The position numbers and the translations under genes are program-made. The notes under the pieces are model-generated. The model saw nothing but the letters and a program-made list of their open reading frames with translations, was not told the origin of the DNA and did no database searches. Below are positions 1-64,000 of a stretch of DNA of 64,000 nt, one piece after another. How positions within the stretch are numbered: position 1 is the stretch's first letter; each line of letters begins with the position of its first letter. Source of the stretch: Candidatus Woesebacteria bacterium (GTDB lineage Bacteria > Patescibacteriota > Microgenomatia > UBA8517); NCBI GenBank assembly GCA_013426185.1, contig CP058602.1:628549-692548 (forward strand). Reading direction: 5' to 3'.

Positions 1-2
1 TA

Positions 3-1496
3 AAGATCAAACCAGAAGATTTTGAATTAAAATACGATTTTGAAGAAACTGCTAAAACTGCTTATTTTAAGAAAGAAGAAAAACCGCTCGAGAATTTAAA
101 AAGTATTTATCAAAAGACTCTTGTTACTCCAATTTTTAACTATGATAAAGAAAAATTAGAAAAAATAATTGAAGAAATTGCTATCAAAACTGAAGAAAAA
201 GGACAAAAACCTCAAGCAACATTAGAAAACGGCAAGATTAAAATCATAAACGGCAGCGTTGGTGTAATCATAAAAAAGGAAGATTTAGAAAACCAAATAA
301 AAGAAAAGATAAAAAACTTTGATTTATCACCGATAACTTTAAAGACAGTTTCCGATGACTATGTTTTAGACGATATTGATTTGAAAAAATATGAGGAGAG
401 AGTAAATAAGTTACTCAATAAAAAAATAGTTGTTTCATTTGAAAATTTTCAACAAGAAATTCCAGATAAAGAAATTATCGGCTTAACCGACTATTTTGAT
501 GGATATCAAAAAGATAAAGTTAAAGAACTGTCAAGTGTAATATCAACCAAGATCGAAAGGCCTCCACAAAATCCGATATTTAATTTTGAGAATGGCGTTG
601 TTAAAGAATTTAAACCAGCAGAAGATGGAATAGTTCTAAATCAGGAAGATTTTACTGCTAATTTAATATCTTCTTTTGAAATCCTGGAAAATAGCGACCA
701 GAAGACAATTACCATTACTCCCCCTGTCAAAAGAACACCACCTGACTATAAAACCGAAGATGTCAATTCTTTGGGAATTAAAGAGCTTGTTGGCTTGGGC
801 AAGTCAAAATTTGTAGGGTCAATACCCTCAAGAATACACAACATAAAACTTGCGGCATCAAAATTTAACGGCATATTGGTTAAACCAGAAGAAATTTTAT
901 CTTTTAATCAAATTCTAGGCGAGGTGTCAAAAGAAACAGGATACCAACAAGCTTATATTATCAAAGAAGGACAAACAGTTTTGGGAGATGGTGGAGGGGT
1001 ATGTCAGGTCTCAACCACTCTATTTAGAGCAGTTCTTAACGCAGGACTTCCTATTGTTGAAAGACAAGCCCATGCCTATCGTGTCAGCTACTATGAGCAA
1101 GATTCTCCTCCTGGATTTGACGCTACGGTTTTTTCTCCTTCGCCAGATTTTAAATTTAAAAACGACACGCCGGGCCATTTATTAATCCAAACAAAATTTG
1201 ACGGAAATAATAAAACCTTAGTCTTTGAAATCTATGGCACTAAGGACAATAGAGAGGTTTATATTTCAAAGCCAGTAATTACAGGCATTACCCCACCCCC
1301 TGAAGATCTCTACATTGATGACCCAAGTCTTCCAAGCGGCAAAATCAAACAAATTGACTGGAAAGCCTGGGGGGCAAAAGTCTGGTTTGACTACAAAGTC
1401 ACCAAAGAAGGTCAAGAAATTTTTAGCAAGAGATTTTATTCAAACTACAGACCTTGGCAGGCCAAGTTTTTAAGAGGGATAGGACCAGCACAGTAA
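3..1496 (+). CDS. VanW domain-containing protein (5' partial, continues upstream of window)
   Basis: Frame is open from position 3 with no stop. Conserved VanW core motif GGGVCQVSTTLFRAVLNAGLPIVERQAHAYRVSYY. Confidence 0.7.
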   Translation, partial: KIKPEDFELKYDFEETAKTAYFKKEEKPLENLKSIYQKTLVTPIFNYDKEKLEKIIEEIAIKTEEKGQKPQATLENGKIKIINGSVGVIIKKEDLENQIKEKIKNFDLSPITLKTVSDDYVLDDIDLKKYEERVNKLLNKKIVVSFENFQQEIPDKEIIGLTDYFDGYQKDKVKELSSVISTKIERPPQNPIFNFENGVVKEFKPAEDGIVLNQEDFTANLISSFEILENSDQKTITITPPVKRTPPDYKTEDVNSLGIKELVGLGKSKFVGSIPSRIHNIKLAASKFNGILVKPEEILSFNQILGEVSKETGYQQAYIIKEGQTVLGDGGGVCQVSTTLFRAVLNAGLPIVERQAHAYRVSYYEQDSPPGFDATVFSPSPDFKFKNDTPGHLLIQTKFDGNNKTLVFEIYGTKDNREVYISKPVITGITPPPEDLYIDDPSLPSGKIKQIDWKAWGAKVWFDYKVTKEGQEIFSKRFYSNYRPWQAKFLRGIGPAQ

Positions 1497-1538
1497 TTTT
1501 TTGAGTTAAAACAATAGTTCAGATATAATTCCACAAAT

Positions 1539-2156
1539 ATGGACACTTTGGTTATTATCGCTAAAATTGAAAGATTGTTTGATCAATTTGGTTATCTTAT
1601 TGTCTTTTTTTCAAGCTTAATTGAAATCACTCCCTTTGGGTGGATAATTCCAGGCGGACTTGTCTTGGCAACCGCCGGCTTCTTTACCTACAATAAAGCT
1701 TACGCTCTTGCCAAAATCTTAGTAAGCGGCTGGTTGGGAGCCTGGTTTTCGCTTGTTGGGGCATACATACTAGGAAAAAGAACAGGAATGTGGTTGGTTA
1801 AAAAATTAAAACAAGAAAAAAACGCACAAAGAGCAAAAAGAATGCTTGATAAAAACGGACCAATAATTTTAACTTCATCAATGCTTGCAAATTTAACACG
1901 ATTCTGGTCGGCTTATGTTGCTGGGGTTGAGAAATACTCATTCTTGCGTTTCCTTATTTACTCGGGTGCGGCTTCATTCACATGGGTTGCTCTAATGGTT
2001 TTTATTGGGTTTTTGGGAGGCAGCGAAAGAGGACAAATAGAAAACCTCTTAAGAAAAACCGGGGCCATGTCATGGATAATTCTGGGAATAGTTGGCATTA
2101 TCATCTTTCTTTCAATCAAATCCGACAAGAAAGAAAATGAAAATAATTCAAATTGA
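1539..2156 (+). CDS. DedA/SNARE-associated family membrane protein
   Basis: Multiple predicted TM helices. N-terminal pattern resembles DedA family (…ITPFGWIIPGGLVLATAGFF…). Confidence 0.55.
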   Translation: MDTLVIIAKIERLFDQFGYLIVFFSSLIEITPFGWIIPGGLVLATAGFFTYNKAYALAKILVSGWLGAWFSLVGAYILGKRTGMWLVKKLKQEKNAQRAKRMLDKNGPIILTSSMLANLTRFWSAYVAGVEKYSFLRFLIYSGAASFTWVALMVFIGFLGGSERGQIENLLRKTGAMSWIILGIVGIIIFLSIKSDKKENENNSN

Positions 2157-3195
2157 AAAAGTAAATATAGATAAAATCTGCGACGTCCTAAAAAAGGGTG
2201 GTCTTGTTATTATGCCAACCGAAACTGTTTATGGCGCTTTTGTTGACGCAACGAACCCCAAAGCGGTAGAAAAGCTCAATCAATATAAAAAAAGGCCTTT
2301 TGGCAAGCCTTATTCGGTTGCAGTCTCGGATCAAAAGATGGCAGAAAGATATGTTTTTCTTAACGAAACTGCCAAGAATCTTTATCAAAATTTTCTGCCT
2401 GGTCCACTAACCATTATTTCAAAAGGCAAAGGTAAAGCAGCAAAAGGAGTTGAATCAGAAACAGGAACTTTAGGAATTAGGATCCCAGATTACAAATTAG
2501 TAATAGAGGTCATCAAAAAATACGGCAAGCCACTTACTGCCACATCCGCCAACCAAAGTTACAAGAAAACGCCTTATAGAGTAAGTGACATTCTAGAGAA
2601 TATAAGCGAAAAACAAAAAGGGTTGATTGATATTATCATCGACGCCGGAACTCTGCCCCCCAACAAGCCATCAACTGTAATTGATACAACAGGAGATGAC
2701 GCTTTGATCTTAAGAAAAGGAGACGTTGAAATTAAAGACAAAAAAGAATTCCTTTCAAAAAGCGAGAAAGAAACAGAAGAACTGACAAAAGAAATCTGGT
2801 TAAAATTTAAAAAATTCAAAGGGCAAAGAGCGATTATCTTTGCTTTGGAAGGAGAAATGGGAGCAGGAAAAACAATATTTACCAAAGGTTTAGCAAAAGC
2901 TTTGGGGGTAAAAGAGGAAATTGTCTCTCCAACTTATGACCTATTAATTGAATATCAAACCCAAGAAAAGGTCTCTCTGGTTCACATCGACACTTGGCGG
3001 ATGATAGAGCCAAGCGAAATAGAAGAAGTAAAACTCAAAGACAAAATTTCAGACCACTCGGTAATTGCCATTGAATGGGCAGATAAAGTTGAACAGATAA
3101 TACGTAAATACAACGAAGAAGCAATTGTAATTTGGGTTAAGATAGAATATGCCAACAAAGAAAATCAAAGAAAAATTTTCTGGGGCATACTATAA
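2137..3195 (+). CDS. Fused L-threonylcarbamoyladenylate synthase (TsaC/YrdC/Sua5 domain) and TsaE (P-loop ATPase) - t6A biosynthesis
   Basis: N-terminal YrdC-like region (MKIIQIEK…IMPTETVYGAFVDATNPKAVEKL). C-terminal TsaE/YjeE-like Walker A (ALEGEMGAGKTIFTKGLAKALG…SPTYDLL). ATG at 2137 preferred over the TTG at 2092 that overlaps the previous gene. Confidence 0.7.
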   Translation: MKIIQIEKVNIDKICDVLKKGGLVIMPTETVYGAFVDATNPKAVEKLNQYKKRPFGKPYSVAVSDQKMAERYVFLNETAKNLYQNFLPGPLTIISKGKGKAAKGVESETGTLGIRIPDYKLVIEVIKKYGKPLTATSANQSYKKTPYRVSDILENISEKQKGLIDIIIDAGTLPPNKPSTVIDTTGDDALILRKGDVEIKDKKEFLSKSEKETEELTKEIWLKFKKFKGQRAIIFALEGEMGAGKTIFTKGLAKALGVKEEIVSPTYDLLIEYQTQEKVSLVHIDTWRMIEPSEIEEVKLKDKISDHSVIAIEWADKVEQIIRKYNEEAIVIWVKIEYANKENQRKIFWGIL

Positions 3196-4269
3196 ATGAA
3201 AAATTATATTCTCTCAATTGACACATCTTGCGATGAAACTGCAGCCGCTATAACTCTTGATACCAAGGTTATCGCGAGCAAAGTCTGGTCCCAAGCTTCT
3301 CTTCATGCCAAGTTTGGTGGGGTCTACCCTTCCCTTGCCAAAAGAAAACATGAGGAAAGGATTGATTTTGTTATTAAGCAAACGCTTAAAAAAGCAAAAT
3401 TAGAAATAAAAGATATTTCAGCTATCGCCGTTACTGTAGGGCCAGGTCTTGCTCCCGCGCTTGAGGTTGGTATTCAAAAAGCAAAAGAATTGTCTCTTAC
3501 ATTTAAAAAACCACTTTTTGCTGTCAATCATGTTGAAGCACATCTTCTCTCACCCTTAATTGGAAAAAGCTTTGAGGAAATTAAACAATACTTTCCCGCT
3601 TTGGGATTAGTCGTCTCAGGGGGAAATACACAATTAATATTTACCAAAAAACCGGGAAAATATAAGATAATCGCTGAAACAATCGATGACGCTTTAGGTG
3701 AAGCACTTGACAAAGGAGCGCGTGCTCTGGGTTTGGGCTACCCCGGTGGGCCCGTTCTTGAAAAAATAGCTGAAGAATTCAAAGCCAATAAAAATCTCAA
3801 AAATCCCCTACCCCTTCCTTTTGCTGGGCAAGAAAAACTTAGGAAATTTAGTTATTCGGGCTTAAAAACTGCTCTTGTTAGACTAATTGAAAAAATAAAA
3901 AAAGAAAAAGGCAGGCTTAAAAAGGAAGATATCATAAGCCTTGCTTATTTTTACCAGGAAAGAGCTTTCAATCATATTGAAAGGATAGTTTTGTTTATTC
4001 TTAAAAACCAAAAAGAAAAACCAAAAAGCTTTCTTGTAGGTGGCGGGGTTGCCGCCAACAACAATCTTCGAAAAAAACTGCGCAAAATAGCAAAAAGCAA
4101 CAACTTAAAATTAATTTTTCCACCTCAAAAAAAATACTGCGGTGACAATGCAGCAATGATAGGGGTTGCTCTTGCGATTAATCTCAAAGAAAGAAGTGCT
4201 AAAAATGTAAATCCTCAAAAAATAGACAGAATACCAAGGCTTAAATTGACTGAAAGCAAAATATATTAA
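3196..4269 (+). CDS. tsaD: tRNA N6-adenosine threonylcarbamoyltransferase TsaD (Kae1/YgjD family)
   Basis: N-terminus MKNYILSIDTSCDETAAAI plus HxxH metal-binding region (VNHVEAHLL) and GGVAAN motif. Confidence 0.85.
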   Translation: MKNYILSIDTSCDETAAAITLDTKVIASKVWSQASLHAKFGGVYPSLAKRKHEERIDFVIKQTLKKAKLEIKDISAIAVTVGPGLAPALEVGIQKAKELSLTFKKPLFAVNHVEAHLLSPLIGKSFEEIKQYFPALGLVVSGGNTQLIFTKKPGKYKIIAETIDDALGEALDKGARALGLGYPGGPVLEKIAEEFKANKNLKNPLPLPFAGQEKLRKFSYSGLKTALVRLIEKIKKEKGRLKKEDIISLAYFYQERAFNHIERIVLFILKNQKEKPKSFLVGGGVAANNNLRKKLRKIAKSNNLKLIFPPQKKYCGDNAAMIGVALAINLKERSAKNVNPQKIDRIPRLKLTESKIY

Positions 4270-4300
4270 CTTTAAACCAAAAAGACGGTATAATTGCCGT

Positions 4301-6454
4301 ATGGACAAAGTCTGGGACCACAAAGCTTGGGAAGAAAAGATTTACAAATCTTGGGAAACCTCTGGTGTTTTTACCCCAAAACCCCAAAAAAATAAAAAAC
4401 AATTCTCCATTATTATGCCGCCGCCTAACGCCAATGCCGATCTTCATATAGGTCATGCGCGCTTTATTGCCATCCAAGATATCTTGGTACGCTATCACAG
4501 GATGAAAGGAGAAACAACACTCTGGCTGCCTGGCGCTGATCATGCTGGAATTGAAACACAGTTTGTTTTTGAGAAAAAACTCAAAGAAGAAGGAAAAAGC
4601 CGACTCGACTTTAAACAAGAAGAGCTTTACCAAATGATATGGGATTACGTTCAGAAAAATAAGGTGAATATGGAAAGTCAAATCAGGTCGCTTGGCGCCT
4701 CTTGCGACTGGTCAAGAGAAAAGTTTACTCTTGACCCCAAAATAGTAAAAATTGTCTATAAAACATTTAAAAAACTTTACGATGATGGCCTTGTTTACCG
4801 GGGTAATAGAATTGTTAACTTCTGCCCTCGCTGTGGAACAGCTTACTCTCAACTTGAAATAGACACCAAAGAACAAGAAGATGAACTTTACTACATCGAC
4901 TATGGAACTATTACCATCGCCACAACTCGTCCTGAAACTATATTTGCTGATGCTGCTGTTGCTGTTAATCCCAAAGACAAACGCTACCAAAATTTAGTCG
5001 GCAAAAAAGCTATTATTCCTATAATTGAAAAGGAAATCCCCATTATTGCCGATTCACTTGTAGATCCTGATTTTGGCACAGGTGCATTAAAGATAACTCC
5101 AGGCCATGATGCCACAGATTTTGAAATTGGACAAAAGCATAATCTTGAAACCATCCTTGTTATTAATTACGAAGGCAAGATGATCAACACCCCTGAAAAA
5201 TATATAGGGCTAAAAGCAGAAGTAGCTCGAGATCAAGTAGTTAGTGACTTGAAAGAAAAAGGTAAAATCAAAAAAATAGAAAAAATAAAACACATAATAG
5301 CCATTTGCTATAAAGATAAAGGGTTAATAGAACCTTTACCTTACGAACAATGGTTTATCAAAACCAAAAGTCTTGCTGAAATGGCGCTCAAAGCAATCAA
5401 GGAGAAAAAAGTTTCTTTTACAAGCAAAAAATATGAAAAAATAGCTATACATTGGCTTAAAAACTTAAAAGACTGGAATATTTCAAGACAGATCGTCTGG
5501 GGAATAAGAATTCCTGCTTGGTATTGCAACGATTGCCATAATTGGACTATCACAGATGGTAAAAAACCTGAAAAATGCTCTTTTTGCAAAAGCAAAAATA
5601 TTATTCAAGACAAAGATACTTTTGACACTTGGTTTTCCTCAGGTCAATGGCCATACGCAACTCTTTTGGCAAGTGGTAATATTGATAATCTTGAAACACC
5701 CCTTAATTCAAAATCAAAGGAATACTCCGACTTTAATTTCTTTTATCCAACATCTCTTATGGAAACAGGCTACGATATTATTCCCTTCTGGGTTATTAGG
5801 ATGATAATGCTTGGGCTTTATGCCACTGGTGAAGTGCCATTCAAAGAAGTCTTAATCCATGGTTTGGTAAGAGATAAACAAGGCCAGAAAATTTCAAAAT
5901 CAAAAGGCAATGTTATCAACCCACTTGAGATGTCAACCAAATATGGGACAGACGCCTTAAGAATGGCAATGGTTTGGGGAGCCAAAGTAGAAAATGATAT
6001 TTCTTTATCTGAAGAAAATATTAGAGGACAAAGAAACTTCGCTAATAAAGTGTGGAATATTGCCCGTTTTATAACTCTTGTCTCAGAAAACAAAAAATGG
6101 CCAAAAAACATACCAGACATAAAAAATAAAGACGACCTGCGGCTTTGGAAAAAACTAAATGAAACAATAAAGAAAACGACCAAATATCTAGATAATTACC
6201 AGCTAAATTTGGCTGCTGAAGAAATTTACCAATTCATCTGGCACACTTTGGCTGACATTTATATTGAAAAAATAAAAATTAGAGAAGGAGAAAAGACAAG
6301 AGTTAGAAAAGATGCTTTGCCTATTTTGCAAAAGTCGTTTGAGATTTCTCTTAGACTTCTCCACCCTTTTATGCCATTTATTACAGAAACCATCTGGCAA
6401 GAATTGAAAATTTCCAAACAAAAGATAATAATCTCCGAATGGCCAAAACTATAA
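4301..6454 (+). CDS. valS: Class I aminoacyl-tRNA synthetase, most likely valine-tRNA ligase (short form)
   Basis: HIGH motif in ValRS-like context (PPPNANADLHIGHA). KMSKS-type motif (KISKSKGN). Zn-finger-like Cys pairs. At 717 aa it lacks the C-terminal coiled coil. Confidence 0.65.
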   Translation: MDKVWDHKAWEEKIYKSWETSGVFTPKPQKNKKQFSIIMPPPNANADLHIGHARFIAIQDILVRYHRMKGETTLWLPGADHAGIETQFVFEKKLKEEGKSRLDFKQEELYQMIWDYVQKNKVNMESQIRSLGASCDWSREKFTLDPKIVKIVYKTFKKLYDDGLVYRGNRIVNFCPRCGTAYSQLEIDTKEQEDELYYIDYGTITIATTRPETIFADAAVAVNPKDKRYQNLVGKKAIIPIIEKEIPIIADSLVDPDFGTGALKITPGHDATDFEIGQKHNLETILVINYEGKMINTPEKYIGLKAEVARDQVVSDLKEKGKIKKIEKIKHIIAICYKDKGLIEPLPYEQWFIKTKSLAEMALKAIKEKKVSFTSKKYEKIAIHWLKNLKDWNISRQIVWGIRIPAWYCNDCHNWTITDGKKPEKCSFCKSKNIIQDKDTFDTWFSSGQWPYATLLASGNIDNLETPLNSKSKEYSDFNFFYPTSLMETGYDIIPFWVIRMIMLGLYATGEVPFKEVLIHGLVRDKQGQKISKSKGNVINPLEMSTKYGTDALRMAMVWGAKVENDISLSEENIRGQRNFANKVWNIARFITLVSENKKWPKNIPDIKNKDDLRLWKKLNETIKKTTKYLDNYQLNLAAEEIYQFIWHTLADIYIEKIKIREGEKTRVRKDALPILQKSFEISLRLLHPFMPFITETIWQELKISKQKIIISEWPKL

Positions 6455-7014
6455 GCTAGAATCTTTCGGCAGCCTTTCCTTATACTTGCTTGTGAGGATT
6501 GATCTAAGTCAAAAATTTAACTCAAAAATTAAAACTCAAAAGTTAAAAATATAATTCAAAACTTAAAAATCAAAAGTCAAAAATTAGATTACGGATTACA
6601 GAATACAGATTAGATAACAAAATTCCAAATTACAAATTACAAACTACAAACAAATTCCAAGCTCCAATAAACAAACAAATTACAAAAATTAAATTCTAAT
6701 TTCTAATTTCTAAATTCTAAACCCTGAACCAGAATAAATTCGATTCAGGGCAGGCAAATTCCAAATTACAAACAAATAAATTCCAACTTTTAACTTTTAA
6801 CTTTGAACTTTTAACTATTTATTAATTTTGCTTTCTACTTACTACGTTCTACTTTCTACTTGCATTCCTTGCATAATACATAATACAAAATACTAAATAC
6901 CAGCTTTTGACTGGCTCCGATGTCCGATGTCCGACATCCGACGGCCGATGTCTGATGTCCGACGTCTGATGTCCGAATTCTTTTAACTTTTAACTTTTAC
7001 TCTTTTACCCAATA
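6455..7014. repeat. Dispersed AT-rich repeat family, copy R1 (inverted relative to R2/R3); includes a 7-bp tandem tract (tccgatg-like x9, 6916..6978) and the hairpin ccctgaacc…gattcaggg
   Basis: Reverse complement of 6640..6900 matches 33800..34080 at most positions by eye. The hairpin at 6721..6749 is matched by 33962..33990. The heptad tract is matched in reverse complement at 52210..52260. Confidence 0.7.
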
Positions 7015-7989
7015 TTATTCTCCAACATTAAATTTGGCAGAAGGCGTAGAAGTAGGGGTGTTTGTTGAATTCAGAAATTCGAAGCTCGAGGTCAATCCAG
7101 GCACTAAATTCTCAAAACCAGCTTCTCCTCTTGAATAATCTAAAATAAGGACTTTTTTATTAGTATCTGGATCTTTAAAAACAAAAAACACCGGGCCTCC
7201 TTCAACTTTTGGATTGTAAGATATCAAATCACGAGAACCAATTTTTTCATCAACAAACGAATTTTTGATATCTGCATAAGTTATTACAGGATTAAATTTA
7301 CTCGCCTCTTCTACCAAGATCTCTATTAAATCTTCGGAGCTTAAGACAGGCAAGACTTTTAGTTCAAGCATGGTTTTATTATCTTCTCCTGCCAAGCTAA
7401 AAACTAACAAGTCGCTCTTATTGGTTGGTATTAGATCGGGAGGATATTTTACAATGAAAGAATCACCTCGATAACTAGCCCAATTAGTAGTTAATTTTTC
7501 AAAAGAAATGGGTGTGGGAACAATAACAGCTTCGTCAGACTGATTGGTCTGAAGGGATGGAGTAACAGCCTTCTTTAAATTCAACCTACCACTTTTCCAA
7601 CCACTAATTAAATAAAGACCTAGTCCGAGAACAGAGGTTGCAAACAGAAGTAATGCTAGGGTAAATATAATTTTCTGGTTTTTATCTCTATCTAAAGTAT
7701 TGTTATCTCCTGAAACGTTGGCTTGCTGAGAAACATAATTAACCGCAACAAATGACTCTCCAACTTTATTTTCGGATTGTAAATTTTCAACCGGAACAGG
7801 TGTTGGTTGCTGACCTTGCGGAGAAGCTGCGGTTGTTTTTACTTCAACTGGCTGAGTCGTTTGATTAGAGGAAACAAAAGGCTCATTTTGATTGTTTTCT
7901 TTACCAAGAGACTCAGGGATAGAATTATTTGCACCACCAGAAGAGCTTGCTAAATTCTGATTTTCATCCATATTTATATTAAAACACAA
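7015..7989 (-). CDS. Hypothetical membrane-anchored protein (N-terminal S/N/Q-rich low-complexity region, one TM, C-terminal ectodomain)
   Basis: 324-aa ORF. Hydrophobic segment IIFTLALLLFATSVLGLGLYLI. No recognisable catalytic motif. Confidence 0.5.
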   Translation of the reverse strand: MCFNINMDENQNLASSSGGANNSIPESLGKENNQNEPFVSSNQTTQPVEVKTTAASPQGQQPTPVPVENLQSENKVGESFVAVNYVSQQANVSGDNNTLDRDKNQKIIFTLALLLFATSVLGLGLYLISGWKSGRLNLKKAVTPSLQTNQSDEAVIVPTPISFEKLTTNWASYRGDSFIVKYPPDLIPTNKSDLLVFSLAGEDNKTMLELKVLPVLSSEDLIEILVEEASKFNPVITYADIKNSFVDEKIGSRDLISYNPKVEGGPVFFVFKDPDTNKKVLILDYSRGEAGFENLVPGLTSSFEFLNSTNTPTSTPSAKFNVGE

Positions 7990-8036
7990 AAATAAAACAA
8001 ATTACAAGCACTAATTTTTGGAGCTATTTTTAAAAA

Positions 8037-8708
8037 CTATGAATTATTGTTATTTTCTTCCTCCGCCTCAGAAGAATCTTCTTCTTTTTGAGGCTCGGCT
8101 TCTTCAGCCGCAGCTTCTTCAACAGGAGCAGCTTCTTGCACTATTTCCTCCTTAACAGGCTCTACCTTAACCACTACCTCATCAGGACTCGCCTTAACTT
8201 CTAACTTAAAAGTATCAAAAGCCAAATCCTTAACCAAGATTGCCTGATCTACCTCCTGAAGAGAAGATAAATCAACTTCCATTTTTTCTGGCAAGTCGGT
8301 TGGCAAAGCTTCTACCTCAATTTCATCAATATAAACAACCACTGTTCCCAACCCTTGTTTTTCAACTGGCGATTCACCAATTCCAACCACAGGTATTGAA
8401 GCCGTAACTTTTTCCTTAAGATCAACTTGAAGAAAATCAATATGAATTATATCTTCTGTTACAGGATCTTTTTGGATATTGTGAATTAAAACAGGTCTTT
8501 TTTCTTTCCCCAATTCCAAGTTGACTATTTGAGTTTCCCCTGCTTCTTTAAAAACCTTATCAAAATCTGATTTCTGAACACTCACTGCTTCAGACTTTAC
8601 TTTTCTTCCATAAATATTCGCAGGGATAAGCCCTTCTCGACGAAGCTTTTTTACCTTCTTACCCAAGACATCCCTTTTTTCTACTTTAAGTGATAGAGTA
8701 TTTTTCAT
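8037..8708 (-). CDS. rplY: 50S ribosomal protein L25 / general stress protein Ctc, with acidic C-terminal tail
   Basis: N-terminus MKNTLSLKVEKRDVLGKKVKKLRREGLIPANIYG typical of L25/Ctc. Confidence 0.8.
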   Translation of the reverse strand: MKNTLSLKVEKRDVLGKKVKKLRREGLIPANIYGRKVKSEAVSVQKSDFDKVFKEAGETQIVNLELGKEKRPVLIHNIQKDPVTEDIIHIDFLQVDLKEKVTASIPVVGIGESPVEKQGLGTVVVYIDEIEVEALPTDLPEKMEVDLSSLQEVDQAILVKDLAFDTFKLEVKASPDEVVVKVEPVKEEIVQEAAPVEEAAAEEAEPQKEEDSSEAEEENNNNS

Positions 8709-8709
8709 A

Positions 8710-11679
8710 TTACCAATAAAAGCGACTTACAAAATCTTCGCTTAAGTTCTGCACATTATAAGTGAAACTCCCCCTCTTAGTCAAATGGAAAAGACGATCT
8801 GTGCCAACCACAAAATTAGAGGGAAAATTAACCTCAAATGAAAACGAAAAACTATCTATACCTGCTTGCTTACGCAAATAGAATCTATATTCGCCATTTT
8901 TTGACAGATCAACGGCTTTGCCACCGCTCCACTCAAAAACAACTTTTTTGCTTTCTAATGGCCCTAATTCCAAAAGAAAACCCACTTCCTTTCTTCCACC
9001 CACGAATTCTTCTTTAAAATCAACAGTATCTAAATTGTTCTGATCTCCAAGTGCCACCTTATTAACCTCAACACCAATTGGTAAAAGGAGTCTTACATAA
9101 GCTTTATATTTACCCTTGTCCCCCATAAAAGTCTGGGCTTTGTTGGTAAAACTAATCTCAAGACTTCGCTTTATTGTCTCTTGATTAACATCAACATTGA
9201 GCTTCAGATCACGATCAATAAAATAGTTAGCTTTATTAACTCCCAAATTTGCTTCTATCAAAGAAGCCCAATCAGAAAGACAATTCTCGAGAGAACAGAC
9301 GGGTTCTCTTATCGCCCCGCCCCACCCAAGATTATCTATTTTCTCCTGAAGGCGAGCTTCATGAAGAAAGACTTGAATATGCCGCTTGTTTAAGTTTTGA
9401 TAAGAAGTTTCTAAAATTTGAACCATTTGCCTTTTATCAGCAGACTTAAAATCATTAAAAATAGTTCTTGAAAGAGCTAGAAGAAAATTACCCTTCTGTT
9501 TTGAACCTGGAAAGAAATTTTTTTCAGCTTCATATTGTACAACTTCATAGAAATTTTTAGGATCTATTCTCTTATCAAAATCAGCTACATAAACTGACTC
9601 AAAAGCACCAACCAAATCTCGAGCAAAATTCAAGTCAATTGCAACCACCCCATCAACCTGAATGTTCATAGATTTATCCAAAAACCATTCAGCTCTTTGA
9701 GCGGATTTAGAAAAATCAGGATCCCAATTTGAATCACGCAGATACCAAGCCGGTTGATTAAGATATTCTTTTAATTGCCAAGGTGGTTCAACATATCCTT
9801 TTAACTGTCCATCAGCGTCATAAACATCATAGACTTCAAATTTGGTCATAGCCCCCTTATTAAAACCAACGATGGCAAAGGAACCAATAAAACCACCTGT
9901 AGGTCTTAGCTCCATATTATTCTGAAGAAGAAGCAAATAAATCTTCTCTCTATCTTCTCCCAAAACTTTACCAATAAGAGAAAAAGCAACTTTTGCTGCT
10001 TGGATTTCTTCCCTGCGATGCGGCAGGTCAATCTTATCAATATATGGCGAAAGATAAGTAAAAGGCCAACTGTCTTTAATATCCCTTAACTGCGCTTCTA
10101 AAAATGATGCCTTTTGATAGATAGAATCAAAAGTCAAAGTTAAATCCTGGGAATAACTATTCAAAGGAATTTCTTGTCCATTAAAAGATTTTTCAACCAG
10201 AGATAGTGTTTTTTGAGTACCGTCGATTGCAAGCAGTGCTATTTCAGAAGTTTGTGAAGAAATATTTGCCAGTTTTGCAGGAACTACAAACAATCTCCCA
10301 ATAAAAGGCGTGTCAGAATAAAAATAGAATTGAGACAAAGAAAAATCAGCCAGTTTCCTTTCAAAAGAAAAAGCGTATTTAGCATAAGAAAAAGAACCAT
10401 TCTTTAAAAGTCTTTGGCCAAAATAAACAGACGCCATACTCAAAAAAAGTGATATTGTAGGAACCAAAAGCAAAGTTAAGATTGCTGAAAGAGAAAAAAT
10501 TATATATTTTTGCATGAAGGAAAGATTAAACTCTTTCTTTTTAAAAAGTGGCGCCTTATCTGGCAATTTTAATTTAGATAAAGCCCTGTTCTCTATTTTC
10601 TCGGAAAGAATCTCTTTTATTTTCTCACCCAATCTTGTTTTTCTTTGACTAAAAAATGTTCTTATTTTTCCAAAATTCAGGATAGGAAAATGAAAATCTA
10701 AAAATTTTCTCGGCCTAAAATTTTTAAATATCTTCAAACTAACCACGTCTTTCTTTTTATCTAAAACTTGATTCTTTAAATAGACAGAAGAATCTCCACT
10801 AAGATAAAGTTCCTCAAGATAAAAAATATCTTTATTATTCTTAAACCAATTAATTGTTTGTTTCAAAAATTTAAAATCGACAGTCTCATCAATCAATATT
10901 TCCTTATCAAAAACGCCGTTGACTTTTTTTAACCCCTTTGAAGAAAAAGAGTATTCAAAATTTTGAAATTCATTTTGCACTTCACCTATCCACTCTTTCA
11001 AGGCCATAGGCCGACCTGAAACAACAATTCGAAAATAATTTAAATCATTAGAAGACAAAAGAGAAACAATCTTACGAGAAACACTACCCGCCCTTGATGG
11101 CCTGACTTCGCAAGAAGGCGCAATGGGTATCTCTAAAGTTTTACTTTCAACCAAACTTTTTAGAATCATTAGCAGTTCATCCCTTTTGTTTAAAATTATT
11201 CTCGGTCCAATAAGATTACCCAAGTAAATTACTAAATTTTCAAAAGAAGAACCTTGTTTGATATTTTGCTCATAGACGCGAGTCAGACTCTTCCCTAGAC
11301 TATCAAAAACAAAATAAGGCAAAAGAAAAAATCTTTTTTCTTTTACTTTAATAGAAGAAAGTAGACTTTTAATTCTTAAATCTTCTTTTAAAATAACGTC
11401 TTTTTCTTTTTCTTGATAAAGGTTGTCAAAAAAGGCAGAAACAAAAATTGAATAATCAAAAACTTCATCCCTTTTCTCAAGATAATCAAAAGATAAAAAA
11501 CGACTGTTTTTTAAATATGGAGCATTGTTAAACCACAATTCCCTTTTAACGCAAAACACTGTTACACGAAAGAAATTAGCCAGCAATTTCTCGACTAAAG
11601 AAATAGATAAACCATTGTATTCTGAAACGAGCGCCACCCTTTTTTTATCTATCTTTCCAGCCTCAAAATCTTTTTCCAT
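8710..11679 (-). CDS. Large hypothetical protein with central TM segment and ~560-aa C-terminal ectodomain (possibly DUF4012-like)
   Basis: 989-aa ORF. Single strong hydrophobic block near residue 400 (IIFSLSAILTLLLVPTISLFLSMASVYF). No catalytic motif recognised. The family guess is inference only. Confidence 0.55.
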   Translation of the reverse strand: MEKDFEAGKIDKKRVALVSEYNGLSISLVEKLLANFFRVTVFCVKRELWFNNAPYLKNSRFLSFDYLEKRDEVFDYSIFVSAFFDNLYQEKEKDVILKEDLRIKSLLSSIKVKEKRFFLLPYFVFDSLGKSLTRVYEQNIKQGSSFENLVIYLGNLIGPRIILNKRDELLMILKSLVESKTLEIPIAPSCEVRPSRAGSVSRKIVSLLSSNDLNYFRIVVSGRPMALKEWIGEVQNEFQNFEYSFSSKGLKKVNGVFDKEILIDETVDFKFLKQTINWFKNNKDIFYLEELYLSGDSSVYLKNQVLDKKKDVVSLKIFKNFRPRKFLDFHFPILNFGKIRTFFSQRKTRLGEKIKEILSEKIENRALSKLKLPDKAPLFKKKEFNLSFMQKYIIFSLSAILTLLLVPTISLFLSMASVYFGQRLLKNGSFSYAKYAFSFERKLADFSLSQFYFYSDTPFIGRLFVVPAKLANISSQTSEIALLAIDGTQKTLSLVEKSFNGQEIPLNSYSQDLTLTFDSIYQKASFLEAQLRDIKDSWPFTYLSPYIDKIDLPHRREEIQAAKVAFSLIGKVLGEDREKIYLLLLQNNMELRPTGGFIGSFAIVGFNKGAMTKFEVYDVYDADGQLKGYVEPPWQLKEYLNQPAWYLRDSNWDPDFSKSAQRAEWFLDKSMNIQVDGVVAIDLNFARDLVGAFESVYVADFDKRIDPKNFYEVVQYEAEKNFFPGSKQKGNFLLALSRTIFNDFKSADKRQMVQILETSYQNLNKRHIQVFLHEARLQEKIDNLGWGGAIREPVCSLENCLSDWASLIEANLGVNKANYFIDRDLKLNVDVNQETIKRSLEISFTNKAQTFMGDKGKYKAYVRLLLPIGVEVNKVALGDQNNLDTVDFKEEFVGGRKEVGFLLELGPLESKKVVFEWSGGKAVDLSKNGEYRFYLRKQAGIDSFSFSFEVNFPSNFVVGTDRLFHLTKRGSFTYNVQNLSEDFVSRFYW

Positions 11680-11778
11680 AAAAATAAAAAAATAAAAATC
11701 AATTTATAAATATCATTTAATTCATTAAAGCATTTTTATCAAACTCTAGAAAAATTTTTTTGGTTGCTGCTAAGAAAA

Positions 11779-12222
11779 TTAATTTTCAGGTGATAGAGTA
11801 GTCGGACGTGAAACTCTGTCAAGTTTTTCATTGACAAGTTTGTCCGCCAAAAAATTTTTTTCTCTAAAAATATGAGTGTAGGAAATAGGAAAATAAAAAT
11901 TTTTCTCAAGATTTTTAATACGATCAAAAAATTCTTTCAACTTTAAATTTTTAACTTTATAAATTCTATTCAATTGTCTTACAACTAGTTCCGAGTCCAT
12001 TTCAAAAAAGATATTGCTTTTGGTAAAGTTGTTCTCTATCAACCATTCAAGAGCTTTTAAAACAGCTGTATATTCTGCTACATTATTAGTAGTATTGCCC
12101 AAAAAAAATGCTTCCTTAAAAACAACCTCTCCGTTTCTTTTAACAACAAACGCACAAGCTGCAGGACCTGGGTTTCCTCTTGCCCCTCCATCTGTATTAA
12201 TGATGATTTTTTCCTTTTCCAT
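11779..12222 (-). CDS. rnhA: Ribonuclease HI
   Basis: RNase H fold motifs INTDGGARGNPGPAACAFVV and TNNVAEYTAVLKALE. Confidence 0.8.
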   Translation of the reverse strand: MEKEKIIINTDGGARGNPGPAACAFVVKRNGEVVFKEAFFLGNTTNNVAEYTAVLKALEWLIENNFTKSNIFFEMDSELVVRQLNRIYKVKNLKLKEFFDRIKNLEKNFYFPISYTHIFREKNFLADKLVNEKLDRVSRPTTLSPEN

Positions 12223-13525
12223 TTTTCTCTTGAAAGATTCCGCTAACTAAAAAAACTAGTGCTAACCTATTTTGAGTCAAAGTCAGCCAGTAATGATCTG
12301 CCACTCCACTAATAATAACAAAGGTTAAAGCCAAAAAAAACCAAGGTTTAAGAATTAAGCTTGCAACATGCGCTATCTTAAGCAGGGTTAAATAAAAAAA
12401 GAGAAAACCAAAAAACCCAAGTTCTGACAAAACTAACAGATAGATATTATGGACTGGCTGCAATCGATAATTAATTGCTTTAATGTCAAAAGTATAGCTT
12501 GTCTTAAGAATAAAGTTGTTTAACCCTACGCCAAAGGCTGGATGTTTTATAAACACATCTTTTGTAGAGGTAATCAAAGAAAACCTTTCTCTGATGTTTT
12601 TGTCTAAAAAAGGAATCTCTTTCCAATAATCAGAAATAAAAAGACTAAAAAGAGAAATTAAAAAAACTAGAGTAACAAGCCAAAAACAAAACTCTCTTAA
12701 CTTTTTTCTTTTACTTAACCAGAAAACAAACAGACAAAATAAGAGAGCAAAAAAGGAACCTCGAGAAAAAGACAATAAAAAGACAAAAAAACTAAAAGAC
12801 AAAACACTCCTCTTTAAAAAAACCTCAAAAGAACTGTTAGGAATAAAACTTAAAAATAAAATTAGAAAAAGGCCAAAGAAACCCGCCAAAGAATTGGGGT
12901 GAGAAAATGTGGAATAAGGCCTTAAAAAATCTCTCCCCATTAAAGAAACAAGTGCTATTCCTGGTGTATTCTTGTTAAAACTCCTCTCGCCCAACCAGTA
13001 AAACAAAGATCCAAAAGTTGACCCTTTAATAAATTGAAAAAGAGCCAAAAAACCAAAAAGGATTAAAGAAAAAGAAGCTGGCTTAAAAAACCAATCAGAA
13101 AATCTTCTTTTTTGATAAAAAGTTAAATAATAAAAAAGCCAAAGCAAAAGAAAAATTTTAGACCACAAAAAAAGAGTATTAATTTTATAATCTGAAAAAA
13201 AGAGGTTTACCAAAAACAAAGATATTAAACCAAAAAACCAAAAATTAGAAATTAAAAGAAATATCTTTTTCAATTCTTTCTTATCAAAAAGCAAGATTTT
13301 AAAAAACCAAGACAAAAAAAGAGCAAGGATTAAAACTTCACTTAAAGAAATAGACAAAGAAAGATAATCCACCCGAATTCCAAAAACCAAAGACCATGAA
13401 GGCCAAAAATGTTTAATTAACTGGCTTGGAGACAAAAAAACTAAAAACCAAAGGATAATCCTCTCTAACTGATTTAAAAAATCCTCACTTCTTTTCTTCA
13501 AAAGATTTTCCTTTATAAGAAGCAT
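12197..13525 (-). CDS. Polytopic membrane protein, O-antigen ligase / Wzy-like
   Basis: About 10-12 hydrophobic helices with a central larger loop. Assignment by topology pattern only. Confidence 0.45.
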   Translation of the reverse strand: MLLIKENLLKKRSEDFLNQLERIILWFLVFLSPSQLIKHFWPSWSLVFGIRVDYLSLSISLSEVLILALFLSWFFKILLFDKKELKKIFLLISNFWFFGLISLFLVNLFFSDYKINTLFLWSKIFLLLWLFYYLTFYQKRRFSDWFFKPASFSLILFGFLALFQFIKGSTFGSLFYWLGERSFNKNTPGIALVSLMGRDFLRPYSTFSHPNSLAGFFGLFLILFLSFIPNSSFEVFLKRSVLSFSFFVFLLSFSRGSFFALLFCLFVFWLSKRKKLREFCFWLVTLVFLISLFSLFISDYWKEIPFLDKNIRERFSLITSTKDVFIKHPAFGVGLNNFILKTSYTFDIKAINYRLQPVHNIYLLVLSELGFFGFLFFYLTLLKIAHVASLILKPWFFLALTFVIISGVADHYWLTLTQNRLALVFLVSGIFQEKNGKGKNHH

Positions 13526-13988
13526 CAGGAGTGATTACCAAACAACGTTCTTTACCTTCACCTACAGACTCGCTTTTTACACCTTGAATATTACCAATAG
13601 TCAGATGAATAATTTTCCTCTGATCAGCTGAAAGATTATAAAGGTACTGAGGAGCACCCGTTTCTTTTGCCTTCTTGGCTGTTTTCTCTGCTAGGTCCTT
13701 TAAATATTCCTCTTGTCTTTCAAGCCAATCCCCCACATTAACTTTAACTTGATGCCACTCCCCTGTTTTTTGTTTTAAAGAAAGCTGTAAAAAAGTCTTG
13801 ATGGCATTAATATTTTCACCCTGCCTACCAATAAGAAGCCCCGCTTCACTTTCAGTTTTTAAATCGACTAAATAGAAATCCTCTTCCTGATTCACTCTAA
13901 ACTCAATAGTTAAACCAAGAAGAGAAAAGAGATTTTTAACTAAATCTTCAAGAATTGTTTTTGGATCACTTTTTTCCTGACTTGTCAT
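13485..13988 (-). CDS. jag: Jag/KH-R3H domain RNA-binding protein (SpoIIIJ-associated)
   Basis: Position immediately downstream of yidC. R3H-like segment ADQRKIIHLTIGNIQGVKSESVGEGKERCLVI. Confidence 0.65.
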   Translation of the reverse strand: MTSQEKSDPKTILEDLVKNLFSLLGLTIEFRVNQEEDFYLVDLKTESEAGLLIGRQGENINAIKTFLQLSLKQKTGEWHQVKVNVGDWLERQEEYLKDLAEKTAKKAKETGAPQYLYNLSADQRKIIHLTIGNIQGVKSESVGEGKERCLVITPDASYKGKSFEEKK

Positions 13989-14790
13989 TAGAAGTTGATT
14001 TTAGCAAAGAAAAACGAGAAAGCAAAGAGCCAATCTTGGAGGAGTCATATTGTTGATAAAATTGAATTAAAGAAAAAACCACCCAATAAAGAGCAAGACC
14101 TGAAGGAAATTTCATTCCAAAAAAGAGAGTCATCAAAGGAAAAGTATAAAGCATTGACTGTTGTATTGATGCCTGCAAGTCATCTGAAACTTCTTTTGTC
14201 TTTTTTGCTTTCCTCTTATAAACTTCAGTTGAACTCATCATTAACTTTGAGGACCAAAACTGAACCAAAGCTGCCAAAATAACCACTGGGCCAGGAATAG
14301 GAAAGGGAACGCTGTTTAATTTAAAAACATCGGGTTCTGTGACATCAAGATAAAGAAATTTAGTGTTAACAACTTCCTCTTGAGAAAACTTTAAAGGGGG
14401 GTAAAGAAGGTCATTAAATTTTTGAGTCAAATTCTCGCTTGAATAAATAGTCCTTGTAAAAACATTAAAAAAGGCAATAAAAATTACTATTTGTAGAAGA
14501 TAAGGTAAGCATCCTGCGCCCGGATTTATCTTGTTCTGGCGATAAAGTTCAGCTTGAGCCTGAGCTAGTTTAACCTTATCATCTTTAAATTTAGCTTTAA
14601 TCTTCTCAAGCTGCGGCGCTATCTTTTTCATCTTTTTCATTGACTCAAGATAGGGTTTGGTTAGGGGGTTTAAAACAAATCTTAAAAAGACGCTAAAAAC
14701 AATAATTGCCAAGCCTAAATTATTTCCAAGCAGACGGTAAAATAAAATAAGTCCATTGGCAAGTGGTTGAACAAAAATGGTGGTAAACAT
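13966..14790 (-). CDS. yidC: Membrane protein insertase YidC (short form)
   Basis: YidC/Oxa1 core motifs (…KMKKIAPQLEKIKAKFKDDKVKLAQAQAELYRQNKINPGAGCLPYLLQIVIFIAFF…). Synteny rpmH-rnpA-yidD-yidC-jag. Confidence 0.85.
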   Translation of the reverse strand: MFTTIFVQPLANGLILFYRLLGNNLGLAIIVFSVFLRFVLNPLTKPYLESMKKMKKIAPQLEKIKAKFKDDKVKLAQAQAELYRQNKINPGAGCLPYLLQIVIFIAFFNVFTRTIYSSENLTQKFNDLLYPPLKFSQEEVVNTKFLYLDVTEPDVFKLNSVPFPIPGPVVILAALVQFWSSKLMMSSTEVYKRKAKKTKEVSDDLQASIQQSMLYTFPLMTLFFGMKFPSGLALYWVVFSLIQFYQQYDSSKIGSLLSRFSLLKSTSNDKSGKK

Positions 14791-14791
14791 T

Positions 14792-15016
14792 TTACTTTAA
14801 TAAATCAAGATAAGGCTTTTTAGAAAAAGGATGACAACTCAAAAATCTCTTTAGAGAAAGGTAAAAACCTTTAAAAGTTCCATATTTTTGAAAAGCGGCA
14901 ATTGAATAATCACTACAAGTTGGATAAAAGCGACAACCACCACCAAAAAGACGAACTAACAAAGGCGAGACAAATATCTGATATGCTCTAATTATTTTAA
15001 TAAAAAATTTTTTCAT
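14792..15016 (-). CDS. yidD: Membrane protein insertion efficiency factor YidD
   Basis: Conserved [10 protein letters not shown] motif. Synteny. Confidence 0.8.
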
Positions 15017-15357
15017 TTCAAAAGACCCTTCGTTTTTAAGTTTTCCTTTACTTCTAGAAAAAGAGTGTCTTTGCTACAAGAAAGGCAATTTTTATAGGCA
15101 ATAAAAAGGATATCATATCCTGGCTTAAATTCGGAGATTAAAATCCTTATTGAATCTCTTAACAACCTCTTAATTCTGTTTCTATCAACCGCTCTTTTGG
15201 AAACCCTGGTAGAAACTATAAAACCAAAGCGTGAGGGTTTGTTGTCTTTCCTAAAAAAATAAATAATCAAGAAAAAGGGTGTTCTTAAAAGAATTCCTTT
15301 TTCTTTTACAAGATTAAAATCCTCCTTGGTAACAAGCCTATTTTCCCTCGGCAACAT
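15013..15357 (-). CDS. rnpA: Ribonuclease P protein component
   Basis: RnpA signature region [20 protein letters not shown]. Synteny next to rpmH. Confidence 0.8.
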
Positions 15358-15358
15358 A

Positions 15359-15499
15359 CTAGGGAATTAGTTTTTTCCTTCCTTTCAAAGATCTTCTTTT
15401 CAAGACTAGTCGCCCCTTCTTTGATTTTGTTCTTGATCTAAAACCAAACTTTTTTACTCTCTTTTTCTTGTGTGGAAAAAAAGTTCTTTTTGTTGACAT
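15359..15499 (-). CDS. rpmH: 50S ribosomal protein L34 (not in supplied ORF track; 46 aa)
   Basis: Manual translation of the minus strand gives [46 protein letters not shown], typical of L34. Its TAG stop abuts the rnpA ATG. Confidence 0.8.
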
Positions 15500-15556
15500 A
15501 TCAAGATTATATCACAAAGTTTTTTAGATTGTGCAAGAAATTGGGGGTTGACTAAT

Positions 15557-15565
15557 TGTGGATAA
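15557..15565 (-). promoter_or_regulatory. Consensus DnaA box (TTATCCACA) in rpmH-dnaA intergenic region
   Basis: Plus strand reads tgtggataa, the reverse complement of TTATCCACA, 43 nt upstream of the dnaA ATG. Confidence 0.55.
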
Positions 15566-15607
15566 ATCGCTAAATAATCTTAAGTAAACCCCTGCCTCCT
15601 CTAAATC

Positions 15608-17002
15608 ATGATAAATGAAAGTCAAAAAGAACAAATCTGGCAAGATTGCCTCGGCGATATTAAAGTATCTGTTTCGCCAGCCATATTTTCTACCTGGTTT
15701 TCCCAAACGTATATAACCAAATTGAATCAGAAAGAGGATAGAGTTGTTGTAGAAATTGGTTGTCCATCCTCGTTTGTTAAAAATACTATTGAAAATAGAT
15801 ATTATGGATTAATTCAAGACACCCTAAATAAAATCATAGGACAAAAATGTGATGTTCTTTTTGAAATTAAAGCAAAAAAAGAAAACAAAAGTCAGGAAAT
15901 AGCTTTAACGCCATTATTTCAAGAAAAAAAAGAAAGGGAAGAAAAAAAGGATGAAACCTTCCTTGAGGAACTAAAAAAATCAAGACTTAGACCTTTTTAT
16001 ACTTTTGAAAATTTTGCTGTATCATCTTCTAACCAAATGGCTTGGGCTGCTTGCGAGGCAGTGGCAAAAAACATAGGCAGTGCTTACAATCCACTTTTTC
16101 TGTGGGGCGGAGTAGGTGTTGGAAAAACCCACTTGATGAATGCAGTTGGTTATTATGCTAAGAAAAACGACATTAATAAAAACGTTTATTTTTGCACAGG
16201 AGAAGACTTTACCAACGACATTGTTGAAGGAATAAGAAATAAAACCACGCAAAAATTTAGAAACAAGTATAGAAAGCTAGATATTCTTTTGATTGATGAT
16301 ATACAGTTTATCGCTGGTAAAGATGCTGTTCAGGAAGAATTCTTTCACACATTTAATGCTATTGTTGCAGCAGGAGGTCAAATTATTTTAACTTCTGATA
16401 AACCACCATCTGAAATATCAAAACTAGAGGAGAGGCTAAGAAGCCGTTTTGAAGCGGGTTTAATTGTAGATATTGCTCCGCCTGATTTTGAATTAAGGTG
16501 CGCTATCACCCAAATCAAAGCTAAAGAAAAAAACATCAATTTGGAAATGAATATAGTTCAAACAATAGCCGCCAATCTTGATTCGGCAAGAAAGATAGAA
16601 GGTTTTCTCATAAGGCTAAGAAGTGCCGTTGAAATTAATAAATATCCTGAAATTACAGAAGAAATAGTAGAAAATCTTTTGGGTAAAAGAGATCAAGAAA
16701 TTGAAAAGAGAAAAAAAGTAAGTAGTGAAGATGTAATTGAAGCAGTTTGCAAACAATACACTCTCAAGAAAAAACAAATACTTGGCGATTCGAGAGTTAA
16801 AAATTTTGCTTTACCACGACAGATTTTAATGTATCTGTTAAGAACAGAGCTTAATCTTCCACTTCAGGAGGTGGGTAGAATTATTGGAGGAAGAGATCAC
16901 ACGACTGTAATGCATGCTGTGGAAAAAATAACCAAGCTTGCCTCGGAAAGTGTGGATATCAGAGAGGATATAACGGGGATAAAAAAAACACTTTGGGGAT
17001 AA
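15608..17002 (+). CDS. dnaA: Chromosomal replication initiator protein DnaA
   Basis: AAA+ Walker A (GGVGVGKTHL), Walker B (LLIDDIQF). C-terminal DnaA box-binding HTH (…LPLQEVGRIIGGRDHTTVMHA…). Confidence 0.9.
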   Translation: MINESQKEQIWQDCLGDIKVSVSPAIFSTWFSQTYITKLNQKEDRVVVEIGCPSSFVKNTIENRYYGLIQDTLNKIIGQKCDVLFEIKAKKENKSQEIALTPLFQEKKEREEKKDETFLEELKKSRLRPFYTFENFAVSSSNQMAWAACEAVAKNIGSAYNPLFLWGGVGVGKTHLMNAVGYYAKKNDINKNVYFCTGEDFTNDIVEGIRNKTTQKFRNKYRKLDILLIDDIQFIAGKDAVQEEFFHTFNAIVAAGGQIILTSDKPPSEISKLEERLRSRFEAGLIVDIAPPDFELRCAITQIKAKEKNINLEMNIVQTIAANLDSARKIEGFLIRLRSAVEINKYPEITEEIVENLLGKRDQEIEKRKKVSSEDVIEAVCKQYTLKKKQILGDSRVKNFALPRQILMYLLRTELNLPLQEVGRIIGGRDHTTVMHAVEKITKLASESVDIREDITGIKKTLWG

Positions 17003-17204
17003 TTTAAAATTTTTTCCACTTATACACATTTTTAAAAGCTTTATCCACAAAAATATCCACAAAAAACAAGCTTTAAAATCAACAATCTAATCAGACTTAA
17101 ACAAACCCAACTTTCCACTTTTCAACAACCCCTACTACTATGACTACTTATAGAAAAAGAAAAAACACTGGTTTTTTCAAAAGCAATGTTTTATACTTCT
17201 TTTA
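17003..17204 (+). promoter_or_regulatory. Candidate oriC: AT-rich dnaA-dnaN intergenic region with clustered DnaA boxes
   Basis: TTATCCACA at 17042..17050. ATATCCACA at 17054..17062. TTATaCACA at 17021..17029. Flanking A/T-rich stretches. Confidence 0.55.
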
Positions 17205-18299
17205 ATGAAACTTCAGGTTGTGCAAGAAGACTTTAAGAAAGCTGTTATTATTGCTTCTCGCTTTTCGAGCGCAAGGCCACAAATTCCAGTTTTGTCTAAT
17301 TTACTACTTTCAACAAGTAATAATAATTTAACTATCTCTGCTACCAATTTGGAAATATCTATTAATTTTAAAATAGGAGCAAAGGTGGAAGAAAAAGGTG
17401 ATATTACAGTTCCTGCAAAGTCTTTGGCTGAGATAGTGAGTAATTTAAATCCGGGTGTAATTAAATTAAAATCAGAAAAGGAACAACTAACTCTTGAAGC
17501 TGAAAATTTTAAATCAAAACTTTTGGGAATAAATGCTTCTGAATTTCCCAAAGTTCCAAAAGAGATGACAGGTAGTATGATCGAGATTCCGTTTGGTTCT
17601 TTAGTCCAATCTTTGTCTAAAGTTGTCTTTGCCTCCTCATATGATGAAACAAGGCCTGTTTTGACGGGAATACTTTTAATGCTTGATGAAGGTAAATTAA
17701 GTTTGGTGGCAACTGATGGTTACCGACTTTCTGTTTCTCAAATAGAAGGAAAATATCAAAGCGATGTTAAGAAATTAATAGTTCCAAAATTTATTTTTAA
17801 CGAGATTCCAAGAATTGCAACAGGCGAGAATATAATTTTTTCTTTTGATACTAAAAACAGTCTGGTTCTTTTTAAAACTAAAGAGGCGATTTTATCATCT
17901 CGTGTTATTGAAGGTGTGTATCCTGATTTTCAAAAAATAATCCCCAAAAGTTTTAAAACAAAAGTTTTGATTGATAAAGATGATTTTTTGCGCTTGATTA
18001 AGCTTTCGTCTGTCTTTGCTCGAGATTCTGGTAATGTAATTAAAATTTCAATTAAAAATAATTTGTTGGATGTTTTTGCTGAAAGCCAATATTCTGGTTC
18101 ACAAAAAAGCTCGGCTGAAGCAAAAGTTGAGGGTGATGATGTAGAAATTGCTTTCAATTACAAATTTTTAGAAGATTTCTTGAATTCAGTATCAGGCGAG
18201 ACTGTTTCTCTTGAGTTGAATGACTCAAGTTCTCCTGTTGTTTTTAAAGATACTTCTGATAAAAATTATCTTCACTTAATAATGCCGGTTAAAATTTAA
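17205..18299 (+). CDS. dnaN: DNA polymerase III beta sliding clamp
   Basis: N-terminus MKLQVVQEDFKKAVIIASRFS… and three-domain length typical of DnaN. Position after dnaA. Confidence 0.85.
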   Translation: MKLQVVQEDFKKAVIIASRFSSARPQIPVLSNLLLSTSNNNLTISATNLEISINFKIGAKVEEKGDITVPAKSLAEIVSNLNPGVIKLKSEKEQLTLEAENFKSKLLGINASEFPKVPKEMTGSMIEIPFGSLVQSLSKVVFASSYDETRPVLTGILLMLDEGKLSLVATDGYRLSVSQIEGKYQSDVKKLIVPKFIFNEIPRIATGENIIFSFDTKNSLVLFKTKEAILSSRVIEGVYPDFQKIIPKSFKTKVLIDKDDFLRLIKLSSVFARDSGNVIKISIKNNLLDVFAESQYSGSQKSSAEAKVEGDDVEIAFNYKFLEDFLNSVSGETVSLELNDSSSPVVFKDTSDKNYLHLIMPVKI

Positions 18300-19327
18300 A
18301 ATTGATTTTTTGAAGACGCGTCAAGGTAAAGTAGTGCTTTAACTTCTTTTGTATCTTTAGTCTTGGCCCATCCAGTTAATATAAAGACTGGTGGTAAAGT
18401 ATTGTTTCTTGAGTTATTTTCTAATAGGTATGCTAGTTCTATTTTTTCTACTCTGATTGATTGTATAAAGTCGTTTTCGATATCTGGTATGTTGATATTA
18501 CCTTCGTCTAGACTTATGAGAACCGACTGATTTATGTTTTCTAGAATTTCTTTGTAATCCTTAATTTTTACTTTACCGATGTTGCTAATACTTACGTCGT
18601 TTATTAGGTTAATTTCCGAGTTTAGAATGTTTCCATCCTTAAGCACTTGAACATAATATAAAAATTGTATGGGGGCGGGGTTAAGGATGATAATGTTGTT
18701 GATTTTTTGAGAAAAATTTACTTGGTATATTTGAAAATTATCTTCTTTTGCTTCGGTAAAGGTTTCTTTCTCTTTTTCTAGTTTTAACAAGGTTGTGCTT
18801 GTGTAATATATTTTGTCTTCAGGGATATTTATTTTTTCTTTTAAAAAGTTTTTGGCAATTGCAACGACATCTTCGTTTTTAAGTTGCTTGTTGGGAGCTG
18901 TTTTTATCTCTTCTTCAGGATTGTGATTAGGTGAATACTTAATTTTTCTGTTTTTAAGGTTTATTGTTAAATCATAATTATCACCGTTCCATATGAGTAT
19001 TTTTCCTTCCTCTATGTCGTCAAATTCTTTGGGGCTTTTCGTAAAACCAAGGCTGGAGGCAATTTTTTGGGCATCATCTTTTGAAAGAGGGTTTTGTTTT
19101 TTTACAAGGTATGGCACTTCTTTTGGAAAGGAAAAATCTTTTTCATTAATATTAAATGTTATAGTAAAGTTTGCTTTTTTGGAATCACTTGGATAACTGA
19201 TTTTAGGAGAAATATATTCTTTTTTTGTTTTTTCTTTGTTTTTTCCATTTAGTATAACAATAGCAAAAACAACAAGAGATATTACTAGTAATGCGAATAT
19301 AATAATTTTTGTTTTTTTTGTTTTCAT
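18296..19327 (-). CDS. Hypothetical exported/membrane-anchored protein (first gene of minus-strand T4SS-like cluster, or its last)
   Basis: N-terminal signal anchor KIIIFALLVISLVVFAIVIL. No recognisable motif. Tightly packed with 19337..22318. Confidence 0.5.
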   Translation of the reverse strand: MKTKKTKIIIFALLVISLVVFAIVILNGKNKEKTKKEYISPKISYPSDSKKANFTITFNINEKDFSFPKEVPYLVKKQNPLSKDDAQKIASSLGFTKSPKEFDDIEEGKILIWNGDNYDLTINLKNRKIKYSPNHNPEEEIKTAPNKQLKNEDVVAIAKNFLKEKINIPEDKIYYTSTTLLKLEKEKETFTEAKEDNFQIYQVNFSQKINNIIILNPAPIQFLYYVQVLKDGNILNSEINLINDVSISNIGKVKIKDYKEILENINQSVLISLDEGNINIPDIENDFIQSIRVEKIELAYLLENNSRNNTLPPVFILTGWAKTKDTKEVKALLYLDASSKNQF

Positions 19328-19336
19328 TTTTGGTCC

Positions 19337-22318
19337 TTAAGGTATATTACCACAGTTATTGCTGCACCCGTAAGGTACGTGCTTGGGTATATATGGAACG
19401 TCCATTTTTATATTTTGTCTAAATTCATAATGCAAATGGGGTCCTGTACCATCAGAACCGCTTAGACCTATTATTTGTCCCTTGATTACTTTTTGCCCTG
19501 TTGATACTGATGATGCTGATAGGTGAGCATATCTTGTGATAATTGTTTTGCCGTTACAGGTTGACTCAACGTCTATATAAAGAGGTCTATAGGCGTTACT
19601 AGTTCTTACAACAGTTGCTGTACCCGAGTGCGTGGATATTATAGAATGACCGGTGGTAGCGGCTATGTCTATTGCCTCAACCAGTAAGTGACTAAATATT
19701 CCGCGTGGCCCTTGTGTTATCCTAAGACTCGTCTCCCCGCCCTCTGGCATTATTGGCCAACCACTAGGACATTCTTCTGGAGGATTACCTATTTTGATGG
19801 ATGCAGATCCGGCGCTTGAGACGCTTTCTCCCTCGGCATTTGTAGCAGAAACAGTTATTGTATCTATAGTAAGCGTGTCCTCAAACTGAGGCGAGGTAAA
19901 AGTTTTTTTATAGGTGAAGGTGTAAGGTGATGCTGAGTCTATTGTGCCTATATTGCTACCATTTGGTATTGCTGGATTTGGGTTTGGACAGCTTGGTATG
20001 TTATTCTTTTTTGTTACGTTACAGGTTTCGCTTATTGATATATTTGTTAGAGAACCTTTTTTTGCCTTTATTGTTATTTCGTATGTTATCTCAAGAGGGA
20101 GTTGGTTGTTTTCAAAAGAAAGTTCACTGCTTTTTCCTTTTTCTGGATATTTTTCTGAATAAGCTAGTTTTGCAACTTCTATATATTCGTTTACAACAGC
20201 TCCTGGCCCTAAAGATGCCATTTTTGTTGAAGGAGGATAAACATAAGCTCCAGAATTGATAATAAAAAGAATTATGGCAACAAGAATTGGTATGCCAATA
20301 AAGACAATAAGCATAGGAATAACAAGAGAAGCTAAAACTATATTAGTCAAAGCAAAAAATAGACCTCCCAGAAAAGCACCTATTGATGCAGCTCTTGAGA
20401 CGCTTATTACACCTACTCCGGCAACAAGGTAAAGAGGAGCACCTGTTAAAGCAAATGCTCCTACAAGAATTCCTGCTAGAATGAAAGTAAGTTTGTCTTG
20501 ATTTTTCTTAAGCCAAACTTTTATGAGACTCGCTAGATCCTTAAGCGATAATAGAGCTGTTACTGCTGATATTACTTGTCCAATAGCGGGGATAACGTTT
20601 GCGGCAAGAGCGGCCCCTAGTTTGGTGGCAGCGGCCTTGGCGGCGATTTTGGTGGCGACCTTCGAGCCTAGTTTTGCAGTCATTCCGCTGATAGCTGTGT
20701 TTAATTTGGCAACAGCGGGAATTTTATTTATGAGCTTGTCGAAGGCAAAGTTGAGTATAGGAGAAGACAAAATGTTTGGTGACGAGAAACTGCCAAAATT
20801 TAAAGAAATTGCAATAGGCAGAGATTGTCCTTGTGTGGAAATACCTATGGTGGCAAGTTGTGTGTCTAGCCAGCCGGTGCTAACAGTTACTACTTGCCCT
20901 TGGGGGGGTGGCAATTTTTTACCGGTGATAAAGCTAAAAGCTCGTGTAGCAGAGGAAACTTTGCCCGCTACTTTTTTAATTTCAGTCTCAAGACGAGCTT
21001 TTTCTGGTTTACTTAGCTGATTGTATGTTTTTTCATCTAAAATAGCATTTTTAATTTGCTTTTCCAAAGTTTGAAAGGAGACAACTTGTTCTAAAAATTC
21101 AGTTAAATTTACATTTATTCCTCCTTCTGGTATTTTCCCTTCCGGCGCAGCTTCAAGTTTTCTTATTTGAGGAGGAATAAAAAAGGGCGACCAGTCTTGG
21201 CCGAATGCTTGATTAACAAAATTAGTGGCAATAGTAGAGTCTTTTTCTAGAGAGTATAGGGCTTCAAGAGATATTCTACTAATTTCCTCTCTTGCTTTTG
21301 CGTCAGGTATTATTTTTGCTAGTTCTTCATTTTTTGGATTAGCAAAGAAAGCTAGTGTTTCAAAAGGCGAAGAATCAATAGTTATTTTTGGGTCTTTAGG
21401 ATCAATGTTTAATAATTTTAGGGTGAAAGTTTTTGCGACGATTTCAGCAGATTCTGTTTCTAAAGGATTTTCAGGATTTAATTTTGATGTTTCTATAATC
21501 CTTTCTTTTAGTTGGTCGGCAAAATTTTGTGGATCTTGGTGAGCTAATTTAACTATTTCCAGTTGTTCTTTGCTTAGTTTTATTGTTGGTTCAGGGAGAG
21601 GAGAGTAGAGATTTGTTTCTAGTGATTTTGTCTCTGTTTTTTTAATTTCAACTTCCTCTCTTTTTAATATTGACCCTACTCTTTTTAGTAGAGTTTTGCT
21701 TGAATTGGTTTTTGCTATTGTTGTTTCTGGTGTTTTTTGGAAAGGTAATATGTTAGGATTAAGAGTTTCTTTCTGAACTGCTGTTGTTTCTTTAGACAGG
21801 ATGCTTTCAGTAGGTTTAATTGAATTTGGCTGTGATGTTGATTGTTCTTGGGTTTTTGCTTGAGGGATTTTGGGTGTAGTTGTTTCTAAAATGTTAGTAG
21901 TATCTGTATCTTCTTTTACAGAAGTTTTTTCCGAAGATTTTGGTTGTTCTTTTCCTTGTGCTTTTGTAGATGAATCTTTAGCCTGGGGTATTACTGGTAG
22001 TGCTTCTTTTTTTTGTCCTGAGGCTTTTTCGTACAATGTAACTAAGTCTTCTATATTGACAGGTACTGTTGAATAGACTTCTTCTCCGCGATCTAAGGCA
22101 ATTTTCCATCCCCTTACAATTTGTATCGCGTCTTGAATACTTTCGGCTTGGGTTGCTTCTAGAAGTTTTTGTTCAAAAGTTTCTTTGTTTTGTCCAGAAT
22201 AAAAAACTGCGGGAGCAACTTTTTGATCTTCTGGATAAAATTGGTCTGGAAAGAAAGCAACACATCCGTTGTACAAGAAATCAACAACTTCTTTGCTTAG
22301 TTCGTATTTTTCTGTCAT
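19337..22318 (-). CDS. Large multidomain protein with central TM block and C-terminal M23 (LytM-type) peptidoglycan endopeptidase domain
   Basis: C-terminal M23 motifs (…LVEAIDIAATTGHSIISTHSG… and GSDGTGPHLHYEF). 3-4 hydrophobic helices near residues 560-660. T/S/P/K-rich linker region. Confidence 0.7.
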   Translation of the reverse strand: MTEKYELSKEVVDFLYNGCVAFFPDQFYPEDQKVAPAVFYSGQNKETFEQKLLEATQAESIQDAIQIVRGWKIALDRGEEVYSTVPVNIEDLVTLYEKASGQKKEALPVIPQAKDSSTKAQGKEQPKSSEKTSVKEDTDTTNILETTTPKIPQAKTQEQSTSQPNSIKPTESILSKETTAVQKETLNPNILPFQKTPETTIAKTNSSKTLLKRVGSILKREEVEIKKTETKSLETNLYSPLPEPTIKLSKEQLEIVKLAHQDPQNFADQLKERIIETSKLNPENPLETESAEIVAKTFTLKLLNIDPKDPKITIDSSPFETLAFFANPKNEELAKIIPDAKAREEISRISLEALYSLEKDSTIATNFVNQAFGQDWSPFFIPPQIRKLEAAPEGKIPEGGINVNLTEFLEQVVSFQTLEKQIKNAILDEKTYNQLSKPEKARLETEIKKVAGKVSSATRAFSFITGKKLPPPQGQVVTVSTGWLDTQLATIGISTQGQSLPIAISLNFGSFSSPNILSSPILNFAFDKLINKIPAVAKLNTAISGMTAKLGSKVATKIAAKAAATKLGAALAANVIPAIGQVISAVTALLSLKDLASLIKVWLKKNQDKLTFILAGILVGAFALTGAPLYLVAGVGVISVSRAASIGAFLGGLFFALTNIVLASLVIPMLIVFIGIPILVAIILFIINSGAYVYPPSTKMASLGPGAVVNEYIEVAKLAYSEKYPEKGKSSELSFENNQLPLEITYEITIKAKKGSLTNISISETCNVTKKNNIPSCPNPNPAIPNGSNIGTIDSASPYTFTYKKTFTSPQFEDTLTIDTITVSATNAEGESVSSAGSASIKIGNPPEECPSGWPIMPEGGETSLRITQGPRGIFSHLLVEAIDIAATTGHSIISTHSGTATVVRTSNAYRPLYIDVESTCNGKTIITRYAHLSASSVSTGQKVIKGQIIGLSGSDGTGPHLHYEFRQNIKMDVPYIPKHVPYGCSNNCGNIP

Positions 22319-22320
22319 CT

Positions 22321-24300
22321 TTATTGAATAATATCAGTTTTAATAGATATTTTTGGTTGCTCTTGTTGTGTCTGATTAAGTGCCACGTCACTTTTATTTG
22401 ATAATTCTATTGGGTTACTGGTTATAAGTTGATGTTCCTCAGGTGAAGCAACTACTCTAATAGGAGCATGGTGCGGGCCGGCGAAGAAGATTCCCTCTCC
22501 AACATTGGCTGAAAGCAAGAGCTGCTTTTCTCCTTGTGAGAGATAAAAAACTTCACCCACGCGGTCTATAGCAGTTGGCGATTGTTTTAATAGGACTCTT
22601 AGGGCGCTGTTTGTTACAATGGCTTTACCAATATCTTGAGAAAGGAAATCTTCTACATCTTGAGTAATAGTTGTTAATCCTAGGAAGTATTTTCTTGCTC
22701 TTTTAACAACGCTCCATAAAAACTGGGCTGAATCTTCATATCTCATCATATGCCAGGCTTCGTCAACAATTAGAATTCTTCTTTTGAGGTTTCTTTGTAC
22801 ACGAGTCCAAATAAAATCAAGAATCATAAACATAGCAATAGGGCGAAGAGCCTCTTGCATATCTTTAACTGAAAAAACTGTAAAGGGATTATTGATGTCT
22901 ATATTTGTTTGTTTGTCGAAAATGCCCACAAAACTTCCTTTGACAAATCTTTCTATTCTTGAAGCAAGATCAAGCGCATCTTGAGTTTCCATACCAATTA
23001 ATGTTTTATAAAGATCTTCCATAAGGGGGGGTTCTTTTTTTTGGGTACTAGGATCTTGGGTTATACCCTTTGCGTGGTATGTTGCCACTATGGCGCGGTC
23101 AAGAAGGGCTTCTTTGATAGGGTCAAGCTTCCCCATAATAACTTTAAAGAATGAATGCAGAGTGAGAATTTTTAAGCCTAGTTGATTTTCTCCCTCTGTG
23201 TAAACTTGAGAGAGATCAAAAGGATTAATCTTTGAGGGAGAGTTGAAAGAAAAGGAAATATATTCTCCTCCTACCGCCTCGCAAAGAGGTTTGTATTCTG
23301 CTTCAGGATCAAGAATGATTACTTCGGTTCCAAGCATTAAACTTCTAACAGACTCTAGTTTTACAAAGTATGATTTTCCTGCTCCAGAAGTTGCAAAAAT
23401 TGTCATATTTGAATTTTCAAGAGAAAATCGGTCAAAGATAATAAATGAGCCGTTTTGTGAATTAATGCCATATAAAACACCTTCATCTGATGAAAGTTCA
23501 GCTGATGTTAAAGGAAAGGTAGTAGCAAGAGAGGTTGAATCCATGTTGCGGGTTATTGCTAGTTTGTTAAAGCCGAAGGGAACTGTGGTTAAAAAGCCAT
23601 TTTCCATATCAAGTGTTGCTTTTTTGGCGATAATCATCAACGAGCCAAGGGTTGACTCTACCTGTTTTGTAATATGATCTAATTCTTCTATGGTCGCAGC
23701 TGGTATGGTTATGTAAAATGCAAACTCAAAAAATCTTTCAGCACCTTTTACTAATTGTTCTTGGAGGGTAAGAGCGTCCTCAAGTTTTGCCTGGGTGTTG
23801 GGATCAATTACCTTACCTCTTTCGATATCGGTTGCAATTTCAGCTTCCATTTCAGTAATTTTTCTTCGCAAATCGTCAAGAACACTTTTCCCTTCGATAG
23901 GATAGATATAGAAGGAAATATCAAGAGAATTATTAAAGTTAATTATGGGTTCAAGCCAACCTGGGCTGACAAAGCGTGGATAACCTGAAACAAAGATAGT
24001 TCGAAAATAAGTGTCGTTGATTTTAATATAATCAAAGTCGGTTTCAATAATTTTGGGAGCGATAGCATCAATCAATTCGACCTTTTTGGTAAAAATATCA
24101 ATACTGGGATTACTTATTTCCGGCTTTTCCTCAGTTGATTTTACCGTTGAATCCAAATTTAAATCTTTTACACTATTTTCTTTATTCTCGACTGGTTGAA
24201 GATTGTTTGGTCCATAAGTAGGCTCTGGCGTTTGATAGAGAACTTCTTGATTATCTTTTTTTGTTTCTTCTTTGTTTTTTTTCTTTAAGATGTTAAACAT
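22321..24300 (-). CDS. VirB4/TrbE/CagE-family type IV secretion ATPase (ATPase body)
   Basis: Walker A FATSGAGKSYFVK. Walker B RILIVDEAWHMM. Conserved TQ motif (LTTITQD). Start taken as the internal MFNILKK methionine rather than the 24366 start that overlaps the upstream ORF. Confidence 0.75.
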   Translation of the reverse strand: MFNILKKKNKEETKKDNQEVLYQTPEPTYGPNNLQPVENKENSVKDLNLDSTVKSTEEKPEISNPSIDIFTKKVELIDAIAPKIIETDFDYIKINDTYFRTIFVSGYPRFVSPGWLEPIINFNNSLDISFYIYPIEGKSVLDDLRRKITEMEAEIATDIERGKVIDPNTQAKLEDALTLQEQLVKGAERFFEFAFYITIPAATIEELDHITKQVESTLGSLMIIAKKATLDMENGFLTTVPFGFNKLAITRNMDSTSLATTFPLTSAELSSDEGVLYGINSQNGSFIIFDRFSLENSNMTIFATSGAGKSYFVKLESVRSLMLGTEVIILDPEAEYKPLCEAVGGEYISFSFNSPSKINPFDLSQVYTEGENQLGLKILTLHSFFKVIMGKLDPIKEALLDRAIVATYHAKGITQDPSTQKKEPPLMEDLYKTLIGMETQDALDLASRIERFVKGSFVGIFDKQTNIDINNPFTVFSVKDMQEALRPIAMFMILDFIWTRVQRNLKRRILIVDEAWHMMRYEDSAQFLWSVVKRARKYFLGLTTITQDVEDFLSQDIGKAIVTNSALRVLLKQSPTAIDRVGEVFYLSQGEKQLLLSANVGEGIFFAGPHHAPIRVVASPEEHQLITSNPIELSNKSDVALNQTQQEQPKISIKTDIIQ

Positions 24301-25003
24301 TTTGATTTTCCTCCTCCTTTTTAGGAACCGGCGGCTTTGAATTAAAAATATTATAGTAGAGATCAATTAATTGGGCTGTAGTTAGCTGTCTTAATGTTAT
24401 ACCCAATCTCCTTGCCTGTCTTATTAAATGATCTCTTTTTGGGTAAAGTGAGATTTTGGCTTTTTTTAAAGCGTAAGATTTTGGGAATGGAAGTTTTTGC
24501 CCTCTTTTTATAATTGTCGAGGCCGATTTGGCTATTCCCATTTCAAGTGGGCTAAAAGGAACAACTATGTAAAAGCTTTTCCCCAATACATTTCTTTTTT
24601 TAATAATTTCATTTACAAAGCTTTTGTAACGACTCATTAAAGAAGCAAGTTTTGGATTTTTAATCTTTTGTTCTGCTGACTCAAGATATTCTATGTATTT
24701 TGAAATATCTTTAATTTGCGAGCGAACAATTATCTGAATTGGGAAAGAAAGCGAGTTTAGAAGCGCAGCATAAGCAAAAATGACTGCTTGTTGTTCTTTT
24801 TCTGAAAGCAAAGAAAAATTAAGAGAAGTTGACTCAAGCACTATTGCAGCTCCGCCATCTTTAAAAAGAACAATATTATCGACAATATCGGCAATGGGTA
24901 GAAAATCTTGAGTAGTAGAAATAATAGGAGTATCGGGCATACTAAGGTAGGGTATTTTTAGAGGTATTTTTTTAATTTTGTCTTTCATATTAGTTAATTG
25001 CAT
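24293..25003 (-). CDS. Protein resembling the N-terminal (CagE_TrbE_VirB-type) domain of VirB4; possible split VirB4
   Basis: Segment …FLPIADIVDNIVLFKDGGAAIVLESTSLNFSLLSEKEQQAVIFAYAALLNSL… resembles the VirB4 N-domain pattern. It lies immediately upstream of, and overlaps, the ATPase ORF in a different frame. Confidence 0.4.
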   Translation of the reverse strand: MQLTNMKDKIKKIPLKIPYLSMPDTPIISTTQDFLPIADIVDNIVLFKDGGAAIVLESTSLNFSLLSEKEQQAVIFAYAALLNSLSFPIQIIVRSQIKDISKYIEYLESAEQKIKNPKLASLMSRYKSFVNEIIKKRNVLGKSFYIVVPFSPLEMGIAKSASTIIKRGQKLPFPKSYALKKAKISLYPKRDHLIRQARRLGITLRQLTTAQLIDLYYNIFNSKPPVPKKEEENQNV

Positions 25004-26042
25004 TTGGTGTTGTTTGCGTTGATTTGGCTCTGATTAATATAGGTGGAATGATTTCTCCTTTTGCTTCAAAAGTGGCAGGTTCAAATTCATAACCTTCTTT
25101 CTCAGTAATAATATCGTATTGTCCGTTGGCAAGCGCGGTGACGATCATAAAGTGGCCGAGTTTATTTGACCTTATAGCACGAACAGGTCGGCCGGCAATA
25201 TCTCTTATTTCAAGTATTGCTCCTTCGATAATTTTTCCATTTTGATCTAACACTTGTCCTGTTATCGTGTTCGGAATGGTTGGTGGAAGTGGAGGTGCTG
25301 CTTCGGCTGAAAACTGAACTTGCTGTGATGCTTTTGGTGGCTCTTTTAGTATAGGAGTAACCTGTTGAAGGGATAAGGAAGGCTGTGCGTTTGGTTGTGT
25401 TTCAGCTATTTTTTCTTCGACAACGATTTTGGGTCTGAACGATTTTGGTTGGGTAGTGGGTGCAACTACTGTCTGAGGTCTAACGGGCGCTTGATTAATA
25501 ACTACTGGAGTGGGAGTAGGAGTAGCAACTTGAGCCTGGTTTGCGGATTGACCTTCTTTGATGACCACATTTCCTTGTCTGAAAAGGCTCAATATTCTTG
25601 AGAGAAAATTTTCCTCACCGCTTTCTAATTTATTAAGAGCTCCCTCGTTTTCAGTTGGCACTTTTTTAAGGTATTCTTCAACTTTTTGTTCAGCTTGTGT
25701 TTGTGGAGCTTGAGCTTGAGCCATCTCTTCGTCTTGAAAGAATTTGTAGCCAGCTTGGTTTTTTTGCCAAAGGTAAATGGTAGGGGAATATACAGAGCGA
25801 AAGAAGGCAATTATCCAACGGCTCAACGGCCTTTCTTCAAAAGGTAAAAATGCAAGAGCTGCTCCAAGCGAAACAGAAAACAAAATTAATGGCCATTTGA
25901 TAAAAGGATGAAGGCCAGTTGAATAGATTAAAAGACCCACTAAAGCTCCACCCCCAAGCTGGAAGAATTGTTTTAAAGTCATATCTCCTACCAATCTGAA
26001 CTGGTAGGAACTTATCTGTTGTGGTATCGGATGAGTCTCCAT
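24990..26042 (-). CDS. VirB3/PrgI-like two-TM membrane protein with Pro/Gln/Thr-rich linker and C-terminal beta-sandwich (carboxypeptidase-regulatory-like) domain
   Basis: Two N-terminal hydrophobic helices (GGGALVGLLIYSTGL…, WPLILFSVSLGAALAFL). Position upstream of VirB4. C-terminal GQVLDQNGKIIEGAILEIRD…GHFMIVTALANGQYDIITEKEGY pattern. Confidence 0.4.
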   Translation of the reverse strand: METHPIPQQISSYQFRLVGDMTLKQFFQLGGGALVGLLIYSTGLHPFIKWPLILFSVSLGAALAFLPFEERPLSRWIIAFFRSVYSPTIYLWQKNQAGYKFFQDEEMAQAQAPQTQAEQKVEEYLKKVPTENEGALNKLESGEENFLSRILSLFRQGNVVIKEGQSANQAQVATPTPTPVVINQAPVRPQTVVAPTTQPKSFRPKIVVEEKIAETQPNAQPSLSLQQVTPILKEPPKASQQVQFSAEAAPPLPPTIPNTITGQVLDQNGKIIEGAILEIRDIAGRPVRAIRSNKLGHFMIVTALANGQYDIITEKEGYEFEPATFEAKGEIIPPILIRAKSTQTTPNAIN

Positions 26043-26084
26043 TTTCAGGTAAAAGGCAAGAGGTAAAAGGTAAAAGTAAAGATT

Positions 26085-26459
26085 TTATATCTTTTCTCTT
26101 GCCCTTTTTCTTGATCCATATAATAATTTTTTGTTCTCAACAATTAGATTTGATACCTCGTTAAAATCATCTTTTCCTATATATTTTAATTCCAGAGATA
26201 TATCAATTAAGACTTCAAGCTCAGTCAAAGAGCCTATTGAGATCGTAAGGAACCTTGAATATTCTTTAGGTTTTTCTTTTATATAACCTTCTACAATATT
26301 GGCAACGACTGATATTGCTGCCCTTCTTATTTGAGGAACAAGGCAGTAAAATTCTTCTTTGGGATAGGAATTTGTGAGGCGGTATATCATTAGAACTAAT
26401 TGTTTTGCTTTTTGATAGGAAATTAATTTCTGATAACTTGTCTTTTGTTGTTTTTCCAT
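26085..26459 (-). CDS. Four-helix-bundle protein (23S rRNA intervening-sequence protein family)
   Basis: Signature YQKAKQLVLMIYRLTNSYPKEEFYCLVPQIRRAAISVVANIVEGY. Flanked on both sides by inverted gtaaaag/ttaaaag-type repeats. Confidence 0.75.
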   Translation of the reverse strand: MEKQQKTSYQKLISYQKAKQLVLMIYRLTNSYPKEEFYCLVPQIRRAAISVVANIVEGYIKEKPKEYSRFLTISIGSLTELEVLIDISLELKYIGKDDFNEVSNLIVENKKLLYGSRKRAREKI

Positions 26460-26544
26460 AGTATTCCTTTTAACTTTTAACTTTTACCTACATATAACTT
26501 TACCCCGTGAAGAGTCTTGTGCAACCCCTCAAAGGTTTTCACAG

Positions 26545-28449
26545 GTGGATAAAAATGATATAATAATCCAAATGACAGAAGGAGAACAACAAATACCAAG
26601 GGCTGAATCTGCACCTAAAGGGTTGGTTCCCGAAAAGTACCTTGCTTTTAAAGGGTCACTGTTTTTCGGGACTGAGGATGAATTGAATAGTTTTAAAGAG
26701 GGATTAAAAGATTTATCAGATCCGGAGCGAGAGATTGGGGAAAGAGTTTTGAAGTTGCATAGGATAATGGCAGGTTTATCCACATCTTCGCTACAAGGTG
26801 AATTAGAAGAGATTTATAAGACAGCTAAAGATAACAATTTACCTGATGATAATGAGTTGTTTGTTTTTGCCGCTTCGGTTCTTTCAACCGAGATAGGACA
26901 GAGAATGACATCTTCCGGTCAGGGTCGTGTTGTAGGTGGAGAGGAAAGAGATCCTGCGTTGAATGATTTGCTAGAAATAAATAGACAACTTCTTAAAGCA
27001 ACGACAGGGCAGTTGGAATTACAAAAACAACAAATGGAGTTATTGAGGCGCTCTGGTTTTTCTGGCTTTGTTTCTGCAATGCAAGCAAGAGCGGGTATAA
27101 ATGTCCAGCAGTTTGATACAGAACCTCCGGTTTGGTATGACAGACTTTCTGATGAGTGGAAAAGAGTTGTTAGAACAAATCTGGGCATTTTGATGGGGGC
27201 TTATCTAAAGTTCAGATCGCCTGGCCAGGGGGCGGAATTGATTATAAAGTCTGAAGATATTCGTATCGAGAGGGAGGCCTTGGCTTTTATGTGGGAGAAT
27301 CTACCTGGTTTTAGGATGACCATTGCTACTATTGTTTCTGAATTGTTTGAGGATAGCGAGGGTAAGATGGTGCTCACCAAAGATGGTAAAGACAAATTAG
27401 CAGACACTCCTGCTTATATATCTTCTTTATTGGCGAGATTAAAGAAATATTTTTCAGAAAATCCCGATAGTCTTATGTTGTATTCACAAACTCTTGGGCC
27501 TGAAGATATAAACCCTGATGTTGCCGCCCGATTTGCTGTTTCTGCTGCCTTTAATTTGCTTTATTTGGGTGGTGCTTTTGAATCTGGTGATTTGGGTAAA
27601 GGCCTAAAGGATTCTTATTCTTTTAATCCTTCTGTGAGGACTTTTTGTTTACCTCGAGATCAGGCAAGGTCAAAATACATTTCAGGTGAAGAAGATATAA
27701 TTGGAACAGATGAGGCATGGGGGGGTAAATTGGGAGAGTGGTTTGCCGAGAGAATTAGGCACAAACCCCAATTTAAGCAAGACTTTTTAAACAACAAGGG
27801 AATAACTAGGCTTATGCCTCAAAGATTAATGTATAGTTTGTTTGATTTAACTTACTTTAAAAATGGAGAAACCCTTTCTAAAGCATTATTGTCAATTTTG
27901 TCTCCTGAAAATAGAAGAGAGATTTCAGGTATGGTTGACTATACAGATCCCAACCTGGTTAATTTTAGAGACCTCAAGTATCCAGAGCTTTGGGGCGGAT
28001 ATTCTGATTTAATGGATTCTGCTTTTAAGGTCTATCAGGCAATAATTGGTAAGGCGGACAAGGAATTTGACCGGCAGGCTCTGGCCAACTCTCTTTCAAA
28101 GTTGAGAAAAGATCCTACTTTGAAGGGTATCTATACGGGAGAAAATGGTGAGTGGGTGGTATTAGCCGCTTTGACCTCTCTTCTTGGCGGTCCTAATTTG
28201 TATAGTTCTGAGATACTTTTAAGATTGCCGGATGAAAGTTATGATTATTCGGTTTGGGAATGGCTTGATGATGACAGAGTTTTAGCCGCCTTGCCGAGTG
28301 GGGCAAGAGAAAGGATTTTTAGAGCTTTAAACGCGAAAAATCTAGATTCTACTGTTGATGCATTTTCATCTTTATTTAGCGGCTCCTTTTTGGGTAGAAG
28401 AGAATCTTTAAGAAGGAGAATAAGAAAGGAACAGAAAAGGTGGCGTTAG
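26545..28449 (+). CDS. Hypothetical 634-aa protein on the strand opposite to, and embedded within, the T4SS-like cluster
   Basis: Long ORF with no TM and no recognised motif. C-terminus Arg-rich (RRRIRKEQKRWR). Confidence 0.5.
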   Translation: MDKNDIIIQMTEGEQQIPRAESAPKGLVPEKYLAFKGSLFFGTEDELNSFKEGLKDLSDPEREIGERVLKLHRIMAGLSTSSLQGELEEIYKTAKDNNLPDDNELFVFAASVLSTEIGQRMTSSGQGRVVGGEERDPALNDLLEINRQLLKATTGQLELQKQQMELLRRSGFSGFVSAMQARAGINVQQFDTEPPVWYDRLSDEWKRVVRTNLGILMGAYLKFRSPGQGAELIIKSEDIRIEREALAFMWENLPGFRMTIATIVSELFEDSEGKMVLTKDGKDKLADTPAYISSLLARLKKYFSENPDSLMLYSQTLGPEDINPDVAARFAVSAAFNLLYLGGAFESGDLGKGLKDSYSFNPSVRTFCLPRDQARSKYISGEEDIIGTDEAWGGKLGEWFAERIRHKPQFKQDFLNNKGITRLMPQRLMYSLFDLTYFKNGETLSKALLSILSPENRREISGMVDYTDPNLVNFRDLKYPELWGGYSDLMDSAFKVYQAIIGKADKEFDRQALANSLSKLRKDPTLKGIYTGENGEWVVLAALTSLLGGPNLYSSEILLRLPDESYDYSVWEWLDDDRVLAALPSGARERIFRALNAKNLDSTVDAFSSLFSGSFLGRRESLRRRIRKEQKRWR

Positions 28450-28468
28450 CCCATGTTTTTGATAGTAG

Positions 28469-30070
28469 TTATTTTACTTGGCCCATAGCGCGGAGCATGT
28501 CAAAGAATTTTTTACCTCTAGCTGTTCCTTCTGGAATCGCTTTTCCTTGTGGAATAGACTTGTATCTAATTTCGCTTTCTGTGGCTGTATATTGAAGTCC
28601 CATTTTACCAACTCCTACGGCCGGCGCCACAGCCTCGCCGATTGCAGTTCCATAAGCAAATGGCTTGCCTTCTATCATACTCTTTATTATATCAGCTACT
28701 TTGGGAATCATCATATAGATCGCGAAACTTGCAAGCATCCAGAGGAACCTCCCACTGTTTGTGCCCCAAGTTAAAGGCGGGTCCCAGTTTGTAGTTGATT
28801 CTAGAGCCCTGGGTGATATTTGAAAAGGTGCCGCGCGTGCCAGAAAATCACCAACGGTGGAGCCGCCTGTTGCCTGAACAGCAAAAAAGAAGGCGAGAAA
28901 GAACATTACTCCTACGGTTGGATAAACAGCAAGATTGGCAATAAAATTTTTAGCCCACTGCCCAAATCCTCCTCCTATCGGACTAACTATTCCAATCAAG
29001 ATTTGTAAAGGAGCAGCAACAATTGAAAGGATTATTGATACATAGGTTTTTATCATCAGCCACAGAATTTTGAAAGAATTAAAGATAGTTGCTATTAGAA
29101 CTACAAAGAAAAAGAGGATGAGAAGGAAACCGCCAAAGAATCCTGCCGAGAAGATTGTGGCTATAGTGCCAAGCAAAAACATTAACACATAGTGCCAAGA
29201 AAGAACTAAAACATTTCTATCACTTGTTAGATCCTTAAATAGATCTATGGCCGAATAGCCTGAATCTACTAGCCCAGAAGCCTTTATGATTGAAGAGGTT
29301 ATCCCTATGACAACATACATCAAATCTATTAAGAAACCTGCAATTGCGTAGGAAAAGGTTATTAAGACAAGACCGATCACTACTTTAGGAAGAGCTGACT
29401 GAACGGTTATAACGGCTTGGGGAGATATTTTAACCCTGAACATTATCATCAAAGCAAAAGCAATGATAATTATAATCAGAAGGCCGTAAGATATATTTCT
29501 TGTTGCTTGCCACAGCCTTTGTACAGCTGCTCCGCCTGAAGTATAGCCAAAGCCTTGAGCTTTAGCTTCAGGCAAGCTGGTTAGTTTTGAAATTTTTCTT
29601 AAGAGATATCCGGTCCCTGAGAGTTCGTTATTGTAAAGGAAGGAATAGAGAGAAAAGTTGTGGTCCCTTGCTAGTTGGGTTCCTGTTTCGTTATCGGTTA
29701 TTAGCCTTATGGGAAAAGAGAAGAAGTTGTACATTCTTTCTATCACTTCCTTTAGGACTTGGACAGCCCCTGTAATACAACTTCCTAGGTCAGCGGAGAA
29801 GACGCAGATCCAGGGTTCTGGTCGCCCTAAGGTAAGAGCGGTCATCATGTGAGCTGGTATGGAATAAAATATCCAATTGACTTGTGCTGCTGTATATCTT
29901 TCTCCGAAAATCTCGGTTGGGTTTGAGACATCAAACGTTTTTACGTACCATTCGGGGTAGTCTTGGTGAAACCATAAATTATCAGCAGCGAAAGCTTGAG
30001 AGGATGAAGCGGGAAGAATGAAAATGGCAATTAAAATCGAGATGATTATTTTTTTAATAGTTTTTTTCAT
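28469..30070 (-). CDS. Signal-peptide-bearing polytopic membrane protein, VirB6/TrbL-like by architecture
   Basis: Signal sequence IIISILIAIFILPASSSQAFA, then an ~170-aa N-terminal domain, then at least 6 TM helices. Architecture and T4SS context only. Confidence 0.4.
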   Translation of the reverse strand: MKKTIKKIIISILIAIFILPASSSQAFAADNLWFHQDYPEWYVKTFDVSNPTEIFGERYTAAQVNWIFYSIPAHMMTALTLGRPEPWICVFSADLGSCITGAVQVLKEVIERMYNFFSFPIRLITDNETGTQLARDHNFSLYSFLYNNELSGTGYLLRKISKLTSLPEAKAQGFGYTSGGAAVQRLWQATRNISYGLLIIIIIAFALMIMFRVKISPQAVITVQSALPKVVIGLVLITFSYAIAGFLIDLMYVVIGITSSIIKASGLVDSGYSAIDLFKDLTSDRNVLVLSWHYVLMFLLGTIATIFSAGFFGGFLLILFFFVVLIATIFNSFKILWLMIKTYVSIILSIVAAPLQILIGIVSPIGGGFGQWAKNFIANLAVYPTVGVMFFLAFFFAVQATGGSTVGDFLARAAPFQISPRALESTTNWDPPLTWGTNSGRFLWMLASFAIYMMIPKVADIIKSMIEGKPFAYGTAIGEAVAPAVGVGKMGLQYTATESEIRYKSIPQGKAIPEGTARGKKFFDMLRAMGQVK

Positions 30071-30136
30071 TTTTTAAAAAGTGTCCTACCTTTTATTTTA
30101 GAGCGATTTTGGTCTTAAAGGCAATAGGCAGTTGGT

Positions 30137-30652
30137 TCAGGGATTTTTATTTTCGCAAAAACTTAGACCATAATTTTTTCCTGCATATTCTGGATTAGCA
30201 TAACTTGGTGTTGTGATATTTACTTTAAGGTAGCAAGCTTCTTGTTGACTAATTTTCAATTTATCAAGCAATGCTTTTTCGGCTTCAGTTCTAATTTCAT
30301 CAAACGGAGAACTGAGTATAGATATAAGAAATGAATTATCAACAGGAATATACATTATTTGGTAATCCTTTTTATCGATAAATTTAGCAAAACCATCCTT
30401 TTTAATTTCAGTTGCTTCTCTATAAAAATTGTTGACCTCTATCCCTGAAATTTTTATTTTTGGCGACTCTTGATCAATTTTTGTTTCCAAATCTTTTGGC
30501 AAAAAGGGGGAAGTTGTGGGTTGTATGGTTTTTTGGGGCTCGGTAATTTCGCTTTTGGGATAGGGAATAAAAATTCCTATTAAAGCAAAAACAGCTACAG
30601 CGAGAAAAGAAAAGATCAGAATTTTGTTTTTGTCAATTTTTTTTATGGGCAT
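30137..30652 (-). CDS. Small bitopic membrane protein (N-terminal TM anchor plus ~140-aa external domain), candidate VirB8-like component
   Basis: Anchor ILIFSFLAVAVFALIGIFIPY. Size and topology fit VirB8-type proteins. No sequence motif confirmed. Confidence 0.35.
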   Translation of the reverse strand: MPIKKIDKNKILIFSFLAVAVFALIGIFIPYPKSEITEPQKTIQPTTSPFLPKDLETKIDQESPKIKISGIEVNNFYREATEIKKDGFAKFIDKKDYQIMYIPVDNSFLISILSSPFDEIRTEAEKALLDKLKISQQEACYLKVNITTPSYANPEYAGKNYGLSFCENKNP

Positions 30653-32985
30653 TTTGATATATCAAGGCCACAAGCTTTAGCTGCGTTTATCCATGGGCAC
30701 CAAGGGCTGTATCCTCTACTTTTCAAGTCTTTTGTCAAAGCAACAGCCTTTTGTATATTATTGGTAGGATCAAAAAACATATTAGCGCATTCAATTACTC
30801 TGTCCTTGTCCTTAATTGTACACATTGGTCGATTTTTATCAAAGGGTGTTCCACCGTCACAGTGTGCCAAAAGGTTTATTTGAAAAAGTCCGATACTGTA
30901 GTCAAAACTACTACCGCTTAAACATCCACAATTGATGGCGTCTGGGTTGCCACCACTTTCAGTGTTGCAAATACAAGACGCGGCTGCAGCATCACCTGGG
31001 TCAAAAAACTGGCTAAGATATGATTGACTACAGTATCCTCCTCCAGGAACAGCCCCACTTGGAGAGCCGCTGTTTCCTGCAGGTGAAGAAGTACAAAGAC
31101 CGGTTGGGTCTGTTCCGCCACCACTTTGTAATTCTTGCCCGACAGAGGCAATGGATTTTTCGCTACAGGCTGATGGTATCCCTCCTATTTCAATACCTCC
31201 TATGAAAGGAATCCAGCCTGGGAGTCTTATTCCTTTTGTGCAAGCGACAATTTGGTCGTGACGATCTTGTCTTGCTCTTGGCGTTACTTCATTGGCTCTG
31301 CCTGTTAGCTGAGTTGCTGGCCTTTGCGAGTTAAGAGTGTTGATTTTGATTTTGTTTTTCCACTGAATTTCTTGAGGCAAGAGCTTGTTTAGTGGACCTG
31401 AAAACGTTGTTATTCTTTTTAGATCTGCTTCCTCTTTGTGGCTTAAAGGGTCGTCTTCGGCTCTATAGAGCGTGCCGTTTAAGTACCAGCTTAGGTATTC
31501 ATTTGCGCGGTCGGCTTCGGGAATCTTCTGGCCTGTGGTTAGACCAGCTGGTGCTCCCCCAAACTCTTTAGGCCTTAGAGCAGTCTGGATGCCCAGTAGG
31601 AAATAGTCATATATGCCTCCGAGGTGGGGAAAATAAAGCTGGGGGTTTTGGGTAGAAAGGTTGGCTCCGTCGCCATTAATATTATATTCTACATTTGAGG
31701 ACGCGGGGATGTCTTTTATTTTTTCATAAGGAGAGTTGGGGCTTGTTTTTGGCATTATTCTCCTGAAAATGGACGAGTTGCCAGCAGTTGTTTTGCTCCA
31801 AATTTCATCTACAAGAGGGGTGAAAGTTTCAACCTGAGCTGATAGTTCTGCTGTATTTGTGCATTCTCCTCTGAGGGAACAAAAACCGGAAGAGCAGTCC
31901 CATACTGCTGGACAATCAAAAGAAGCTGTATATGTTATTTTGGCAGCAGGTGCGCCTGTTGACTTTTGAGCTCTTTTGTCTATTTGTTCCCCAAACAATT
32001 GATCTCCGGGGTTATAGCGCGATTCTAGAATAGTGCACCCTGATTGCTGCCTTACAGCATTAATATCGCCAGCTTTGATGCTTTGAGCTTGTCTGTTGTC
32101 TAGATTTTCTTTTGGGGCGAATGTGGATTGTAACAGTGTTGTTAGTTCTACCCCTTCCTCAAGGTGGGGAAAATAAAGGACGCCCTCTCTTGTGGTAGTG
32201 TTTTTGGTCCTCGGGTCGTCTGATTTTTGTTTCCATTCTGTTCTTAAGTTTTTTATCTCAAAATTGGTTGAGGGCATGGAGCTAAAGTCAGACAATCTTA
32301 TTTTGCCGATTCTATCTTCGGTGGAGGAATAGGGTATGTATGGAAAAAGCGCGGCCCAGAAATCTGGCTGGAGGGGGTTGTTAAAGCAGAACAGAATCTT
32401 GAAACCAATTATTGGTATAGTTACCTCTGCGCAGGTTTTACCTCTCCATTCCTGGTATGCTGCATAATAGTCTTTCAGATTTGAATATCGAGAGGGGTCT
32501 GGTGGCAAACGGTCTTTCCATTCTGCTAGTCTTTTCTCGTTTTCTCCAAGAGACGATGTTTTTCCCCGAGGAACAAGTTCCGTGTTGCCTGCTATTGGCA
32601 GTTCGGAATTAAAAGCATTGACCGAAATCTCGACCTCCTTTGGAACGTTGCAATGGCAGGTAGTGTTTGAATTCCCTGAAGCGGCTTGAGGGGGGTCGCA
32701 TCGGCAATGGGAACTGTTAACATTGGTTGTAAAGGTTTGCCTTATGACGAAATCTTTTCCACAAAGCAGAGATTGCTCTTCATCCTTGATGGGTACTTGG
32801 CAGGGGCTTGCTTGATAAGGCCTTAAAGAGTGCCACTCTGGTTTTTTGGTTTGATCGCAGGGAACGTAGGGTTCGGGAATTGGGGCAGGGTTGGTAGCGT
32901 AGACTTTTTGGGTAGAAGATAGAAAAGCTAATAGGAAAAAGAGAGAAAAAACAAAACTAAGTCTTTTTTTGAATAAACCTGGCAT
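30643..32985 (-). CDS. Secreted cysteine-rich 780-aa protein with C-terminal GH23/SLT-type lytic transglycosylase domain (VirB1-like function)
   Basis: Signal peptide LSFVFSLFFLLAFLSSTQKVYA. Many Cys. C-terminal CICNTESGGNPDAIN…SIGLFQIN matches the SLT catalytic ES…GLMQI signature. Confidence 0.6.
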   Translation of the reverse strand: MPGLFKKRLSFVFSLFFLLAFLSSTQKVYATNPAPIPEPYVPCDQTKKPEWHSLRPYQASPCQVPIKDEEQSLLCGKDFVIRQTFTTNVNSSHCRCDPPQAASGNSNTTCHCNVPKEVEISVNAFNSELPIAGNTELVPRGKTSSLGENEKRLAEWKDRLPPDPSRYSNLKDYYAAYQEWRGKTCAEVTIPIIGFKILFCFNNPLQPDFWAALFPYIPYSSTEDRIGKIRLSDFSSMPSTNFEIKNLRTEWKQKSDDPRTKNTTTREGVLYFPHLEEGVELTTLLQSTFAPKENLDNRQAQSIKAGDINAVRQQSGCTILESRYNPGDQLFGEQIDKRAQKSTGAPAAKITYTASFDCPAVWDCSSGFCSLRGECTNTAELSAQVETFTPLVDEIWSKTTAGNSSIFRRIMPKTSPNSPYEKIKDIPASSNVEYNINGDGANLSTQNPQLYFPHLGGIYDYFLLGIQTALRPKEFGGAPAGLTTGQKIPEADRANEYLSWYLNGTLYRAEDDPLSHKEEADLKRITTFSGPLNKLLPQEIQWKNKIKINTLNSQRPATQLTGRANEVTPRARQDRHDQIVACTKGIRLPGWIPFIGGIEIGGIPSACSEKSIASVGQELQSGGGTDPTGLCTSSPAGNSGSPSGAVPGGGYCSQSYLSQFFDPGDAAAASCICNTESGGNPDAINCGCLSGSSFDYSIGLFQINLLAHCDGGTPFDKNRPMCTIKDKDRVIECANMFFDPTNNIQKAVALTKDLKSRGYSPWCPWINAAKACGLDISKCP

Positions 32986-33027
32986 TTGTTATGATTTTAA
33001 AGCTAAAACGTGAGGAAGTAAAGCTTG

Positions 33028-33330
33028 TTATTCCTGATAGATGATTTTGAATTGGGTAACGTCTACTCCTGTGAATTGATAAATTAACTTAAGTATTAAA
33101 AAAGACATTGCAAGAAGTACGATGCCAAAGATGGCGTAAGTTATGGTTTTTTTTGCTGCTTCTGCTTGCTGAGGGTTGCCTCCTGCAGTTATATAGTTAA
33201 ATCCGCCAACAATAAGCATTATAAAGAGGACTATTCCTGCAAATTCAAGCGCTACTTTTACTATGTTTCCAAAATAAGTTTCAATGTCTGATAGCTTTGC
33301 TGGTGGTTCTGCTGTTGTTGTTGATTCCAT
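33028..33330 (-). CDS. Pilin-like small membrane protein, paralogue 1 of 8 (VirB2/TrbC-like two-helix architecture)
   Basis: Shared motif ITAGGNPQQAEAAKKTITYAIFGIVLL between two hydrophobic helices. Confidence 0.55.
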   Translation of the reverse strand: MESTTTAEPPAKLSDIETYFGNIVKVALEFAGIVLFIMLIVGGFNYITAGGNPQQAEAAKKTITYAIFGIVLLAMSFLILKLIYQFTGVDVTQFKIIYQE

Positions 33331-33377
33331 CAGAGACGATTATAGCAAAAGCAGTAAAAAAAAAGAAGCTTGAGACT

Positions 33378-33773
33378 TTATTGATTAACAGTAGGAATCT
33401 GAAGGTTAAAAATGTTAACACCAAAGAAGGTTCCAATTAAGCCAGCTATTGCCCAAGCGGCAAAGACAATAACCAAGCCAACCAAGGCAGCAGTAATTTG
33501 AGCTCTAGCTTGTTCTGTTTGACCTTTATCGCCACCCGAGATAATCCAACGTATTCCGCCGATTACCAAAATAAAGAAGAAAACAATTGCTGCAATAACC
33601 AAAGCCAGTTTTAGAAGACCCGCAATAATACCTCCTATGGTTAGGTTAGCGACAGTTCCAGCTAACTGGTCGTTTGTTGGTTTTAAGTTTATTGTATTTC
33701 CTTGAGCCAAGACTTCTAGAGCTAAGCTTTTCATATTTCCCATATTATCTAATTTTTGTATTGTTTTTGTCAA
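33378..33773 (-). CDS. Pilin-like small membrane protein, paralogue 2
   Basis: Motif IISGGDKGQTEQARAQITAALVGLVIV. Two hydrophobic helices. Confidence 0.55.
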   Translation of the reverse strand: MTKTIQKLDNMGNMKSLALEVLAQGNTINLKPTNDQLAGTVANLTIGGIIAGLLKLALVIAAIVFFFILVIGGIRWIISGGDKGQTEQARAQITAALVGLVIVFAAWAIAGLIGTFFGVNIFNLQIPTVNQ

Positions 33774-33775
33774 GA

Positions 33776-34146
33776 GGGGAATTGGTCGAAGCTAATCGGA
33801 AGACTGTATTTAGTATTTTGTATTATGTATTATGGGAAATCCAAGTAGTAAGTAGAACGTAGTAAGTAGAAAGCAAAATTAATAAATAGTTAAAAGTTCA
33901 AAGTGCAAAATTCAAAGTTGGAATTTATTTGTTTGGAATTTGTAATTTGGAATTTGCCTGCCCTGAACCGAATTTATTCTGGTTCAGGGTTTAGAATTTA
34001 GATATTAGAATTTAGGATTTGGACCTTGTAATTTGGAGCTTGGAATTTGTTTGTAATTTGTATATTGGAATTTGTGATTTAATTCTATAATCTATAATCC
34101 AAAATCTATAATCTAATCATCAAGTTTTGATTTTGAGTTAATCCGT
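33776..34146. repeat. Dispersed AT-rich repeat family, copy R2 (inverted copy of R1; same orientation as R3)
   Basis: Matches the reverse complement of 6640..6900 over ~280 bp. Contains the perfect 9-bp-stem hairpin ccctgaacc(n13)ggttcaggg at 33962..33990. Confidence 0.7.
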
Positions 34147-34148
34147 CT

Positions 34149-34472
34149 CTATTCAAGAAAATTTATCCTTAATTCTAGAAGTTTAATTCCAAAGAAGTTC
34201 TCAAGTATATAAATTATAGCGAAAAGAGAAAGAAGAATGACTAGTCCAATGACAGCGTTGGTTATTTTGCTTTTTGCTGATTCGATGGCTGCTTTATCTC
34301 CTCCTGAAATAATCCATTGAATAGCGCCCACAATAATTATGGCTACGAAGATAATGGCGCCAACAATAAAACTTAGACTGATTAAATTTGGCAAGAGCTT
34401 GTTAAAAAACTCAGTTCCTGAAAGGTTTCTGACACCTTCTCCTAGAGCTGGATTTTTAATACCTTGGTCCAT
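34149..34472 (-). CDS. Pilin-like small membrane protein, paralogue 3
   Basis: Motif IISGGDKAAIESAKSKITNAVIGLVIL. Confidence 0.55.
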   Translation of the reverse strand: MDQGIKNPALGEGVRNLSGTEFFNKLLPNLISLSFIVGAIIFVAIIIVGAIQWIISGGDKAAIESAKSKITNAVIGLVILLSLFAIIYILENFFGIKLLELRINFLE

Positions 34473-34475
34473 AAG

Positions 34476-34856
34476 TTATTTCCAAATGTTTTCAACAAAC
34501 TGAGCTGGATTGAGAATTAGGCTAATACCCAAGATTTTTCCCACCAGTTCGATCAGAAAGATGGAAGCGACAACAACGACAAGACCTATAAGAGCGTTAA
34601 ATATTCTTTTTCTGGCTGATTCAAGAGCTCCTTTGTCTCCACCTGATGAGATCATTGCAATTGCACCTGAAACGAAAACAAAAATAAACCAGAGCCCAGC
34701 GACAATAGTTAAAACACCTATAACTCCTGAAATGAAGGAGTTAAAAATGGTTGGGGCAGTTTCAGGGTTGCTTTGTTCAAGACCCAGCCTGCCAAAGCCC
34801 TTAAAGCCCTCATTTGGCGAAAGCGGTATGTCTGCAGCAATTAGTTTTGAGATCAT
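34476..34856 (-). CDS. Pilin-like small membrane protein, paralogue 4
   Basis: Motif ISSGGDKGALESARKRIFNALIGLVVV. Confidence 0.55.
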   Translation of the reverse strand: MISKLIAADIPLSPNEGFKGFGRLGLEQSNPETAPTIFNSFISGVIGVLTIVAGLWFIFVFVSGAIAMISSGGDKGALESARKRIFNALIGLVVVVASIFLIELVGKILGISLILNPAQFVENIWK

Positions 34857-35188
34857 AGGCTTGGAATTTTAGGTCTAAGCAAGAAAAAGTAATCGTTGAA
34901 AACCAATTTTCCAAAAATAGCTGCCAAAACAAAAGAGCCAGCTGCAACAGCAAGGCCTAAAAGTGTTTGCCAAATTTTTGCCCAAGCACTTGCTACTTTT
35001 TTAGGATCATCGCTTGCTGAAATGAAAGCATAACCGGCTAGAATTAAATTAATCAAAGCATAAATGCCGGCAATGATTATTAAAGTTCTGAGAATTAAGT
35101 CCAAAAGCTTGCCTATAGCTCCACTTTCAACCGAGCCAAACTTGCTGATTGCTTCAGGTGAATTTATTGGTCCAAAGACTTGTAACAT
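34853..35188 (-). CDS. Pilin-like small membrane protein, paralogue 5
   Basis: Motif ISASDDPKKVASAWAKIWQTLLGLAVA. Confidence 0.5.
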   Translation of the reverse strand: MLQVFGPINSPEAISKFGSVESGAIGKLLDLILRTLIIIAGIYALINLILAGYAFISASDDPKKVASAWAKIWQTLLGLAVAAGSFVLAAIFGKLVFNDYFFLLRPKIPSL

Positions 35189-35192
35189 AAGA

Positions 35193-35513
35193 CTAAATTG
35201 TCGGCTGGGTAATAAAATTGTTACCAGTTATTATTTCAATAATTCTTATTACCCAGTACGCTCCAAATATTATTATAAACCCTATTATAGCAGTTGTGAC
35301 AGCTTTTTTCCCTTTTTCAATTTTTTGAGGATCGGAGGAGCCCGCGCCTGAAATTAGAGAGATTCCGGCGAAGATAAAAAGAAACAAGATTATTATGCCA
35401 CTAACAGCAAAAGATGCGTTTAAGATTAGTGTTATGAGGTCTCCTATTCCTTTGGTGTTGCCAAAAGGAGAACCAAAAGTACTTCCTATGTCAATTGCTA
35501 AGCTTTTCATCAT
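35193..35513 (-). CDS. Pilin-like small membrane protein, paralogue 6
   Basis: Motif ISGAGSSDPQKIEKGKKAVTTAIIGFIII. Confidence 0.5.
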   Translation of the reverse strand: MMKSLAIDIGSTFGSPFGNTKGIGDLITLILNASFAVSGIIILFLFIFAGISLISGAGSSDPQKIEKGKKAVTTAIIGFIIIFGAYWVIRIIEIITGNNFITQPTI

Positions 35514-35830
35514 TATTGGAACGTTTGTCTTATTTTATCAAGTCCTAAAACAGCAGCTACTATCTGCACAATCCAGTAGGATGCAAAAATTATAACAAAA
35601 CCAATTAGAGCTTGGGTAATTTTGCTTTGTGCTTCCTGCGCTTTTTTAGGATCGCCTGCTGAAGTTAAATACTGAAACCCGCCAAGAATCAGGTAGATGA
35701 GAAGAAGAATTCCGGCGACAGCAAAAATGTATTTTAAAGATTCACCAACTATTGTACCCACATTTCCACCCGCAAACTTGAGTCCGATACTGCCTTCTAA
35801 TTGTTGATAATTAACTTGAGCTAGGTTCAT
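35513..35830 (-). CDS. Pilin-like small membrane protein, paralogue 7
   Basis: Motif LTSAGDPKKAQEAQSKITQALIGFVIIF. Confidence 0.55.
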   Translation of the reverse strand: MNLAQVNYQQLEGSIGLKFAGGNVGTIVGESLKYIFAVAGILLLIYLILGGFQYLTSAGDPKKAQEAQSKITQALIGFVIIFASYWIVQIVAAVLGLDKIRQTFQ

Positions 35831-35835
35831 AGTTT

Positions 35836-36375
35836 TTACGATAAACCTGGAATCTTAAGTATACTAACTCCAATTACTCTTAAAATAAAAACAGAAAAAA
35901 TCAAAAGGATTAATCCCATTATAGCCGAACTTAGAAGTTCTTTTCCTGCCTGAAGCCTTTTAGGGTCTCCTTGCGATGTCATAATTTGAAATGAGGCGAT
36001 AATAATTAAGATAAAAGCTATTCCTCCTGCAATACCAATCGCCCATTTAAGTATAAATTCTATCATTCCCTGCTGCTCAATTGGGATACAACCAATGGCG
36101 GTATCAATACAGTCGCCTTTTAGGGCAGAGATACCAGCAGCAGGATTGGCAACCCCTCTTGGTAGGGGTACTATGGTCGAATTGGGGTCGTCTTGACAAT
36201 AGCCATTTACACAGATCAAGCCAGTTTGACAGGAGTCGGGCGGGCCTCCAGCTAAGTTGCAGCATCTCTCCCCAATTAGACCGCATTGAATTGGAGATTG
36301 TGCTGAAACTTTTCCTTGCGCCAGGGACAACAAAAGAAATAAGCTGGCAAGGAAGGTAATTATATTTTTTCTCAT
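35836..36375 (-). CDS. Pilin-like protein, paralogue 8, with added N-terminal signal peptide and 8-Cys-rich ectodomain (candidate minor or tip pilin)
   Basis: Signal peptide, then CGLIGERCCNLAGGPPDSCQTGLICVNGYCQ, then the family motif MTSQGDPKRLQAGKELLSSAIMGLILLIF. Confidence 0.55.
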   Translation of the reverse strand: MRKNIITFLASLFLLLSLAQGKVSAQSPIQCGLIGERCCNLAGGPPDSCQTGLICVNGYCQDDPNSTIVPLPRGVANPAAGISALKGDCIDTAIGCIPIEQQGMIEFILKWAIGIAGGIAFILIIIASFQIMTSQGDPKRLQAGKELLSSAIMGLILLIFSVFILRVIGVSILKIPGLS

Positions 36376-36438
36376 CTTCTTATTTTAACAAATTGCAAAA
36401 CATTAAAACAGTTGTAGTTGGTATAATGATCTAAGATT

Positions 36439-38118
36439 ATGACGATGTCAAAAGCCCGCTTGTTGATTTTGCTAAGAAAAGTCTTTTTTCTTTTGTTTTT
36501 GGTCTCATTTTTTTATCTTTTTAAAAATGTTGTTTTTGCTCAAACCTGTCCCACTACTGATTATGATTGCCAGATAAGAGAAATTCAAAAAGAAATTGAT
36601 CTTTTAAAACCCGCTCATGAGAAAAATAAAGCTGAGCTTGATGGTCTTAAAAAGCAACTTGCCAATCTTGATAAAAGAATTAAAAATCTTTCTTTGAAAT
36701 TGAAGGAAAATGAAGCTGAGATAGAAAAAAGGGAAGAGGATTTAGCTTATGCCAAAGAAATTTTCAATCAGAAAGCAAACAGCCATTATCGCTTTTTAAG
36801 GCTTTATGATCCGATTATTCCCTTTCTTTCAGCCCCTTTAGCCTCAGAGGCTTTTAAGGAAATTAATTTCAGGCAGAGAGCGATTGATGATGACAGGCGG
36901 ACGATGGAAAAATATGCTCAAGATCTTTTGGAACTTAAAAGTGATAGAGAAACTTTGGAGAAGAATAAGACTAGCCTTGCTTCTTTGAAAAAACAGGTTG
37001 ATGAAAGAGCTACTTTTTTGGCAGGTGAGGTTGAAAAAACAGAAAAATATTTGGCTTCTTTGTCGGCAAAACAGGAGGCAATACTTGCAGCAAAAAGCGG
37101 CAGTTTTATTGCCAGTGTTGGAGATAGTGAACTTGCGGATGATTATTATGCTTCAATCAAAGGTTTTCGTGAAGCGGCACCTCCTGGTTCCTATGCTGTT
37201 TTTGCTTTTGGCGCTTATACCCATCGCAAAGGCATGAGCCAATATGGAGCAAGAGGAAGGGCTAATTCAGGGGCAAACTACAAAGATATTCTAAGGGCTT
37301 ATTATGGCAAGGAACCGGTTAAAAAAGATACCGGTGGAACGATTAATGTTTCAGGAGTGGGAACGGTTGATTTTGAAGGATATTATCTTTTGGGAATTGC
37401 TGAAATGCCATCTACCTGGCATCCCGAAGCCTTGAAAGCTCAGGCGGTAGCAGCAAGAACTTATGCCTATCGTTATAAAGTTGAGGGAAGATCTATTTGT
37501 ACAACTGAATCTTGTCAGGTTTTTAGGAAGTCAAAAGCTGATAATTCTCCTGAGGCTTGGAGAAAAGCGGTTGAAGAAACAAGAGGGGAGGTTTTGGAAG
37601 ATGTAATTACTTTTTATTCCTCAACTGCAGGTGGGTATTTGACGACAATGGGTTGGGATACAACAGATGGCTCGGGTGGCGGAAATTTTCTTGATAAATC
37701 CTATGAGAAAATTGGTGGCTCGCCTTGGGTTTATAAGGCATGGTACACCAAAGACTATAGCCCCCAAAGTGATAAGTGTGGAAGAAGTAATCCTTGGTTA
37801 ACAAGCGAGGAATTAGCAGACATTATCAATGCCGCGCGTTATCGTGATGAAAGAGTTACCCCTGTTACAACCGCTTGTTGGGGTGGCAATCCTTATTCTT
37901 ATGAAGAATTAAGGCGAAAAGCCAATGGTCCATCAAGGGTAAATTCGGTTAGTGTAATTCAAGGTAATGGTTCAACCAGTAAGGTAATTTTTCAGACAGA
38001 TATTGGCCAAATTGAATTGTCAGCTGATGAATTCAAAACCGCCTTTAATCTTCGCGCTCCCGGTTATCTTAAAATTCCCCAGAAAGGGTACACCTTCTTT
38101 AACATTGAAAAGAAGTAG
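36439..38118 (+). CDS. SpoIID/LytB-domain protein with N-terminal signal anchor and coiled-coil region
   Basis: SpoIID signatures YTHRKGMSQYGARGRANSGANYKDILRAYYG and ALKAQAVAARTYAY. N-terminal heptad-rich region. Confidence 0.75.
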   Translation: MTMSKARLLILLRKVFFLLFLVSFFYLFKNVVFAQTCPTTDYDCQIREIQKEIDLLKPAHEKNKAELDGLKKQLANLDKRIKNLSLKLKENEAEIEKREEDLAYAKEIFNQKANSHYRFLRLYDPIIPFLSAPLASEAFKEINFRQRAIDDDRRTMEKYAQDLLELKSDRETLEKNKTSLASLKKQVDERATFLAGEVEKTEKYLASLSAKQEAILAAKSGSFIASVGDSELADDYYASIKGFREAAPPGSYAVFAFGAYTHRKGMSQYGARGRANSGANYKDILRAYYGKEPVKKDTGGTINVSGVGTVDFEGYYLLGIAEMPSTWHPEALKAQAVAARTYAYRYKVEGRSICTTESCQVFRKSKADNSPEAWRKAVEETRGEVLEDVITFYSSTAGGYLTTMGWDTTDGSGGGNFLDKSYEKIGGSPWVYKAWYTKDYSPQSDKCGRSNPWLTSEELADIINAARYRDERVTPVTTACWGGNPYSYEELRRKANGPSRVNSVSVIQGNGSTSKVIFQTDIGQIELSADEFKTAFNLRAPGYLKIPQKGYTFFNIEKK

Positions 38119-38148
38119 TTTTGTGTATAAAAGTGGTATAATTGGCAT

Positions 38149-38841
38149 ATGGCAGATATTTATGTCTCTAAGCCTTTTGTCAAAAAGGAAGAAAAACAGG
38201 AAGAAGATGCTTTTCTTGATAAAAAGGAAAATTTGACTAAGAAAAAAAGACCAATTCCTTTCAAAGAAAGAAAGAGTTTAGATTTTAACCCCGTTACCTC
38301 GTTTTCTTTTCTGCCTAAGGGGGTTGATTTTGAGACGAAAAACAAAGGCGAAAAGGTGGTCTTGCTTTTAAGAAGGCATCCGATTACCAATTTACGCTGG
38401 ATATTTTTGGCTATTTTAATGTCTCTTGCTCCTCTTCTACTTGCCAGTTTTCCAATTATTGATTTTCTACCTTCTAATTTTAGGTTTGTTGCAATACTTG
38501 GTTGGTATATGATTACTCTTGCTTTTGTTTTTGAAAGTTTTTTGAGCTGGTTTTTTAATGTCAATATAGTCACCGATGAAAGAATTGTGGATATTGATTT
38601 TGTAAACCTAATTTATAAGGAGATATCGGATGCTGATATTGATAAAATTCAGGATGTAACAGTTAAAGTTGGCGGTGTGGCACAAACAATGTTTAATTAT
38701 GGAGATGTTTATATCCAAACAGCTTCAGAAAAGCCAAGGTTTGAATTTTTGTCGGTTCCCAAGCCTGAAGACGTGGCTAAAATTTTACAAGAGCTAAGAA
38801 TAGAAGAAAAACAGGAAGAACTAGAAGGGAGGGTAAGCTAA
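38149..38841 (+). CDS. Bacterial PH-domain (bPH_2/YdbT-like) membrane protein
   Basis: Two TM helices followed by …VTDERIVDIDFVNLIYKEISDADIDKIQDVTVKVGGVAQTMFNYGDVYIQTA…, typical of bPH_2. Confidence 0.6.
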   Translation: MADIYVSKPFVKKEEKQEEDAFLDKKENLTKKKRPIPFKERKSLDFNPVTSFSFLPKGVDFETKNKGEKVVLLLRRHPITNLRWIFLAILMSLAPLLLASFPIIDFLPSNFRFVAILGWYMITLAFVFESFLSWFFNVNIVTDERIVDIDFVNLIYKEISDADIDKIQDVTVKVGGVAQTMFNYGDVYIQTASEKPRFEFLSVPKPEDVAKILQELRIEEKQEELEGRVS

Positions 38842-39062
38842 TGAATATTAATCCTTTTTCTTTTGAAGTTTGGTCAATTGTTAAATGGTTTTTTGTTTTT
38901 GCCTTTTTTCTTTATATTATTTTTTCCCTTGTTGTAATTAGGCAGGTTAGTTTAATGAATAAAACTTTGGATGTTCATTTTGAAAAGCCATTTACTCTTT
39001 TTGCCTACTTACATTTTTTCTTTGCGGTAGGGGTTTTTATTTTTGCCTTTTTAGTGCTTTGA
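38841..39062 (+). CDS. Small hydrophobic protein (two TM)
   Basis: 73-aa ORF whose start overlaps the upstream stop. Wholly hydrophobic. Confidence 0.3.
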   Translation: MNINPFSFEVWSIVKWFFVFAFFLYIIFSLVVIRQVSLMNKTLDVHFEKPFTLFAYLHFFFAVGVFIFAFLVL

Positions 39063-39065
39063 TAA

Positions 39066-40967
39066 ATGGATCTAAAAAGTACCTCCTTTAAGGTTTTAGG
39101 AAGACCAAGAAGTGGCGGATGGGCAAGTGTTTATGAAAGCGATTCGGGCTTGATTTCTGATCCAAAAGGCCGTCTTTTTATAGTTGTTTCTTCAAACTTA
39201 TCAGAAGATGTAGACGACATAATATCTTTTGGGAGAGACATACTAGTTGATCTTTATAAAGAATATTATAATCACGCATTAAGCAGCAATTTTTATGGCT
39301 TAAAAAATGCTGTTGAAAAAACTTACGCAAAATATAAGGATAGGTTTTCAGGTCTTGAGATGGGAGCGGCAAGCCTTTCTCGCGATGTTTTGAATTGCGC
39401 AGTTGTCGGAGGCGCTCAGGCGGGTGTCTTTCGCAACAAATTTTTGGTAAAGATTTTGGTTAGTTCATCACCTCAAGTGGTTTCAGCCTCAGGTTACCCG
39501 CGCGAAGATGATCTTTTTATCTTGGGAACAAGTGCTTTTTTCGAATGTTTTGAAAATTCCGATTTTGATTCTTTCTTAGAAAAAGAGAAAAGAGGAGAAG
39601 ACGGTTTATCGTTATTAAGGGAAAAAGCTTCTTCGTTTTCAAATAGTTCAAGGCTTGCTGGTTCTTTTGTTTATTTTAGCTTGCAGTCCTTGAAAATTGA
39701 GGAGCCAATCAGGCTTGAGAAAAGAAAGACGATTTTTCAGATGGAAAGGTTTGTCAAAAGAGAGCTGTTTTTACCTCTTGAGAGAGTGATAAATAAAATT
39801 TTGACCAAAAGAGGAGATTCCAGTTTTCCAAGAAGAAAAATATATGTCCGTTCTACTTTTCAGGGGTTAGAAGACGCTCAGTCAAGAAAAAAAGGTTTTT
39901 CTTTGGCACTTTTTTTGATTATTTTTCTTTCCCTTTCAGTTTTAATCGGCTCCAAGCTTAAGGATGTAAAAGAAAAAAGAGCTTTTTATCAAGCTAAATT
40001 AGTTGATGCTTCATCTAAAGTGGAAGAGGCAAAAAAGATAGCTTCTTTAGATCCTGAAAAATCAAGGGAATTATTTTTCAAGGCAAAGGATGAGGTTTCT
40101 TTACTTAAAAACGAAGGAATAAAGGATAAAAAACTACAAGAATTAGATGAAGATATTAGAAAATCAGAGGAGAGTGTTTTGAAAGAATATCACTTGGAGC
40201 CAGAGCTTTTCTTGGACCTTACACTTTTAACCCAAGGTTTTAAAATTTCTCTTTTGAAAGCTGATGCCAATAATATTCTGGTTTTGGATAGAAATGGCAA
40301 AAGATTGGTAAAGATTTCTTTTGAGAATAAGAAAACAGGAGTTGTTTCAGGCCCCGATGATTTTGATAATTATCAGGATGTAGGTCTTTATAGCGGGGAT
40401 ATTTTTGTTTTGACTTCAAAGGCTATTTTTAATGTTAAAGACAACAAAAAAGAGCTTTCCCGCAATGATTTTGGGGATGATGCTTTAATTAATTTTTATG
40501 CTGGCAACGCCTATATTTTAGATAAAAATCCTTCAAGAATTTACAGACTTGCGCCTGACAAAGAAGGCTTTTCGCTGCCACAAATTTGGATGGGAGAGGG
40601 AATAAAAGTTGATTTTACGAGTGCCAAATATTGGTTTATAGATGGTTTTGTCTGGGTTTTAATAGACAATAACCAAATTTTGAAATTTAGCCGTGGTGTG
40701 CCGGAAAGGGTTTATTTAAAAGGTGTTTATCCTGCTCTTGAGGTCATTGATTCTATTTATTCAAACGATGAGTTGAAATTTGTTTATCTTTTGGATTCAA
40801 GAAATGGGAGGGTAGTGGTTGTTGACAAAAATGGCAATTATGTTTGCCAGTATGTGGCAGATAAAATAAAAAGTTCTAATTTTTTGGTGGTTTCAGAAAG
40901 CCAAAAGAAAGCGGTTTTTTCTCTGTCTGATGGTAAGCTTTATTCTTTTGACCTAAAGCATCTTTAA
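39066..40967 (+). CDS. Hypothetical 633-aa protein: N-terminal cytoplasmic domain with faint PP2C-like pattern, one TM, C-terminal external domain
   Basis: TM FSLALFLIIFLSLSVLIGS near residue 280. N-domain segments GRLFIVVSS…, LNCAVVGGAQAGVFRN… and DDLFILGTSAFF give a weak PPM-like pattern only. Confidence 0.5.
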   Translation: MDLKSTSFKVLGRPRSGGWASVYESDSGLISDPKGRLFIVVSSNLSEDVDDIISFGRDILVDLYKEYYNHALSSNFYGLKNAVEKTYAKYKDRFSGLEMGAASLSRDVLNCAVVGGAQAGVFRNKFLVKILVSSSPQVVSASGYPREDDLFILGTSAFFECFENSDFDSFLEKEKRGEDGLSLLREKASSFSNSSRLAGSFVYFSLQSLKIEEPIRLEKRKTIFQMERFVKRELFLPLERVINKILTKRGDSSFPRRKIYVRSTFQGLEDAQSRKKGFSLALFLIIFLSLSVLIGSKLKDVKEKRAFYQAKLVDASSKVEEAKKIASLDPEKSRELFFKAKDEVSLLKNEGIKDKKLQELDEDIRKSEESVLKEYHLEPELFLDLTLLTQGFKISLLKADANNILVLDRNGKRLVKISFENKKTGVVSGPDDFDNYQDVGLYSGDIFVLTSKAIFNVKDNKKELSRNDFGDDALINFYAGNAYILDKNPSRIYRLAPDKEGFSLPQIWMGEGIKVDFTSAKYWFIDGFVWVLIDNNQILKFSRGVPERVYLKGVYPALEVIDSIYSNDELKFVYLLDSRNGRVVVVDKNGNYVCQYVADKIKSSNFLVVSESQKKAVFSLSDGKLYSFDLKHL

Positions 40968-40980
40968 AACTTAAGTTTTT

Positions 40981-41344
40981 TGGTGGAGACGGAGGGATTT
41001 GAACCCTCATCCGAGAAAAAATACCTAAAAACTTCTACAGGTTTAGTCAGTATTGTTTTTTCCTCTGGGATTTACTTACTGACAAGAATTCCCAAAGTGA
41101 GGTTTTAATTTTTGAGCTTTAGCCTGAAAACCAACAAACTAAAGCCGATCTTGACTGGTTTACACCATCAAAAAGCGGTCAAGAAGCACTTTTTGAGATG
41201 CCAACTTAGGCAAACGCGTAAGCGTAGCCGGTTGGAGCGCTAACTTTTACGTTGTCGCTTGTTTTTTTAACCAATTTTTACAAGTTTGGTTAAACTTGAC
41301 CTGCAGTTTTTAAAGTACTTTTTCCGTCGAGACCTGTCGTCCCC
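40981..41344 (-). ncRNA. ssrA: tmRNA (SsrA)
   Basis: Minus-strand 5' end GGGGACGACAGGTCTCGACGG… pairs with 3' end …GGGTTCAAATCCCTCCGTCTCCACCA, forming an acceptor stem with a G3:U70 wobble. Internal tag ORF reads …SDNVKVSAPTGYAYAFA*. Lies immediately downstream of smpB. Confidence 0.8.
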
Positions 41345-41770
41345 TTATTTATTAAAATCTTTAAGCTCTCTTTCCGCTTCTTTTTCGATATCTTGCCTTT
41401 TTAAGGCTTCTTTCTTTTCAAATTGCTTTTTGGGTTTTGCCAGAGATATCTCAACCTTGATATGACGGCCCTTATTATATATTTTTGTGGGTATCAAAGT
41501 CAATTTTTTGGCCTTTATTTTATTTTCCAAAGAAATAATTTCTCTTTTATGTAGAAGAAGTTTTCTTGATCTTGTCGGATTATCACTTTCACTAAAAATA
41601 TTAGCGTTTATAAGATATGCTTCGCCGTTTATGATTTTGACAAAAGCATTGTTAAGATCAGCTCCTCTTTCTCTTAGGGCTTTAATTTCAACTCCAATAA
41701 GAGCAATCCCCGCCTCAAATCTTTCAAGCAGGGTATAATTAAAAGAAGCCTTTTTATTAATGATTTTCAC
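41345..41770 (-). CDS. smpB: SsrA-binding protein SmpB
   Basis: KKASFNYTLLERFEAGIALIGVEIKALRERGADLNNAFV matches the SmpB N-terminal signature. Confidence 0.85.
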   Translation of the reverse strand: MKIINKKASFNYTLLERFEAGIALIGVEIKALRERGADLNNAFVKIINGEAYLINANIFSESDNPTRSRKLLLHKREIISLENKIKAKKLTLIPTKIYNKGRHIKVEISLAKPKKQFEKKEALKRQDIEKEAERELKDFNK

Positions 41771-41789
41771 CGGTTTTATTTTACACTAA

Positions 41790-42473
41790 ATGCTTTTTGA
41801 TTTTTTGTTTCCTAAAAGGTGCGTTTCCTGTCAGAAAAAAGTGGGCTATATTTGCAAATCTTGTCTTCGTTTGGTTAATAAAGCTTCTCCTTTTTGCCCT
41901 GTTTGTCTTGAGCCTTCAATTGATGGAGTAACTCATTTTAAATGCCTTAAAAAACTCTCGCTTGACGGAATAGTAGCAATTTGGCTTTACCGTGGAGTTA
42001 TTAGAAAGGCGATTTTGGCTTTAAAATATAAATTTATTTCTGATTTGGCGCGGGATTTGGTTTCTCTTTCTCTTTTGAGTCTTAAAGATAATTATTCAAT
42101 TTCTTCTTTGAAAAATGTAATTTTGGTGCCGATTCCGCTTAATAAGAAAAGATCTAATTGGCGCGGTTTTAATCAGACGGAGTTTTTGGGGAGGATGATA
42201 GCCTCCTCTTTTGGCTGGAAATTTTCTTCCAATTTGCTTTTGAGGAAGAAATTCACCAAACCTCAAGCTGGCCTTGGCAAGAAAGAAAGAAGGAAGAATG
42301 TTAAGGATGCTTTTGCTATTAACCCGCAATTTGCCAAGATCAAAAATGACAATCTAGAGGTGGTTATTCTTGATGATGTCTTTACCACAGGTTCAACTCT
42401 TAAGGAAGCTTGCAAAGTCTTAAAAAGAAATGGGTTTAAGACGGTTTGGGGACTTGTCTTGGCAAAGTCTTAG
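41790..42473 (+). CDS. comFC: ComF-family protein (double zinc ribbon plus phosphoribosyltransferase domain)
   Basis: CVSCQKK…CKSC…CPVC Zn-ribbon pairs. PRTase motif VVILDDVFTTGSTL. Confidence 0.7.
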   Translation: MLFDFLFPKRCVSCQKKVGYICKSCLRLVNKASPFCPVCLEPSIDGVTHFKCLKKLSLDGIVAIWLYRGVIRKAILALKYKFISDLARDLVSLSLLSLKDNYSISSLKNVILVPIPLNKKRSNWRGFNQTEFLGRMIASSFGWKFSSNLLLRKKFTKPQAGLGKKERRKNVKDAFAINPQFAKIKNDNLEVVILDDVFTTGSTLKEACKVLKRNGFKTVWGLVLAKS

Positions 42474-42484
42474 CTTTAGAAGAT

Positions 42485-42685
42485 TTAATCCTTTTCCCAA
42501 AGCTTTCCTCCCACAATTGCTCCTTGTTTTTGAGCCTTGCCCATTGCTTCCTGAAGCTCGCTTAAGGTAATTTCTCTTCCTTCTTCTTTTGCTTTCTTTA
42601 ATGCTTGGCAGATGGGACAATCGTCAAAATAGTCTTCAGAGGAGGAGATTAGAGTGAAAGCTGGCTCTTTTTTCTTTTTCTTCAC
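42485..42685 (-). CDS. Small hypothetical protein (66 aa, CPIC motif)
   Basis: ORF only. Lys-rich N-terminus. Weak support. Confidence 0.25.
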   Translation of the reverse strand: MKKKKKEPAFTLISSSEDYFDDCPICQALKKAKEEGREITLSELQEAMGKAQKQGAIVGGKLWEKD

Positions 42686-42735
42686 AAGGACATTTTATTT
42701 TGGTGTTCTTTGTTTTACAAGAGTCTTTTTATTCC

Positions 42736-43239
42736 CTAAATTTTTCTTGAGTCGTATGCCCAGTGTAAAAGCGCTTGCCTTTGTTTTCTTCGGCAATTTA
42801 AGTTGCCGGGCATACAATTTTTCTTAATTTGTGCGATATGCCTTTTCATAGCTTGCCATCTTCTGATTTGCCTTAAATCGTCTTCGTGTCTTCTGCCCAT
42901 AAAATAGCGGCAATACCATTGGAACCAGCCTCTTGGGTCGTCAGGATGAATCCAACCTTTTTTGCGCCAGACGGATAACGGCTGGCTTGCGTTTACGCCA
43001 AAAAAGTTTAGTTTTGGATCGTGCCTTTTAGGACATAATTTTGCTTTTAAAAACCAGTCTTTGGGAAATTCGTTCTTACAATCTGTCATATATTTTCCTC
43101 CAAAAACTCCAAGCTCAAGCATTTCTTTTGGAGAAAGTTCAGGCTTAAAATCAGGATGAAAGTTTTCTCCCATAGGCTCGGTTAAATAGTAAACGTAATT
43201 TTTTTGCATTTTGTCATTGACTACTATTTTTTTCTTCAT
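42736..43239 (-). CDS. Conserved-looking hypothetical protein (167 aa; Trp/Cys/His-rich)
   Basis: Long ORF with coding-like composition (…GWIHPDDPRGWFQWYCRYFMGRRHEDD…). Function unknown. Confidence 0.45.
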   Translation of the reverse strand: MKKKIVVNDKMQKNYVYYLTEPMGENFHPDFKPELSPKEMLELGVFGGKYMTDCKNEFPKDWFLKAKLCPKRHDPKLNFFGVNASQPLSVWRKKGWIHPDDPRGWFQWYCRYFMGRRHEDDLRQIRRWQAMKRHIAQIKKNCMPGNLNCRRKQRQALLHWAYDSRKI

Positions 43240-43246
43240 ATTTTTG

Positions 43247-44419
43247 TTAATAGGCTTTTTTATTTTTTTCTAAGAAAATGAATAGAAGCGCAGAAATCAC
43301 CGCCGTTGTTCCTCCAAAAATAAATGGCAGTCTGACGTCAATATAAGTCCAAAGTAGTCCGGCAATAAGGGAAGCAAAAAAAGTACAAACTCCGGTTGCC
43401 ATCTGATAAACACCAAGAGAGGTGGCCATTCTTTCTTTATCACCTATTAAGCTCACGTAAGCTTTACTCACGCCTTCAGTCAGAGCCATATAGAAGCCGT
43501 AGAACATAAAGAGGAGCCAGATCAAAATCTGAGATTGATTGATGCCAAAAAGAAAGTAAATAACAGCAAAGAGAAACCAGCCAAAAATAAGTAATTTCTT
43601 GGGACCAACTTTATCGCTTAAGACGCCAGCAGGTGTGGAAAAAATTGCGTAGGAAAGGTTAAAAAAAGCGTAGGCAAAGACAGCCAGACTGGTAGTTAAA
43701 CCAAGATTTTTTGCTCTTAAGATTAGAAAGGTATCTGAGCTGTTGCCAATAGCAAAGATGATGCTAGTAAAAAGAAAGATCTTGAATGAAGGGTTTAGGT
43801 TTCTAAGAGAAAATTTTGGTAAGACTGTTTTTCCTGTTTCTATTCTTTTTTCTTTAACGAAAAATACAAGAAGTAAAACGGCAATTAAGCCAGGGAAAAA
43901 GGCAATATAGAAAATTTGCCTGAGATTATTATCAAGAAATTTAATTAAAATTATGGCGGTCAAAGGGCCTATTACTGCTCCTAAAGTGTCTAATGCCCGA
44001 TGGAAACCAAAAGCCCTGCCTCTTTTTGTTTTATCGCTGTTTTCAGCAATTAAGGCATCTCTTGCTGAGGTTCTAATGCCTTTTCCAAAGCGATCCATAA
44101 AACGGCCTAATAAGACAAGAGGCCAGTTTTGGGCAAAACCAATAATTAGTTTGGAAAAGGTGGAAAGGGAATAGCCTCCGGTGATAAAAATCTTTCTTTT
44201 CTTAAGTTTATCAGAAAACCAGCCGGAAAAAGCTTTCAAGAGACTGGCAGTTGATTCTGCTATTCCCTCAATTAAACCAACTACTGAGGCTGGCGCTTGT
44301 AATACCGAGGTTAAGAAAATTGGCACGATGGGGTAAATCATCTCAGAGGCTATATCATTAAAAAAACTGACAAGTCCCAGAATAAAAACATTTCTTGAGA
44401 CGCCGAGTTTATTTTTCAT
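43247..44419 (-). CDS. MFS transporter
   Basis: 12 hydrophobic helices. Motif-A-like segments GRFMDRFGKG and FGWFLFAV typical of the major facilitator superfamily. Confidence 0.7.
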   Translation of the reverse strand: MKNKLGVSRNVFILGLVSFFNDIASEMIYPIVPIFLTSVLQAPASVVGLIEGIAESTASLLKAFSGWFSDKLKKRKIFITGGYSLSTFSKLIIGFAQNWPLVLLGRFMDRFGKGIRTSARDALIAENSDKTKRGRAFGFHRALDTLGAVIGPLTAIILIKFLDNNLRQIFYIAFFPGLIAVLLLVFFVKEKRIETGKTVLPKFSLRNLNPSFKIFLFTSIIFAIGNSSDTFLILRAKNLGLTTSLAVFAYAFFNLSYAIFSTPAGVLSDKVGPKKLLIFGWFLFAVIYFLFGINQSQILIWLLFMFYGFYMALTEGVSKAYVSLIGDKERMATSLGVYQMATGVCTFFASLIAGLLWTYIDVRLPFIFGGTTAVISALLFIFLEKNKKAY

Positions 44420-44605
44420 AGAGATTTCCCTTTCGTGGGCTTTTTAGTTGTTAAAACCCTTGCACACCAAAGTATAATCCTGAAAAAATTACTCCGCAAT
44501 TAAAAATACTAATCTTTCTTCCTATATAACTTTTATTGAAGTTTGTTGTGTTAAATTGTAAAGCTGTGTCTTTAGCGTATGGAAAAATGGTTCAGATAAG
44601 AACTT

Positions 44606-44627
44606 AAAAAGCCTGTACTTTAGGCTT
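44606..44627 (-). terminator. Rho-independent terminator-like hairpin on minus strand (AAGCCUAAAGUACAGGCUU + UUUUU)
   Basis: 6-bp GC-containing stem, 7-nt loop, followed by a T-run when read on the minus strand. It lies between the island's left end and the MFS gene, consistent with an original terminator of the tRNA-Arg/tRNA-Ser transcription unit. Confidence 0.35.
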
Positions 44628-44741
44628 GGAATTTATTATCTGTTCTGGGGTTATTTGAACGGCTTAAAATTTAATTTAGAATCTTTGCGGTGTCTGTTCG
44701 AAAAAATTCGAACCGATTTCGCCCAAAACCGATAAAACTCG

Positions 44742-44787
44742 CGGGGCGGGCGGCATTCCCCCCCAGACCCCCCTTCCGCCCGCCCCG
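44742..44787. repeat. GC-rich perfect 12-bp-stem hairpin (cggggcgggcgg…ccgcccgccccg) with C-rich 22-nt loop
   Basis: Direct reading. The composition is very atypical for this AT-rich window. Confidence 0.6.
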
Positions 44788-44971
44788 TGGAAGGCGACCT
44801 TTTCGGATTGAAAAACTGCCAAAGAACCTGAAAAAATATCGGCTCGAACTTTATTTTGGCCAAAAGCGGGCTTTTTCTCATCTTTGCCTTGTAAAAATTT
44901 ACTTGCTTTTATTATATTTGTTAGTATAATAATGAAAGAAGAAAATATCAACAATTTTATGATATCAAAAT

Positions 44972-45184
44972 ATGGAAAATAATCAAGGCAATAAATTAGG
45001 AAAGAAAATCAAAAAGTTAAGAACTGATCTTGGTTTGTCTCAAGACGAGCTCGCCCGAAAAGCCGATATACCTTATACCACTTTAACCAAGATTGAAACA
45101 GGGGTTATTAAAAAGCCTTCTGTGTATGTGGTGGCGAAGATTGCAAAGGCGTTGAATACAAAATTGGATGATTTAATAAATTAA
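44972..45184 (+). CDS. XRE-family HTH transcriptional regulator (candidate R-M controller C-protein)
   Basis: HTH KKLRTDLGLSQDELARKADIPYTTLTKIETG. 70 aa. Immediately upstream of the endonuclease and methyltransferase genes. Confidence 0.65.
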   Translation: MENNQGNKLGKKIKKLRTDLGLSQDELARKADIPYTTLTKIETGVIKKPSVYVVAKIAKALNTKLDDLIN

Positions 45185-45196
45185 GGATAAAAAACT

Positions 45197-45979
45197 ATGA
45201 ACTATTGGCTAAAATTAAGTATTGAATACGCTAACCAAAGAAGTTATTTGGATGATTTATTTCAAGTATATCCAACTATACCCGAGGGTATCAGAGATAT
45301 AGATGAAAATATTTGGGAAGAAGTAGAACAAGCTTTTAAAAACAAAGACAATACTGGACTGTTAAAGAGCCTTCTTAAGTTCGACCTTTTCCCAATAAAA
45401 GATTCTTATGTAGCTTATCTAAAGAGGGATCCGTCTGCAATCGAAAGAAACCCAGCCACAGTAAACCGACTTTGCGGAAGACTTTATGAAATGGGTCTCG
45501 ACAATATTTTTAAGCGTTGTTCAGAACCTAAAGAAACGAACAGACAAATAGGCCCTTTATTTAGGCGATGGCTTAACAAAAAATCTTTAGGTATTCAACC
45601 CGTTAAATTAGAAGAATTTTTAAAAACAAAAGAAAATGCCATATTAGATGGAAGTGATGCGGAGATAAAAAGTTTTGCTCAAGAGCATTTAAATTACAAC
45701 AGAAACAAAGGGCTAGATTTTATTGCTAGATTTAATGGTAAATACATTATTGGTGAAGCCAAATTTTTAACAGATTTTGGTGGTCATCAAAATGCTCAAT
45801 TCAATGATGCAATAGAAACACTGAAGTTGAAAGGTGTCAAGGCTATTACTATAGCCATATTAGATGGAGTTTTATATATCAAGGGGAATAATAAAATGTA
45901 TCGTGAAATAACGACAACTTTCAAAGACTACAATATCATGAGCAGTTTGGTTTTAAGAGATTTTTTATACCAAGTTTAA
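45197..45979 (+). CDS. Putative type II restriction endonuclease (PD-(D/E)xK-like)
   Basis: LDFIARFNGKYIIGEAKF gives a D…ExK arrangement. Position between the C-protein and the methyltransferase. Confidence 0.4.
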   Translation: MNYWLKLSIEYANQRSYLDDLFQVYPTIPEGIRDIDENIWEEVEQAFKNKDNTGLLKSLLKFDLFPIKDSYVAYLKRDPSAIERNPATVNRLCGRLYEMGLDNIFKRCSEPKETNRQIGPLFRRWLNKKSLGIQPVKLEEFLKTKENAILDGSDAEIKSFAQEHLNYNRNKGLDFIARFNGKYIIGEAKFLTDFGGHQNAQFNDAIETLKLKGVKAITIAILDGVLYIKGNNKMYREITTTFKDYNIMSSLVLRDFLYQV

Positions 45980-46065
45980 TTTATTTAGGACTATGATACT
46001 GACTTATAAAAATAAAAAAAAAAGAAATAGATATAATTAATCACACCAAGAAAGCCAAACTTGTT

Positions 46066-47121
46066 TATGTTTCTGAACAAAAGGGATTCAGAAACAAGCT
46101 AATTCAGGGTAATAATCTTGAAGTATTAAAAACTCTTTTAGAAGATTACAACTTTAAAGGGAAAATAGATCTTGTTTACATAGATCCTCCATTTGCTACA
46201 AACGGAGATTTTAAGATAAGTGATGATAGAGCTAATACCGTGAGTAAAAGCTCCTCTGATGAGGTCGCATATAGCGATACCCTAACTGGTAGCGATTATC
46301 TGGAATTTTTAAGAGAGCGTTTGATCCTATTGAGAGAATTGATGTCTGAAAAAGCGTCTATATATCTTCATATTGATTATAAGATTGGGCACTATGTGAA
46401 GGTTATAATGGACGAAGTTTTTGGGGTTGAAAATTTCCGTAATGATATAACACGTATCAAATGTAATCCTAAAAATTTTCAAAGAAAGGCTTATGGCAAT
46501 ATAAAGGATTTAATACTTTTTTATTCTAAAACAAAAAACCCAACTTGGAATGATCCGAGAGTTCCTTTTACTGAAGAAGACATCCGAAGATTGTTTACAA
46601 AAGTTGATAAAGATGGAAGAAGATATACAACTGTACCATTACATGCTCCAGGTGAAACATTAAACGGTAAAACTGGACAAGAGTGGAGAGGAATAAGACC
46701 TCCAAAGGGAAGACATTGGAGGAGCGACCCCGAAGTTTTAGATGAGCTAGATAAGAAAGGTTTAATAGAATGGTCAGAGAGTGGAGTACCGAGAAAGAAG
46801 ATTTATGCTGATGAACAAAAGGGTAAAAAAATGCAGGATATTTGGGAATTTAAGGACCCTCAATATCCTTTGTATCCTACGGAAAAAAACTTAGATTTAT
46901 TAAAGACTATTATAAAGGCTTCTTCAAATGAAGGCGATCTTGTACTTGATTGTTTTTGTGGATCTGGAACAACATTAGTTGCCGCACAAGAATTAAATAG
47001 AAATTGGATTGGTATTGACCAATCAGAGCATGCAATAAAAGTAACAAAAAAAAGACTATCTAAAATACCAAGAGATTTATTCTCTGGTGATGTAGAATAT
47101 GAATTTTTAATTCAAAAATAG
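46066..47121 (+). CDS. DNA methyltransferase (N6-adenine/N4-cytosine, beta-class)
   Basis: Motif IV DPPF (IDLVYIDPPFATNGDF) precedes motif I FxGxG (VLDCFCGSGTTLVAA). Start moved upstream to the ATG at 46066 from the track's GTG at 46240. Confidence 0.8.
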   Translation, partial: YVSEQKGFRNKLIQGNNLEVLKTLLEDYNFKGKIDLVYIDPPFATNGDFKISDDRANTVSKSSSDEVAYSDTLTGSDYLEFLRERLILLRELMSEKASIYLHIDYKIGHYVKVIMDEVFGVENFRNDITRIKCNPKNFQRKAYGNIKDLILFYSKTKNPTWNDPRVPFTEEDIRRLFTKVDKDGRRYTTVPLHAPGETLNGKTGQEWRGIRPPKGRHWRSDPEVLDELDKKGLIEWSESGVPRKKIYADEQKGKKMQDIWEFKDPQYPLYPTEKNLDLLKTIIKASSNEGDLVLDCFCGSGTTLVAAQELNRNWIGIDQSEHAIKVTKKRLSKIPRDLFSGDVEYEFLIQK

Positions 47122-47125
47122 CCAG

Positions 47126-48877
47126 ATGAGAATTACAGAATTAACAATAAAAAATTACCGGAGTTTTGACCCAGCAGGACAGACAATAAAATTCCCCTCG
47201 GTTCATTGTGCTTTAGTTGGAAAAAATAATGCAGGTAAGAGCAATATCTTTAGTGCATTAAACCTAGTTTTAGGAGCTAAAAATCCTGCTTACATAAAAT
47301 TTGAGGAAGATGACTACTTCGATATAAATTTACCAATCGAAATAAAAGTTGTTATTTCTGACATAACAGAGGATGATAAAAATATTTTGTTTACACTTCC
47401 TAATTTAACAAGGCAACAAAAAGGTGCTTTAAATTCAAAAATATCCAATGGCGAAGCAGATATAACTTTTTTGTTGCGAAAAAACTATGAATATATTCCA
47501 CTAGATGAAGACGAAGAACAAGCAGGTGAATCTCAAGATACTTTTGAAATAAAACTTTGGGGATTCAATGTTTATAGAAAAAAAGAAGATATTCGAAAAT
47601 TTTTAATACGCACGTTGTTAGTTCCAGCTGTAAGAGATTACAAAAATGAACTTTCTGCCTCTAAATGGACCCAATACGGGCAATTAATGAAAAGTGTTTT
47701 AGAAGACTCCCCTAAATATGCAGAGATAAAATCTGATCTTCAAAATTTAAATGAGAAAATTCAAGAAATATTTAAGAGCGAGAAAGAGAAACTTTTAAAA
47801 AGCGCGCGTATTGTTTCTTATGTTGATGATATTTCCTTTCAGTTAACAAAGGAAAACCATCCTTCAGAATTATTAAGAAATCTTGAGATTTTTATTAAAG
47901 AAGGTGGTAAATTATTTAATATCGATTATGTTGGTACAGGCACTCAAAGTGCTATTATTATTGGTATCCTTGAACTAGCATTAAAAAATAAATCGACAAA
48001 AAATAGGGTATTTTGCATTGAAGAACCAGAAGCCTTCATCCACCCTCATGGAATTAGGTATTTAGGAAGTCTTATTAAGAATATTTCTAGTGAGCAGAAT
48101 ACACAAGTTATTATTTCAACTCACTCTCTATCACTTACTGCTAATTTCGAACCAAAGGAGATAATTAAGGTTGATAAGGAAAACGGAAAAACTGTAATTA
48201 GACAAGATCCCTCTTTTGATGTTGTTCCTTTTAGACGATTTATTCATCAGGATAATGCAGAATTGTTCTTTAGCGATAGAGTAATTTTGGTAGAAGGACC
48301 AACAGAAAAGCATCTTTTCGATAATTTAGACAAAATCACAAAACAAAATCCCGCAAATCCAGATAGTGAGGATTGTAATTTTGACAGGATAAATATCGGT
48401 ATAATTAGGATGGATTCTGTTGATAGTATTGTAAATTACATAAAGATACTTTCTGCTTTTGGTATTGAATATTGCGCAATTGTTGATAAAGATTTTGTTT
48501 TAGATCCATCAAAACAGAATAAACTTAAGGAGTTATGTAGAGAGATCGGAGTTAATTATCAAAACAATGACATACCCCAACTGATAAATAATTTAAAATC
48601 AAAAAATATTCTAGTTAATACAAAAGGAGAAATCGAAGATTTATTTCCTGACCAAGATATTGCAAATATTACTGGAAGAAATATATCAGATATACAGGGA
48701 ATAAAGAGTAAATATCCAAATAAGACAAGCAAAGCATTTAAAGAATTGTTTGGTACTGGTAAAGCAGAATACGCAATCCAGATTGCAGGCTATTATGTAC
48801 AAAATAATACCTCTCATCCTTTAGAGGATATTATTAGAAAACTTTACAAAAAGGATATTTCTAATATAAATTTATAA
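47126..48877 (+). CDS. OLD-family ATP-dependent endonuclease (N-terminal ABC-type ATPase plus C-terminal Toprim; GajA-like)
   Basis: Walker A ALVGKNNAGKSNIF. Walker B / H-loop VFCIEEPEAFIHPHG. Toprim-like ILVEGPTEKHLFDNL … AIVDKDF. Confidence 0.7.
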   Translation: MRITELTIKNYRSFDPAGQTIKFPSVHCALVGKNNAGKSNIFSALNLVLGAKNPAYIKFEEDDYFDINLPIEIKVVISDITEDDKNILFTLPNLTRQQKGALNSKISNGEADITFLLRKNYEYIPLDEDEEQAGESQDTFEIKLWGFNVYRKKEDIRKFLIRTLLVPAVRDYKNELSASKWTQYGQLMKSVLEDSPKYAEIKSDLQNLNEKIQEIFKSEKEKLLKSARIVSYVDDISFQLTKENHPSELLRNLEIFIKEGGKLFNIDYVGTGTQSAIIIGILELALKNKSTKNRVFCIEEPEAFIHPHGIRYLGSLIKNISSEQNTQVIISTHSLSLTANFEPKEIIKVDKENGKTVIRQDPSFDVVPFRRFIHQDNAELFFSDRVILVEGPTEKHLFDNLDKITKQNPANPDSEDCNFDRINIGIIRMDSVDSIVNYIKILSAFGIEYCAIVDKDFVLDPSKQNKLKELCREIGVNYQNNDIPQLINNLKSKNILVNTKGEIEDLFPDQDIANITGRNISDIQGIKSKYPNKTSKAFKELFGTGKAEYAIQIAGYYVQNNTSHPLEDIIRKLYKKDISNINL

Positions 48878-50334
48878 AAGAATTTGCCGCCAAAGAAAAA
48901 CTTGAAATCGTCGCCTCGCTTTGCGAGGCAAAAACTGCCAAAGAACCTGGCCGAACTGTGTTCGGCGAAATGTTAGATAGAATTGAAAAGGGCGCAGCCC
49001 AAGGAATTTTGGCTTGGCATCCTGATAGACTGGCAAGAAATTCCATTGATGGCGGAAGGATTATCTATCTGCTGGACACAGGAAAACTTAAGGATTTAAA
49101 ATTTCCTACTTTTTGGTTTGATAATACACCACAAGGCAAGTTTATGTTGAATATTGCCTTTGGGCAAAGCAAATATTACATAGATAATCTTTCAGAAAAC
49201 ATTAAACGAGGACACAGGGCAAAACTACGAAAAGGTATTTGGCCAAGCTTTGCCCCTCTTGGATATCTCAACAACCATAAGACAAAAGGGATAGATATTG
49301 ATCAAGAGAAAGCACCGCTTATCAGAAAAGCGTTTGAATTATACGCCACTGGAGAATATACGCTAAAAGCAATTGCAAAAATTTTAAAAGACGCAGGACT
49401 TAGAAGCTACAAGGGCAAGGTGCTTTCTGTTTCCTGTGTCCAGCGAATGCTTAAAAATACGTTTTACTATGGTGTTTTTAGGTTCAATGGCGAAATGTAT
49501 GATGGAAGCCACGAGCCAATTATTTCCAAGAAACTTTTTGATACTATTCAACAGGTAATGAATAACAGAGGCAAGAAAAAGCGAAAAAGAAAACATAACT
49601 TTGCTTTTTCTGGGCTTATGCGTTGCGGAAATTGCGGTTGCATGATTACTGCTGAAATTCAAAAGGGATATATTTATTATCGTTGCACCAAGAAAAAGCA
49701 AAGATGCAATGAAAAGTATTTGCGCGAAGAAAAACTTGTTGAACAGCTAAAAGCAATAATTCAAAAAGTTTCCTTGCCAGATGAATGGGCAGAGAAAATG
49801 TTGGAAGAAATTGAGAAAGAGAAGGAACAGGCCAAACAAGAAACAAAATCACTTGTTCAAAATCTATTAAAACAAAAAGTGGCAATTGAAAGGAAGATGG
49901 ACAGACTGCTTGATCTTTATATTGAAGGCAAGGGTATTGAACCGGAAGAATATCAAGCTAAAAAACAGAAACTTCTTAATGAAAAACTGAAAATTCAACA
50001 GAAGATTAAAGATTTTGAACAAACAGGAAATAATTGGCTCGAACCAATGAAAGAAATGATTTTAGCCAGTAGCCAAGCCAAAATTCTATCGTCGCAGAGC
50101 GACAATTCTCAAATTCGAGCATTTCTAAAAAATATCGGCTCGAACTTTATTTTAAAAGGTAAAAAATTCCAATTTGAAGGGAAAATCGGCTGGCGTGCCC
50201 TTTTAAATTCCCCCCAGAATACCAATTGGCGGAGGGTACAGGATTCGAACCTGTGCCCGCCTGTAAGGCGGAGCGGTTTTCGAGACCGCCGCTTTAGTCC
50301 ACTCAGCCAACCCTCCACTCTTGGCTCCTTTTAA
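48865..50334 (+). pseudogene. Large serine recombinase lacking the N-terminal catalytic-serine segment (likely inactivated integrase of the island); 3' end runs into tRNA-Ser
   Basis: Resolvase-domain remainder …GILAWHPDRLARN…, recombinase domain, Zn ribbon CGNCGCMITAEIQKGYIYYRC, and coiled coil. The reading frame opens only at 48865, so roughly 40 aa including the catalytic serine region are missing. The ORF reads through the tRNA gene. Confidence 0.5.
50227..50316 (-). tRNA. tRNA-Ser (anticodon CGA), with CCA encoded
   Basis: Manual fold: acceptor GGAGGGT/ACCCTCC, anticodon stem GCGGT/ACCGC, loop CUCGAAA, long variable arm CCGCC…GGCGG, T-arm ACAGG-TTCGAAT-CCTGT. Confidence 0.8.
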
Positions 50335-50338
50335 TTAG

Positions 50339-50411
50339 TGCACCTGGGAGGAATTGAACCTCCAACCTTTTGGTCCGCAACCAAACGTTCTATCCGTTGA
50401 ACTACAGGTGC
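50339..50411 (-). tRNA. tRNA, anticodon read as GCG (Arg) by manual folding
   Basis: Acceptor GCACCTG/CAGGTGC, D-arm GTTCAACGGATAGAAC, anticodon stem TTTGG/CCAAA, loop UUGCGGA, T-arm GGAGG-TTCAATT-CCTCC. Confidence 0.65.
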
Positions 50412-50466
50412 GAATGAAACAAGAACTACAAACTAGTTTTCCCGCCAGTTTACAATAATTCTTTTT

Positions 50467-50982
50467 TTATCTATTTTGCATTTTGGTCGAGAACCAGCCA
50501 GCCAGTTTTTCAAGTGAGGAAGGAGGAATAGGTTGTTTAACAACATAATTTTTCAAAACAGATTCTATTTTCTCTTTGTCTTTTTTCTCTGTCACAAGCT
50601 CCATTTTCCCCGGTATAAAGTTAGTTCCCAAAATAAGCTTGTTGTAATCTTTTTCTTCTTCTATCCAAAAACTAATAATATTTTCCCAGGGAATGATGTT
50701 GTCTTTTATTCTCACTCCAAAGTTGGTTATTTTGTACTCAACTTTCTCAGGTTCTACATTGTGCAAGATAAAATAAAGGAAAGACAAAGCTATTAAAAGT
50801 ACAACAGGCACCCACCCTTCCGCTATAAAAATAATAAGGCTGATAACTGCCAAAACCGCGCCTGAATTAAGATAAAATTCTTTGCTTTTCTTTTCAAAGG
50901 GCCTAAGGTAAGCTTGCCAAGAGAAAAACACTTGTTCTTGAACAAGCTTTGGTTCTTTTTTTTCTGGGACAGGCATTTTCAT
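50467..50982 (-). CDS. Hypothetical membrane protein (two TM plus C-terminal soluble domain)
   Basis: 171-aa ORF. Hydrophobic helices AVLAVISLIIFIAEGWVPVVLLIALSFLYFIL. Confidence 0.45.
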   Translation of the reverse strand: MKMPVPEKKEPKLVQEQVFFSWQAYLRPFEKKSKEFYLNSGAVLAVISLIIFIAEGWVPVVLLIALSFLYFILHNVEPEKVEYKITNFGVRIKDNIIPWENIISFWIEEEKDYNKLILGTNFIPGKMELVTEKKDKEKIESVLKNYVVKQPIPPSSLEKLAGWFSTKMQNR

Positions 50983-51011
50983 CTAACAAAATTATATCAG
51001 ATTTATCCAAA

Positions 51012-51040
51012 TTTACCTAAGGAGACTCTTCTGCTATAAT
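51012..51040 (+). promoter_or_regulatory. Candidate sigma70 promoter for tRNA-Ser(GCT)
   Basis: TATAAT at 51035..51040, 10 nt upstream of the tRNA 5' end. Weak -35-like tttacc 17 bp upstream. Confidence 0.3.
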
Positions 51041-51049
51041 TGCTTTATT

Positions 51050-51135
51050 GGAGGTGTCGCCTAGTGGTCGATGGCAGAGGTTTGCTAAACCTCGACCCCA
51101 AAAGGGTCACGTGGGTTCGAATCCCACCACCTCCG
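51050..51135 (+). tRNA. tRNA-Ser (anticodon GCT)
   Basis: Acceptor GGAGGTG/CACCTCC, anticodon stem GAGGT/ACCTC, loop UUGCUAA, long variable arm, T-arm GTGGG-TTCGAAT-CCCAC. Confidence 0.8.
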
Positions 51136-51139
51136 CTTT

Positions 51140-51571
51140 ATGAATAACAATCTGATGCTTGTTGGGGGAGCTGTTGTCTTTAAAAGGGCAAATAATGGCC
51201 GTGTGGATTGGTTCTTGGTTGAGGAAAATAGCAAGGGTTGGGAAATTCCCAAAGCTGTTGTGAGAAAAGGTGAATCGTCTGTCAGGGCGGTTTTGCGGAC
51301 AATGGGGGAGCAAGCTGGTATGAGTTGCCGAGTTTTAGAAGAGGTGGGTAGGATTGAGGATAATCTTGAGGTTAATGGTAAAAAGACTTCCCGAAGGATT
51401 ATTTATTATTTGGTCTTGGGTAGAACTGGTGGTGAGGCTTTGGGTTTTGACAGCTCTGCTTGGCTTAATCTTAATTCGGCTTTAAAAAGAGTGTCTTGGG
51501 AGAAAGAGAAAATGATTTTAAAAAAGGCTAAGCTTGAGTTTGAAAAGTGGCTTTCAAGACAAAAGAAATAG
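51140..51571 (+). CDS. NUDIX-like hydrolase (degenerate Nudix box)
   Basis: 143-aa ORF. Segment KGESSVRAVLRTMGEQAG partially fits the GX5EX7REUXEEXGU Nudix signature. Confidence 0.4.
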   Translation: MNNNLMLVGGAVVFKRANNGRVDWFLVEENSKGWEIPKAVVRKGESSVRAVLRTMGEQAGMSCRVLEEVGRIEDNLEVNGKKTSRRIIYYLVLGRTGGEALGFDSSAWLNLNSALKRVSWEKEKMILKKAKLEFEKWLSRQKK

Positions 51572-51580
51572 CTTTTAGTG

Positions 51581-51668
51581 GGGTGGGATCGCATAGTGGA
51601 CTAGTGCGCACGCTTGGAGAGCGTGTGTCGCCGCAAGGTGACCGAGGGTTCGAATCCCTCTCCCACCG
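51581..51668 (+). tRNA. tRNA-Ser (anticodon GGA)
   Basis: Acceptor GGTGGGA/TCCCACC, anticodon stem CACGC/GCGTG, loop UUGGAGA, long variable arm, T-arm GAGGG-TTCGAAT-CCCTC. Confidence 0.8.
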
Positions 51669-51686
51669 CTTAATTTCCCTTACCTT

Positions 51687-51806
51687 GGTGGGTTGGCCGA
51701 GTGGTTTATTTCGAACGAAGTGAGAAACAAGCTTTGTTTTTTAAGCGGAGCGAGAAAAACAAAGCTTATGGCGCAGGTCTTGTCCGCCATTGGCGGATCA
51801 AGTTTT
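51687..51806 (+). pseudogene. Partial/disrupted copy of tRNA-Ser(TGA): 5' part, then a 60-nt insert containing a 12-bp hairpin, then D/anticodon-stem remnant
   Basis: ggtgggttggccgagtggttta and …atggcgcaggtcttg… are identical to the intact gene at 51912. The insert carries aagctttgtttt / aaaacaaagctt inverted repeats. No T-arm follows. Confidence 0.5.
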
Positions 51807-51843
51807 AGGAGGGATTGATATCTGTTGTTTTGGCTTTTACATT

Positions 51844-51868
51844 GGTGGGTTGGCCGAGTGGTTTACTG
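51844..51868 (+). pseudogene. Second partial copy of the tRNA-Ser(TGA) 5' end (acceptor plus D-arm only)
   Basis: ggtgggttggccgagtggtttac matches the first 22 nt of the intact tRNA, followed by unrelated sequence. Confidence 0.5.
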
Positions 51869-51911
51869 CGAAGCAGCAAAACACGAGGCTAATCTGAATA
51901 GCTTTTTCTTT

Positions 51912-51995
51912 GGTGGGTTGGCCGAGTGGTTTATGGCGCAGGTCTTGAAAACCTGTGGGAGCAATCCCTCAGAGGTTCGAATCCTCTACCCACCG
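51912..51995 (+). tRNA. tRNA-Ser (anticodon TGA)
   Basis: Acceptor GGTGGGT/ACCCACC, anticodon stem CAGGT/ACCTG, loop CUUGAAA, long variable arm, T-arm AGAGG-TTCGAAT-CCTCT. Confidence 0.8.
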
Positions 51996-52005
51996 CCTCT
52001 CTCTT

Positions 52006-52077
52006 GCCCCCGTAGTTTAATGGATAAAACGAGGGCTTCCGGAGCCTTCGATGGAAGTTCAATTCTTCCCGGGGGCA
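52006..52077 (+). tRNA. tRNA-Arg (anticodon CCG)
   Basis: Acceptor GCCCCCG/CGGGGGC with discriminator A, anticodon stem AGGGC/GCCTT (one G-U pair), loop UUCCGGA, T-arm GGAAG-TTCAATT-CTTCC. Confidence 0.7.
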
Positions 52078-52094
52078 CAGTGAAGCTGGGAGGC

Positions 52095-52657
52095 TAGTCT
52101 TCGCCTATGGCAGAGTTGGTCAAAGCTAGTCGAAGCTAGTATTTTGTATTATGTATTATGCAGGGAATAAAGGTAGGAAGTAGAAAGTAGTAAGTAGAAA
52201 GCAACGGATTTCAGATATCGGCTATCGGACGTCGGCTATCGGATGTCGGACATCGGAGCCAGTCAAAAGCTAGTTAAAGTTGGTATCAAGCATCACGAAG
52301 CAGGTGTCGAGTATGGTAATAGGTAAAAGGCAAGGGGTAAAAGTTAAAAGAATTCGGATTTCAGCTATCAGCCGTCAGCTGCCGGAGTTGATTGCTATCT
52401 TAATTCCTTAAATCATAAATCAAAATTCTATAATCAAGGTTTTGAATTTTGACTTTTAAGTTTTGAGTTATATTTTTTGACTTTTAAGTTTTAAGTTTTA
52501 ATTTAATTTGTGATTTGAGAAATTGGATAATTGTAGAATTGTTTAGAATTTAGGATTTAGAAATTAGAATTTAATTTTTGTGATTTGTGATTTGTAATTT
52601 GTTTGTAGTTTGGAATTTGTGATTTGTATATTGTAATTTGTAATTTGTCTTACATCT
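52095..52657. repeat. Dispersed AT-rich repeat family, copy R3 (same orientation as R2), ending at the dnaG start codon
   Basis: Shares agtattttgtattatgtattatg…gtagaaagtagtaagtagaaagc and the …tagaatttaggatttagaaattagaattt…tttgtaatttg… tail with R1 (reverse complement) and R2. Contains the reverse complement of the tccgatg heptad tract. Confidence 0.65.
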
Positions 52658-54454
52658 ATGGATCAGGTAGAAGAGATTAAGCAAAAGACAGACATTGTTA
52701 ATATTATCTCAGAAAGGCTTGAACTTAAAAAAGCAGGCAGGAATTACAAGGCTTTATGCCCCTTTCATCAGGAGAAAACTCCTTCTTTTATGGTTTCACC
52801 CGAGCTTCAGATTTACAAGTGCTTTGGTTGTGGCGAATCAGGAGATGTCTTTTCTTTTCTTGAAAAATATGAGGGAATGAGTTTCTTTGAGACGCTTCAA
52901 TACCTGGCTGATAAATTGGGAATTAAACTTAAAAGGGTAAATCTGGGAAGAGAGGACAAAAGAGAGCGAATCTTGTCTTTAAATGAATTGGCAGCTAAGT
53001 TTTATAATTACGTTCTTTTGGAGCATAAACTGGGGAAAAAGGCCCTGTCTTATCTGACTGAGAAAAGAGGGCTTAAGCTTGAAACTGTTAAAAAGTTTAA
53101 TTTAGGTTTTTCTCCCAAGAATAGTCAGGCTTTGGTCAACTTTTTGATTAAAAAGAAAGGTTTTACAAAAGAGGAGTTAATCGAATCTGGAACTTTTTTC
53201 CCTCGTGCGGGCGCTTTGCAGGATCGTTTTTATGGCCGTGTGATTTTTCCTCTTTATGATCATCGAGGCAGAACCGTGGGCTTTGGGGGTAGAATTTTGC
53301 CACCTGAATTTGGTGGAGAAGAAAATAAAGATCAAGCTAAATATATAAATTCTCCTGAGACTTTGGTTTATAAAAAATCGCACACCTTGTTTGGCTTAAA
53401 TCTTGTTAAAGAGGAAATTAAAAGAGAAAAGGAAGTGGTGATAGTCGAAGGAGAACTAGATATGATTTCCTCTTATCAAGCAGGAGTTAGAAATATAGTG
53501 GCTGTTAAAGGTTCTGCTTTGACACAAGAGCAGGCCTCTTTGCTTTTAAGGTTTGCTGAAAAGTTTATCTTTGCCTATGACACAGATAACGCTGGAATTA
53601 ACGCTATTAAAAGGGGAGCCGTTGTTACCCAAAAGTTAGGAGCTCAAATAAAAGTGGCGCGTCTTGGGAGTTATAAAGACCCAGATGATATGGCAAGAGC
53701 TAATCCTGAAGGTTTGAAGAGAGTGGTTCAAGAAGCAGTTCCTGTTTGGGACTTTTTGATTGATTTGTCTTTTGAAAAAAATGACGCAAAAACTGGAGAG
53801 GGTAAAGCCAAGATTAGTCAAGAGCTAGTGCCTATTTTATCAAGTATCGAAGACAAGATTGTTCAGGCACATTATGTTGAAGTTTTGGCTGAAAGACTTT
53901 CGGTTCCTTCAACGGCTGTTTTTGAAGAGGTTTCAAAAAAGCAAGGCGAGGCTGTTTTGGAACAAAAAGTAGTTACAGAAAAATTTGCTCCTAAGAAAAG
54001 TAGACGTGAGCTTTTGGAAGAAAGATTATTGGCTCTTCTTTTTCAAAGTGATGTGGAAGGTATTTTAGATGAGTCATTAGATTTATTTTTGCAAAGTCGA
54101 GTTCATAAAAAGTTAGTGGAGGAGTTAAGGAAATTCCTTAGCGAGAGTAAAAAATTTGATCCTGCTTTGTTTTTAAAGGCTCTTCCTTCTGAAATTGCAG
54201 GTCATTTTTCAGAATTAATGCTTTATGAAGCTGGTTTTGATTTTGAGGATAAAGAGCGTTTAGAAAAAGAAATTGCTTCAATTAAGAAAGATCTTAAACA
54301 AGAGATGATTAAAGAAAAATTGATTGATATTCAAGAAAAGATGAAGCAAGCTGAGGCAAAGAGGGATGTTGAGGCTTTAAATTTGCTTCGTAAGGAATTT
54401 GCCCAAAAAACAAGTGAGCTTTCGGCTTTGAATAAAGAGAATGGCGTTGTATAA
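52658..54454 (+). CDS. dnaG: DNA primase
   Basis: CHC2 zinc finger (CPFHQEKTPSF…CFGCGESGD). Toprim region (VVIVEGELDMISS … FAYDTDNAG). Followed by rpoD. Confidence 0.85.
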   Translation: MDQVEEIKQKTDIVNIISERLELKKAGRNYKALCPFHQEKTPSFMVSPELQIYKCFGCGESGDVFSFLEKYEGMSFFETLQYLADKLGIKLKRVNLGREDKRERILSLNELAAKFYNYVLLEHKLGKKALSYLTEKRGLKLETVKKFNLGFSPKNSQALVNFLIKKKGFTKEELIESGTFFPRAGALQDRFYGRVIFPLYDHRGRTVGFGGRILPPEFGGEENKDQAKYINSPETLVYKKSHTLFGLNLVKEEIKREKEVVIVEGELDMISSYQAGVRNIVAVKGSALTQEQASLLLRFAEKFIFAYDTDNAGINAIKRGAVVTQKLGAQIKVARLGSYKDPDDMARANPEGLKRVVQEAVPVWDFLIDLSFEKNDAKTGEGKAKISQELVPILSSIEDKIVQAHYVEVLAERLSVPSTAVFEEVSKKQGEAVLEQKVVTEKFAPKKSRRELLEERLLALLFQSDVEGILDESLDLFLQSRVHKKLVEELRKFLSESKKFDPALFLKALPSEIAGHFSELMLYEAGFDFEDKERLEKEIASIKKDLKQEMIKEKLIDIQEKMKQAEAKRDVEALNLLRKEFAQKTSELSALNKENGVV

Positions 54455-54469
54455 TCAAGTGCAAATAAT

Positions 54470-55549
54470 ATGGAGAAAAAGGTAGCCTCAGAGCTTATTA
54501 AAAAAGGCAGGAGTCAAGGGTTTTTAACTCAAGACGAAATTCTTGAGGCATTTCCTGATGCTGAAAACCACATTGAGGAGTTAGATGAGCTTTATGAGAA
54601 GTTAATAGCTGAAAATATTGATGTTTTTGAGTCAGTTGCCCTTGAGGAGACGGATAGCGAAGAGAAAGCAAGAGAAAAACTTGAGCGCGAGATAGAGCTT
54701 CTGACGAAACTTGAAGGTCTTGAATCAACAGATCCTGTCAGACAATATCTAAGAGAGATTGGTAGAGTGCCGCTTCTTTTTGCTGAAGATGAAATAGAGC
54801 TTGCCAAAGCTTATGAGAAAGGTGATAAAAAGGCAAAAGATCTTTTAACCGAATCAAACCTCCGCTTGGTTGTTTCAATCGCCAAAAAATATATTGGCCG
54901 TGGGCTTTCTTTGCTTGACTTAATTCAGGAGGGAAATCAAGGATTAATTAGGGCGGTTGAGAAGTATGACTGGCGGCGTGGTTACAAGTTTTCAACTTAT
55001 GCTACCTGGTGGATAAGGCAAGCGATAACAAGAGCAATTGCTGATCAGGCAAGAACTATCAGAATACCGGTCCATATGGTTGAAACCATTAATAAAATTT
55101 ATCGTGTTTCAAGAAAACTGATGCAAGAGTTGGGTCGTGATCCTACTCCTGAGGAAATAGGAGAAGAGCTTGATATGCCACCCGAGCGGGTAAGAGAAAT
55201 TTTTAAGATTGCCCAGGATACGACTTCTCTTGAAGCGCCAGTTGGAGAGGATAAGGATAGTATTTTAGGGGATTTTATTCCTGATGAGCAATCTTTATCA
55301 CCAGTTGACCAAGCTTCAAAGCAGCTTTTGAAAGACCATCTTGATGAGGTTTTTTCCACTCTCTCTGATCGCGAGGCAAAAGTTTTGAAATTAAGATTTG
55401 GGCTTGAGGGAACAAAACCGTTGACGCTTGAGGAAGTCGGTAAGGTTTTTGGGGTTACTCGCGAAAGAATTAGACAAATTGAAGCAAAAGCTTTGCGAAA
55501 GCTAAAACATCCAAGCCGCAGAAAGAAGCTTCAAGATTATCTTGATTAG
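54470..55549 (+). CDS. rpoD: RNA polymerase sigma factor RpoD (sigma-70)
   Basis: Region 2 ([56 protein letters not shown]) and region 4 ([25 protein letters not shown]). Confidence 0.9.
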
Positions 55550-55570
55550 TTTCAGTATTTGCAACGGTGA

Positions 55571-56131
55571 CTATTGGTTGGTATTAAATTGGGCCGGGTT
55601 GAATTTATTTAGGTCAATGAAATTAATATCAGCTGGCGGTTCAAATTTGTCGTTCGAAATAGCTGCTGGCAAACAAGTGTATTTAATGTCAGGACTATCA
55701 ACTCCGCTTTCTTCCCATGCATCTTTTGTCTCCCCCGTTTGATCTTTTTCTTCATAACAGATCTTGGCTCCTTGCTTTAATTTGTCAGCTGAATTCCAAC
55801 TCCAGACACAATTATCTTTAACGATCACCTCAGCTGTGTCGCCATTTGCTGATGACATTTTTCCTCTCCACATCTTGCCTTTTAAGTATCCTTCAAACTC
55901 GTTTTCGCCGATTTTGTAGGTGCATTTCATCGGTATTCCTTTTTCAACAGCTAATTTCAAACTTCCGACTACTGCTTCTTCTGTTTTTTGACTTACATTT
56001 TCAGCCACTTTTTCAACAGGACTGGTGATATTTTTATTAATTCCTTTTTGTTTTGAAATTAGAAAGGCAAAGATAAGAAGAACGACTATTATAGTTGCAA
56101 TAGGTAAAATTTTCTTTTTAATTTTACTCAC
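55571..56131 (-). CDS. Hypothetical exported protein (N-terminal signal anchor)
   Basis: 186-aa ORF. Anchor ILPIATIIVVLLIFAFLI. No motif. Confidence 0.45.
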   Translation of the reverse strand: MSKIKKKILPIATIIVVLLIFAFLISKQKGINKNITSPVEKVAENVSQKTEEAVVGSLKLAVEKGIPMKCTYKIGENEFEGYLKGKMWRGKMSSANGDTAEVIVKDNCVWSWNSADKLKQGAKICYEEKDQTGETKDAWEESGVDSPDIKYTCLPAAISNDKFEPPADINFIDLNKFNPAQFNTNQ

Positions 56132-56185
56132 CTCCTTTTGGTGAGTTAATAATAACAGATTGCGATTTCTTTTTTCTAGGGGAAG

Positions 56186-56470
56186 TTAGCTTGATTTTTT
56201 GAGATTCACAAAAGTTCCAAGAGATCCGCCTAGGGAATAGGAGATAAGAACAGGCAGATTGTTTTCAAGATGATTTATGAGCTGATAGAGAATGAAGAAG
56301 TAGAGGATATTTTCTATAAAGACGACTACTGAAGCACTAAAATTCCTTCCCCTTGCGATAAAAGAGGTTCTTGCTGTTGCCAGAAACATTTCTATAAATC
56401 CAACAAAAAGATAAATTACAGCTTGTATGACTGTGTTTAGCATAGCGTTTATTCCTCCCCAAAGGGTCAA
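56186..56470 (-). CDS. Small hypothetical membrane protein
   Basis: 94-aa ORF with three hydrophobic helices. Confidence 0.35.
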   Translation of the reverse strand: MTLWGGINAMLNTVIQAVIYLFVGFIEMFLATARTSFIARGRNFSASVVVFIENILYFFILYQLINHLENNLPVLISYSLGGSLGTFVNLKKSS

Positions 56471-56585
56471 AATCAGAGTTAGTAAGATATTCTTTTTCCA
56501 TAGGCTTTGAAAACGGAACGAAAGACTTGTTCCGCTAGCTTATTTTATCTTAAAGACGCTCTTCTATCAAGTCTAAAAAATGATA

Positions 56586-56710
56586 TAATATTAAAAGTTA
56601 AAAGTTAAAAGTTGAAATTTGTAATTTGTAACTTGGAGTCTGTTTGTATATTGGGATTTGTGGTTTGGAATTTGTTTAGAATTTAGGATTTAGAAACTAG
56701 AACTTTAAAA
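56586..56710. repeat. Dispersed AT-rich repeat family, short copy R4 upstream of tRNA-Asn
   Basis: aaagttaaaagttaaaagttgaaatttgtaatttg…gaatttaggatttagaaactagaac shares the aaagttaaaag, tttgtaatttg and tagaatttaggatttagaaa modules with R1-R3. Confidence 0.5.
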
Positions 56711-56718
56711 CAAGATAA

Positions 56719-56794
56719 TCCCCGGTAGCTCAGCTGGTAGAGCGCGCGGCTGTTAACCGCTAGGTCGAAGGTTCGAGTCCTTCCCGGGGAGCCA
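56719..56794 (+). tRNA. tRNA-Asn (anticodon GTT), CCA encoded
   Basis: Acceptor TCCCCGG/CCGGGGA, D-arm GCTCAGCTGGTAGAGC, anticodon loop CUGUUAA, T-arm CGAAG-GTTCGAGT-CCTTC. Confidence 0.75.
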
Positions 56795-56941
56795 TCCTTC
56801 GCCAAGGCTACGGAGTGGCATGCTCTAGTGTTACGAAGCTTTGGCACAATACACCTACCCAAGGAGCATTCTATAGGGGGTAGCGGATGAGATGATTATC
56901 GAACATTAAATATGAGCAAAACTAGTTGGAGTAGTATATAA

Positions 56942-57262
56942 TTATCGCTGGGGTTTATCTCTGTGAGATTCTAATTCTATCGCGAAAACTCCTAATTTTT
57001 CTTTAAATGGCGGATATAAACTTCTTAACACTCTAAGGATTTCTTCCTTTGGCATACCTGGAACAATCTTTTCGGCTTCCTCATGTTCTAACATCTCAGA
57101 AAAGGTGGAATATCTTCTCACTTCCTTGATTCCAATTTCATACTCATTATTTAAGAAGAGTCTCATCCCTGGCTTCAATTCCTGGATGTTCCTATAGCCA
57201 ACCCTAACTTCAACTGTCTTTTTGCCTTCCAGAATCTCCTTCAGAAATTGCCTTTTATCCAA
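56942..57262 (-). CDS. ASCH (PUA-like) domain protein
   Basis: 106 aa. Pattern …ILEGKKTVEVRVGYRNIQELKPGMRLFL… typical of ASCH. Confidence 0.5.
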   Translation of the reverse strand: MDKRQFLKEILEGKKTVEVRVGYRNIQELKPGMRLFLNNEYEIGIKEVRRYSTFSEMLEHEEAEKIVPGMPKEEILRVLRSLYPPFKEKLGVFAIELESHRDKPQR

Positions 57263-57303
57263 AGTGTTTTGGGTCTTGTGTCCATTACTCTTTTTACCTC
57301 ACA

Positions 57304-57909
57304 CTAGAAATTAAGTGCAATAAACGCAAGTAGTCTATTTTTTACCTCGTCAACAGGAATATCAGAAGTGTCGATAGAAAGTGATCTTACTGCATAAGAG
57401 TCAATTACGGTTGATAATTGGTGTCGCTGTTCCGAATAAGTTAGAAATCGAGTTTTGTAATGATCAGGTGTTTCTAATCTACCCTTATTACTTCTCTGAG
57501 ATATTCTTTGCAAAGCAATGTCTTCTCTAACATCTAAATATAAAGCCAAATCTATTCTTACTTCATTATTAGATGCCCAAGAAACTAAACTTTCTGCTTC
57601 ACTTTTTTGTCTTGGTAGACCATCTAACACAAATCCAGTATCTTTCATCTTGAGAATGTGAGGTGCAACTATGCTTACTACAAAATCAGCTGACCACGGA
57701 TTGGTGCGTGCAAACTGAGACTGAATTTGCCTTGCTAATTCGCTATCTGTTTGTAACTCTATTCTTGTTATTTCACCGAGAGAAATATAATTTGGTCTTG
57801 GGGTAATATTATTTACCAAAGTAGATTTCCCAGAGCCAGGAAGACCCATCAAAATTATGTTTAATTGAGATATTTTTGATTCTGCCTCCCTTAACATTAA
57901 TCTTTCCAT
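57304..57909 (-). CDS. Adenylate-kinase-like P-loop nucleoside/nucleotide kinase
   Basis: Walker A ILMGLPGSGKSTL. ADK-like LDGLPRQKSEAESL. No LID insertion. Confidence 0.55.
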   Translation of the reverse strand: MERLMLREAESKISQLNIILMGLPGSGKSTLVNNITPRPNYISLGEITRIELQTDSELARQIQSQFARTNPWSADFVVSIVAPHILKMKDTGFVLDGLPRQKSEAESLVSWASNNEVRIDLALYLDVREDIALQRISQRSNKGRLETPDHYKTRFLTYSEQRHQLSTVIDSYAVRSLSIDTSDIPVDEVKNRLLAFIALNF

Positions 57910-57982
57910 ATTATCAAAAGTGGACTCGGTTGGTTTCGCACCAACTTTTTCCTGATGAACAGGCTGTTTTAACTACATATAA

Positions 57983-58831
57983 CTACGAGCCCAGACTATC
58001 CTCGCTCCTTTTAGGAAAGATTATTGGAAGCGGGTCTGTTTCAAATCTGTGCCCTGAATAAACTTGCGCTCGTTCCAACATAGTAGGCGTGTAGACCATA
58101 ATTGAATTCGGCATAAGATATCTAATAGTGTTACCGACAAGGGCTTCGCTGGAAGCTATAACCTCAGATCTTTCTTTTATTTGCTTGCTTGTCCAGCCAA
58201 ACAATTTATAGAATTTTTTTCCCCTCTCAATTATACGATCTAAGGTAGTCTGAGGAACCGGGAGAGGTTGAATCTTAATTCCTCTGTATCCGATTGTGTC
58301 AAATAAGAAAGGAAACAATTCGCTTAATAATTCAAAAGACATTCCTTTAGGAACATATTTTTTTAGATTTTCAATATTTTTCTTCAGATCATTGATCTTC
58401 TTTAAACTTTTTTCTGGCTGTTCTAAAGCAACATCAAAAAAAATAGCCCGAGGTGGTTTACAGGTAAATCCTAACTGTCTTGACTTTTGTATAATTTCAC
58501 TTAATTTTATTATTCCCCAGCGTGAAGTATTCCCAACATCGTCGGTTCTAAACCCGTAAGCACCCAGACCCTTCTTGTATGAAGGACAAAATAAAGCATA
58601 AAATTCGAGGGGTTTCTCTTTACTGGAATTTAAGAGTATTTGACAAAGCTTCCTAGTTACTAGTTTGGGTCTCCAACCCACAACTTCATATTCTTGCAAA
58701 TAACTGAACCAGTCGAGTATATTCTTATTATAACCAACCTCTTTTATAACGATTTTCAGATCATCGAACTTTTCTTTCGATATTCTTTTATCTTCAAGAT
58801 ATTTGTTGAGTAATTTATTTATCGAAGTCAT
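57983..58831 (-). CDS. Hypothetical protein (282 aa) co-oriented with CYTH and folE
   Basis: Long ORF with coding-like composition. No motif recognised. Confidence 0.45.
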   Translation of the reverse strand: MTSINKLLNKYLEDKRISKEKFDDLKIVIKEVGYNKNILDWFSYLQEYEVVGWRPKLVTRKLCQILLNSSKEKPLEFYALFCPSYKKGLGAYGFRTDDVGNTSRWGIIKLSEIIQKSRQLGFTCKPPRAIFFDVALEQPEKSLKKINDLKKNIENLKKYVPKGMSFELLSELFPFLFDTIGYRGIKIQPLPVPQTTLDRIIERGKKFYKLFGWTSKQIKERSEVIASSEALVGNTIRYLMPNSIMVYTPTMLERAQVYSGHRFETDPLPIIFPKRSEDSLGS

Positions 58832-59396
58832 CGAATCTCATATGGGGTTTAAAAGTCAACCCTCTCTCCTTGCGCCATTCTTGAAATAAGGTATCTGCTG
58901 GTTTTGTTAAACCTTGTTGGGTGCTAAATCCTAATTCTTGAGCTACTCGTTCTATATCTTTTTTTTCGCCCTCAATTTCAATTATATCTGCAAATGGATA
59001 TTCATCTAGAGTAACATGAACGCCATCTATTTCCCATGTTGTTTGAAAACGCTCATAACTAGTTGTTGGAAGAAATTCCATTGCTTCTAAAATCTTTTCT
59101 ATTTGTCCGTTAGGATCATGAAACTTTATCTCATATTCGATTTCTCTTTTTGCTCCATTTTCGGGTGGGAGTGGTTTTTTATAGGTTAAGGTTTTCTCCC
59201 CTGAATCACCGAAGGTTCTCACTCGGATTCTGCCATCAGTTTTTTGCATAGTCCCCGCAGGGTTGTCAAACATAACATTGCTTTGGTATTGGCGAGGCTT
59301 GCTTGCGCTTGCTTTTTGATCTAAAACCTTAATCAATTTTTCCTTATCTTTAACCCAAAACTTGTATTCTAACTCTATATTGCGTTTATTGCTCAT
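58815..59396 (-). CDS. CYTH-domain protein (triphosphate tunnel metalloenzyme: class IV adenylyl cyclase / triphosphatase family)
   Basis: N-terminal EYKFWV (ExExK-type) and the alternating acidic/basic beta-strand pattern of CYTH. Confidence 0.55.
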   Translation of the reverse strand: MSNKRNIELEYKFWVKDKEKLIKVLDQKASASKPRQYQSNVMFDNPAGTMQKTDGRIRVRTFGDSGEKTLTYKKPLPPENGAKREIEYEIKFHDPNGQIEKILEAMEFLPTTSYERFQTTWEIDGVHVTLDEYPFADIIEIEGEKKDIERVAQELGFSTQQGLTKPADTLFQEWRKERGLTFKPHMRFDDFDK

Positions 59397-60010
59397 AGTG
59401 GATGATTAAAATTAGTTGCTAATGACAAAAATTCGTCTCTGGTTCTCTCGTAATCCTTGAAATCTCCTTTAACTGCCGATGTTTTGTTGATTGCTTCACA
59501 GTGAACGCCTCTCATTTTCATACAAAGATGAACACCCGATACCACTATCGCTAATCCTTGTGGTTGAAGCTTTTTATAAAACAAGTCTACCGCTTCTTGA
59601 GTGAAGTCCTCTTGGTTCATCGGTCTTTTTGCAATATGACGCAGTATACGAACAATCTTGGAAAAACCAATTTGCTCTCCGTTCTTGGGAATATAAGCAA
59701 ATGCTATATCGTAAATCACTGGTAACATGTGATGGGAACATAATGAATAAACTCTGACTGGGCTTTGCACTATCATCCCTTTGTATTTTACTTTTCTGTC
59801 GCTATGTTTCGGAAATAGGACGCTGAAATATTCTTCTAACTCTTTATTTGATTCTTCGCGAAGTGAGGAAGTAAATTCAGCCAAAACTTCCACCATCCTT
59901 CTGGGTGTGCCTTCGTAGTTGGGATCTTTAAGGTCTAAGCCAAGGTTCGTCAGAAGGTCTTTGGCTGCGATCTCCGCTTTAGTTAAGTCTATTGTTCTTT
60001 TCATTATCAT
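59393..60010 (-). CDS. folE: GTP cyclohydrolase I
   Basis: CSHHMLP (the family's CEHH-type zinc motif) and the …GTPRRMVEVL… N-terminal region. Confidence 0.75.
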   Translation of the reverse strand: MIMKRTIDLTKAEIAAKDLLTNLGLDLKDPNYEGTPRRMVEVLAEFTSSLREESNKELEEYFSVLFPKHSDRKVKYKGMIVQSPVRVYSLCSHHMLPVIYDIAFAYIPKNGEQIGFSKIVRILRHIAKRPMNQEDFTQEAVDLFYKKLQPQGLAIVVSGVHLCMKMRGVHCEAINKTSAVKGDFKDYERTRDEFLSLATNFNHPL

Positions 60011-60220
60011 TATTAAAAAATAAAGACCTGACTTAACAGGTTCTAAGGCAAAATTATATCGTTATTATTTGTATTTTTCAACTATAGTGGGTAATTAATC
60101 TTTATTACTCGTTTCGATGAGTTTGTTTACTTAACAGAAAAAATTATTGTAAGACATAGACTAGGTTTCAGACTGCAGCTAAAAGCTGCTGGGTAGATTT
60201 AAGTATTGTTTTTGGGAATT

Positions 60221-60466
60221 TCAGAGAGATAAAAATCTGTTCACTTCTTTGTTCGTAAATTCTGGATATTCTAGCTCACTTGCCCAATCTATTTGTCGGA
60301 AATCATACCATTGTTCGAGCCAGAGTTGACTATCAGCATAATTAATGATGGTATCGAAGGGTTTTAGCAAGGTATATCGGACTATTTTGCCATCTAAGGT
60401 TGGGTTCTGAAGTAAAAGCTTCAAAAGTAGCCGTCTTTCGTGAGCTTTGGGGTTTTCAAATTTCAA
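60221..60466 (-). CDS. Small hypothetical protein (81 aa)
   Basis: ORF only. Confidence 0.25.
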   Translation of the reverse strand: MKFENPKAHERRLLLKLLLQNPTLDGKIVRYTLLKPFDTIINYADSQLWLEQWYDFRQIDWASELEYPEFTNKEVNRFLSL

Positions 60467-60532
60467 ACAGATCCTTTAACTTTATTAGGTTATAGCCTTA
60501 ATCATAATGTTTTGCTACAATTTTTTTGTCTT

Positions 60533-61693
60533 ATGAAGGAAAAACAGATACAATCATTTTTTATACTTCTTTTGTTTTTAATTAGCTTTTTCTTTTGGAA
60601 ACCTCATTTTGCGTTGGCGCAAGAAGAAGTAGACCAAAGAGAAACTGAAAGAAAGGAAATTCCTAATTTTGACATCAAAGAAGAAACTTTGGAAGGGAGG
60701 GTAGTTACTATTCTTGAGCAGAAACAAATTATTCCTATAGGAGCAGATAACACCCAGCTTTATCAAAAATTGGAAATATTGATTACTAAAGGCTCTTTGA
60801 AAGACAAAAAGATTACTGTTGAAAACGGCAATTTTCCGAGTAGCAACTTGCAGGAGTACAAAGTTGGAGACAAAGTGATGATAAGTTACAGCAAGGATTT
60901 TGAAGATAAAGACGTTTTTTATATTACAGATTATGTCAGACACGGTGCTTTGCTTTTCTTGTTTTTTGTTTTTGTAGCCTTGGTGGTTTTTATTGGTCGT
61001 TGGCAGGGAATTTCTTCTTTAGTTGGTATGGGAATTTCTTTTCTAGTTATTTTTAAGTTTGTTCTCCCCAAAATCTATGCGGGAGGCAATCCTGTACAAA
61101 TTGCTATTTTAGGTTCTTTGATAATTATACCCACCACTTTTCTTTTATCTCATGGGATAAATAAAAAAACAGTAATTGCTATTATAGGAACAATTATCTC
61201 TCTTGTTATTACAGGCATTTTAGCCGGTATTTTTGTTGATTTTGCTAAACTTACGGGTTTTGCTTCAGAAGAAGCAGGTTTTCTGCAGGTTTATAAACCA
61301 GGCTTGATTAATATTAAAGGACTTCTTTTGGCGGGAATTATAATTGGTGTTTTGGGTGTTTTAGACGATATAACCATTTCTCAATCAGCGATAGTTGAAA
61401 AGTTAAAAGAAACCAACCCCAAACTGAAAGCAGGCGAGGTTTATAAAAAAGCAATGGCAATAGGAAAAGACCACATCGCTTCAATGGTTAACACCCTTGT
61501 TTTGGTTTATACGGGCGCTGCCTTGCCTCTACTTCTTATTTTTATTGACAACCCTCATCCTTTTTCTGAGGTGATCAATTATGAAATTATTGCTGATGAA
61601 GTGGTTAGAACTTTGGTGGGAAGTATTGGCTTGATACTAGCTGTTCCGATTACGACTTTTATTGCATCACTTGCTTTTGAAAAGAAAAGCTGA
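60533..61693 (+). CDS. YibE/F-family polytopic membrane protein
   Basis: Signal/TM N-terminus, external domain, then multiple TM helices with GLLLAGIIIGVLGVLDDITISQ, typical of YibE/F. ATG at 60533 preferred over the track start. Confidence 0.6.
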   Translation: MKEKQIQSFFILLLFLISFFFWKPHFALAQEEVDQRETERKEIPNFDIKEETLEGRVVTILEQKQIIPIGADNTQLYQKLEILITKGSLKDKKITVENGNFPSSNLQEYKVGDKVMISYSKDFEDKDVFYITDYVRHGALLFLFFVFVALVVFIGRWQGISSLVGMGISFLVIFKFVLPKIYAGGNPVQIAILGSLIIIPTTFLLSHGINKKTVIAIIGTIISLVITGILAGIFVDFAKLTGFASEEAGFLQVYKPGLINIKGLLLAGIIIGVLGVLDDITISQSAIVEKLKETNPKLKAGEVYKKAMAIGKDHIASMVNTLVLVYTGAALPLLLIFIDNPHPFSEVINYEIIADEVVRTLVGSIGLILAVPITTFIASLAFEKKS

Positions 61694-62310
61694 ATTTGTT
61701 TGTGAAAGTTCAAAGGCTTGGTTTATTAAGTGGAATCACATAGTCAAACAGAGCCTTGCCTTCTAGCTTAGGGTTGTTGTTGTTGGAATTAACATAAAAG
61801 CATTCTATATTAATTCATCTCCTTAAGTTGTGGTGTAAAAAAAGTACATCGGATTCTTGGGAAGTGATTTCACCACCTTAATACCAAGATTGCCTACTTG
61901 TTTTTTCTAGGTCTCCTACAACTTTGGGTGTGTTGTAGCCACTACATCTTTTTTGTATTTCCAATGATTTATTGACGACGGAACAGGAGAAAGGTTGATC
62001 TTTTATTGGTGTTTTTTCTTTAAAAGTTGCCGATCCGGGGAAACTACAACCACCCCAAATTGTTAGGTGGGGGCACTTTAGATCTGTTTTTCTATCTTTA
62101 TCCATACTCGAAAGAATTCTAGCAATTTGTCTAAAAAAGGCAAGATAAATCTTTTTGATACATAAACAACTGTTTGTTTTAAAGCTTTGTCGTACCTATA
62201 TCCTTAATTGTTGAGGCTGGGACCAATATCAAAATGTTGATAAGAAATTGTGCCTCTTAATTTTTCCACTAAAATTAGTCTAGAATAGACTATTGCTGCT
62301 GTCAATTTTT

Positions 62311-62436
62311 ATGGATAAAGAAGAAGAAAAGGAAACACAGAACTGCCCTAATTGTGGTTTTCCCATTGGGGTAGTAGCAGGCAGCAAGGAGGCAATTTGT
62401 AAAAATTGTGGCTTTAAAGATCCTTGTTGCGAATAG
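62311..62436 (+). CDS. Small zinc-ribbon protein (41 aa, CPNCG…CKNCG)
   Basis: Manual translation gives MDKEEEKETQNCPNCGFPIGVVAGSKEAICKNCGFKDPCCE. Not in supplied track. Confidence 0.3.
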   Translation: MDKEEEKETQNCPNCGFPIGVVAGSKEAICKNCGFKDPCCE

Positions 62437-63225
62437 CTAAGGGCAGTTCTTTGCTTTTCTGAATCCTGCAAATATTGCTTCTTTTTCGCTGCAAAACCAC
62501 TTTTCGCCTTTTGATTCATTAATGACAGTTTTGTGATAAGAGCCGCATTCTGTGAGGTGATAGATCTTTTCGCCTGAGGCTGAAATGTTGCCTTTAATTA
62601 AGCATCCTTTTTCTGCTTGGCTGGATAACACTTTCTGTCCAAAATATTGGCAGCTACTCCAAAGACCTTTATTTTCCTCTCTTGCTTTTCTTTGGGCTTC
62701 AAGAAATCTTTCCTGGTATTTTACATCGGGAGGATAGGTGCTTACTTGTGCGTAGCCTTCTTGAACCAAGACTTCATTAACTAAAATATCATTCACCCAA
62801 ACATATCTTAGAAGTCTGCCGTATTTGTCGGTTTCTGAAATATCCTTTTCGAGCCATACTTCTTTTCCCAAAACCAATTCTTTGTTTTTCTCTTGCGCTT
62901 CTTTGGCAAAGCATTCAACTGGTTTTGAAGGGTGAACCAGTTCTGGTGTGTCTATTCCGATATAGCGAACTTTTTGCCCGTTTTCAAGCTCAATCGTATC
63001 CCCGTCAATCACTTTTACTACTTTTATTTTTGACTCTTTGGTTTTTGTTTCCTCTTTAGTTTCAGGAATATTTGTTTTGAAATCTTTTATTATTTTGATA
63101 TTTGTGGTTTTTTGAGGCCTAAAAGTTGCAAGAAGAAATGCGAGAAAAGCTGCTAAGACAAAAAAGCTTGTGCTTTTTATTAGTTTAATCTTTTGGTTAT
63201 CAGGATCTATTTTTCTCTCGTCCAC
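62437..63225 (-). CDS. Thermonuclease (staphylococcal nuclease homologue) with N-terminal TM anchor and C-terminal Cys-rich extension
   Basis: SNase motif KVIDGDTIELENGQKVRYIGIDTPE. C-terminal Cys pairs. Confidence 0.7.
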   Translation of the reverse strand: MDERKIDPDNQKIKLIKSTSFFVLAAFLAFLLATFRPQKTTNIKIIKDFKTNIPETKEETKTKESKIKVVKVIDGDTIELENGQKVRYIGIDTPELVHPSKPVECFAKEAQEKNKELVLGKEVWLEKDISETDKYGRLLRYVWVNDILVNEVLVQEGYAQVSTYPPDVKYQERFLEAQRKAREENKGLWSSCQYFGQKVLSSQAEKGCLIKGNISASGEKIYHLTECGSYHKTVINESKGEKWFCSEKEAIFAGFRKAKNCP

Positions 63226-63971
63226 TTTTTGAGTGTTTCGGGAACAAAATCTGACAGATCGTCGGCGTTATAGTTAAACCCAACTTTTTTGTAAAGTTCA
63301 TCCGCTGCCCTTTTGACGATGAAAGAAGCAACAGAAGCAGCAAGAAGAGGTTCGTTTTTAGCAAGAAGAGCAGTGACAAGGCCTGCTAGAACATCTCCTG
63401 TTCCTCCTTTGGTTAATCCAGCATTACCGCCTTTGACAACAACTACTTCTTTGGGAGACGAGACCAATGTTTCAGCTCCTTTTAGGACTATGTAAATTTT
63501 GTATTTTTGGGAAAGAGATTTTAAAAGTTCTGCTTTTTCTCTGCCTGGCATTGTGTCAATGCCTTTTGATTCATCTTTAAAAACAAGCTTAAATTCGCGC
63601 TTGTTGGGGGTGATAATGGCATTTTGAGGAATGTCTTTTGCTTCTATTGTCTGCAGGCTTCCGGCGTCAATTACCCATTTTTTCTGTGGAAATTTTTTGA
63701 TTAGATTCTTGGTTATTTTCTTTGTCTTTTCTGCTTCTATGCCGCATTTTCCATCCTCTAAGCACTCTTTCCTTTGCTTTTCATTTCTATAGCGCATAAA
63801 ACCTGATCCGATTAAAATAGCGTCTGATTTTTTAATGTATTCTTCTACTTCTTCCCAAGGTACCCAGATAAAAGATGAAAGTTGAGCTTTGATGATAGAT
63901 GCTACTTCTCTTAGTGGTTTTTCAGGAGAGGAAAAGAAGACCATATCAACAATTCTTGAAGCAGTCTTCAA
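63207..63971 (-). CDS. nnrD: ADP-dependent NAD(P)H-hydrate dehydratase (YjeF C-terminal domain / carbohydrate kinase family)
   Basis: GGNAGLTKGGTGDVLAGLVTALLA motif. The ORF may continue beyond the window end. Confidence 0.65.
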   Translation of the reverse strand: MKTASRIVDMVFFSSPEKPLREVASIIKAQLSSFIWVPWEEVEEYIKKSDAILIGSGFMRYRNEKQRKECLEDGKCGIEAEKTKKITKNLIKKFPQKKWVIDAGSLQTIEAKDIPQNAIITPNKREFKLVFKDESKGIDTMPGREKAELLKSLSQKYKIYIVLKGAETLVSSPKEVVVVKGGNAGLTKGGTGDVLAGLVTALLAKNEPLLAASVASFIVKRAADELYKKVGFNYNADDLSDFVPETLKKWTREK

Positions 63972-64000
63972 GGCTAGAATAGGCGCGCCATGAAAAAGGG

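What the first reader, a model, noticed from the sequence alone, without database searches (positions are those of the whole stretch)
50227..52077. All four tRNA-Ser isoacceptors (CGA, GCT, GGA, TGA) clustered with two partial tRNA-Ser(TGA) duplicates
Serine tRNAs are favoured integration targets. Two truncated copies of the 5' part of tRNA-Ser(TGA) lie just upstream of the intact gene. The first, at 51687, continues to the anticodon stem after a 60-nt insert that forms a 12-bp hairpin. This suggests scars of earlier integration and excision events, or a decayed intron-containing or permuted tRNA. The spurious ORF 51825..52097 is explained by these repeats.
Basis: seen in the sequence. Interest (0 to 1): 0.5.

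Follow-up and report, generated by a model that had tools for sequence, protein, structure and literature searches.

The report
Strain-variable stack of dead tRNA-Ser 5' fragments
Just upstream of the only intact tRNA-Ser(UGA) gene of this Woesebacteria (CPR) genome lies a short array of broken 5' copies of that gene carrying small hairpin inserts; sibling strains differ in the number and order of copies, so it is most likely fast-evolving junk rather than a phage or island scar or an intron-containing tRNA.

Summary
Four tRNA-Ser isoacceptors and two tRNA-Arg lie at 50227-52078. The first 22 nt of tRNA-Ser(TGA) occur three times exactly: 51687, 51844 and in the intact gene at 51912.

The four-Ser cluster is conserved synteny in Woesebacteria, so it is not special.

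The partial copies are not intron-containing, split or permuted tRNAs. No integrase or island lies between them and the intact gene in this window or in 15 sibling-strain contigs.

They form modular units, each starting with the 5' fragment (P):
- alpha: P, a 56-nt hairpin insert, the tRNA up to the anticodon loop, then 61 nt.
- beta': P plus 46 nt.

Sibling strains carry alpha+beta', alpha only, beta only, alpha+beta or beta+alpha. These variants sit on backgrounds 0-3 SNPs per 1.2 kb apart. In some strains beta holds a 97-nt hairpin element that always sits after TTAC and is dispersed elsewhere in their genomes.

Best reading: decayed partial duplications hit by hairpin mini-elements and reshuffled by recombination between the repeats.

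Open lead: four other CPR contigs carry a tRNA-Ser 5' fragment followed by a two-hairpin motif with compensatory changes, absent from Rfam. The window's beta' only weakly resembles it.

The parts
50227..50316 (-). tRNA-Ser(CGA); its 3' end is the right boundary of a strain-variable island
   Evidence: ARAGORN; Rfam 59.1 bits; strain comparison
50338..50411 (-). tRNA-Arg(GCG)
51050..51136 (+). tRNA-Ser(GCT). It is preceded by the only good promoter-like site of the cluster (TTTACC-17-TATAAT, 51012-51040), which probably marks the start of an operon GCT-NUDIX-GGA-array-TGA-Arg(CCG). The operon is an inference.
51140..51571 (+). NUDIX hydrolase gene lying between two tRNA-Ser genes
   Evidence: Pfam NUDIX 1.6e-08; the identical protein is found in 15 contigs
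51582..51669 (+). tRNA-Ser(GGA)
51687..51708 (+). P copy 1: the first 22 nt of tRNA-Ser(TGA) (acceptor 5' strand, D-stem 5' strand, part of the D-loop). It lies 17 nt after tRNA-Ser(GGA), where relatives L002 and L004 have their intact tRNA-Ser(TGA).
51710..51765 (+). insA: a 56-nt insert in the D-loop of copy 1, flanked by TTAT (51706-51709) and TTAT (51766-51769). It has a small hairpin TTCGAACGAA and a 13-14 bp hairpin. Only this one copy is known.
51766..51782 (+). Continuation of copy 1: D-stem 3' strand, anticodon stem 5' strand and anticodon loop up to CTTG, identical to 51931-51947. The copy ends here.
   Evidence: (family D9)
51783..51843 (+). Remainder of unit alpha: hairpin TCCGCC-ATT-GGCGGA, then 46 nt holding a promoter-like TTGATA-17-TACATT that ends directly at copy 2. 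A 3-nt (TTG) indel is polymorphic between strains.
51844..51865 (+). P copy 2: start of unit beta'
51866..51911 (+). S: the 46-nt remainder of unit beta' (hairpin CTGC-GAA-GCAG, AAAACACGAGG, T-run). In strains L058, L060, L110, L119 and L174 a 97-nt TTAC-targeting hairpin element is inserted at the P/S junction.
51912..51997 (+). Intact tRNA-Ser(TGA). Over the stretches aligned it is identical in every sibling-strain contig that reaches it.
52006..52078 (+). tRNA-Arg(CCG)

Best explanation
The two partial copies are dead 5' fragments of the tRNA-Ser(UGA) gene. They sit in the spacer of a tRNA operon (Ser-GCT, NUDIX, Ser-GGA, array, Ser-UGA, Arg-CCG).

They form two modular units, each beginning with the same 22-nt gene start (P), which seems to be preceded by about 10 loosely similar nucleotides (by eye; not tested):
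- Unit alpha is a 5' half of the gene, ending in the anticodon loop, whose D-loop was split by a 56-nt hairpin insert, followed by 61 nt.
- Unit beta' is the gene start up to the same D-loop position, followed by 46 nt.

How it arose and changes:
- Inferred: the units arose by local partial duplication of the gene's 5' region, and each dead copy was then hit by a small hairpin-forming insertion at the D-loop TTTA(T/C).
- Shown: sibling strains carry different numbers and orders of units.
- Inferred: the array gains, loses and reorders units by recombination or slippage between the P repeats.
- Shown in sibling strains: a mobile 97-nt element that always sits after TTAC lands in the beta' unit.

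The intact downstream gene supplies the tRNA. The fragments most likely have no function of their own.
For: 1. The fragments are incomplete. No T-arm or 3' half exists, ARAGORN with introns finds nothing, and the Rfam tRNA model gives no hit there at E<=10.
2. Modular polymorphism in the same species: alpha+beta' (window, L052, L053, L056, L057, L059; L061 up to its end; L080 and L131 with point changes), alpha only (L054), beta only (L058, L174; L060 up to its end), alpha+beta (L110), beta+alpha (L119).
3. Turnover is faster than point mutation. The alpha-only strain differs by 0 SNPs, and a beta-only strain by 2 SNPs, per 1.2 kb of flank from alpha+beta' strains.
4. Relaxed constraint. L080 and L131 carry a substitution in each P copy and swapped upstream flanks, while the intact tRNA does not vary.
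5. The insert in beta is a dispersed element. Copies lie at L053 2296-2397 and 5988-6090 and at L174 446-556, all after TTAC. The window holds the matching empty site at 41779-41790.
6. insA sits at the same D-loop position and is flanked by TTAT/TTAT.
7. Species-specific: 51 other Woesebacteria/Microgenomates loci have no such fragments.
8. The same gene is rearrangement-prone in the closest relative, L015. There a damaged chimeric copy (30.2 bits against 59.6 for the intact one) and the intact copy flank 6.9 kb.
Against: - All 16 same-species contigs that reach the array keep at least one unit. If recombination between P copies is frequent, a zero-unit allele should arise.
- Four other CPR contigs have a tRNA-Ser 5' fragment ending at the same D-loop place, followed by two hairpins with compensatory changes and a conserved motif. 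That pattern looks selected or actively mobile rather than junk, and S resembles its 3' part (5 of 1000 shuffles).
- How alpha and beta' first arose is not shown.
- The alpha-only, alpha+beta and beta+alpha variants each rest on a single contig, so an assembly error cannot be excluded for them.
Confidence: 0.6

Rival explanations
1. Target-duplicating hairpin element. A small single-strand (IS200/IS605-like) element inserts after a fixed tetranucleotide in the D-loop of tRNA-Ser genes. By using the D-loop site as a surrogate right end, it carries a copy of the gene's leader and 5' segment. Each insertion then regenerates the gene and leaves the old 5' fragment upstream. The array would be a record of successive insertions.
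For: - Every unit boundary and both inserts lie at the same D-loop site, GGTTTA(T/C).
- For both insA and the 97-nt element, the flanking tetranucleotide equals the element's last four bases (TTAT/TTAT, TTAC/TTAC).
- The 97-nt element is demonstrably mobile in sibling strains.
- Four other CPR contigs show a tRNA-Ser 5' fragment (18-28 nt), two hairpins, a conserved motif and the intact cognate gene. One of them involves tRNA-Ser(GCT), with its own 5' fragment.
- In three of those four, the flank bases GTGG pair with an internal CCAC.
Against: - No Y1 transposase (TnpA) turned up in the few proteins scanned against Pfam; most of the fetched DNA was not screened.
- insA, S and the four-species motif were never seen away from a tRNA-Ser gene in 1.64 Mb.
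- Any tandem duplication gives the same junction geometry, so the anatomy does not discriminate.
- The GTGG/CCAC pairing fails in L123.
- Recombination between P copies alone explains the strain variants.
Confidence: 0.2
2. Classical scars. The fragments are displaced target pieces left by integrase-borne or homing-endonuclease-borne elements that carried the 5' half of the tRNA gene. The interiors of those elements were later deleted.
For: - Unit alpha ends in the anticodon loop, a usual crossover place for tRNA-targeting integrases (own knowledge of K. P. Williams's 2002 survey of integrase sublocations in tRNA genes; background in PMC4383910 and PMC9897764).
- In L147/L161 a dead tRNA-Lys 5' half, also with a palindrome in its D-loop, is separated from the intact gene by a GIY-YIG endonuclease ORF.
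- L135 has two diverged tRNA-Ser 5' halves cut at the same loop position.
- An island with a serine recombinase sits at the neighbouring tRNA-Ser(CGA).
Against: - No element, integrase or endonuclease lies between fragment and gene in any of 16 same-species contigs.
- The fragments are 5' parts, and unit beta' ends in the D-loop.
- Similarity seems to extend upstream of the gene (by eye; not tested).
- The 22-mer is absent from viral contigs.
- The model needs repeated near-complete deletions that each leave 46-61 nt.
Confidence: 0.1
3. Functional leader. The fragments and hairpins are part of the tRNA precursor and modulate folding, RNase P processing or read-through into tRNA-Ser(UGA)/tRNA-Arg(CCG). 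Unit number would then act as a contingency switch.
For: - At least one unit is present in all 16 same-species contigs that reach the array.
- In the predicted minimum-energy fold of the precursor, the first fragment pairs with the 3' acceptor strand of the intact tRNA (z = -3.6).
- The hairpin motif in four other species has 14 of 20 pairs with compensatory changes.
- The array changes between near-identical strains.
Against: - Content and order are not conserved.
- An element insertion and point changes in the fragments are tolerated.
- The covariance model of the four-species motif does not hit the window at E<=10.
- 51 related loci lack any such leader.
- No expression data are available.
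Confidence: 0.09
4. Copy 1 is an intron-containing, split or permuted tRNA, or the repeats are an assembly artefact.
For: Only ARAGORN at relaxed stringency (-ps80, introns up to 200 nt) calls a 'tRNA-Arg(tcg) with a 26-nt intron' at about 51683-51796.
Against: - Default ARAGORN with introns finds nothing there.
- Rfam gives no tRNA or intron hit at E<=10.
- There is no second 3' half in the window.
- The structure recurs in at least 15 independent assemblies.
Confidence: 0.01

Closest known systems
Displaced tRNA-gene fragments at the borders of integrated islands and prophages (Islander-type; PMC4383910, PMC9897764)
   Same: A partial copy of a tRNA gene lies in direct orientation near the intact gene. 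One breakpoint (unit alpha) lies in the anticodon loop.
   Different: - These are 5' fragments upstream of the gene, not 3' fragments downstream.
- Nothing but 46-160 nt lies between the copies, with no integrase.
- There are several units whose number and order vary between strains.
- Similarity seems to extend upstream of the gene start (by eye; not tested).
Miniature derivatives of IS200/IS605 insertion sequences (palindrome-associated transposable elements; IS608 inserts 3' of TTAC: PMC3201880, PMC5027513)
   Same: This applies to the 97-nt element of sibling strains and perhaps to insA. There are no terminal inverted repeats and there are two subterminal hairpins. Insertion is always directly after one tetranucleotide. 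An empty site is available for comparison.
   Different: - No TnpA was found in the few proteins scanned.
- The element's right end repeats the target tetranucleotide, so a 4-bp target duplication cannot be excluded.
- The element is very short.
- insA is known from one copy only.
Tandem duplication followed by random loss, which leaves tRNA pseudogene remnants in animal mitochondrial genomes (own knowledge)
   Same: Local duplication of a tRNA gene region is followed by decay of the redundant copy, leaving recognisable fragments in spacers.
   Different: Here only the 5' part is repeated. The copies carry hairpin insertions, and the array is still polymorphic within a species.
Endonuclease-borne elements that carry a replacement piece of the gene they invade
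   Same: The dead fragment of the original gene is left next to a regenerated gene.
   Different: No endonuclease gene is present at this locus in any strain.
CRISPR arrays
   Same: Direct repeats of 22-32 nt separated by unrelated spacers, with strain-variable content.
   Different: The repeat is the start of a tRNA gene. There are only 2-3 repeats, the 'spacers' are 46-144 nt with internal hairpins, and no cas genes were seen among the translated ORFs of 38-64 kb.

Membership tests
Integrase att-site scar (displaced tRNA fragment of an island or prophage) | An element with an integrase lies between the fragment and the regenerated gene, in this or a sibling genome | tested here: not met
   At most about 330 nt and no ORF with a family match lie between them in the window and 15 sibling contigs.
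Integrase att-site scar (displaced tRNA fragment of an island or prophage) | The displaced fragment is the 3' part of the gene, downstream of the element | tested here: not met
   Both fragments are 5' parts lying upstream. No extra 3' part exists in the window.
Integrase att-site scar (displaced tRNA fragment of an island or prophage) | The identity block ends at a crossover site in the anticodon loop, T-loop or 3' end | tested here: inconclusive
   Copy 1 ends in the anticodon loop (CTTG, 51782). Copy 2 ends in the D-loop (51865), which is not a known sublocation.
Intron-containing, split or permuted tRNA | A matching 3' half with T-arm and acceptor 3' strand | tested here: not met
Intron-containing, split or permuted tRNA | A recognisable intron (group I or bulge-helix-bulge) at the interruption | tested here: not met
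   No Rfam intron family hits 51560-52700 at E<=10. The insert is in the D-loop and is 56 nt long.
IS200/IS605-type miniature element (97-nt element of sibling strains; candidate for insA) | Insertion directly 3' of one fixed tetranucleotide | tested here: met
   TTAC lies on the left of all four insertion sites. The empty site is window 41779-41790. insA sits after TTAT.
IS200/IS605-type miniature element (97-nt element of sibling strains; candidate for insA) | Subterminal hairpins and no terminal inverted repeats | tested here: met
   Alignment of five copies. The ends TACATCTAA and GGATTTTTTAC are not inverted repeats of each other.
IS200/IS605-type miniature element (97-nt element of sibling strains; candidate for insA) | No target-site duplication | tested here: inconclusive
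   The right end also reads TTAC (or TTAT for insA). This is equally compatible with a 4-bp duplication.
IS200/IS605-type miniature element (97-nt element of sibling strains; candidate for insA) | A cognate Y1 transposase (TnpA) in the same genome | not tested
   Only part of the genome is available, and only a few proteins were scanned. The ORFs next to a copy in L053 gave no transposase family.
IS200/IS605-type miniature element (97-nt element of sibling strains; candidate for insA) | Several dispersed copies | tested here: met
   This holds for the 97-nt element only: L053 has two, L174 has one plus the one in the array, and L056 has a partial copy. It does not hold for insA or S. The window itself has no copy.
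Two-hairpin motif after tRNA-Ser 5' fragments (L108, L123, L154, L173) | A match to covariance model R1 (two hairpins, closing stem, GGAAnCCACGArGG) | tested here: not met
   No hit in the window at E<=10. There is only local similarity of S and insA to the L154 copy (5 and 3 of 1000 shuffles).

The most novel reading that the evidence does not exclude
CPR bacteria harbour a so far undescribed small structured element: two hairpins, a 4-bp closing stem that uses the tRNA's own D-loop bases, and a GGAAnCCACGArGG motif. It resides specifically at the D-loop break of a duplicated tRNA-Ser 5' segment.

It could be a single-strand mobile element that regenerates its target gene on insertion, or a processing or regulatory leader of tRNA-Ser precursors. 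On this reading the window's alpha and beta' units are degenerate members of the family, and the strain-variable array records its activity.
Probability: 0.2. Interest if true: 0.7.

Novelty: new variant of a known kind. Interest (0 to 1): 0.42.

Why it matters
- For annotation: these fragments and the ORF over them should be masked, and the locus should not be read as an island border.
- For biology: the intact tRNA does not vary between strains while the spacer upstream of it is one of the fastest-changing places in a reduced CPR genome. It changes by repeat recombination and by a tiny TTAC-targeting hairpin element.
- For assembly: contigs of this species often break here or in the heptamer repeats downstream.
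- If the cross-species hairpin motif proves to be a mobile element or a leader specific to tRNA-Ser, it would be a new class. It could be tested by a covariance-model scan of CPR genomes.

Tried and rejected
- ARAGORN with introns and Rfam at E<=10: no tRNA, intron or known RNA family matches the fragments, the 97-nt element or the cross-species motif.
- Viral contig scans:
  - The 22-mer is absent.
  - The 18-mer hits almost only complete phage tRNAs. The exception of interest is L203, where a tRNA-Ser(TGA)-like 5' portion (through the anticodon arm, no T-arm) runs into non-tRNA DNA at a contig end.
  - The 14-nt motif gave only chance hits with no model match.
  - The core of the 97-nt element is absent.
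- Homology of the 61-nt tail of unit alpha with the upstream flank of tRNA-Ser(TGA) in the closest relative L015: not significant (551 of 2000 shuffles). I therefore dropped the idea that it is the native promoter region.
- Covariance model R1 over 1.64 Mb of loci: it finds only its four training sequences.
- Pfam on ORFs next to a dispersed copy of the 97-nt element: no transposase.
- The DnaG look-up for more strains gave contigs that break about 110-170 nt upstream of dnaG and never reach the array.
- Literature searches found no description of 5' tRNA fragment arrays in CPR.
- A CRISPR-like reading was rejected: the repeat is part of a tRNA gene and no cas genes were seen.

Full report
**1. 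The observation**

ARAGORN finds six tRNA genes between 50227 and 52078, and Rfam agrees:
- Ser(CGA) and Arg(GCG) on the minus strand.
- Ser(GCT), Ser(GGA), Ser(TGA) and Arg(CCG) on the plus strand.

These are the four serine isoacceptors a bacterium needs.

The first 22 nt of tRNA-Ser(TGA), GGTGGGTTGGCCGAGTGGTTTA, occur exactly three times, at 51687, 51844 and 51912. None is expected in 100 shuffles.

After a 56-nt insert, copy 1 resumes with 17 nt identical to the gene (TTATGGCGCAGGTCTTG, 51766-51782). It stops inside the anticodon loop. Copy 2 stops in the D-loop. The insert folds into a 13-14 bp hairpin.

ORF 51825-52097 has no family match and lies over tRNA genes, so it is spurious.

**2. 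Whose genome, and is the cluster special?**

The DnaG protein next to the cluster finds Candidatus Woesebacteria and other Microgenomates. The best match is 65% identity, to the complete genome CP055308.1 (locus L015).

In most of the 24 related loci scanned, several tRNA-Ser genes, tRNA-Arg genes and often tmRNA lie within 10 kb upstream of dnaG, in shuffled order. L015 has the window's exact order. The four-isoacceptor cluster is thus inherited synteny, not an oddity of this genome.

In L002 and L004, tRNA-Ser(TGA) follows tRNA-Ser(GGA) after 17 and 8 nt. In the window, copy 1 sits 17 nt after tRNA-Ser(GGA), at that same place.

**3. Not a tRNA with an intron, not split or permuted**

- ARAGORN with introns at default stringency calls nothing at copy 1 or copy 2. 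Only at relaxed stringency does it offer an implausible 'tRNA-Arg(tcg) with intron'.
- The Rfam tRNA model gives no hit there even at E<=10, and no intron family appears.
- No second copy of the 3' end of this or any other tRNA exists in the window.

**4. Sibling strains show a modular, fast-changing array**

Looking up the exact NUDIX protein (51140-51571) returned ten contigs of the same species from different samples. A metagenome scan for the 22-mer added five more. Aligning them resolves the region into units. Each unit begins with the gene start (P), preceded by about 10 loosely similar nucleotides; I judged that upstream similarity by eye and did not test it.

The units:
- alpha = P + insA (56 nt) + tRNA up to CTTG + hairpin TCCGCCATTGGCGGA + 46 nt.
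- beta' = P + S (46 nt).
- beta = beta' with a 97-nt insert at the P/S junction.

The variants:

| Variant | Contigs |
|---|---|
| alpha beta' tRNA | window, L052, L053, L056, L057, L059; L061 as far as its end; L080 and L131 with point changes |
| alpha tRNA | L054 |
| beta tRNA | L058, L174; L060 as far as its end |
| alpha beta tRNA | L110 |
| beta alpha tRNA | L119 |

Over 1.2 kb of flank, the alpha-only strain differs by 0 SNPs, and a beta-only strain by 2 SNPs, from alpha+beta' strains. The array therefore changes faster than point mutations accumulate.

L080 and L131 carry one substitution in each P fragment and have exchanged upstream flanks, whereas the intact gene is identical over the stretches aligned. 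That is what relaxed constraint plus gene conversion between repeats would give.

No contig has more than about 330 nt between the first fragment and the gene, and none has an integrase there. All 16 same-species contigs that reach the array (the window and 15 others; L055 ends before it) keep at least one unit.

**5. The inserts**

The 97-nt insert of unit beta is a dispersed element. Further copies lie at L053 2296-2397 and 5988-6090 and at L174 446-556, and a cut copy lies at the start of L056.

- All copies sit directly after TTAC and end in TTAC.
- They have two hairpins and no terminal inverted repeats.
- The window contains the empty site of one of them (...TTTTAC|ACTAAATG..., 41779-41790).

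This is the behaviour of miniature IS200/IS605-type elements. IS608 inserts 3' of TTAC (PMC3201880, PMC5027513). However, a 4-bp target duplication cannot be excluded, and no transposase turned up in the few proteins scanned. The window has no copy of this element.

It is known from this locus only. It shares a short stretch with the 97-nt element (18 of 500 shuffles) and with S (2 of 500). That similarity is suggestive, not proven.

**6. Best explanation**

The fragments are decayed partial duplications of the gene's 5' region.
- Each was broken at the D-loop by a small hairpin insertion.
- Units are lost, gained and reordered by recombination or slippage between the 22-32 nt repeats.
- The alpha+beta and beta+alpha forms are what one misaligned exchange between an alpha-only and a beta-only chromosome would give.

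The variants, their rapid turnover and the mobility of the 97-nt element are shown. The original duplications and the recombination mechanism are inferred.

The closest relative supports a rearrangement-prone site. L015 has a 208-bp direct repeat (the end of a 167-aa gene plus spacer plus tRNA-Ser(TGA) up to the T-loop) flanking 6.9 kb. That 6.9 kb holds what look, from my reading of the ORF translations and not from a family search, like polyamine-synthesis genes and broken IS3-family transposase remnants.
- The left copy is a chimera whose 3' end matches tRNA-Ser(GGA) in 21 of 22 nt.
- It scores 30.2 bits against 59.6 for the right copy.

**7. Why not an island scar?**

Displaced tRNA fragments normally mark island or prophage ends (PMC4383910, PMC9897764). 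They are 3' parts because the element carries the 3' part of the gene (own knowledge of K. P. Williams's 2002 survey). Here:
- The fragments are 5' parts.
- Similarity seems to run upstream of the gene (by eye; not tested).
- One breakpoint is in the D-loop.
- No element is present in any strain.
- No viral contig holds the 22-mer.

The anticodon-loop end of unit alpha is the one feature that fits.

A true insertion at a serine tRNA does exist 1.4 kb away. Window 44691-50226 lies exactly at the 3' end of tRNA-Ser(CGA) and holds:
- an HTH regulator,
- a Tsp45I-type restriction enzyme,
- a methylase,
- an OLD-type nuclease,
- a 5'-truncated large serine recombinase.

It is missing in L054, L056 and L119. 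L052 holds copper-resistance genes, and L053 and L055 another restriction system, in the same variable region.

**8. An open lead from other species**

Searching all fetched loci for repeated tRNA starts showed that 5' fragments upstream of the intact gene recur in other CPR contigs.

Four of them share one anatomy: L108, L154 and L173 for tRNA-Ser(TGA), and L123 for tRNA-Ser(GCT). In order, they carry:
- 18-23 nt of the cognate gene start (28 nt in L108, which includes 10 nt upstream), ending at GAGTGG or GGTTTA in the D-loop;
- two hairpins;
- GGAAnCCACGArGG;
- yACAGTTTTTT;
- 0-45 nt;
- the intact gene.

The consensus fold has 20 pairs, 14 of them with compensatory changes. A 4-bp stem between the fragment's GTGG and the motif's CCAC holds in three of the four.

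A covariance model built from them finds nothing else in 1.64 Mb and does not hit the window. Rfam has no such family.

S aligns to the 3' part of the L154 copy (CAGCAAAACACGAGGC...TAGCTTTTT against CAGGAAACCACGAGGCACAGTTTTTT; 5 of 1000 shuffles, uncorrected for 16 comparisons). The window's beta' may therefore be a degenerate relative, but membership is not established.

Other cases:
- L147/L161: a dead tRNA-Lys 5' half with a 20-nt palindrome in its D-loop, a GIY-YIG endonuclease ORF and the intact gene.
- L135: two diverged tRNA-Ser 5' halves cut after CTTG or CTTA.
- L160: a 5' two-thirds copy.

These cases keep two rivals alive: a hairpin element that regenerates its target on insertion, and a functional leader. 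I rate them at about 0.2 and 0.1.

**9. Verdict**

The cluster is ordinary for the lineage. The fragments are most likely non-functional, rapidly reshuffled remnants with hairpin mini-element insertions. This is a new variant of the known theme 'tRNA gene fragments', not an island scar and not an unusual tRNA.

Interest is moderate. It rests mainly on the strain-level dynamics and on the unexplained cross-species hairpin motif.

Noticed in passing
window 44691-50226: A 5.5-kb island is inserted exactly at the 3' end of tRNA-Ser(CGA). It holds an HTH regulator (44972-45184), a Tsp45I-type restriction enzyme (45197-45979), an N6/N4 methylase (46240-47121), an OLD-type ATPase/TOPRIM nuclease (47126-48877) and a large serine recombinase. 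The recombinase lacks its first ~50 residues (48958-50334), and its frame runs into the tRNA. Sibling strains L054, L056 and L119 join 44690 directly to 50226, with a short repeat T(T)G(G)CGG at the junctions. L052 has copper-resistance genes, and L053 and L055 another restriction system, in the same variable region.
   Followed up: partly
window 44741-44860: The left end of that island holds a GC-rich palindrome (about 44741-44790). It also holds a 50-nt piece (44811-44860) that fuses the 5' region (matching 48930-48949) and the 3' region (matching 50127-50153) of the recombinase gene. This looks like an internally deleted relic of a second copy.
   Followed up: no
window 52119-52648: Between tRNA-Arg(CCG) and dnaG lie successive blocks of different 7-nt tandem repeats: GTATTAT x3, GTAGAAA x4, CGGATAT x7.6, GTTTTAA x9, TTTAGAA x4.6 and TTTGTAA x10.7. 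The region differs between strains (L058, L119), and contigs break there (L182, L183). Its function is unknown.
   Followed up: partly
L053 2296-2397 and 5988-6090; L174 446-556; L056 1-36; empty site at window 41779-41790: A dispersed 97-nt element with two hairpins, a conserved core GAATAGTTTAGATGGAGCCAAGAAA and a T-run. It always sits after TTAC and ends in TTAC. It has no Rfam match, no viral match and no transposase in the few neighbouring ORFs scanned. It is absent from the window.
   Followed up: partly
L108 2064-2157; L173 1112-1222; L154 12-122; L123 245-357: A tRNA-Ser 5' fragment is followed by two covarying hairpins, GGAAnCCACGArGG and a T-run, directly upstream of the intact cognate tRNA-Ser in four other CPR contigs. 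It is not in Rfam.
   Followed up: partly
L147 1583-2001 (minus strand) and L161 4019-4437: A dead 5' half of tRNA-Lys(TTT) with a perfect 20-nt palindrome in its D-loop, then a GIY-YIG endonuclease ORF (Pfam 1.1e-12), then the intact tRNA-Lys.
   Followed up: partly
L144, L148, L162 and L175 (about 100 nt upstream of several tRNA-Ser and tRNA-Arg(GCG) genes): A second, different leader type: promoter, hairpin, GAGAGGAGG, about 70 nt, then (T)CCGACGA directly before the tRNA start. It is repeated before two or three tRNA genes of one contig. It has no Rfam match.
   Followed up: no
L015 2585-2800 and 9583-9807: In the closest relative, a 208-bp direct repeat (gene end, spacer and most of tRNA-Ser(TGA)) flanks 6.9 kb. 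That stretch holds what look, from reading the ORF translations only, like polyamine-synthesis genes and broken IS3-family transposase remnants. The left tRNA copy is a chimera with the 3' end of tRNA-Ser(GGA) (30.2 bits). The homologue of window ORF 42736-43239 lies between Ser(GGA) and Ser(TGA) there.
   Followed up: partly
L135 801-998; L160 143-370; L156 1421-1500: Further partial 5' copies of tRNA-Ser genes in other CPR contigs. L135 has two diverged halves, each cut in the anticodon loop and followed by TCCCG. L160 has a 5' two-thirds copy. L156 has a 5' part of tRNA-Ser(TGA) displaced to just upstream of tRNA-Ser(CGA).
   Followed up: no
window 51670-51997: In the predicted minimum-energy fold of the precursor, the first fragment rather than the true 5' end pairs with the 3' acceptor strand of tRNA-Ser(TGA) (z = -3.6 against shuffles).
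   Followed up: no
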